IMG/VR virus record: IMGVR_UViG_3300032267_000041 | Location: 1-26,464 of that record | Source of the DNA: a virus | Taxonomy: Duplodnaviria > Caudoviricetes | Strand: one strand, 5' to 3' | Length of the DNA: 26,464 nt | In this document: one piece after another, positions 1 to 26,464 of the stretch | Numbering within the stretch: position 1 is the stretch's first letter | Layout of the letters: each line of letters opens with the position of its first letter | Program-made: the position numbers and the translations under genes | Notes under the pieces: generated by a model | Told to the model about the DNA's origin: nothing | Databases searched by the model: none | What the model saw: only the letters and a program-made list of their open reading frames with translations

Positions 1-1
1 A

Positions 2-343
2 AAACAAGCTGATTATAATTTTTATTTCCAAACGTTAACTGGAGATCAATCAGATAATTACAAAGGTTGTCCTAGTGTTGGGGAAGTTAAGGCTACAAAA
101 ATATTATCTAATTCTAAAGATTATTGGCAATCAGTTATCGAAGCATATCAATCCAATAATTTAACAGAAGATGACGCTTTAATTCAGGCACGTGTAGCAA
201 AGATATTAAAAAAGAATGATTACGATTTTAAACTTAAAAAAGTAATTTTATGGTCTCCAAATAAAAAACAAAAACCTAAAGGTATTAAATTAATATTAAC
301 TGAACCAGAAGAAGAAAGGACTGTATTTGGTACAAAGATATGA
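2..343 (+). CDS. 5'-3' exonuclease (T7 gp6-like), C-terminal part, 5' truncated by window edge
   Basis: Not in ORF track; my frame +2 translation gives KQADYNFYFQTLTGDQSDNYKGCPSVGEVKATKIL...WQSVIEAYQSNNLTEDDALIQARVAKIL...LWSP. The GDxxDNYxGCPxVG helix-turn-helix motif and QARVAKIL/LWSP tail are typical of gp6-like exonucleases. TGA at 341-343 overlaps the next ATG (ATGA). Confidence 0.9.
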   Translation, partial: KQADYNFYFQTLTGDQSDNYKGCPSVGEVKATKILSNSKDYWQSVIEAYQSNNLTEDDALIQARVAKILKKNDYDFKLKKVILWSPNKKQKPKGIKLILTEPEEERTVFGTKI

Positions 344-558
344 CAAACAAAACATTTTATAAGCAGATAGGTGGGCAACATTATCGATTGATGAAAATTC
401 AGCCATCTATATTTATAAACGAAAACCAATTACCTTTTGCTGAAGGTAATGCAATTAAATATATTTGTCGTCATAGATTAAAAGGTAAGAAGGAAGATGT
501 TTTAAAAGCTATTCATTATTTAGAAATGATAATTGAAAGAGATTATGCCAAAGAATAA
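340..558 (+). CDS. DUF3310 family protein (T7 gp1.7-like, putative nucleotide kinase domain)
   Basis: QIGGQHY...IQP...F.EGNAIKY..R...K..EDVLKAIHYL matches the DUF3310 consensus as I recall it. Confidence 0.85.
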   Translation: MTNKTFYKQIGGQHYRLMKIQPSIFINENQLPFAEGNAIKYICRHRLKGKKEDVLKAIHYLEMIIERDYAKE

Positions 559-721
559 TTATTACGAAAAAGCTAAAGAATATAAATTTTTAGCAGACAA
601 TACAAAAGAGCCTACATTATCAGAATATTATTACAGTATGTATGTTGAGTGTCTATTTAAAGGAGACATAAAAGAAGAAGGAGATACCAAACGATTTGGA
701 AGACATAAAGAAAATGAATGA
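533..721 (+). CDS. hypothetical protein (true start may be the ATG at 545)
   Basis: ORF track; overlaps both neighbours in a co-oriented phage operon. Confidence 0.55.
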   Translation: MKEIMPKNNYYEKAKEYKFLADNTKEPTLSEYYYSMYVECLFKGDIKEEGDTKRFGRHKENE

Positions 722-953
722 TATATACAAATGGAAAAAGATTACCTATCTTACTGTAAAATTTAAAGTAGAAGATTGGTTTTATGCTAAAACCCCAGAC
801 GTTGAAAAAAGTTTTCCCTTCTCACCGAACGCTAAATTTACTTTATTAGACGTTCTTAATACCCGCCACACAGTCGAAATGGAGTCTTTCGATGAAAAAG
901 AAATCCCAAATATTGTTAATCACCCTAACCCACCTGAAGATTTAAGCACTTAG
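696..953 (+). CDS. hypothetical protein
   Basis: ORF track; fills the gap in the operon, no recognised motif. Confidence 0.55.
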   Translation: MEDIKKMNDIYKWKKITYLTVKFKVEDWFYAKTPDVEKSFPFSPNAKFTLLDVLNTRHTVEMESFDEKEIPNIVNHPNPPEDLST

Positions 954-975
954 GTTGCCCTCTTGGAACTAATAT

Positions 976-1164
976 ATGTTTGTAAATAAAGAATTAATAG
1001 AACACTTAAATAAACTATTTCCTAATAAAGTACCTGATATTAGCGAAAATGAACGACAAATTTGGTTTAAAGCTGGTCAAGCTAGTGTCGTATCTTATTT
1101 AAAACAGTTATTAGAAGAACAGAATAATAACTTATTAGATTTAACAATTATAAAGAAAGAGTAA
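976..1164 (+). CDS. conserved T7-like phage protein (gp6.5 position)
   Basis: L..LFP...P......IWFKAGQ.SVV.YL pattern, seen in small proteins preceding the virion genes of marine T7-like phages; synteny. Confidence 0.7.
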   Translation: MFVNKELIEHLNKLFPNKVPDISENERQIWFKAGQASVVSYLKQLLEEQNNNLLDLTIIKKE

Positions 1165-1171
1165 TAAAACT

Positions 1172-1399
1172 ATGTGTATGTCGAGTCCTAAAGCTCCACC
1201 ACCACCACCAATCCCAGCCGCTCCAGCTACAGAAGTAAATGCTAGTCAGGCAACGCTAAGACAAAAAGCACCTCAAACACCAGCAACAGCAAGTTCTACG
1301 CCTTTAAGTGTTGGTAAAAAAAGAGGAAAAGCTAGTTTGGTCGTAGATTTAGACCAGTCAAATTTATCTAGTGGAAGCTCTGGCGTTAATATCCCCTAA
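1172..1399 (+). CDS. small virion protein (T7 gp6.7-like)
   Basis: MC...PK start, Pro-rich N-terminus, KKRGKASLVVDL; lies immediately before the portal. Confidence 0.7.
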   Translation: MCMSSPKAPPPPPIPAAPATEVNASQATLRQKAPQTPATASSTPLSVGKKRGKASLVVDLDQSNLSSGSSGVNIP

Positions 1400-1411
1400 T
1401 AAATAATCACA

Positions 1412-2983
1412 ATGCAACCAACTACAACGGCAAAAAGTCGATACTCAAAACTAGAAAGCATACGCCAACCTTACTTAGATAGAGCAAGAGATTGTGCAGA
1501 ATTTACAATACCTTCTTTAATAACTAGAAGTGGTTATAGTGGCTCAACTAAACTTTACACCCCATATCAAGGTATAGGTGCTAGAGGGGTTAATAATATA
1601 TCTAGTAAATTACTATTAGCACTCCTTCCCCCTAATCAACCATTTTTTAGATTATCCCTAGACGAATTTACTTTACAAAAACTTACCAATCAAAAAGGTA
1701 TGCAAGGTGAGTTTGAAAAAGCTATGGGCTCTATTGAGCGTGTAGTTATGAATGAAATAGAAGTAAATAATTTTAGAACTTCTGTATTTGAAGCACTAAG
1801 ACAGCTTGTAGTTTCAGGTAATGTACTTTTATATATTACCCCAGAACTTTCAATGAAAGTTTATAAGTTAGATGAATACGTTATTAAGAGAGATACAATA
1901 GGTAATGTTATAGAAATTATTACTGAAGATAAAGTAAGTCCATCAGCAGTATCAGAAGAAATTAAAAAATTATTTGACGATAAACTAGACGAAGAAAAAA
2001 GAGATCAAACGATTTCTATTTACACTCGTGTTATTAGATCAGATAATAAAAGGTGGCTTGTGCAACAAGAGGTTAACGACAAAGTCGTTCCTAGTTCAAT
2101 CGGAACTTATCCGTTAGATAAGTCACCTTTCATTCCTTTAAGATACACTCTCACAAATGAAGATTACGGTAGAAGTTTTTGTGAGGAATATATTGGTGAT
2201 TTAAGATCGTTGGAAGCATTATACAGAGCAGTCGTTGAAGGTAGTGCGGCCGCTTCTAAAGTTTTATTTTTAGTCAGACCAAATGGTACAACAAGAATTA
2301 AAACTTTATCTGAAAGTCCTAATGGGGCAATTAGAGAAGGCGATGCAAATGATGTCACTACTTTACAAATGAATAAGTCAGCCGACTTTTCAATTACATT
2401 CCAAACAATTAAAACCATAGAAGAAAGATTAACTTATTCATTCATGTTAATGAATAGTGTTCAACGTAATAACGATAGAGTAACTGCTACCGAAATAAGA
2501 TTATTAGCTGATGCGTTGAATGATAGTGTATCTGGTTTATATTCATTATTATCTCAAGAACTACAATTACCTTTAATTTCCCGTTTGATGTATCAAATGG
2601 AAAAATCAAAAAGATTACCAACGCTTCCCAAAGACAGTATTAAAGTTAAAATTGTAACTGGTTTAGAAGCATTGGGTCGTTCATCAGATTTACAAAGATT
2701 AAATACTTTCATTCAACAATTAACTCCATTTGCACAAGAATTGTTTAAGTATGTTAATTTTGATGAGTATGTAAAAAGAGTAGGGACTTCACTTGGTATT
2801 GATATGGAAGGCTTAATAAAAGCACCAGAACAAATACAAGCTGAAGAACAGGCGGCACAACAACAAGCTATGATACAGCAAGCCACACCTCATATAGCAA
2901 AAGAAGGTGCTGGAATGGTTAGAGATAGCTTTCAAAACAGGGCGGAACAACAAGCACAAGAGCAAGCACAACAACAACAATAA
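1412..2983 (+). CDS. portal / head-to-tail connector (gp8-like)
   Basis: 523 aa; GARGVNNISSKLLLALLPPNQPFFRL, EDYGRSFCEEYIGDL, RVTATEIR, TGLEALGR; Gln-rich tail. Confidence 0.97.
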   Translation: MQPTTTAKSRYSKLESIRQPYLDRARDCAEFTIPSLITRSGYSGSTKLYTPYQGIGARGVNNISSKLLLALLPPNQPFFRLSLDEFTLQKLTNQKGMQGEFEKAMGSIERVVMNEIEVNNFRTSVFEALRQLVVSGNVLLYITPELSMKVYKLDEYVIKRDTIGNVIEIITEDKVSPSAVSEEIKKLFDDKLDEEKRDQTISIYTRVIRSDNKRWLVQQEVNDKVVPSSIGTYPLDKSPFIPLRYTLTNEDYGRSFCEEYIGDLRSLEALYRAVVEGSAAASKVLFLVRPNGTTRIKTLSESPNGAIREGDANDVTTLQMNKSADFSITFQTIKTIEERLTYSFMLMNSVQRNNDRVTATEIRLLADALNDSVSGLYSLLSQELQLPLISRLMYQMEKSKRLPTLPKDSIKVKIVTGLEALGRSSDLQRLNTFIQQLTPFAQELFKYVNFDEYVKRVGTSLGIDMEGLIKAPEQIQAEEQAAQQQAMIQQATPHIAKEGAGMVRDSFQNRAEQQAQEQAQQQQ

Positions 2984-2995
2984 GGAAAATAAATA

Positions 2996-3790
2996 ATGAG
3001 TGAACTAACACAAGTAAATGTGACTCCGACCCCTTCTGTCGAAAGTAAAGAGTATGTAGATAGCATGATACAGAAAGCCGAAAACGCAAACAAATTACCA
3101 GAAGATAAAGTTCAACAAACTGAGACTGTAAAAACTGAACAACCAGTCCAAGAAAAAATACTTGGTAAATTTAATTCACAAGATGAATTAATTAAATCTT
3201 ATCAAGAATTAGAAAAAAAACTTGGTCAACCAGTAGATGATAAAAAAGTTGAAAATAAAAACCCATTACAAGCACAAGCAAAAACAGATGATGCAAAAAG
3301 TATATCTGCTTTTCAAACTGCTGAAAAAGAATTTAGTGAAACTGGACAGCTTAGTGAAGCAACATTAACTTCATTAGAAAAATCTGGTTTACCTAAACAG
3401 TATATTAATAATTATTTAAAAGGTCTTGAAGCTATGGCTGACCAATTTCAAGCCAAAGCATATTCAATTACTCAAGGCGAGCAACAATATAAATCTATGA
3501 CTGATTGGGTTGCTAATAATTTAACACAAGAAGAAATTAACAGTTTTAATCAAGGGGTATCAAGCGACGATAATACAGCCTTATTTACTATAAGAGGAAT
3601 GTATGCTCGATATAACGCAGAGAACAGAGAACCTAAATTAAGTTTAGGTGAAACTTCTCAATCTTCAGTTGGTGATAGATACGAAAGTATTGCACAATTA
3701 AAAGAAGATATGAAAAACCCTATGTATGACAAAGACCCAGCTTTTAGAAAAAAAGTTGAAACTAAACTTTCAAGGTCAAACATACTATAA
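2996..3790 (+). CDS. capsid scaffolding/assembly protein (gp9-like)
   Basis: GKF.S..EL.KSY.ELEKKLG, Y..M..W...NL, and the C-terminal P.Y.KDPAFR.KVE.KL.RS motif; lies between portal and capsid. Confidence 0.93.
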   Translation: MSELTQVNVTPTPSVESKEYVDSMIQKAENANKLPEDKVQQTETVKTEQPVQEKILGKFNSQDELIKSYQELEKKLGQPVDDKKVENKNPLQAQAKTDDAKSISAFQTAEKEFSETGQLSEATLTSLEKSGLPKQYINNYLKGLEAMADQFQAKAYSITQGEQQYKSMTDWVANNLTQEEINSFNQGVSSDDNTALFTIRGMYARYNAENREPKLSLGETSQSSVGDRYESIAQLKEDMKNPMYDKDPAFRKKVETKLSRSNIL

Positions 3791-3800
3791 CAAAATTCTT

Positions 3801-3864
3801 TAGGAGAATTAGTTACTCCTACTGATTAACCCAATAAAGTAAGTCTAAACCGACCCGAGGGTCG
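3801..3864 (+). promoter_or_regulatory. two hairpins in the major capsid leader
   Basis: taggag(3801-3806)/ctccta(3816-3821) and cgacc-cgag-ggtcg (3851-3864) in a 142-nt intergenic gap; RBS-like aagga just upstream of the ATG at 3933. Confidence 0.45.
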
Positions 3865-3932
3865 ATAATTTTGTATCTGAAATACGGCGTTTTTAACTTA
3901 ACTAAGCAACTTAACTTATAAAGGACATATAA

Positions 3933-4895
3933 ATGTCAAGTTATACTCCTTCTATTATAGGTCAGGCGGCTGGTGCGGGCGATCAAAATGCACTTTTCTT
4001 AAAATTATTTTCAGGAGAAGTGATGACGGCGTTCGAAAGAGCTAATACTGCCTTAGATAGAACAATGGTACGTACGATTTCTCAAGGGAAATCTGCAACG
4101 TTTCCCGTTTTCGGGAAAGCTTCAGCGGCTTACCACTCAGCTGGAACTGAACTAACTGGTTCTTCAATCGTTGGTAACGAAAGAGTTATCACTATTCAAG
4201 ACTTGTTAGTATCTCACGTGTTTATCGCTTCTATTGAAGAAGCTAAATCATCTTGGGAAGTTAGAAGCATCTATGCAAAAGAGCTAGGAAATGCTTTAGC
4301 AACTCAAATGGATAAGCATATTTACCAAGTACTTGTAAACGCTTCTAGAGCATCTGCAACATCTCCGCAGTCTGCTGGAGTACAAGTAACTTCTGCAAAC
4401 TTCTTAACATCTGGTGCTACTGCGGCTTCTGCAATTTACGAAGCGGCTAGAAAATTAGATGAAGCTGACGTTCCTGCAGAAGACAGATACGTAGCTGTAT
4501 CACCACAAGTTTATTACAACATGGTTGGTGACACTACTGCGGCTGTAATCAACAGAGACTTTAATAACGGAAATAATGGTTCTTACTCAGACGGAAAAGT
4601 TTTGAGAATAGCTGGTATTGAAGTTGTTAAAACTAATAACTTACCTTCTGGAACAATTAGTTCTGGAACTGGTATTGGTTCAGTAGTTGGTTCAACTGGT
4701 GGATTAGGCGGAACATACACTAACACTGTTGGTGTTGTTTGGCAAAAATCTGCGGCTGGAAGTTTAAAATTACTCGACCTAAGTTCAGAGATGGAATATT
4801 CGGCAAGACATCAGGGAACTTTGCTTGTTGCTAAGTATGCGGCAGGACACGGTATCCTTAGACCCGAAGCGTCTATCGAAATCAAAACAGCTTAA
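3933..4895 (+). CDS. major capsid protein (gp10-like)
   Basis: ALFLKLFSGEVMTAF, RTISQGKSATFP, YAKELGNALA, LDEADVP..DR, YAAGHGILRPE. Confidence 0.97.
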   Translation: MSSYTPSIIGQAAGAGDQNALFLKLFSGEVMTAFERANTALDRTMVRTISQGKSATFPVFGKASAAYHSAGTELTGSSIVGNERVITIQDLLVSHVFIASIEEAKSSWEVRSIYAKELGNALATQMDKHIYQVLVNASRASATSPQSAGVQVTSANFLTSGATAASAIYEAARKLDEADVPAEDRYVAVSPQVYYNMVGDTTAAVINRDFNNGNNGSYSDGKVLRIAGIEVVKTNNLPSGTISSGTGIGSVVGSTGGLGGTYTNTVGVVWQKSAAGSLKLLDLSSEMEYSARHQGTLLVAKYAAGHGILRPEASIEIKTA

Positions 4896-4917
4896 TTACC
4901 TCGTAATGTAAATTAAG

Positions 4918-4943
4918 TAGGAGGGGGAGCAATCCCCCTCTTA
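4918..4943 (+). terminator. GC-rich hairpin after the capsid gene (T-phi-like position)
   Basis: gaggggga-GCAA-tccccctc (4921-4940), a perfect 8-bp stem with a GNRA tetraloop, extendable by 3 bp; no classical U-run follows. Confidence 0.7.
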
Positions 4944-4970
4944 ATAAAATTAATCAAACAATTATAAATA

Positions 4971-5588
4971 ATGTCATTAACAGTAACAAGTAAGCTTGAA
5001 GCTATAAACACAATGCTTACAAGCATCGGTGAAATACCAGTATCTAGTATTACCAACGCCACAACTAATGACGTATCAATCGCTATTCAAATTTTAGACC
5101 ACGTTTCAAGAGAAGTACAAGCTCGTGGTTGGTTTTTTAACACAGACATAAATTATTCTTTAACACCTAATAACAATAATCAAATTGAACTTCCAGCAAA
5201 CGCATTAAGAGTTGAGTTAGCTGATGGATATAGAAGACACGACTTTGTTGAAAGAAATAGAAAACTTTACGACAGGGTAAATAATACTTTTACAATAACA
5301 GATAACATAAAAGTTAATATAGTATTTTTATTAGATTTTTCAGAATTACCAGAAGTAGCACGTCATTATATTTTAGTTAGAGCATCAAGAATATTTCAAG
5401 ACAGAATGTTAGTTTCTTCTGAATTACATAAATTCCATGAAATGGACGAATTACAATCTTACATGAGCTTAAAAGAAGCTGAGGGAGATATTGGTCGTCA
5501 TAATATCTTAACTGGAAATTATGATGTTTATAGAGTTTTAGACAGAGGTAATTATCAACCAAATAAATCATCAATTATTAATGACTAA
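4971..5588 (+). CDS. tail tubular protein A (gp11-like)
   Basis: LEAINTML..IGE.PV, REVQ.RGW.FN, LPEVAR.YI..RASR.F. Confidence 0.95.
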   Translation: MSLTVTSKLEAINTMLTSIGEIPVSSITNATTNDVSIAIQILDHVSREVQARGWFFNTDINYSLTPNNNNQIELPANALRVELADGYRRHDFVERNRKLYDRVNNTFTITDNIKVNIVFLLDFSELPEVARHYILVRASRIFQDRMLVSSELHKFHEMDELQSYMSLKEAEGDIGRHNILTGNYDVYRVLDRGNYQPNKSSIIND

Positions 5589-7981
5589 TGGCTTCAAAAT
5601 TAATCAGCACAAGTATTCCAAATTTATTAAATGGAGTAAGTCAGCAACCAGATACAATAAGATTACCTAACCAAGCTGAAACTCAAGAAAATGGTTTATC
5701 AGATGTTGTTTATGGTCTTGGTAAAAGACCACCATCAATTCATGTAGCAAAATTAAATACTGATACTTTTACTAATAGTAAAATTCATTTTATTAATAGG
5801 GACTCAACTGAAAGATACACAGTATTAATTAATAATGGTTCTATAAAAGTTTATGATTTAAATGGTAATCAAAAAACAGTAGTAGCACCTTCGTTAACTT
5901 ATTTAACAACTACTAATCCAGTTCAAGATATAAATCTTGTAACCGTTGCAGATTTTACCTTTGTTGTAAATAAAACTATAACTGTAGCTAAATCTGGCAA
6001 CGTAACTAGCACTAGACCTGATGAAGCAATTTTTTATGTTAAAAATGGTCAGTATAAAACAACTTACGAAATTAAAATAAATGGAAGTACTGTTGCTAGT
6101 TATCAAACTTTAGACAACTCTACTTCTTCAAATGCGTCTTCAATAACTACAGATAATATAGCAACAGAATTATATAACGATTTAGTTTCAGCATTTCCTT
6201 CTGGCTATACGATTGTCAGAGACGGCTCTATAATTTATTTTGCAAAAACAACTGGTACTTTTACAGCAAGCGTAAGTGATGGTATTGGTGGTGACGGTTT
6301 AATATTAGTTAAAAATAAAACCAACTCATTTTCAGATTTACCATATAAAGGCTACACTGGGTTTTTAGTTGAAGTAACTGGGGACAAAGGTACGGAATTT
6401 GATAATTACTATGTTTACTGGGACGGGGACGCTTGGGTTGAAACTGTTGCAGATGGTTTAGATAATAATTTTAATACAGCAACACTTCCCCACGTATTAA
6501 TTAGAACAGCTGATGGAAATTTTAGATTTTGTAAAGCTGATGGTTCAAGTTATACAATAGGAGCAACATCATACACAGTACCGACATATAACGGAAGAAC
6601 TTGTGGTGATATAGATACAGCTAGCGACCCAAGTTTTGTTGGTAATAAAATTCAAGATATTTTCTTTTATAGAAACAGATTAGGTTTATTATCTGATGAA
6701 AATGTTATCTTTTCAAAAGTAAGTGAATTTTTTACTTTTTACCCAGAGACAGTAACTACAATATTAGACGACGATGCAGTTGACGTGGCTGTAAGTCATA
6801 ATAGAGTAAGTAATTTAAAATGGGCTGTAGCATTAAACGAAGAACTTTTATTATTTTCTGACACTACACAATTTTTATTAAAACCAGAAGAAACTTTAAC
6901 TTCTAAAACAGTAGCAATTAATCAAGCAACTGAATATGAAATTGACTCTATTTGTAAACCAGTACCAATAGGTAAAAATGTTTACTTTTCTTTTAGACGA
7001 GGAACTTATGCTGGTGTTAGTGAATACTTCTTATCAAGTGATTTATTAACAAAAGAAGCAAATGATACTTCATTAAATGTCCCTAGATATTTGAATGGTA
7101 GGGTTTATTCATTAAAGGGTTCAAACACAGAAAACACTTTATTTGCTTTTAGTAGTGAGGCAAGAAACACAATAGGCGTTTATAAATTTTATTTTGACTC
7201 TAGTAATAAATCGCTACAAAAATCTTGGTCTAAATATATCTTCCCAACAGGAACAGTATTATTAGACGGTGAAGTTATAGATACATTTTTTTATCTAGTA
7301 GTTAAAAGAGACGACGGAGTTTATTTAGAAAAGATAAATCTAAAAACTAATGAAGTTGATACTAACTTAACTTTCCCAGTATTATTAGATAGGAAAGTTA
7401 GTGTTACTGGAACTTATAATTCTACCACTAATTTAACTACATTTACTTTACCTTACCCAGATACGCAGACTAGGGCAGTAGTATTAGGTGGCGACTGGTC
7501 TTCAACACAAAGAGGTAGATCGGTTGATATTAATTCATCAACTTCAACAACTGTTGTAGTAGTTGGTAATTATTCTACTAACCCAGTCTACATAGGTAAT
7601 AAATATAATTTTAAATACAGATTTTCTACTTTTTATGTAAGAGAGCAAAGAGGCTCTGGTACAACTTCCACAATTAATTCTGGTAGATTACAACTTAAAA
7701 AATTAAAACTTGTTTACGGAGATACTGGGTATTTTAATGTAAGTTTATTTCCTACAGCTAGAGATACAAGTATATACCAATTTACGGGACAAATTTTAGG
7801 TTCTAGTAATTTCATTTTAGGTAAGCCAACTTTAGAAAGTGGAAGTTTTAGCTGTCCTATACAATGTAGAAATATAGATATTGATATAGAAATTAATAGC
7901 GATAGTTATTTACCATGTAATTTCTTATCGGCTGAGTGGGAAGGTCTTTTTACAATATTATCACAACGAGTAGCTGTGTAA
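5588..7981 (+). CDS. tail tubular protein B (gp12-like)
   Basis: 797 aa; IPNLLNGVSQQPD..R, KRPP, PSFVG.KI.DIFFYRNRLG.LS.ENVI.S, Q.SWS. Confidence 0.96.
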   Translation: MASKLISTSIPNLLNGVSQQPDTIRLPNQAETQENGLSDVVYGLGKRPPSIHVAKLNTDTFTNSKIHFINRDSTERYTVLINNGSIKVYDLNGNQKTVVAPSLTYLTTTNPVQDINLVTVADFTFVVNKTITVAKSGNVTSTRPDEAIFYVKNGQYKTTYEIKINGSTVASYQTLDNSTSSNASSITTDNIATELYNDLVSAFPSGYTIVRDGSIIYFAKTTGTFTASVSDGIGGDGLILVKNKTNSFSDLPYKGYTGFLVEVTGDKGTEFDNYYVYWDGDAWVETVADGLDNNFNTATLPHVLIRTADGNFRFCKADGSSYTIGATSYTVPTYNGRTCGDIDTASDPSFVGNKIQDIFFYRNRLGLLSDENVIFSKVSEFFTFYPETVTTILDDDAVDVAVSHNRVSNLKWAVALNEELLLFSDTTQFLLKPEETLTSKTVAINQATEYEIDSICKPVPIGKNVYFSFRRGTYAGVSEYFLSSDLLTKEANDTSLNVPRYLNGRVYSLKGSNTENTLFAFSSEARNTIGVYKFYFDSSNKSLQKSWSKYIFPTGTVLLDGEVIDTFFYLVVKRDDGVYLEKINLKTNEVDTNLTFPVLLDRKVSVTGTYNSTTNLTTFTLPYPDTQTRAVVLGGDWSSTQRGRSVDINSSTSTTVVVVGNYSTNPVYIGNKYNFKYRFSTFYVREQRGSGTTSTINSGRLQLKKLKLVYGDTGYFNVSLFPTARDTSIYQFTGQILGSSNFILGKPTLESGSFSCPIQCRNIDIDIEINSDSYLPCNFLSAEWEGLFTILSQRVAV

Positions 7982-8454
7982 TGAATATTATAGAAAGAAA
8001 CACTACAATAGATGACATTGTAGGTTTAATTTCTAACTTAAGAAAAGAAGATTTATTAGAAGTACAAACAATTACTGGTCAAGATAAAATTTATAAACCA
8101 CTAAAAGAAAGTATTTTAAATTCAACTTATTCTAAATCTTTTTTAGTTGATAATAAAGTTGCTGGAATTTATGGAGTAACTGCATCACCATATAATAAAA
8201 ATACTGGTGCACCATATCTTTTATGCACAAATGAACTATACAAAATAAAAAAAACTTTTATTAAAAACTGTATTAATCGTGTCGAGGAAATGCAGTTCAA
8301 ATTTCCAATATTGTTCAATTACATAGATAGTAGAAATAAACTTCATCTTGATTGGATTAAGTATTGTGGATTTACAATCATTAACGACAAATATTTTAAC
8401 AACATTAAATTTCATGGTTTTATGAAAAAACGAGAGGACTTAAATTATGTGTAA
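7981..8454 (+). CDS. internal virion protein A-like (gp13, GNAT-like fold)
   Basis: NLR.ED..E, L.NYIDSRN.LH..W.K.CGF; start chosen at the TAATG overlap with gp12 rather than the track's 7936. Confidence 0.8.
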   Translation: MNIIERNTTIDDIVGLISNLRKEDLLEVQTITGQDKIYKPLKESILNSTYSKSFLVDNKVAGIYGVTASPYNKNTGAPYLLCTNELYKIKKTFIKNCINRVEEMQFKFPILFNYIDSRNKLHLDWIKYCGFTIINDKYFNNIKFHGFMKKREDLNYV

Positions 8455-9049
8455 TCCAACGGCATATGTTATATTTCAAGTAGCAAGTGCATATATGTCA
8501 TATAAAGCTGACGACGCATCAGCAAAAGCTACTAACGAAAGATCAGCTAATCAAGCTCAAACTTTAAGAGATAACGCTATTTATTCTGATAATTCTTTAA
8601 TAAGAAAAAAAGAATTAGAAGTACAAAAAGCTTCATTAAATAAATTTAATACAGATATTAAAGCTAAACAATTACTTGGCACAGCTAAAACTAAAATTGG
8701 CGAAAAAGGAATTGGTGGAAATGTTGTAGACACTTTACTAGGCGACATTGAAAGACAACGTGGTTTTGCTTTTAATACTATTGATACTAATTATGAAAAT
8801 TATGTAAGGGCAATCGACACTAATAGAGAAGAAACTAATCGAAATTATGTAAATCAAGTGTTGTCTTTACCAACAGCTTACAGACCTTCAATATTACCAT
8901 ATGCTCTTAAAGCAGGCGGAAACATAGCTGGAATGTATGTGTCAACTCAAGCACCAAATACTTTATTTGGAAATTCACAATCATTTGACGGAGCTAGAAG
9001 TATGACCGAGTATTCTTTAGAACCAACAGCGTGGAGCGGTAGTAAATAA
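8447..9049 (+). CDS. internal virion protein B-like (gp14)
   Basis: MCNP start, 200 aa, GE.G.GGN.VD.LL.D; synteny. Confidence 0.8.
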   Translation: MCNPTAYVIFQVASAYMSYKADDASAKATNERSANQAQTLRDNAIYSDNSLIRKKELEVQKASLNKFNTDIKAKQLLGTAKTKIGEKGIGGNVVDTLLGDIERQRGFAFNTIDTNYENYVRAIDTNREETNRNYVNQVLSLPTAYRPSILPYALKAGGNIAGMYVSTQAPNTLFGNSQSFDGARSMTEYSLEPTAWSGSK

Positions 9050-11166
9050 TGGCTAAAATTTCTACTGATTTAGGCGTTAATATAGCAATATCAGATGTAC
9101 CAGCGTCTAAAGGTATTGAGTCTAAAATCGCACCAGCCCCATCTGGTAAAGATACTTTTTCTGTACTATCTGAAGCATTAGGTTCATTAAACCCTAAAAT
9201 ATATGAATTAGCAAAACAAGGTGCTGACAGACAAAACGAAGAAGACGCTGTCTTAGGTGCTAATACAGTTAATGGAATGACGCTTGAAGAAGCTCGTAAA
9301 GCTCATCAAGATGGTTTCCCAGATATTTATAATGGCTGGGCAAGAGTTGGAGCATATAAGCAGTATGCAAATAATTCTAATGAAGAATTTGCTAGAACGT
9401 GGAAAAATAAATATTTAGAAAATAGAGCTGACCCAAACTATAATTGGGAACAAGATTACAAAATAGCTACTCAAGCTTATTTACAAGATAAACAAAACGA
9501 CCCATTCTTCCAAGATGCTTTTAGAAAAGAAACAAATAAAACAAAAGATTGGATTAGAGAAAAAGAATTTGCTTTTCAAAACGCAGAGCTTCAAGACAGA
9601 ATACAAACTGATACTGCATATAAAATATCTACTATACATGAAACAGTAATTGATAAATTAACTACAGATTTTAGAGCAACTATACCTTTAAATGAGTCTG
9701 GTAAAAACTTTGCAGGTAAACAAGAAGAATATATTAGACAAAATTTTGAGCAGGAGTTTTTAAAGCAATTTTATGATTTAAAAAATAATAGAAATCCAGC
9801 TCTTACAAATTTAGATTTTGATAAATTAGTAATTAAACAAGCAAATTTTCACGCTCAATCAGGTGGGGAGTATGCGGGTGCATTTTCACTTTTATTAACC
9901 GAAAAACGACCAGACGGAACTCCACCAATTATAATAAATCCAAAACTACAAGAAGAAGCTACGCAAGCTCTAGTAAATTTAAGTAAAGCTTTAAAAGTTG
10001 TTGATTTTGAAAATAAATACTACAACAATAATATATCTGAGTTTGACAACGCAGAGTTAAAACAATTACAAAATAATTTATTTAATAAAACTTTAACAAA
10101 GTATCAAAAAAGATACGGTAATACTGTAGAAGCTTGGGATTATACATTTCAACAACTTTCACCAACTTTTGCTAAAAATCCCCCTATACCCGAATTACAG
10201 CAATTACTAAATAGACCTTTAAGTTCTACTTATAACTTAGACACGCAAAAAGCTTTTGCACTTGCTTTAAGATTAGATGAGCAAGGTGCTTTAACTAGAT
10301 ATTTTGATGGTAATGAAAATTCAAAAGATGCCATGAAATGGTATATGGCAGTTCAATTATTTAGAGCTGGTCAAAACAAACAAGATATAATTAAAACACT
10401 ATCGGAATTAGAGCAGAGTAAAAAATTAACTACTCTAGACAATAAAGATCGTACTGAACTTGCAAACCAATTTTCTGGTTCTTTAAAAAATATTTATAAT
10501 AGAGATTTAATTTATAACACAGCTTCTTATTTTAAAAGTTTAGATAAAGACGGTACTAATTACGTTGACAGTACTAAAGAATTTATAAAAAAATATTATT
10601 ACGAAGATAAATCTGGGGTTCTAACTAGTAGAAGTAAACTATTATCTCTTGGAATTGAAGACTCTAATTACGACGTATTTAAAAATGAAGTTATAAATTA
10701 CATGAAAGGTATTCAGTATGTACCTGATAAAGATAAAGTTAAAGAGCCGAAAACTTACGGAGATTTCAACCGTGATAAATTTAATAAAGAATTATATAAA
10801 AATAATCCAAGTGCAAATCCCGGAAATTTAGCTGGTTATAAAGTTGATTTTGATGATTATGATTTTGCAGTTAACCCAGATCGTAAAACTGCGTGGTTCA
10901 CAAGAAAAAATGGCGTTAACTACTATGAGCCTGTCTTAATAGAAAAAGTTGTTGGTTATCGTCAAGATGGCAGTCCTATTAAAGAAACTAAAAGATTAGA
11001 AATAGATTTACAGCCATTTTTAGAAAAGATGAAAGCAGATAACAAATTAAAAGTTTCTGACAATGAAAGAAAAAGTTTTGATTTAGCTAAAAAACGATCA
11101 GAAGCAGTCCAAGAAATAAATAAATATAGATTAATGCCGTTGATTACAAACGCTTTTATAAAATAA
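9049..11166 (+). CDS. internal virion protein C-like (gp15)
   Basis: 705-aa helical-looking protein between gp14 and gp16; L.EAL.SLNP near the N-terminus; assigned mainly by synteny and size. Confidence 0.75.
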   Translation: MAKISTDLGVNIAISDVPASKGIESKIAPAPSGKDTFSVLSEALGSLNPKIYELAKQGADRQNEEDAVLGANTVNGMTLEEARKAHQDGFPDIYNGWARVGAYKQYANNSNEEFARTWKNKYLENRADPNYNWEQDYKIATQAYLQDKQNDPFFQDAFRKETNKTKDWIREKEFAFQNAELQDRIQTDTAYKISTIHETVIDKLTTDFRATIPLNESGKNFAGKQEEYIRQNFEQEFLKQFYDLKNNRNPALTNLDFDKLVIKQANFHAQSGGEYAGAFSLLLTEKRPDGTPPIIINPKLQEEATQALVNLSKALKVVDFENKYYNNNISEFDNAELKQLQNNLFNKTLTKYQKRYGNTVEAWDYTFQQLSPTFAKNPPIPELQQLLNRPLSSTYNLDTQKAFALALRLDEQGALTRYFDGNENSKDAMKWYMAVQLFRAGQNKQDIIKTLSELEQSKKLTTLDNKDRTELANQFSGSLKNIYNRDLIYNTASYFKSLDKDGTNYVDSTKEFIKKYYYEDKSGVLTSRSKLLSLGIEDSNYDVFKNEVINYMKGIQYVPDKDKVKEPKTYGDFNRDKFNKELYKNNPSANPGNLAGYKVDFDDYDFAVNPDRKTAWFTRKNGVNYYEPVLIEKVVGYRQDGSPIKETKRLEIDLQPFLEKMKADNKLKVSDNERKSFDLAKKRSEAVQEINKYRLMPLITNAFIK

Positions 11167-11167
11167 T

Positions 11168-14100
11168 ATGAGAAATATAGATTGGGATTTTATCAGTAAT
11201 AGAGAAGGTAATGAAACTACTGGTTATGTACCTAGAAATAAAGATAATACTATAGATGAAAATTCTGGTGTAACTATTGGGGCTGGATTTGACCTTGGTC
11301 AACAAACAGAACAAACAATAAAAAATCTTGGTTTTAAAGATTTATCTATTCTTGACACAGTTAGACCTTACTTAGGTTTAAAAGGTGCTAAGGCAGATGA
11401 AATTGCTAAAAATTTAACAATACCAGAAGATAAGCTTCCAGATTTTAATAATACTGTAAATAATTATTATGCCGATAATATTGAAAAACAATATGATAAA
11501 TTAACTAGATATAAAAAATTTAATGAACTAGACCCAGCTTTACAAACAGTAATAACTTCTGTTGGTTTTCAGTATGGTGATTTAAAGCGTACTCCTAAAT
11601 TTTTTAAAGAAGCCTTAGATAATAATATTGAAGGTGTAGTTGCTGAACTTAGAAATTTTGGTGATGATTATTCTCCAAGAAGAAATTTAGAAGCAGATTA
11701 TTTAATAAATAAAATTTCAAATATAGATACTAAAAAAAAACTTGAAATAGCAGACGACCCACTTACTCAAAAAGAAATGAACGGGGAGCTGTATATGGAT
11801 AGAGTTTTTAAAACTTTTCAAAATCAACCAGAACCTAGACCAAGTTTATTTACTGGGGCGGCAACAGCGGCAAAATTAAATTTTCTTGCTTTTACACTTG
11901 GTAGAACTTTAATTAACCAAAGCTATACCCCAGACCCCAATGGATTTTCTTGGAAAGATAATGAAGTAGAAATAAAAAAAGCATTTAACGATAATCAAAT
12001 ACGTCCTGAGTATTACGAGTTTTTTACTGACGCTGTTTCTAGGGAGCATTTTTACCACTTAATAGACAGAGTTAAAATGGAGCAAGATAATAGAGACATT
12101 CTCCATAAAATGGGTGCTACAGGACTTTTCCTAGACATTGGCTCTTATGCTTTAGACCCAGCTAACTTAATAGGGTTTGGTTACATACAAAAAGCTATGA
12201 TGGCTAAACAGTCTTTAACAGCAAGTAGATTAGAGAGATTTTTTGAAAATGGATTAGTGTTTGGGGCTTACGAGGGAGTAACTATGAGTATTCAAGCTAA
12301 TGAAAGTCCAAGCGTTGGTGCTGTAGATGTTATAGTAGCGGCGGGATTAGGTGGTGCTCTTGGAGGCGGTATCAGTGTTATTGGAAAAGCACAATTATCA
12401 AGAGTAGCTAAAGATATTGAAAACCTAGAACTTAAAGACGCTGGTTTAAAGAAAACTCCAAAAGGTGAAAAATTATTTGAAGATGTAAACACTTCAAAAA
12501 TTGACGCAAAAACTCATTTAGATGTAAATGAATTATTAGATACTTCTGATGTAGTTGATAAATCTATTATATATTCAAGTGCTAGAGACTGGCCTGTAGC
12601 AAAACTTTTTAGTTTAACTAAATCAGGTTCATTTGGTAGCAGTTTATCAGAACTTGCAAGATCGTTTGCTTATAAATTTTTAGAAGACCCAATAGGGTAC
12701 GCTTTTAAAGGTGAAGGTAGGGTAAGTAAAAGAATAGCATCACAAGAAGAAACAGTAGAACTTATTAGAGACAAATATTTAGCTATATCTATGAATGGTG
12801 TCGCTAGAGAAGTTAGAGACGCATTAAACGAATATTTAAAAGAAAACGGTTTAAATTTCTGGAGTAGACTTGCAAACGTTAATGCCAGAACCGATTTCAT
12901 GCAAAAAGTAACTAGGGCTATTAGAACATTTGACCCTAATAATAAAAATTTATTAGATACAGAATTATTAAAAAATAAACATATAGCTAAAGCGGCAAAC
13001 GCTTATGCTGATGCTTTTGAACGTTGGGGTAAGACATTAAAAGAAAATGGAATTGAAGGTGCTGAGTTTAATGTTAATAGAGGTTATATCCCTAGAAGAT
13101 TATCTTTAGAAAGGTACGCTCAACTTGAAGCAAAGATTGGTGAAAGTGGAATTATAGAGCTAATTACTAAAGGTATATTAGATAAACAAAAATATTTAAA
13201 TATACCAAAAGATGCCGAGTTAAAAGCTTCATTAGGAGTTAAAGAACTTAAATACACAAAACCAAATTTTAACGAAATAAATAACACTAACCAAGCTGGT
13301 AAAATAGCTCAAATTAATAAGCTTAAAGCTGATTTGGAAAGAACTAAATTAGTTATTGCTTCAAAACAAAAAGAAGTATCACAAGCGGCAAAAGAAGAAG
13401 CTAAAAAGATTAAAGAACAAATTAAAAAATTAGAACAAGAAGTTAAAGATTCAAAAATTAAATTAGAAGCTGATTTTGTCGGCCCCGATAAAGCCGAGTT
13501 AATGGCTAAGGCTATTGTTTCTTATATTAAAAACTCAAAACGAACTGGTGGGTTTGATTTAGAAGCTTTATTAAGAGTTAAAGACCCTGAGAAACTAAAA
13601 GAATTTTTTAAAGAAAGTTTCCCCCATTTAAAACAAAATGAACTCGATGAGTTAACTAAAAATTTAGCTAACGTAATGTCGACGATTACGTCTGGTAGGT
13701 TAGTTGAAAGAATTAAATTAAATGAATCTTTTGAAGCTACAATTAAAGGTCAAAAAGTTAGATTAGATGAGCTTTATGAAAATAATATAGATTTATTATA
13801 CAACGACTATTCTCATGAAATGTCTGGCTGGTCAGCTATGGCAGAAAGAGTTGGTATTAAAAGTAGGGACGAATGGAACTCATATAAAAACTCATTAATT
13901 ACCGACATTGAAAAATCTTATTCAAAAGATCTAGCTAATAAACAAGGTATTAAAAGATGGTTTGGCGAAAGAAGATTACAAGAAGAAATTTCAACACTAG
14001 ATAGTGTATTTCAAAACTTAATGGGTAGAAGCGGAGAAGCTCAAACAGCATGGGCTGAAGCTGGTAGAACTTTAAGAAGATATAATTTTATTAGAGTATT

Positions 14101-15355
14101 AAACCAAGTCGGTATTGCTTCAATTCCTGAGTTAGGAAATATTATTTCTGCAACTGGTATTAAAGCTTTTGTTCAAAATATTCCTGAATTTAAAAATGCT
14201 TTAAGAAGTATGAGGTCTGGTGCGTTAGATGACGCATTTTTTAAAGAATTAAAATATATTGGTTATGATGGTTTTGGTGAGGACTACTTACGAAGAATAA
14301 CTCACGCTACAGAGCAAGCAGATCAAGGTACAGCACTTCACGCTATACAAAGTTCTGGTAAAGTAAATAATTTTTTAACTACTGGTGAAAAAATCACAAG
14401 CTGGACTTCTGGTCTCACAGTTGTTGACACTACGTTAAGAAGAATAGCGACAAGAGCTTTTATTGATAAGTTTGCTGATGAAATGATAAAATTAAAAGCA
14501 AGTAATTTTAATTTTAACGGAGTAAATTTAAACAGATACAAAGTTTTAGGATTTACCGAAGCTGAACTTAAAAAGTTTGCGAATGAGTTTTCAAATGGTG
14601 CGGTAACTACTGAAGCAACTTTTTGGGGAACAAAAGTTAAAGCATTTAATTTTGCTAATTGGAAAGACCACGAATTACTAACTACTTTCGCACATAGATT
14701 AAATAGACACGTTAAACGTACTGTTCAATATAATTTCATTGGAGATAGTTCACAATTTTTCTCTGATAACACACTGGGTAAAATGTTAGGGCAATTTAGA
14801 CAGTTCTCCATTGTTGCTTGGAATAAACAATTTTTACACAATGTAGCTATGGGTGATTTTAGAACTTTCTCTAATTTTACTACAACAACTTTTGTTGCCG
14901 CTTTAGCTTACATGGGTCAAACACATTTCAATTCTATTGGTATGGGTGCAAAAGAAAAAGCTGAATACCTTGAAAAAAGACTAGGATTAAAAGGTGATTA
15001 TTCAAAATTAGGTTTAGCCGCATTTCAAAGAACTGGTTGGTCTTCTGTAATGCCAGCATTTGCAGATATAGCTACAAGTGCTTTAGCTCCAAACTATAGA
15101 TTTAACACCAGAACAAGTGGGTTAGAAGTTAATTTATGGAATGGTAACCCAACAATAAGTTTATTAGGTGATGCCAAAGACGTTGGACTGTCTTTTTTAA
15201 AAGCAACTAGAAGTGATTATCGTTTTTCAAAAGTAGACTTGAGAAGATTTACTCATTTATTTGCTTGGAATAATTCATACGGAATTTCTAATCTTTTACA
15301 TCATTTAATAGATAACAGCCCGTTACCAGATACGGGTAAAGAAAATTTATTTTAA
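11168..15355 (+). CDS. internal virion protein D-like (gp16) with N-terminal pesticin-type muramidase domain
   Basis: 1395 aa; N-terminal IDWDFIS.REG...GYVP...SGVTIGAGFDLGQ...QTVITSVGFQYG...RR..EA; C-terminal G....QFR.F motif; synteny. Confidence 0.85.
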   Translation: MRNIDWDFISNREGNETTGYVPRNKDNTIDENSGVTIGAGFDLGQQTEQTIKNLGFKDLSILDTVRPYLGLKGAKADEIAKNLTIPEDKLPDFNNTVNNYYADNIEKQYDKLTRYKKFNELDPALQTVITSVGFQYGDLKRTPKFFKEALDNNIEGVVAELRNFGDDYSPRRNLEADYLINKISNIDTKKKLEIADDPLTQKEMNGELYMDRVFKTFQNQPEPRPSLFTGAATAAKLNFLAFTLGRTLINQSYTPDPNGFSWKDNEVEIKKAFNDNQIRPEYYEFFTDAVSREHFYHLIDRVKMEQDNRDILHKMGATGLFLDIGSYALDPANLIGFGYIQKAMMAKQSLTASRLERFFENGLVFGAYEGVTMSIQANESPSVGAVDVIVAAGLGGALGGGISVIGKAQLSRVAKDIENLELKDAGLKKTPKGEKLFEDVNTSKIDAKTHLDVNELLDTSDVVDKSIIYSSARDWPVAKLFSLTKSGSFGSSLSELARSFAYKFLEDPIGYAFKGEGRVSKRIASQEETVELIRDKYLAISMNGVAREVRDALNEYLKENGLNFWSRLANVNARTDFMQKVTRAIRTFDPNNKNLLDTELLKNKHIAKAANAYADAFERWGKTLKENGIEGAEFNVNRGYIPRRLSLERYAQLEAKIGESGIIELITKGILDKQKYLNIPKDAELKASLGVKELKYTKPNFNEINNTNQAGKIAQINKLKADLERTKLVIASKQKEVSQAAKEEAKKIKEQIKKLEQEVKDSKIKLEADFVGPDKAELMAKAIVSYIKNSKRTGGFDLEALLRVKDPEKLKEFFKESFPHLKQNELDELTKNLANVMSTITSGRLVERIKLNESFEATIKGQKVRLDELYENNIDLLYNDYSHEMSGWSAMAERVGIKSRDEWNSYKNSLITDIEKSYSKDLANKQGIKRWFGERRLQEEISTLDSVFQNLMGRSGEAQTAWAEAGRTLRRYNFIRVLNQVGIASIPELGNIISATGIKAFVQNIPEFKNALRSMRSGALDDAFFKELKYIGYDGFGEDYLRRITHATEQADQGTALHAIQSSGKVNNFLTTGEKITSWTSGLTVVDTTLRRIATRAFIDKFADEMIKLKASNFNFNGVNLNRYKVLGFTEAELKKFANEFSNGAVTTEATFWGTKVKAFNFANWKDHELLTTFAHRLNRHVKRTVQYNFIGDSSQFFSDNTLGKMLGQFRQFSIVAWNKQFLHNVAMGDFRTFSNFTTTTFVAALAYMGQTHFNSIGMGAKEKAEYLEKRLGLKGDYSKLGLAAFQRTGWSSVMPAFADIATSALAPNYRFNTRTSGLEVNLWNGNPTISLLGDAKDVGLSFLKATRSDYRFSKVDLRRFTHLFAWNNSYGISNLLHHLIDNSPLPDTGKENLF

Positions 15356-15373
15356 CAAACAACAAAAATATAT

Positions 15374-17434
15374 ATGTCATTTGCAATTAATAATTATACA
15401 GGAAATGGGAGTACAACTACATTTTCAGTTACGTTTCCGTACATAACTCAAAGCCATGTACAAGTACGAGTTAATAACGTATTAAAAACTTTAAGTGTTG
15501 ATTATACATTCCCAACATCTTCAACTATTCAATTTACAACTGCACCAGCAAACGGTGTAAACATAAATTTTAAAAGATCATCTAATCAATCTGCTAGATT
15601 AGTAGACTTCCAAGACGGTTCTACAATTACTGAGTCAATTTTAGATCAAGACAGTAATCAAATGTTTTACATGTCTCAGGAAGCTATTGATATAACTACT
15701 AATACAATAACTTTAGACACAGACGATAAGTACAACGCACAGTCTAAAGTAATTAAAAATTTAGCTAACCCAGTCAATGCTAACGATGCAGTAAATAAAA
15801 CATATTTAGAAAACACTTGGTTAAGCACAGCAGATAAAGCAACATTAACAAACTTAAATTCAAACATAGCAAGTGTTACAGCAGTCAATTCTGCTTTAAC
15901 AAATGTAAATGCTGTAGGTTCAGATTTATTAGAACCAGTATCAGAAATTAATACAGTAGCAGTAAGTATAGCTAACGTAGATACAGTTGGTACAAACATA
16001 GCCAATGTAAATACTGTAGCTGGTAATAATGTTAATATAACTACTGTAGCATCAGCAAATTCTAACATCACGACTGTCGCAGGAGCTAATGCAAACATTA
16101 CTTCTATAGCTAGTCAAATTACACCTACAAATAATATTTCTACAGTCGCAGGTGCAGTTGCTAATATAGGAACTGTCGCAACAAACATAGCCAATGTTAA
16201 TTTGGTAGGTGGTTCTATTGCTAACGTAAATACTGTAGCAAGTGCTAACGCAAATATTACAACAGTTGCTACAGCAAATACAAATATTGGAACAGTTGCT
16301 ACAAACATTGTAAATGTTAATTCAGTTGGTGGTTCTATAGCTAATGTAAATTCTGTAGCAGGAAATTCTACAAATATAAATGCAGTCAATTCAAATTCTG
16401 GAAATATAAATATCGTTGCAGGTGCTAACGCAAACATTGCAACACTAGCAGGAATATCAGGTGCAATAAGTACAGTAGCATCTAACGTAGGCAATATTTC
16501 TACAATAGCAACAGATATTGCTAAAGTAATAACTACTGCAAACGATTTAAATGAAGCCACTTCAGAAATTGAAGTTGTAGCTAATGCTATAGCTAATGTT
16601 GATATAGTTGGAAATAATATTGCTAACGTAAACACAGTTGGTACAAACATTGCTAACGTAAATATAGTTGGAAATAATATTGGAACAGTAAACGATTTTA
16701 CAAACAGATATAGAGTTGCGTCATCAGACCCAACTACATCTAAAGATGCTGGAGATTTAGTATTTAATACAACAGCAAATGCTCTTAAATATTATAATGG
16801 AACTACTTGGGAAGCTATCGTTGCTGGTGGTTTAACAGATATAGTTCAAGATGGTACACCTCAGTTAGGTGGTGCATTAGATGTTAATGGAAATTCAATA
16901 GTATCAACTTCTAATGCAAATATTAACATTACACCTCATGGAACAGGAAAAGTAGTATTAGACGGAATATCTTATCCAACTTCAGACGGAACAGCTAATC
17001 AATATATTAAAACAGATGGTGCTGGTGTTTTAAGTTTTGGAACAGTTGATTTAACTAATTTATCTGCTTCTAATTTAACATCAGGAACAGTACCAAGTGC
17101 AAGATTATCTTTAACATCTTCAGATTTGCCTACAGTACCAACAACAAAAGGCGGTACAGGTTTAACTACAATAGGAACTGCTGGACAAGCATTAGTAGTC
17201 AATGGTGCAGGAACAGCTTTAACATACGCAAATTCTTCTTCAGCAGAAGTATATGGATTTTCTTTTATTGATGCAGATGGAGATGGTTACAAAGAAAGTC
17301 TGCAAGTAACCACAACAAATAATGGTGCAGACAGTATTTCTAAAAGTAATCACGCGGCTTTTAGAGACGTAGTGTTTAGTGGAAGTGGTTATACATTTTC
17401 CATATCTGCGGGTGATTTAATATTAACTTTATAA
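15374..17434 (+). CDS. tail fibre protein (gp17-like N-terminal tail-anchor domain)
   Basis: YTGNGSTTTFSVTFPY...V.V.VN...I.F.TAPA.G..I...R...RLVDF.DGS...LD....Q..Y..QE; then a repeat shaft and the TPQLGG.LDVNG fibre motif. Confidence 0.93.
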   Translation: MSFAINNYTGNGSTTTFSVTFPYITQSHVQVRVNNVLKTLSVDYTFPTSSTIQFTTAPANGVNINFKRSSNQSARLVDFQDGSTITESILDQDSNQMFYMSQEAIDITTNTITLDTDDKYNAQSKVIKNLANPVNANDAVNKTYLENTWLSTADKATLTNLNSNIASVTAVNSALTNVNAVGSDLLEPVSEINTVAVSIANVDTVGTNIANVNTVAGNNVNITTVASANSNITTVAGANANITSIASQITPTNNISTVAGAVANIGTVATNIANVNLVGGSIANVNTVASANANITTVATANTNIGTVATNIVNVNSVGGSIANVNSVAGNSTNINAVNSNSGNINIVAGANANIATLAGISGAISTVASNVGNISTIATDIAKVITTANDLNEATSEIEVVANAIANVDIVGNNIANVNTVGTNIANVNIVGNNIGTVNDFTNRYRVASSDPTTSKDAGDLVFNTTANALKYYNGTTWEAIVAGGLTDIVQDGTPQLGGALDVNGNSIVSTSNANINITPHGTGKVVLDGISYPTSDGTANQYIKTDGAGVLSFGTVDLTNLSASNLTSGTVPSARLSLTSSDLPTVPTTKGGTGLTTIGTAGQALVVNGAGTALTYANSSSAEVYGFSFIDADGDGYKESLQVTTTNNGADSISKSNHAAFRDVVFSGSGYTFSISAGDLILTL
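15862..16705 (+). repeat. degenerate 10-residue (30-nt) coding tandem repeat in the tail fibre shaft
   Basis: About 27 units of the NIANVNTVAG / ANANITTVAT type counted by eye; exact 21-nt repeat atatagttggaaataatattg at 16602 and 16662. Confidence 0.85.
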
Positions 17435-17457
17435 AAAATAAAAAGGAGTAAAAAAAT

Positions 17458-17943
17458 ATGGCAACAGTAAATATAGGTCGTTTAAGATTTGTATGGAAAG
17501 GAACATATAGCGGAGCAACAGCTTATGTAGTTGATGATGTAGTTTATTATGCAGGTGGTTCTTATGTATGTATTCAAAACACAACAGGAAATGCTCCATC
17601 AACAGGAGTCAATACTGCTTATTGGAATGTAATGTCAGTTGGTGGAACAGATATAACTTCATTAGTTGGTTTAACATCAGGAGACATAATAGTTTGGGAC
17701 GGAACTGCTTGGGTTAGACTAGGCAAGGGAACAGCAGGACAAGTTTTAAAAGTAAATGCTGGTGGAACTGCACTTGAGTACGGAACTGTAGATTTATCAA
17801 ATGTTGTTAGTACTGCCGACACTACTAATAGTAGAAGTGGAAATGGTGGTGGTCAGACAGTCAGTTATGCAACTTTATATAAAAACACGAACACTAATGT
17901 ACGTTTGCAACTTAATACAAATTGCAACTGTAACTGTTGCTAA
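17458..17943 (+). CDS. short secondary tail fibre/adaptor protein with C-terminal NTNCNCNCC tail
   Basis: RBS aaggag; N-terminal W.G.Y...TAY..DDVV.Y.G.SY.C...YW module common in phage fibres; GD.IVWDG..W.RL.KGTAGQVL fibre repeat; Cys/Asn terminus. Confidence 0.8.
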   Translation: MATVNIGRLRFVWKGTYSGATAYVVDDVVYYAGGSYVCIQNTTGNAPSTGVNTAYWNVMSVGGTDITSLVGLTSGDIIVWDGTAWVRLGKGTAGQVLKVNAGGTALEYGTVDLSNVVSTADTTNSRSGNGGGQTVSYATLYKNTNTNVRLQLNTNCNCNCC

Positions 17944-17973
17944 AATAATTAACAAAAAGGAAAATATAAAAAT

Positions 17974-18711
17974 ATGAAAATAATTTATTCAGTAGTGGCT
18001 AGAATGGCACACAGAATTAAAGTTACTGTAAATCAAAATGGATTTATAGTTTCTCAAAAAATGAAAAATGAAGAAGGAACAGAAACTATTTATTTTTCTG
18101 ATACAGAAGTGTTATATGAGGATATAAAAGCAAGAGCAGATTTCGCAGACCATTCTTGTTATAATATTTTTGAAGGAAAACTTGGTGTTTTTAATATGTT
18201 TGCTAACAGCAAATCAGCTAAATTATCTGGTCAAGATTTTGCTATTTTTAATGGTGGTAATTCAGCAGTATGTTTAATTATTCCATTTAAAAATTCTCCA
18301 GTTGAAGATTGGGTGTTAAGTATTAATGTTCAAAAAGATGAACCAGAATGGTTTGAATTAGTAGGTGCTACTGGCACACAAATGTTAATTAATCATTGTG
18401 GTCATAGTGCTGGGAGAGCAGATAATCTTCCTTTAGTACACTTTGATAATGCAAGTATATCAGGAGATACTAACGAAGTATTAGAACTTCCATTTACAGT
18501 TAAAAACGCAGATGGAACTACAGCAAATATAGACGCAGAAGTTTATTTTGAAACTACTGGTGGATTTTTACCAGTAACAAGAAAAGTAGTAAAAGGAAAT
18601 GGCACAGCTTTTATTAGTTTAAGAGACATTCCAAAAGGGGAGAGATTTAAAGTTAAAGTAGGTTTTAAAAACTTTAGTGGTATCTCCGAATGTCAAGTAA
18701 CAGTAAATTAA
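17974..18711 (+). CDS. hypothetical protein, C-terminal part predicted beta-sandwich/Ig-like
   Basis: RBS-like aagga; alternating beta-strand pattern in the last ~90 aa (LPFTVKN...EVYFETTGG...FKVKVGFK...CQVTV); the fold is inferred. Confidence 0.75.
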   Translation: MKIIYSVVARMAHRIKVTVNQNGFIVSQKMKNEEGTETIYFSDTEVLYEDIKARADFADHSCYNIFEGKLGVFNMFANSKSAKLSGQDFAIFNGGNSAVCLIIPFKNSPVEDWVLSINVQKDEPEWFELVGATGTQMLINHCGHSAGRADNLPLVHFDNASISGDTNEVLELPFTVKNADGTTANIDAEVYFETTGGFLPVTRKVVKGNGTAFISLRDIPKGERFKVKVGFKNFSGISECQVTVN

Positions 18712-19292
18712 TACAGCTTTGGCAGTCTGATATAGTTATTGATTATCAAAATAGAGAAACTTTAAACAATCAATTACTTCCTTATCTTTTAGATAAATAC
18801 AAACAAACAAGTCTTGGTAAAGAACATTACGAAAGAATACCTCATAATATCTTTGCTGATAATTTTGAACCAGTAAATCAATTAAAAGAATTATTAATTA
18901 ATACTACTAAAAATTATTATGACATTGGTGGTTTGGAATTTGATATTGAGGGACATGAAATAGTAAGCCACGACAGGCAATTTATTAAAACTCATGTAGA
19001 TACTGAAGAAGGCGATTTAACATTTCAATATTATGTTAAAGCACCAAAAGAAAACGAAGATAAAGAAACAAATTCTTTTGGTAATGCTTCGTTTGTTTTA
19101 GTTAATCCTGCTAGACCTGCTGGTTCTTTTACTTTTAAAAACGAACACTATTTAGAATATCCAGTTCTTCCTAAAGAGGGATTATTAATAATGTATCGTT
19201 CTTATATTCCGCATTATCAAAATCCATACGAAGGTAATGATGAGTTAGTTCAAGTAGTGGCTAATATTAAATTTAAAAGAGATTTACATTAA
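18690..19292 (+). CDS. putative 2OG-Fe(II) oxygenase superfamily protein
   Basis: HxD (THVD) followed by QYYVKAP, FVLVNP.RP, and PKEGLLIMYRSYIPH with the distal His; layout of phage 2OG-Fe(II) oxygenases. Confidence 0.75.
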   Translation: MSSNSKLIQLWQSDIVIDYQNRETLNNQLLPYLLDKYKQTSLGKEHYERIPHNIFADNFEPVNQLKELLINTTKNYYDIGGLEFDIEGHEIVSHDRQFIKTHVDTEEGDLTFQYYVKAPKENEDKETNSFGNASFVLVNPARPAGSFTFKNEHYLEYPVLPKEGLLIMYRSYIPHYQNPYEGNDELVQVVANIKFKRDLH

Positions 19293-20710
19293 TGCCAGAA
19301 TTTAAATTGGTATGCCAAAAAAGAGGTATGCCAAACTACTATTACTTAACAGCAGAACCTAAAATATTTTATTATAATTCTGAAACAAGTTCTTTGTTAG
19401 ATGAAAATAGAAATCAAGTTATAGAACAAGAAATAAAACAAGACCAAAAACTTGGTTGGAATTGGACTAAAGATAATCCAGCAACAAAAACAAAAGCAAT
19501 AAGACATCTTAAAATTTCTTTAGGATTATCTTGTAATTACTCTTGTAGTTATTGCTCTCAAAGATTTATTCCAAACGCAGACGAAACAACTAAAAAAGAA
19601 GTACCACAATTTTTAGAAAGATTTTCAAGTTGGTATGATGGTGGAGAAGATGGTCTAGGCAAAGGAACTAAAATTGAATTTTGGGGTGGAGAACCTTTAG
19701 TTTATTGGAAAACATTAAAACCATTGGCAGAAGGTATAAAAGAAAAATATCCCAACATGATATTTGGTATGATTACCAATGGAACTCTTTTAGATGACGA
19801 AAAGATTGAGTGGATTGACAAACTTGGCTTTAGTATTGGAATGTCTCACGATGGTGTTGGTTATCATATTAGAGGTAAAGACCCATTAGATAATCCAAAG
19901 CAAAAAGAAATGATTATGAAATTGTGGAATATATTATCTCCACAAGGCAGAATGAGTATTAATGCCATGCTTCATAAAGCAAATATGAGCAGAGCAGATA
20001 TACAAGAATTTTTATTAAAATATTTTGGAGAAAACCTAGTTATAGGCGAAGGCGAGTTTATTGATGCTTATGACGTTGGTGGAGTAGCCAGTTCACTAAC
20101 TACACAAAAAGAACAAATAAAATTTAGAACAAAATCTTTAGATGAAATTTCTTCTGGTAAGGCAGATAGATTTAGTGTTCTTCCAATGAAAATCGATGGT
20201 TTTATTAATACTATTGTAAATGGTAAATATAAAAGTTCAGTTTCACAAAAGTGCGGAATAGATAATCCTAATAGTCTTACAGTAGATTTAAAAGGAAACA
20301 CTATTACTTGCCAAAATGTTTCTTCTGTAGCAACAGCTCCTAATGGAGAAAGTCATCATACAGGAAGTGTTTATGATTTTAATAATATTAAAATGAAATC
20401 TATAACAACTTGGCAGAACAGAAAAAATTGCTCTAAGTGTCCAGTATTACATATCTGCAAAGCATCTTGTATGTTCTTAGATGGTGATTTATTTCAAGCA
20501 AGTTGTGATAATTCTTACTCAGATAATATAGTTTTCTTTGCGTTAGCTATAGAAAAGCTAACTGGATATTTACCAATTAGAGTTGAGGGTCAGCATCATA
20601 GACCAGACAGAGAAGATGTTTGGGGTTTAAGTGGTTTTCCAGTTGAACCAGTAAAACAAAAAGAATTACCAAAAAAATATAATTTTAACATTAATGGAGC
20701 AACAGTATGA
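19292..20710 (+). CDS. radical SAM enzyme with SPASM domain
   Basis: CxxxCxxC (CNYSCSYC), FWGGEP, ITNGTLL, SHDG; C-terminal KCG...TCQ...CSKCPVLHICKASC...C, containing the Cx2Cx5Cx3C SPASM motif. Confidence 0.95.
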   Translation: MPEFKLVCQKRGMPNYYYLTAEPKIFYYNSETSSLLDENRNQVIEQEIKQDQKLGWNWTKDNPATKTKAIRHLKISLGLSCNYSCSYCSQRFIPNADETTKKEVPQFLERFSSWYDGGEDGLGKGTKIEFWGGEPLVYWKTLKPLAEGIKEKYPNMIFGMITNGTLLDDEKIEWIDKLGFSIGMSHDGVGYHIRGKDPLDNPKQKEMIMKLWNILSPQGRMSINAMLHKANMSRADIQEFLLKYFGENLVIGEGEFIDAYDVGGVASSLTTQKEQIKFRTKSLDEISSGKADRFSVLPMKIDGFINTIVNGKYKSSVSQKCGIDNPNSLTVDLKGNTITCQNVSSVATAPNGESHHTGSVYDFNNIKMKSITTWQNRKNCSKCPVLHICKASCMFLDGDLFQASCDNSYSDNIVFFALAIEKLTGYLPIRVEGQHHRPDREDVWGLSGFPVEPVKQKELPKKYNFNINGATV

Positions 20711-20823
20711 AAAACAAAGACTGTAAATGTAAACCATGTACCTGCGGAAAAGAAGTTACCTGCAAGTGTGCTGAGAAAGTAACGAAGCTAAAAGAAAAAC
20801 TTAAACAACTAACAAAAAAATAA
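20707..20823 (+). CDS. 38-aa Cys-rich peptide (CxC x3), metallothionein-like or RiPP-precursor-like
   Basis: Below the ORF-track cutoff; my translation is MKNKDCKCKPCTCGKEVTCKCAEKVTKLKEKLKQLTKK; ATGA overlap with the rSAM stop. Confidence 0.7.
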   Translation: MKNKDCKCKPCTCGKEVTCKCAEKVTKLKEKLKQLTKK

Positions 20824-20824
20824 C

Positions 20825-20947
20825 ATGACAATATTATTAATGACATTAAGTTTTATCGCAGGAGCTTGGTTAGCATGGAGATATGAAAATATATTAGATG
20901 ATTTCATAGAACACTTTAAAGGATTAAATAATAAAAAAGATTCTTAA
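20825..20947 (+). CDS. 40-aa small membrane protein
   Basis: My translation is MTILLMTLSFIAGAWLAWRYENILDDFIEHFKGLNNKKDS; hydrophobic N-terminus; starts 1 nt after the previous stop. Confidence 0.6.
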   Translation: MTILLMTLSFIAGAWLAWRYENILDDFIEHFKGLNNKKDS

Positions 20948-20951
20948 AAAA

Positions 20952-21161
20952 ATGACACCTTATACATTTGAAGAAATACAATTTTTAAACAAACCAACAC
21001 AAGAGGAAAATATGTTCACACCTAAATTTGAAATTCCTTCTTACGAAGAAGCTAAGAAAGCTACAGAAAACTTCGCAGGACAGGTTCAGAAATTTTGGGC
21101 AGATGCTTTCAAAGACTACGCAAAGTCAGTTGAAGCATTTTTTCAAAATAACAAAAAGTAA
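20952..21161 (+). CDS. hypothetical amphipathic helical protein (likely start at ATG 21012)
   Basis: ORF track; gagga RBS precedes the internal ATG at 21012 (MFTPKFEIP..., 49 aa). Confidence 0.6.
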   Translation: MTPYTFEEIQFLNKPTQEENMFTPKFEIPSYEEAKKATENFAGQVQKFWADAFKDYAKSVEAFFQNNKK

Positions 21162-21187
21162 ACTAACAATCAACAAAGGCGACTACA

Positions 21188-21343
21188 TTGGCACGTAAGA
21201 AAAAAGAAGTGTCAGTTATGGATTTGATTGAGGAAATCGAAGACAAACTAGACCAGATCAAAGACAAAGTAGAAGACCAAGACTTCGAAGATGAAAGTTT
21301 TGAAGACGATATCGACGAAGATTTAGACGAAGACCTAGAGTAG
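21188..21343 (+). CDS. 51-aa highly acidic protein
   Basis: My translation from TTG is MARKKKEVSVMDLIEEIEDKLDQIKDKVEDQDFEDESFEDDIDEDLDEDLE (24 of 51 residues D/E); aagg upstream. Confidence 0.65.
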   Translation: MARKKKEVSVMDLIEEIEDKLDQIKDKVEDQDFEDESFEDDIDEDLDEDLE

Positions 21344-21352
21344 TTAAAATTA

Positions 21353-21389
21353 GTGGTCGGTCGTTACTTGTTCAGATACGGCCGACTAC
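21353..21389 (+). promoter_or_regulatory. 12-bp RNA stem-loop (terminator, processing site or regulatory element)
   Basis: gtggtcggtcgt / acggccgactac pair fully with two G-U pairs on the + strand; 13-nt loop. Confidence 0.55.
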
Positions 21390-21399
21390 ATTAATTTAT

Positions 21400-21651
21400 A
21401 TGAAAAAAAGGAAAATAAATCCTACAAAACAACAACTTAATAATAATTTATTAGTTCATATTTTAAAAGATATGAACCAAAAAATTGAACATATCCACCA
21501 AGACCTAACAAAAAACGGTGACGATATTACAGAATTAAAACAACAAATAGCTATGTCTAAAGGTGGTTTAAAAGTTCTTATAGGAATTGCCGCTATGCTT
21601 GGAACAATATTTACAATCTGGCAGTATTTTTTAGGTAAAAATGGCTCGTAG
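21400..21651 (+). CDS. coiled-coil protein with C-terminal transmembrane helix (lysis-region membrane protein)
   Basis: Heptad-like region followed by KGGLKVLIGIAAMLGTIFTIWQYF. Confidence 0.7.
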   Translation: MKKRKINPTKQQLNNNLLVHILKDMNQKIEHIHQDLTKNGDDITELKQQIAMSKGGLKVLIGIAAMLGTIFTIWQYFLGKNGS

Positions 21652-21883
21652 AAATTACAGATTAGAATATCAAAAATATCAATCTTCAGAAAAAGCAAAA
21701 TTAGAAAGGGCATCTAGAAATAGAGCTCGTAGAGAATTAATGGCTAAAGGAGTTGTTGCTAAGGGTGATGGTAAAGATGTTGACCATATTGATAGCAACC
21801 CAACAAATAATTCAAGATCAAATTTAAGAGTAACCTCAGCTCATTTAAACAGAGGTAAATTAAGAGTTAAATATAAACATTAA
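21641..21883 (+). CDS. small HNH endonuclease
   Basis: R.Y..EY..., RA.RN.ARR, KGDGKDVDH.D.NP.NN...NLRV....NR. Confidence 0.85.
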   Translation: MARRNYRLEYQKYQSSEKAKLERASRNRARRELMAKGVVAKGDGKDVDHIDSNPTNNSRSNLRVTSAHLNRGKLRVKYKH

Positions 21884-21890
21884 AAAAATT

Positions 21891-22250
21891 ATGTGGGGAT
21901 TTATTTTAGGATTAGTTAAAAATCCAATCGTTTCTTTAATAGCAGATAAAACTATTGGGGAAGTAAAACATTATTTAGAAATAAAAAAATTAGAAAGAGT
22001 AGCTGAAATTGAAGCACTTAAAACAATTCAAGTTGCTCAAGTAGAAGCTAGTGAACGTAGTTGGAAAGACGAGTGGCTTACAATAGTTTTTACTTCATTG
22101 CTTGTTGCACACTTTTTCCCACAAACTAGAGACTATATGATTACTGGTTGGGAAATTTTAAAATCAGCCCCAGATATGTTCTGGTGGATTGTTTTGGCAA
22201 TAGTTTCAGGAAGTTTTGGAATTAATGTAATGGATAAATTTAAAAAATAA
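21891..22250 (+). CDS. putative holin (3TM-holin-like)
   Basis: SWKDEW motif followed by two hydrophobic helices and .SFG.; position before the terminase. Confidence 0.7.
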   Translation: MWGFILGLVKNPIVSLIADKTIGEVKHYLEIKKLERVAEIEALKTIQVAQVEASERSWKDEWLTIVFTSLLVAHFFPQTRDYMITGWEILKSAPDMFWWIVLAIVSGSFGINVMDKFKK

Positions 22251-22327
22251 TGCCTTTAAAAAGAATAGTTAGATTTAAAAAAGTTATTACCAAAAGTAAT
22301 AAATTTAAAAAGAAACCAAAAAAATAA
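22250..22327 (+). CDS. possible 25-aa basic peptide
   Basis: MPLKRIVRFKKVITKSNKFKKKPKK; TAATG overlap with the holin stop; ends 1 nt before the next gene. Confidence 0.4.
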   Translation: MPLKRIVRFKKVITKSNKFKKKPKK

Positions 22328-22328
22328 A

Positions 22329-22577
22329 ATGATAAATAATTTTCCTTATAAACCAATTAAAGGAGAATTACACTGGTTAGACGCTCAATCTAAAACTGGT
22401 TGGGTAAATGAAAAAGAAATAAGAGAATTAAAACCAGCAACTTGTATAACAAGAGGTTGGGTATTTGAAGAAACAAAAAATTACATTAAAACATTTTCAA
22501 CATACTCAATAGACAGTGAAGGAATTATTGAGTTTGGAGAAATTCTTGTAATACCAAAAAATTGGATAATTAAATAA
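22329..22577 (+). CDS. conserved hypothetical phage protein
   Basis: W.DA....GW...C.T.GW....IP..W pattern familiar from small phage proteins. Confidence 0.7.
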   Translation: MINNFPYKPIKGELHWLDAQSKTGWVNEKEIRELKPATCITRGWVFEETKNYIKTFSTYSIDSEGIIEFGEILVIPKNWIIK

Positions 22578-22643
22578 ATGTGTATTTATAAAACGGCTTA
22601 TGGCTGTTTACTATTAAAGGAATGTAAATGTCAGAAAAATTAA
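22578..22643 (+). CDS. possible 21-aa Cys-rich peptide
   Basis: MCIYKTAYGCLLLKECKCQKN; ATG immediately after the previous stop; overlaps the start of the small terminase. Confidence 0.35.
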   Translation: MCIYKTAYGCLLLKECKCQKN

Positions 22644-22867
22644 AAAAACTAGAAGACTTACACGAGCTTCTAGCACAAAAATTATTAGATAAGATAATGA
22701 GCGACGAGGTTAAAAGTGCCGACCTAAATGTGGCACGTCAATTCCTTAAGGATAATAACATAGACTGTATTCCAAAGTCTGGAAATGCTGTGTCAAAATT
22801 AGCCGAAGAACTACCTTTTAAAATAGAGGATTTAGAAGAAATAGTACGAGATAAGGACTTCAATTAA
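22628..22867 (+). CDS. terminase small subunit (gp18-like, DNA maturase A)
   Basis: L..LH..LA..LL..I......ADLNVARQFLKDNNI...L...LPF. Confidence 0.9.
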   Translation: MSEKLKKLEDLHELLAQKLLDKIMSDEVKSADLNVARQFLKDNNIDCIPKSGNAVSKLAEELPFKIEDLEEIVRDKDFN

Positions 22868-22910
22868 AACGTGCATATACGTGCGTTTAAATAAGAAATA
22901 GAGGCCATTT

Positions 22911-24542
22911 ATGGACGCTGTTAAAGCGGATTTTCGTAACTTCCTATACTTAGTATGGAAACACTTAAATATTGAACCAACACCAGTTCAATACGATATT
23001 GCAGATTTTCTACAAAACGCACCCAGACGAAGTGTCATACAAGCTTTTCGAGGTGCTGGTAAGTCTTGGATTTGTAGTGCCTTCGTGTGTTGGAACTTAT
23101 TACGAAACCCAAATTTAAAATTCTTAGTCGTATCTGCTTCTAAAAACAGAGCCGATGATTTTAGTACATTTACTAAAAGATTAATCAATGAATTAGAAAT
23201 ATTAAAACACTTAACACCTAGAGCTGACCAAAGGGGAAGTAACGTGTCCTTTGATGTCGCTCTAGCAAAAGCCTCGCACGCACCCAGTGTCAAATCTGTG
23301 GGGATTACTGGTCAGATCACTGGTTCACGTGCGGACTTCATAATCTCTGACGACTGCGAAAGTTTAAATAACTCATTAACTCAAACTATGAGAGATAAAC
23401 TTTCAGATAGCGTAAAAGAGTTTGAGGCCGTGTTATCTCCTAATGGTAAAATTATATTCTTAGGCACTCCCCAGTCCGATATGTCATTATACAATGACTT
23501 ACCGACAAGAGGGTATGAGGTAAGGATTTGGACGGCACGTATGCCAGAAACAAGTCGTATTCCAAAATATGGAAATAAGTTAGCTCCATTTATTATTAAT
23601 AGTAAGTTTGGAAGTGGTGAGCCCGTTGACCCTAAACGTTTTACTGATTTAGAACTTAGAGAACGAGAAGCGTCTTATGGTCGTTCTGGGTTTGCTTTAC
23701 AGTTTATGTTGGACACTACATTGTCCGACAAAGAAAGATTCCCATTAAAGTTATCTGATTTAATTGTTATGGATATTGATAACAAAATTGCCCCTATACA
23801 ATTAGCTTGGGCTGGAAGTCAGGAATATGTTTGTGATGATTTACCAAGCGTTGGATTTACTGGAGACAAGTATCACAAGCCAATGTTTATATCAGATCAG
23901 TTTGATGCCTATAAAGGTTCAGTAATGGCTATTGACCCTAGTGGTCGTGGAAGTGATGAATTAGGTGTTGCTATTATAAAACAACTTAATGGAAATTTAT
24001 TCTTGCACACTTGTAAGGGACTACAAGGCGGCTACAGTGAAACTAATTTAATTAACTTAGCTAAGATGGCTAGAGATGCCGAAGTTAATATGATTATTGT
24101 TGAAAGTAACTTTGGTGACGGAATGTTTACCCAACTATTGAAACCAGTGGTTAACAAATACCACCCAGTTACTATTGAAGAAGTTAGTCACTCCAAACAA
24201 AAGGAGCTTAGGATAATAGATACTCTAGAGCCCCTAATGAACCAACACCGACTAATTGTTAGCCCACAGCTTATAAGAGCTGACTTTGATACAAGTGACC
24301 CTCACTACCAACTGTTTTATCAATTAACAAGGTTAACCAAAGATCGTGGCTGTCTAAGGAATGACGACAGATTAGATGCTCTTGCAATAGGTGTCGCTTA
24401 TTGGATTGAACAGTTAGCCGTAGATAGTACTAGTCAAGTAGAGGACTTTAAGGAACGCCAACTTAAAACAGAGTTAGAGAAGTTTATGGAACATGCGGTT
24501 GGTAGGTCGACAATAGGGGATAACTGGATTCAATACAAATAA
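22911..24542 (+). CDS. terminase large subunit (gp19-like, DNA maturase B)
   Basis: Walker A region IQAFRGAGKSWI, GQITGSRAD.II.DD.E, LGTPQ, nuclease IDPSGRG.DE, ESNFGDGMF, DDRLDALA. Confidence 0.97.
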   Translation: MDAVKADFRNFLYLVWKHLNIEPTPVQYDIADFLQNAPRRSVIQAFRGAGKSWICSAFVCWNLLRNPNLKFLVVSASKNRADDFSTFTKRLINELEILKHLTPRADQRGSNVSFDVALAKASHAPSVKSVGITGQITGSRADFIISDDCESLNNSLTQTMRDKLSDSVKEFEAVLSPNGKIIFLGTPQSDMSLYNDLPTRGYEVRIWTARMPETSRIPKYGNKLAPFIINSKFGSGEPVDPKRFTDLELREREASYGRSGFALQFMLDTTLSDKERFPLKLSDLIVMDIDNKIAPIQLAWAGSQEYVCDDLPSVGFTGDKYHKPMFISDQFDAYKGSVMAIDPSGRGSDELGVAIIKQLNGNLFLHTCKGLQGGYSETNLINLAKMARDAEVNMIIVESNFGDGMFTQLLKPVVNKYHPVTIEEVSHSKQKELRIIDTLEPLMNQHRLIVSPQLIRADFDTSDPHYQLFYQLTRLTKDRGCLRNDDRLDALAIGVAYWIEQLAVDSTSQVEDFKERQLKTELEKFMEHAVGRSTIGDNWIQYK

Positions 24543-24569
24543 CTTACCCTATACCAATACTTAAGCTGA

Positions 24570-24705
24570 ATACTAATAGTTACTAGTAATAGTCTAATAT
24601 AGGTTAGATATAGGTTAGTATAAGTATTGTAACTAGTTCCAATACTATATGTTACCAGTAGTATACCAGTTGGGATAATACCAACAATATCAACACAATG
24701 TTGAT
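24570..24705. repeat. short direct repeats and palindromes downstream of the terminase
   Basis: Tandem atataggttag x2 (24597-24618), taccagt x2 (24653, 24664), actagt x2, hairpins gttgg/ccaac (24669-24685) and atcaaca/tgttgat (24689-24705). Confidence 0.55.
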
Positions 24706-24926
24706 TTTAATATGATTTGTCGGTTAGTCAAATACTTTTTTTAAAAAAATATGAAAGGGTATCTCGATTGCTCCACTGTCAAAAAACCCCCCTGCAACCC
24801 CAAGTTGTGTGTTGAAATTGCAAAGGCAAAAGACCAATAAAATAGCCATTAATTCCCAATTACTCACAAGGGATAAACTATCTTTTGTAAATGTTGATTA
24901 AAAATGTTTTGATTTAAAAGAGACAC

Positions 24927-24956
24927 AGGGCATATCTGTTTTTTTTAATATGCCCT
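24927..24956. terminator. 9-bp inverted repeat just past the end of the minus-strand genes
   Basis: agggcatat (24927-24935) / atatgccct (24948-24956). Confidence 0.4.
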
Positions 24957-24970
24957 ATGAACTGGAGTGA

Positions 24971-25159
24971 TTAACCCCTAAAGATTTTATTAGTTTTGTT
25001 TTGGTTTAACTTTTGGAAATGGGTTTCCAACCTAGACCTATATTGTGCCTTTTGTGTTAAATAGCTATCAATCACAAAAAACATACACAGCACCACCAAT
25101 GCAAAACTACCTATTAAAAATATAAGCAACATATCCATTAATATATTTAAGTTTTCCAT
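24971..25159 (-). CDS. hypothetical membrane protein
   Basis: N-terminal hydrophobic helix; 2 nt from the upstream minus-strand ORF. Confidence 0.6.
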   Translation of the reverse strand: MENLNILMDMLLIFLIGSFALVVLCMFFVIDSYLTQKAQYRSRLETHFQKLNQNKTNKIFRG

Positions 25160-25161
25160 AG

Positions 25162-25362
25162 CTAGTGAAGTGTTTTAAATTTGCTTTCCAAGTAGTTTAA
25201 AAAGTGTTTCGCAAAAGCCGTTAAGAATAGGCGACCTTTAAATACAAAAGACTTTTTATTGTTTTGGACAGCTTTAATATATGTCTCTTTAAATTCCAAA
25301 ACCTTAGAACTATTAAAAGTCATATACTCGTTAGCTTTGTAGTCTTGTTTTAACATAAGCAA
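25162..25362 (-). CDS. hypothetical phage protein
   Basis: ORF track; F...Y.KA......F.F.G....T.FAK....YL pattern. Confidence 0.6.
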   Translation of the reverse strand: MLMLKQDYKANEYMTFNSSKVLEFKETYIKAVQNNKKSFVFKGRLFLTAFAKHFLNYLESKFKTLH

Positions 25363-25743
25363 CCCTAATTGTTGATTTGTTTTATTATAAATATTAAATT
25401 AAAATCAATATTAAATCAATATTAAAACAACTAATAAAACTAATAATTTTACACTCAAAACACACTTGGGCAAGTATCTGGGTGGCTTTGTCGATTTGTC
25501 TTTAGAACTATTACCAACCTTTAGCTAACTACGGGTTAACTCAACTTTGTTGGTGGCACTCGGGAGAAATAAAAAAGATAACCCGTATCAAAAATAGATT
25601 TAACTTAAAGTGGCTAAAGGTTAACTTAAAACCTAGACAGCTAGGGGGTGGAGAAAATCTAGGTTAACCCGTAAGATACTAAAGTGGGTAAATAATAATT
25701 TAACTATTTTAAAAATGCCAAAGACAGCTCTTTCTGATGGTGG

Positions 25744-25926
25744 CTATTTTTTTGATGGGAGCTTGTTTTTAAACTCTTTAAAATTATGGACTATTAAAAC
25801 CTGATTTAATATTTTTTCAGTCAGGGTGGTATCAGGGGTAATTCTAGTAATAATATTTTTAATATCCTTAATCGATAAGTTATTTAATTTAGTATTAATC
25901 CAATGCTTAGGGTGGTTATAATTCAT
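25744..25926 (-). CDS. hypothetical protein
   Basis: ORF track; ATGA-coupled to the upstream 58-aa ORF. Confidence 0.55.
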   Translation of the reverse strand: MNYNHPKHWINTKLNNLSIKDIKNIITRITPDTTLTEKILNQVLIVHNFKEFKNKLPSKK

Positions 25927-26099
25927 TTAAAGAAATTGTTAAAATCTTTTTCTAATTTATTTAATACATCATCATTAATTAAACTTTCTAAAATTTTATT
26001 TTCTAGGGGTATGGTAGGCAAGGGGTGGGGCGAACTTGATTGCCCTTGTGCCTTTAAATCGGTTTTTTTTAATCCACTATCACTATTATTCACTATCAT
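25923..26099 (-). CDS. 58-aa hypothetical protein
   Basis: My translation is MIVNNSDSGLKKTDLKAQGQSSSPHPLPTIPLENKILESLINDDVLNKLEKDFNNFFK; bridges two minus-strand genes. Confidence 0.5.
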   Translation of the reverse strand: MIVNNSDSGLKKTDLKAQGQSSSPHPLPTIPLENKILESLINDDVLNKLEKDFNNFFK

Positions 26100-26107
26100 T
26101 TTAATAT

Positions 26108-26464
26108 TTAACTATTTCTCGCTTTACGAACTTTATTCAATTTAACGTCAGATACAAATTTAAATTGAGTAGGTTTATATTTAATATTTCTACTCTCTAA
26201 TAATTTAATATAACCCTTAGAAAAACTAGTTTTATATTTAATCTCGCCAGTACTAGATTTAGATTTACTAAAATTGTACTTATTAAACTCATATAAAATT
26301 GGATAAACTGCCTTATGACTTTCAACGAACTCAATAAATTTAAAATATTGATTTGTTTCAAGTGATACGTTTTTAACAAAATTAACTAATGCGTCAGTAA
26401 ATTCTACGTATCTATACAGAACTTCGGGCTTAACATTACCCTTAAAAATTCTAATTTCTATTGT
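26108..26464 (-). CDS. putative amidoligase (COOH-NH2 ligase fold), C-terminal part, truncated by window edge
   Basis: Not in ORF track; open frame of 118 codons from the window edge, TIEIRIFKGNVKPEVLYRYVEFTDALVNFVK...FIEFVESHKAVYPILYEF; TIExR.F.G is the characteristic C-terminal motif of Amidoligase_2-type proteins. Confidence 0.65.
   Translation of the reverse strand, partial: TIEIRIFKGNVKPEVLYRYVEFTDALVNFVKNVSLETNQYFKFIEFVESHKAVYPILYEFNKYNFSKSKSSTGEIKYKTSFSKGYIKLLESRNIKYKPTQFKFVSDVKLNKVRKARNS

Follow-up and report, generated by a model that had tools for sequence, protein, structure and literature searches.

A virus genome was found to carry, directly after its main tail-fibre gene, five genes that in our reading form an exchangeable tail-fibre tip module, a reading to which we give a probability of roughly 0.55. 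The window, a stretch of 26,464 nucleotides, is a pelagiphage-like, T7-type genome of a freshwater bacterial virus. Within the C-terminal Asn-Cys run of a secondary fibre, the radical SAM/SPASM enzyme of the module would link the sulfur of cysteines to the beta-carbon of asparagines; the thioethers would lock the headless tip and create the site where a 245-aa partner protein acts. The evidence comes from gene linkage, exchange of the module, the fold and cysteine pattern of the enzyme, and the constancy of the run beside a hypervariable segment.

All five ORFs lie on the + strand, immediately 3' of the primary fibre (15374-17434, +; 686 aa), which has a T7-type N-terminal domain (PF03906, E 3e-39). 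They encode the secondary fibre of 161 aa ending NCNCNCC (17458-17943), partner protein B (17974-18711; 245 aa), a probable Fe(II) double-stranded beta-helix oxygenase (18690-19292; 200 aa), the radical SAM/SPASM enzyme (19292-20710; 472 aa), and a basic 38-aa peptide with three CxC motifs (20707-20823), a lineage-restricted accessory. This layout agrees with the preliminary description in gene positions, in the fibre ending, and in the overlaps of 22 nt, TAATG at 19290-19294 and ATGA at 20707-20710. A scan for promoters and terminators gave results at chance level (30 found vs 33.6 expected), and an 840-nt contig of RNA run X7 that matches 17506-18345 with one difference is not evidence of transcription.

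The primary fibre had HTVC025P as its best tblastn match over residues 1-686, and its C-terminal piece was 59% identical to HTVC025P and 55% to Gjalp. The last ~70 residues form a conserved end common to pelagiphage fibres that precede a like second fibre gene. The secondary fibre, described earlier as a fibre-type protein, indeed matched tail-fibre PHROGs (phrog_9851, E 2.5e-16, residues 11-142). Its base, residues 1-112 (17458-17793, +), likely docks on the primary fibre; it shares 51-54% identity with the N-terminal parts of gp41 of HTVC025P and gp33 of Gjalp and is matched in 22 phage records. The base is followed by a hypervariable segment at about residues 115-153 (17800-17917, +). When the window was compared with another locus (L004), 24 of the 39 residues of this segment differed and only 4 within residues 1-120. 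In contigs of runs X2, X3 and X4 the segment is exchanged for 115 other letters, and in run X8 for 145 letters, up to position 17944. We regard it as a candidate host-specificity loop. The Asn-Cys run itself, N155-C161 plus the stop codon (17920-17943, +), contains two overlapping N-x-x-C motifs.

The linkage of such tails to the enzyme was analyzed in both directions. The forward set comprised 137 loci of this radical SAM family in which 5 kb or more of DNA lay upstream; they were drawn from the best 80 per scan, with some redundancy. Within this set an Asn-Cys-tailed ORF lay upstream of the enzyme in 128/137 loci (77/85 after dereplication at 90% and 38/43 at 70%) and downstream in 0/124. 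In the reverse direction, the enzyme was found beside 28 of 32 long ORFs ending NCNCNC and not near the other 4, as opposed to 0/28 for the control, the same motif in short frames. The linkage between fibre tail and enzyme is thus far above chance. One locus (L083) had no tailed gene adjoining its enzyme, and two (L016 and L142) appeared disrupted. A search of 127 genomes of one freshwater genus with an 18-base Asn-Cys pattern gave counts at or below the control and was uninformative; the enzyme family is present in 19 of these genomes. At E <= 0.001 the family comprises 2,199 protein clusters, not all of them close relatives. RP12-type and other weak phage radical SAM matches (27-33%) belong to other families, as does the excluded locus L003, and L007 failed the enzyme profile. 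The preliminary description had named enzyme homologues with no linkage to Cys-tailed fibre genes as the pattern that would speak against it; what we observed was the opposite, as tail, partner and enzyme co-occur almost always. The oxygenase family was missing from part of the loci and the CxC peptide was confined to one lineage. Since the run almost always accompanies a radical SAM enzyme of the peptide cross-linking kind, we consider it likely that the fibre tip is cross-linked by the virus itself.

The cassette was found in a myovirus (RSP15), in a siphovirus (JWF), in podoviruses and in the tail regions of prophages. Within the lineage to which the window belongs, 11 loci with the cassette could be set against 12 with ordinary structural genes in the same slot; there the cassette replaces an ordinary head-plus-small-gene module. 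A rival reading makes the enzyme an auxiliary gene hitch-hiking in a recombination hot spot, with no fibre substrate, and radical SAM cassettes are indeed variable content of the host-recognition islands of pelagimyophages, as described in the available portion of PMC7029224. We find this scarcely credible in view of the two-way linkage across unrelated phage types and of the enzyme tree, a quick one without bootstrap, on which the partner type switches at least three times while the tail is kept.

The tailed proteins vary in length between ~107 and 891 aa, and the sequence that precedes the run is not conserved among them. The run is near-identical in prophages of Betaproteobacteria and Alphaproteobacteria. 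Among 438 positions preceding a Cys in the runs, Asn occupied 308, Asp 44, Ala 34 and Gln 9, together 395; Gly stood at 10 positions, a point against the thioether reading, because Gly cannot give a beta-thioether. A Hint-like domain starts directly after the run in four loci and in L473, a placement that would leave the run exposed as the C-terminus. We consider it quite probable that the run is the substrate of the enzyme; that the bond formed is a Cys-Asn thioether carries odds only a little better than even.

The possibility exists that the run serves another purpose, the CxC pairs of three chains holding Fe-S clusters or metal ions in a row down the axis of the fibre, with the enzyme or cassette loading the metal or acting on the partner or some other target. 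Metal at a fibre tip has a precedent in the T4 gp37 needle, which holds seven irons via His residues such as H929 and H931 (PMC6957217, in the part available). Moreover, in 64 of 91 tails another Asn-Cys pair lies no more than 60 residues upstream of the run, three of the 91 have His-rich strands before it, and the CxC peptide could act as a metal carrier. Nevertheless, metal binding leaves unexplained both the strong preference for Asn between the cysteines and the intact radical SAM motif and peptide-maturase fold of the enzyme, and T4-type metal needles require chaperones only (same source and part). We consider it improbable.

The call of a radical SAM/SPASM enzyme was confirmed by PF04055, by phrog_1802 (E 5e-64) and by a seven-Cys SPASM pattern. 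In 60 homologues the residues C81-C85-C88 (CxxxCxxC) and G132-G133-E134 (GGE) were invariant. The SPASM cysteines of the window enzyme, of the kind that serve two auxiliary clusters, are C321, C340, C380, C383, C389, C393 and C405, and the seven-Cys pattern was present in 227 of 228 complete ORFs. It is predicted to leave an open iron on AuxI, as has been read for CrpC, cluster occupancy likewise being a prediction. The AF2 model of the enzyme (pLDDT 91.9) had the ranthipeptide maturase CteB (5WHY) as its top match by Foldseek and VIA (Z 22.2, rmsd 4.2, 348 residues aligned, model range 1-425), with 17% identity. Three strands at residues 3-36 align with the start of CteB, at the position of its recognition element; the RiPP recognition element is defined by three strands plus three helices, and the model shows no helices there. 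None of the NCBIfam maturase cut-offs was reached: the best score was 59.1 bits against 340 (NF047865, PapB), and all 25 families listed were far below. Given these scores and the low identity to CteB, family membership does not settle the chemistry. The proposal of a maturation cassette held insofar as fold and cysteines fit a thioether-forming maturase; hydroxylation as a core step did not, since 43 of the 137 loci lack this oxygenase family.

The large distances from curated maturases leave room for a different radical reaction on the run. Cysteines might be oxidized to a thioaldehyde or formylglycine, in the manner of sulfatase maturases; C-C or cyclopropane bonds might form; residues might be epimerised; or one fibre chain might be cross-linked to another or to the partner. 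The sulfatase maturase anSME and ChlB come next after CteB in the fold ranking (Z 18-19), and TigE was the best PDB sequence-profile match, its alignment starting at residue 1; all three catalyze other reactions. Sulfatase maturases carry an eighth, upstream cluster-binding Cys. In none of 227 ORFs did the 30 residues that precede the SPASM cysteines contain an extra Cys, the TIGR03942 score was 35 bits against 349, and the window contains no sulfatase, so that we rejected an anSME identity. A strictly terminal-Cys reaction does not fit either, because 75 of 91 tails end in Cys and the others do not. Taken together, a different reaction of some kind is unlikely, though it is a serious alternative. 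A true RiPP pathway was also rejected: there is no short precursor with a conserved leader, and the window cassette has neither protease nor transporter. The module would work in the manner of such a pathway without being one.

Partner B comprises an N-terminal alpha/beta domain (residues 1-152) and a C-terminal bacterial Ig-like domain (153-245). In the AF2 model (pLDDT 95.7) the Ig domain aligned with intimin 1f02 and similar entries (Z 10.4, rmsd 2.2, 87 residues). The window protein had no Pfam or PHROG match, and 78 members of the family gave only Big_1 (4), Invasin_D3 (3) and single weak matches. No Tfa or gp38 profile match was found for the window protein or these members, although partner B shares with those families its place immediately downstream of the fibre gene, and an ESM Atlas search with residues 1-152 returned no usable match. 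In 105/111 loci the partner B gene begins no more than 150 nt from the tailed gene, and among the 127 genomes of one genus it never occurred without the enzyme. The N-domains of partners B and C aligned colinearly over their length, but not significantly (E 0.066, probability 0.5%); their best cross-scores were 12.2 and 9.8 bits, as compared with 2.9 and 3.3 for reversed sequences. In the module as we read it, partner B would be a tip-binding chaperone or cap, and host specificity would arise from the hypervariable segment together with the partner N-domain.

The 2OG-Fe(II) assignment of the oxygenase stood in part. The phrog_81 match (E 2e-7) and the iron triad H102, D104 and H175 support it, the two iron histidines being conserved in 154 and in all 155, respectively, of the family's 155 rows, whereas the PF13759 score of 21.5 bits lies below the cut-off of 27. 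At the usual late 2OG-binding Arg position, Arg occurs in 46/155 rows; the window has Leu186 there, with Lys194 nearby. Searching PDB sequences with the oxygenase gave no meaningful match. The downstream oxygenase of locus L397 passes PF13759. In the forward set, the best 80 of each scan, the oxygenase family was present in 94/137 loci and in 21/43 after dereplication at 70%. The CxC peptide had the enzyme within 1.4 kb in all 14 IMG/VR loci with upstream DNA and was present in 9 of the 11 cassette loci of the lineage, though absent from the cassette of L404. Its absence from all 12 cassette-free loci led us to reject a mere backbone gene, and a universal component was rejected as well, for among 407 loci only the L004/L374 contig and L397 carry it. 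Oxygenase and CxC peptide are probably optional helpers; for the peptide, metal binding or a role as second substrate would be guesses.

The preliminary description had suggested that the cross-linked, hydroxylated peptide itself acts as receptor ligand or siderophore mimic. Beta-hydroxylated Asn and Asp are iron ligands, and the oxygenase occurs in 10/11 cassette loci and 0/12 others of the lineage. However, the oxygenase family is missing from part of the forward set, the run is near-identical across two classes of host, and what varies is the segment flanking it and the partner N-domain. Since the run is constant while the preceding 39 codons are swapped within populations, it is unlikely to be a ligand or siderophore mimic, and we regard this suggestion as very improbable. 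The covalent anchor for the 245-aa protein that the description also offered may be real, as may a lock on the tip.

Fibre tips set which bacteria a phage infects, and they are presumed to consist of nothing more than folded protein. Were a radical enzyme dedicated to the end of a fibre, virions would have a novel mode of maturation, even with a known type of bond. A wider reading, which we put slightly short of even odds, is that many unrelated phages build the fibre tip biosynthetically: thioether rings or inter-chain links would fasten a swappable cap, with optional tailoring, and as a third type of fibre tip the module would pass from one virus family to another. If the tip module is real, it would affect host-range prediction, would explain a possible need of virions for host Fe-S supply, and would offer a source of enzymes for cross-linking large proteins at a C-terminal tag. 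The enzyme family extends to phages of SAR11-type hosts. A description of this cassette was not found in the literature searched; subscription journals, including the original descriptions of JWF and RSP15, lay outside the search.

The closest structural counterparts are gp41/gp42 of HTVC025P and gp33/gp32 of Gjalp, which occupy the same slot with a homologous fibre base and a small downstream gene; these cultured phages differ in having heads of ~150 aa, a globular size, without a Cys run, and they have no partner B and no enzyme. T4 gp37/gp38 resembles the module in its spaced pairs of metal-capable residues near the fibre end and its helper gene directly downstream (PMC6957217, part available), but the residues are His rather than Cys, there is no modifying enzyme, and partner B, which carries an Ig domain, gave no gp38/Tfa match. 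Among enzymes, CteB of the SCIFF system (5WHY, 5WGG) is the best fold match and shares the radical SAM and seven-Cys SPASM architecture; however, TIGR03974 gave 38 bits against a cut-off of 425, the N-terminal domain of the window enzyme lacks helices in the model, and the presumed substrate here is a virion protein instead of a short precursor. CrpC/CrpA of Methanococcus voltae and QhpD/QhpC are similar in that these seven-Cys SPASM enzymes, CrpC among them, make thioethers in proteins and not in peptides (PMC13692751, available part). They differ in their cellular substrates with C-x-x-Q/D repeats, and the window enzyme scored 28 bits against 525 for TIGR04463 and 38 against 453 for TIGR03906; the available text and three supplements of that source held no mention of phages that we could find. 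For the bond itself, the nearest system by its published description is the streptococcal RaS-RiPP enzyme NxxcB, which forms a Cys-to-Asn beta-thioether in NxxcA and tolerates Ala, Gln and Asp (PMC9389541, in the part available). These tolerated acceptors are the residues that fill the Asn-Cys runs, and NCNC reads as N-x-x-C; the difference is that NxxcB makes one cross-link in a small peptide, whereas here up to several overlapping motifs end a structural protein.

The five plus-strand reading frames previously called, their overlaps and the terminal NCNCNCC were all present: a 161-aa fibre protein ending in this Asn-Cys run (17458–17943), a 245-aa protein B (17974–18711), a 200-aa protein (18690–19292), a 472-aa radical SAM/SPASM enzyme (19292–20710) and a 38-aa CxC peptide (20707–20823). 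The 472-aa protein is a radical SAM enzyme of phrog_1802 and reached none of the curated maturase families (best 59 bits, cut-off 340); no family match was found for B. The assignment of the 200-aa protein as a 2OG-Fe(II) oxygenase rested on a match that is present but weak; its iron ligands are intact, and Leu186 occupies the position where 46 of 155 family rows have the 2OG-binding Arg, with Lys194 nearby.

The preliminary description proposed that the phage cross-links and hydroxylates its own fibre tip in a RiPP-like manner, and the enzyme and Cys-tailed fibre genes were expected to co-occur. Enzyme loci were collected with a profile built from an alignment of 60 out of 120 listed homologues, the best 80 being taken from each of three collections (viral, 277 confirmed; genome, 230; metagenome, 374). 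With earlier loci and the window the total was 248, and 246 without L007, which failed the profile, and L003, of a distant family. A gene was scored as tailed when an ORF of at least 90 codons ended in an Asn/Asp-Cys run, or when a Hint-like start came after such a run. The results showed that, in this best-80-per-collection sample, a tailed ORF lay upstream of the enzyme in 128 of the 137 loci with at least 5 kb upstream, counts that are not independent since the collections overlap, and downstream in 0/124, bearing out the expected linkage. After dereplication, the upstream figures were 77/85 loci at 90% and 38/43 at 70%; on the opposite strand the rule picked out 5 of 246 loci. As for the nine misses, RSP15 has just two Cys, the tailed protein of L073 (82 aa) is below the length rule, the Cys tail of L080 is longer, L013, L029 and L038 have the partner at the 5-kb edge and the fibre beyond view, L016 and L142 are disrupted, and no tailed gene was seen near the enzyme of L083.

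Among T4-like contigs, a gene for a small Cys-rich protein immediately 5′ of the enzyme carries the tail (L079 5518–5937, L080 5471–5941, L009 5574–5915, L073 5734–5982), and L079 has a fibre with an S74 chaperone upstream. At other loci (L002 5793–7244, L473 1684–3312, L082, L100 and L162) a Hint-like self-cleaving domain continues the reading frame after the run. In L013, L029 and L038, partner B is separated from the enzyme by at least five extra genes, some of whose products look, by eye, like desaturases or hydroxylases.

For the reverse search, IMG/VR was queried for the run plus a stop codon, with the enzyme not in the query, giving 126 loci, 40 of them short-flanked. The enzyme was present in 28 of the 32 loci with a long frame terminated by the run and at least 3.5 kb downstream, several of these 28 being near-copies, and in 0/28 with a short frame so terminated. 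In L262, L265, L312 and L324, where the enzyme is absent from the surrounding 5 kb, the NCNCNC-ending ORFs (185–203 codons) probably encode unrelated proteins. Among 127 genomes of the genus of genome G001, the enzyme was found in 19 and B in 18, all within those 19, with a B profile built partly from loci of such genomes. We predict, at a probability of roughly 0.8, that the run is the enzyme's substrate; an enzyme that simply hitch-hikes with the fibre gene is extremely improbable.

B lay directly 3′ of the tailed gene in 105/111 loci, and in 16/137 its place was taken by family C (~235 aa, helical C-terminus, no Pfam match; L002 7231–7953, L126 5174–5944 and 31 more ORFs), which is unrelated to B or very distant. 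Since either B or C was present in 132/137 loci and both in none, and a quick enzyme tree requires at least three switches between them, the partner is nearly obligatory yet interchangeable, which fits a putative role of B as a tip chaperone or cap. Near-identical tips were found with B as well as with C. The model of B (pLDDT 95.7) has an unmatched N-domain and a C-terminal intimin-like Ig domain.

The window, with portal, scaffold, capsid, tail tube, nozzle, internal proteins, fibre and terminases, is a T7-type podovirus late region (26,464 bases, record completeness ~64%). A Pesticin-type lysozyme domain (PF16754, E 8e-35) lies at the N-terminus of its 1395-aa internal virion protein (11168–15355). 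The terminase shares 57–58% identity with the terminases of Rhizobium phage RHEph01 and of Pelagibacter phages, HTVC019P and HTVC022P among them, the 686-aa primary fibre (15374–17434) best matches pelagiphage fibres, and sequencing runs containing the stretch have freshwater or lake labels wherever a habitat is stated; thus, the host is likely a freshwater SAR11. The primary fibre repeat region (15900–16700) differs in length among populations, with joints skipping 255–369 nt.

Residues 1–112 of the 161-aa protein are 51–54% identical to secondary fibres of the cultured phages HTVC025P and Gjalp. Those fibres terminate in heads of ~150 aa, the next gene encodes 84 or 93 aa, and the enzyme is absent. 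This fibre base was matched by 22 phage records, none of them among the 23 enzyme-matched records. As a lineage control, loci were anchored on the 69-aa gene (20952–21161) that borders the variable tail region on the right and is 69–100% conserved in 47 IMG/VR loci, 23 of them with at least 2.2 kb upstream. Eleven of the 23 carried the cassette, with the run visible in all nine having enough DNA, whereas 12 carried ordinary structural genes in the slot, two with the same fibre base. One slot thus accepts the cassette as an alternative tip module. Moreover, a 4.7-kb block (16253–20952) covering the primary fibre's distal half and ending just beyond the cassette is 93.7% identical in the L004/L374 contig. 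Upstream of the block, the fibre portion of that contig matches HTVC100P/Skadi-type pelagiphages, so the module travels between two podovirus backbones.

The window oxygenase family occurred in 10/11 cassette loci of the lineage vs 0/12 others, and in 94/137 enzyme loci overall (21/43 at 70% dereplication, other oxygenase types uncounted). The CxC peptide, confined to the window lineage, was no more than 1.4 kb from the enzyme in 14/14 informative loci and was found in 9/11 cassette loci vs 0/12 cassette-free ones (Fisher p 7e-5, inflated by near-copies). The same phage lineage also has a divergent enzyme subfamily (~410–420 bits vs 710) behind another tailed protein of ~200 aa (L397, L404, L410–L424, L425–L457); there the oxygenases vary, and a second radical SAM gene is found in L422/L437/L439 and L473.

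Compared with L004, the fibre protein has 4 differences in the first 120 residues and 24 in the next 39, with the run kept; B has 26 in its first 80 residues and 3 in its last 85. Contigs from sequencing runs X2, X3 and X4 have 115 other letters in place of 17800–17917, rejoining just 5′ of the run, and X2 and X4 also contain the window allele at lower depth. The L004 tip, one codon shorter, may be the allele seen in these contigs. This matches the pattern of a specificity loop beside a fixed structural element. The tip had been put forward as a receptor ligand, siderophore mimic or anchor for B; since the run is kept while the adjoining segment varies, the run is unlikely to be a ligand, and we give little credence to the modified peptide itself serving as one. 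A metal core in the tip, paralleled by the T4 needle (PMC6957217), is improbable. In the predicted mechanism, the cassette genes would be co-expressed late and the enzyme would bind the fibre end, where a 5′-deoxyadenosyl radical would remove an Asn beta-hydrogen and, at overlapping N-x-x-C motifs, an AuxI-bound Cys would make a thioether. The tip locked in this way would display the variable segment and engage B.

Foldseek and VIA both ranked CteB first for the enzyme model (pLDDT 91.9), with Z 22.2 and rmsd 4.2 over 348 aligned residues starting at residue 1, ahead of ChlB, anSME and TigE. The latter three catalyse other chemistry; a different radical reaction on the run is a reading we consider doubtful. 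Seven SPASM Cys were found in 227/228 complete enzyme ORFs, with no eighth nearby. In 91 dereplicated tails, the residue before Cys was Asn, Ala, Gln or Asp at 395 of 438 positions and Gly at 10. Given these Gly residues and the chemistry of the neighbours, the thioether is not proven, but as the predicted product it is slightly favoured.

A search of open literature listings found no description of the cassette system, and an enzymatically finished, swappable fibre tip as a system had no counterpart there. 'Radical SAM' was absent from the available text, supplements aside, of PMC6811365 and bioRxiv 10.64898/2026.02.18.706586; pelagimyophage host-recognition islands carry radical SAM cassettes, substrate unnamed, in a paper known by mention only (PMC7029224). 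The cassette system is real, widespread and outside every curated family; the bond type may already be known. According to the accessible part of PMC13692751, CrpC cross-links a protein and shares the seven-Cys SPASM count, interpreted there as open iron for a substrate thiol. NxxcB (PMC9389541) forms a bond between Cys and the beta-carbon of Asn and is also active with Ala, Gln or Asp in that position; these four are the main residues before Cys in the tails. By analogy, the tail composition and the seven-Cys count shared with CrpC are suggestive, not proof, of thioether chemistry, and the enzyme probably functions in the manner of a ranthionine maturase, with a part of the virion as its target.

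Follow-up and report, generated by a model that had tools for sequence, protein, structure and literature searches.

The DNA analysed here, a stretch of 26,464 nucleotides referred to as the window, carries that half of a T7-like phage genome which is devoted to morphogenesis, with genes for portal, scaffold, capsid, tube, nozzle, internal proteins, fibre and terminase. The nearest annotated relatives of the terminase, at 57-58% identity, are those of Rhizobium and Pelagibacter phages. Downstream of the anchor fibre lies a cassette in the order short fibre with an Asn-Cys tail, Ig-domain partner, oxygenase-like protein and radical SAM/SPASM enzyme. The features are as follows, where numbers with the prefix L denote other loci used for comparison:

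15374..17434, + strand: main tail fibre, 686 aa, with a T7-type anchor domain (PF03906)
17458..17943, + strand: second, short tail-fibre protein, 161 aa (PHROG tail-fibre families 9851 and 5073)
17782..20947, + strand: swapped block (blastn against L300 and L299; ORF maps)
17812..17919, + strand: hypervariable pre-tail segment, residues 119-154 of the 161-aa fibre (comparison with L001; orthologue alignment)
17914..17943, + strand: Asn-Cys end NTNCNCNCC-stop, residues 153-161 of the short fibre (ORF reading)
17920..17940, + strand: conserved core N-C-N-C-[N/Q/A]-C-C, residues 155-161, candidate modification site (orthologue alignment)
17974..18711, + strand: 245-aa partner with a variable N-terminal domain and a conserved C-terminal Ig-like domain, residues 153-245 (structure model)
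18690..19292, + strand: 200-aa 2OG-Fe(II) oxygenase-like protein, accessory (sub-cut-off Pfam match, invariant His)
19292..20710, + strand: 472-aa radical SAM/SPASM enzyme (Pfam Radical_SAM, Cys motifs, fold)
20707..20823, + strand: 38-aa Cys/Lys-rich ORF overlapping the enzyme stop, within the swapped block (ORF list)

The anchor fibre is found at 60-68% identity in relatives that are free of the cassette. The 161-aa fibre, whose gene follows it, matches the PHROG tail-fibre families over residues 6-142, and its N-terminal ~110 residues are common to the cassette-free relatives, in which the protein ends in a globular domain. A scan for promoters and terminators gave hits at chance level only. 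The internal virion protein (11168-15355) carries an N-terminal lysozyme-type domain (Pfam Pesticin). The 38-aa ORF has three CxC pairs, a Lys-rich end and a metallothionein-like look; an identical copy is present in L001/L297, and no others among the fetched loci carry one.

The window has the internal protein and the anchor fibre (61-62%) in common with two close relatives, L299 and L300. Their short fibre also corresponds over its first 100-130 residues and then ends in a globular domain; behind its gene lie an ORF of 91-95 aa and one for a protein of 505-563 aa, and the enzyme is absent. The blastn similarity to both loci stops near 17760-17780 and resumes at 20948-20952. Thus, the tail and the cassette, ~3.2 kb in all, are swapped as a block at a site where relatives carry a conventional tip. 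From its position and homology we infer that the block is a host-recognition module, and homology likewise suggests that the fibre protein is present in virions; no virion data on this protein were found in the literature searched. Block replacement at the fibre locus among relatives resembles the swappable host-recognition modules (fibre plus chaperone) described in the accessible part of PMC10579305.

The sequence from 17914 to 17943, aat aca aat tgc aac tgt aac tgt tgc taa, encodes N153 T N C N C N C C161 followed by a stop. The initial annotation was correct in that this end holds three overlapping NxxC motifs (N153-C156, N155-C158 and N157-C160) and that four of the five Cys of the protein lie within the last six residues, the remaining one being C37. 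An assembly slip in the tail is unlikely, since an identical 161-aa protein is on record from 4 contigs (P0121). With residue frequencies for Asn and Cys taken from ten window proteins, the probability of NCNCNC at a given site is ~9e-12, and a chance origin of the tail is excluded. A search of the + strand of the same record turned up no further Asn-Cys tail. The alignment of C-termini that had been proposed as a check shows the tail to be conserved among cassette-bearing phages: in 11 orthologues (73-100% identity) N155, C156, N157, C158, C160 and C161 are invariant (11/11), while at position 159 five have N, five Q and one A.

Codon variation had also been put forward as an argument against slippage. 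For the window alone this argument has a caveat, as "aac tgt aac tgt" is a perfect 6-nt duplication and the window sequence by itself cannot exclude slippage. Family-wide the argument stands: adjacent Asn-Cys units are identical at the DNA level in 83 of 247 cases, against 31% expected under independence, and in 26 pairs of tails of the same length, each pair from one 90% enzyme cluster, 52 synonymous codon changes stand against 9 non-synonymous ones. Both results support selection at the protein level. A slippage microsatellite, or a low-complexity end that arose by chance and has no function, would account for the duplication in the window and for similar DNA patterns found antisense to unrelated genes (L258, L260, L266, L272, L005-L009). 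It would leave unexplained a tail that is conserved in 11/11 orthologues, coupled to an enzyme (see below) and without an excess of identical adjacent units, and the conservation and coupling counts refute it, leaving it a negligible probability. The tallies of coupling, Cys number, pre-Cys positions and codon changes include one spurious short ORF (L214, SCNC), which is excluded from the isolated-Cys, clustering and representative-locus counts.

The tail is tightly coupled to the radical SAM/SPASM gene. The enzyme belongs to a family of 2109 sequence clusters related at E <= 1e-40. A single-sequence locus search with the enzyme returned only 4 loci, and an alignment search was used instead; the counts from the locus scans cover the matches listed, and some scans kept the best 80 loci. 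The enzyme was present in 246 of the 253 sequences fetched. With a tail defined as an ORF ending in an (x-Cys)n run that contains Asn-Cys, and with loci taken as evaluable when at least 3 kb of upstream DNA was available, 147 of the 158 evaluable loci among the matches listed had a tail upstream of the enzyme; counted by clusters of 90% enzyme identity, again among the matches listed, the figure was 85 of 92. In the control set, 2 of 2457 ORFs downstream of related enzymes had a tail-like end. Seven of the 11 loci lacking a standard tail have variant Cys-rich ends or a Hint-linked run, and in L021, L082, L088 and L147 the enzyme is found without a recognisable tail in the fetched DNA. The enzyme gene of L021 lies at 7935-9191, and L147 resembles a deletion fusing the fibre and oxygenase regions.

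The converse search gave the same picture. A reverse DNA scan for NCNCNCNC-stop yielded 44 loci, 39 of them with a tailed ORF; of the other five, four were antisense or non-coding matches and one was cut by a contig end. Leaving out two tailed loci with less than 3 kb of downstream DNA, the enzyme follows downstream in 37/37 NCNCNCNC-stop genes with at least 3 kb of sequence behind them (7 of these 37 contigs were also among the forward viral loci). Among 32 evaluable loci that share only N-terminal fibre segments, a negative control, the tail occurs once, at the locus that is also the only one with the enzyme. A search with the exact NCNCNCC-stop DNA pattern produced 5 viral matches, none of which ends a listed ORF or lies near such an enzyme. 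On the strength of this two-way coupling it is very probable that the enzyme modifies the Asn-Cys tail.

The family occurs in the T7-like podophage of the window, in the Ackermannviridae phage RSP15, in phage JWF and in bacterial genomes. RSP15 and JWF provide cultured examples, the former with a fibre ending in NTNCQCGN together with partner and enzyme, the latter with the tailed protein gp28. A cassette partner gene accompanies the tail in 95 of 95 representative tail-bearing clusters (81 of the Ig-type family F0, 14 of the unrelated family F2), and the oxygenase family of the window is present in 52 of the 95 representative loci. No partner was found in the fetched DNA of L084, L085 and L292. 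The candidate substrates are, truncated ORFs aside, fibre-like proteins of ~90-890 aa and not short leader-core precursor peptides. Likewise, the designation of the tail as a "core peptide" is not borne out: the tail remains on the fibre protein, and no protease or transporter was identified among the cassette genes.

Several loci depart from the common layout. In L018, L034, L043 and L055 the cassette is enlarged by 4-8 unassigned genes lying between tail and enzyme, and L158 and L168 have a second radical SAM-like ORF. Three small paralogous Asn-Cys-tailed proteins (92-167 aa) are encoded ~1.4-2.3 kb upstream of the enzyme in each of L059, L178 and L193, where they share a single partner, a single oxygenase and a single enzyme. 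Proteins of 130-175 aa with many scattered Asn-Cys pairs lie directly upstream of the enzyme in L084 (7518-7937), L085 (7471-7941), L255, L256 and L282, with the partner downstream or not found. Phage RP12 (L012, 5168-10278) has a string of several distant radical SAM genes with 27% identity to the window enzyme, and no Asn-Cys tail was seen among the long + strand ORFs examined there.

The initial annotation had taken the overlapping NxxC motifs as a candidate core peptide and, citing NxxcB, had proposed interlocked Cys-Asn thioether rings, a register in which each Cys is linked to the Asn three residues upstream. As any (NC)n run automatically contains NxxC, the register was assessed on Cys residues N-terminal to the run that are not preceded by another Cys at position -2. 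Of 224 such isolated Cys, 204 have Asn at position -1 and 22 have it at -3, the background being 11.7%; after collapsing to 70% clusters the corresponding values are ~95/108 and ~13/108. Similarly, the first Cys of the run is preceded by Asn at -1 in 92 of 96 tails and at -3 in 21 of 96. With -1 enriched and -3 at background among the isolated Cys, the conserved unit is the adjacent Asn-Cys dipeptide rather than NxxC, and the three overlapping NxxC motifs are mostly a by-product of its repetition. In agreement with this, N153 is Asn in only 2 of the 11 orthologues, the others having Gly (4, no beta-carbon), Ser (3) or Tyr (2). The inner pairs N155-C158 and N157-C160 are invariant (11/11), which leaves some probability for an i to i+3 ring inside the run. 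A Cys-Asn thioether as such stays the leading chemistry.

Still, an NxxcB-like register, with overlapping NxxC beta-thioether rings (N155-C158, N157-C160 and optionally N153-C156), has points in its favour beyond the invariant inner pairs. At least one NxxC is present in 105 of 106 tails. The inner pre-Cys positions (n=254) are occupied by N (189), D (31), A (21), Q (6), V (5), R (2) and G (0), and the four commonest of these residues coincide with the acceptor tolerance of NxxcB, for which Asn is reported as the acceptor and Ala, Gln and Asp as tolerated (accessible part of PMC9389541). The last pre-Cys position is relaxed, falling outside N/D/A/Q in 15 of 104 cases as compared with 7 of 254 inner ones (p ~1e-4), and it holds all 3 Gly. 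This is what an i to i+3 ring predicts, and it could instead be edge fraying; the signal survives collapsing to 70% clusters (median p 0.008) and disappears with 60% clusters (p 0.32). Together with the isolated-Cys and first-Cys counts, this makes the NxxC register quite improbable.

The 472-aa enzyme has the radical SAM motif CxxxCxxC at residues 81/85/88, and C81/85/88 as well as WGGEP are invariant in 67/67 family members; the Pfam Radical_SAM score is 39.3 against a cut-off of 29.5. All seven SPASM Cys (321, 340, 380, 383, 389, 393 and 405) are equally invariant in 67/67, giving ten invariant Cys in total. The structure model (pLDDT 92.4) has three N-terminal strands and none of the three helices that go with them in an RRE. 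Its closest solved fold is CteB, a thioether-forming enzyme that joins Cys32 to Thr34 (Z 22.5, rmsd 4.0, 343 aligned residues, 17% identity, the alignment beginning at residue 1-2), followed by ChlB, anSME and TigE. No named maturase model reached its cut-off (PapB 59/340, SCIFF 38/425, QhpD 38/453 and TIGR04463, the model for the CrpC/CrpA system, 28/525 bits, as score/cut-off), PapB being the best-scoring NCBIfam model and still far below. No NxxcB sequence or model came up among the family models and solved folds that the enzyme matched. Eight SPASM Cys are canonical and a count of seven has been tied to an open site for a substrate Cys in work on the seven-Cys enzyme CrpC, which installs ranthionine links in a whole protein (PMC13692751, accessible part). 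By analogy, the seven SPASM Cys here match CrpC and would leave an open auxiliary site.

The residues in catalytic proximity, mapped by landmarks, are S/N89, W131, I161, S185, Q341 and N342, and only one of the six is identical to the corresponding F, F, T, S, H and Q of CteB (PMC10288494, as far as that text was accessible). With a match of 1/6, thioether chemistry is not secured; the family, in which these residues are near-invariant, appears to possess a distinct active site, and its type of reaction is predicted. A different reaction on Asn-Cys is to be considered, such as anSME-like oxidation at Cys C-beta to a thioaldehyde or formylglycine, or a heterocycle formed with the Asn amide or the backbone, with Asn at -1 serving as a specificity residue or nucleophile. 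The Asn(-1) requirement suits recognition as well as acceptance, the divergent proximity profile would fit, and anSME structures occupy ranks 2-4 in the Foldseek search. Against this, CteB outranks anSME by Z (22.5 against 18.5) with the N-terminal strands aligned too, the seven-Cys SPASM domain has the link to an open substrate-Cys site reported in the accessible part of PMC13692751, and no Gly occurs at 254 inner pre-Cys positions. Chemistry other than a thioether thus appears rather unlikely.

The oxygenase-like protein matches Pfam 2OG-FeII_Oxy_5 below the cut-off; it has H102-x-D104, and H102 and H175, which complete the HxD/E...H metal triad, are invariant in 44/44 sequences. 2OG oxygenases have a 2OG-binding Arg near the C-terminus. 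This family has no conserved Arg column after H175, and the window protein has no Arg there.

A further reading leaves the tail unmodified, with the Cys of three chains pointing into the fibre axis as a ladder that binds Zn, Cu, Fe or an Fe-S cluster, and the enzyme loading or building the cluster or acting on something else. Phage fibres are usually trimeric, and the T4 fibre needle has His-x-His metal sites. The strict Cys-x-Cys alternation would place all Cys on one face of a strand, and many tails end in an extra CC or CxCC. Such a ladder does not explain the Asn preceding scattered single Cys or the range of 2 to 9 Cys per tail, and the closest solved folds of the enzyme are peptide and protein maturases; we consider it improbable. 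In its narrower form, a fixed 12-Cys site in a trimer as suggested earlier, the idea is at odds with the Cys number, which is 4 or 5 even among close orthologues. In the fibres of L019, L037, L053 and L079 the Asn-Cys run is directly preceded by a His-rich stretch, which may be a metal site in this one lineage.

The segment preceding the tail behaves very differently from the tail itself. Compared with L001, the fibre has 2 differences in the 118 residues upstream, 26 in the 36 residues 119-154 and 1 in the tail, while the enzyme differs at 41 of 472 positions (91% identical) and the oxygenase at 6 of 200; by this measure residues 119-154 are the most variable part of the fibre. The partner shows 32 differences in its first 102 residues and 3 in the Ig domain. 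Thus, YATLYKNTNTNVRLQL is not supported as a sequence-specific enzyme recognition element and is rejected as a conserved leader, as residues 119-154 differ at most positions from those of a phage with a 91%-identical enzyme, and family-wide only a loose hairpin-like pattern recurs in the pre-tail region. Rather, the joint hypervariability of the pre-tail segment and the N-terminal domain of the partner suits a tip and partner that are matched to each other, or a surface that faces the host.

The partner is modelled with a pLDDT of 90.8, and its Ig domain finds matches at Z ~10 (rmsd 2.2-2.5 over 86-90 residues); the whole fold matches solely uncharacterised phage proteins. It falls in no Pfam, NCBIfam or PHROG family, searches gave no convincing PDB sequence match and no tblastn match in annotated phages, residues 1-152 have no look-alike in the Atlas, and no relationship was detectable between partner families F0 and F2. 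A complex prediction with three copies of the fibre tip and the Ig partner scored 0.01.

At four loci (JWF gp28 at L011:6793-8244, L087:5822-7255, L167:5727-7256 and L105:5223-6353) the Asn-Cys run is internal and passes directly into a Hint-like domain starting with CFP; in JWF gp28 the run reads NCNCDCNCNCS. The Pfam Hint models match from the CFP residue on, above cut-off in JWF only. Hint autocleavage occurs before the first Cys of the domain, so the run would become C-terminal again at these loci. This arrangement suggests that autocleavage exposes or activates the C-terminus of the tail.

Taken together, the two-way coupling, the dipeptide unit, the seven-Cys SPASM domain, the CteB-like fold and the NxxcB-like acceptor tolerance lead us to favour an adjacent thioether, in which the enzyme joins each Cys sulfur to an Asn from the Asn-Cys dipeptide unit, making either a ring or a staple between chains; we give this reading a probability of roughly 0.45. 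The enzyme would abstract a hydrogen from Asn, probably at C-beta, with the Cys thiol held at the open auxiliary Fe-S site. A small ring would then close in each unit or, if the fibre is trimeric, a bridge could form to the corresponding unit of a neighbouring chain. The Ig-domain partner may bind the variable pre-tail segment as a chaperone, adaptor or cap, the oxygenase would provide optional extra tailoring, and the matured tip is expected to act in host attachment. More broadly, and only tentatively, many unrelated phages may swap a folded receptor-binding domain for an enzyme-built tip carrying Asn-Cys thioether rings or staples, diversified by the oxygenase and in some cases released or activated by Hint; we hold this wider picture to be possible though doubtful.

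The system shares with NxxcB/NxxcA a radical SAM/SPASM enzyme encoded beside a substrate with Asn and Cys. In contrast to NxxcA, a short Streptococcus peptide with a single Cys23-Asn20 (i to i+3) beta-thioether ring (PMC9389541 and PMC8326336, accessible parts), the substrate here is the end of a phage fibre in which adjacent Asn-Cys is repeated 2-9 times, with Asn at -3 at background level outside the run. CteB/SCIFF (PDB 5WGG, 5WHY) and PapB/freyrasin are related as closest solved fold and best NCBIfam model, respectively; unlike with these ranthisynthases, scores stay below cut-off, the model lacks RRE helices, and the substrate is a fibre protein rather than a leader-core peptide. CrpC/CrpA of Methanococcus voltae (PMC13692751, in its accessible part) and QhpD/QhpC offer parallels in thioether cross-linking of a whole protein, C-terminal Cys repeats and a seven-Cys SPASM domain. 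In CrpA, however, the Cys precedes the acceptor (C-x-x-Q/D-type motifs), and that system is cellular, without fibre, Ig partner or Hint variant. A precedent for radical SAM cross-linking of neighbouring residues is TqqB, which forms a morpholine through an ether between adjacent Thr and Gln (PMC9389541, accessible part); there the link is an ether, the donor precedes the acceptor, and the substrate is a short peptide. The Cys32-Thr34 link made by CteB is a second precedent at short range.

Radical SAM cassettes added in the host-recognition region have been noted in pelagimyophages (PMC7029224), where the accessible text names no Asn-Cys tail, substrate or mechanism. No description of the Asn-Cys tail/enzyme system and no report of an adjacent Asn-Cys thioether were found in the open-access literature searched. 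The supplements obtained for PMC10288494 (1 file) and PMC13692751 (3 files), possibly incomplete sets, gave no match for the system, and the accessible part of PMC9959647 held nothing further on it. The pairing of tail and enzyme is thus real and widespread, a phage variant of protein maturation by radical SAM enzymes that is apparently undescribed. It probably works like a ranthisynthase system and appears to lie outside the NxxC family.

The 161-aa fibre has no more than three Asn-Cys units and is among the simplest candidate substrates found, so that the ring register is testable with few variants. If the proposed chemistry is correct, a virion protein would join the few whole proteins that radical SAM enzymes are known to mature, in a register unlike NxxC, and host recognition in many phages and prophages would depend on enzyme-made chemistry that is hidden from both genome sequence and structure prediction.
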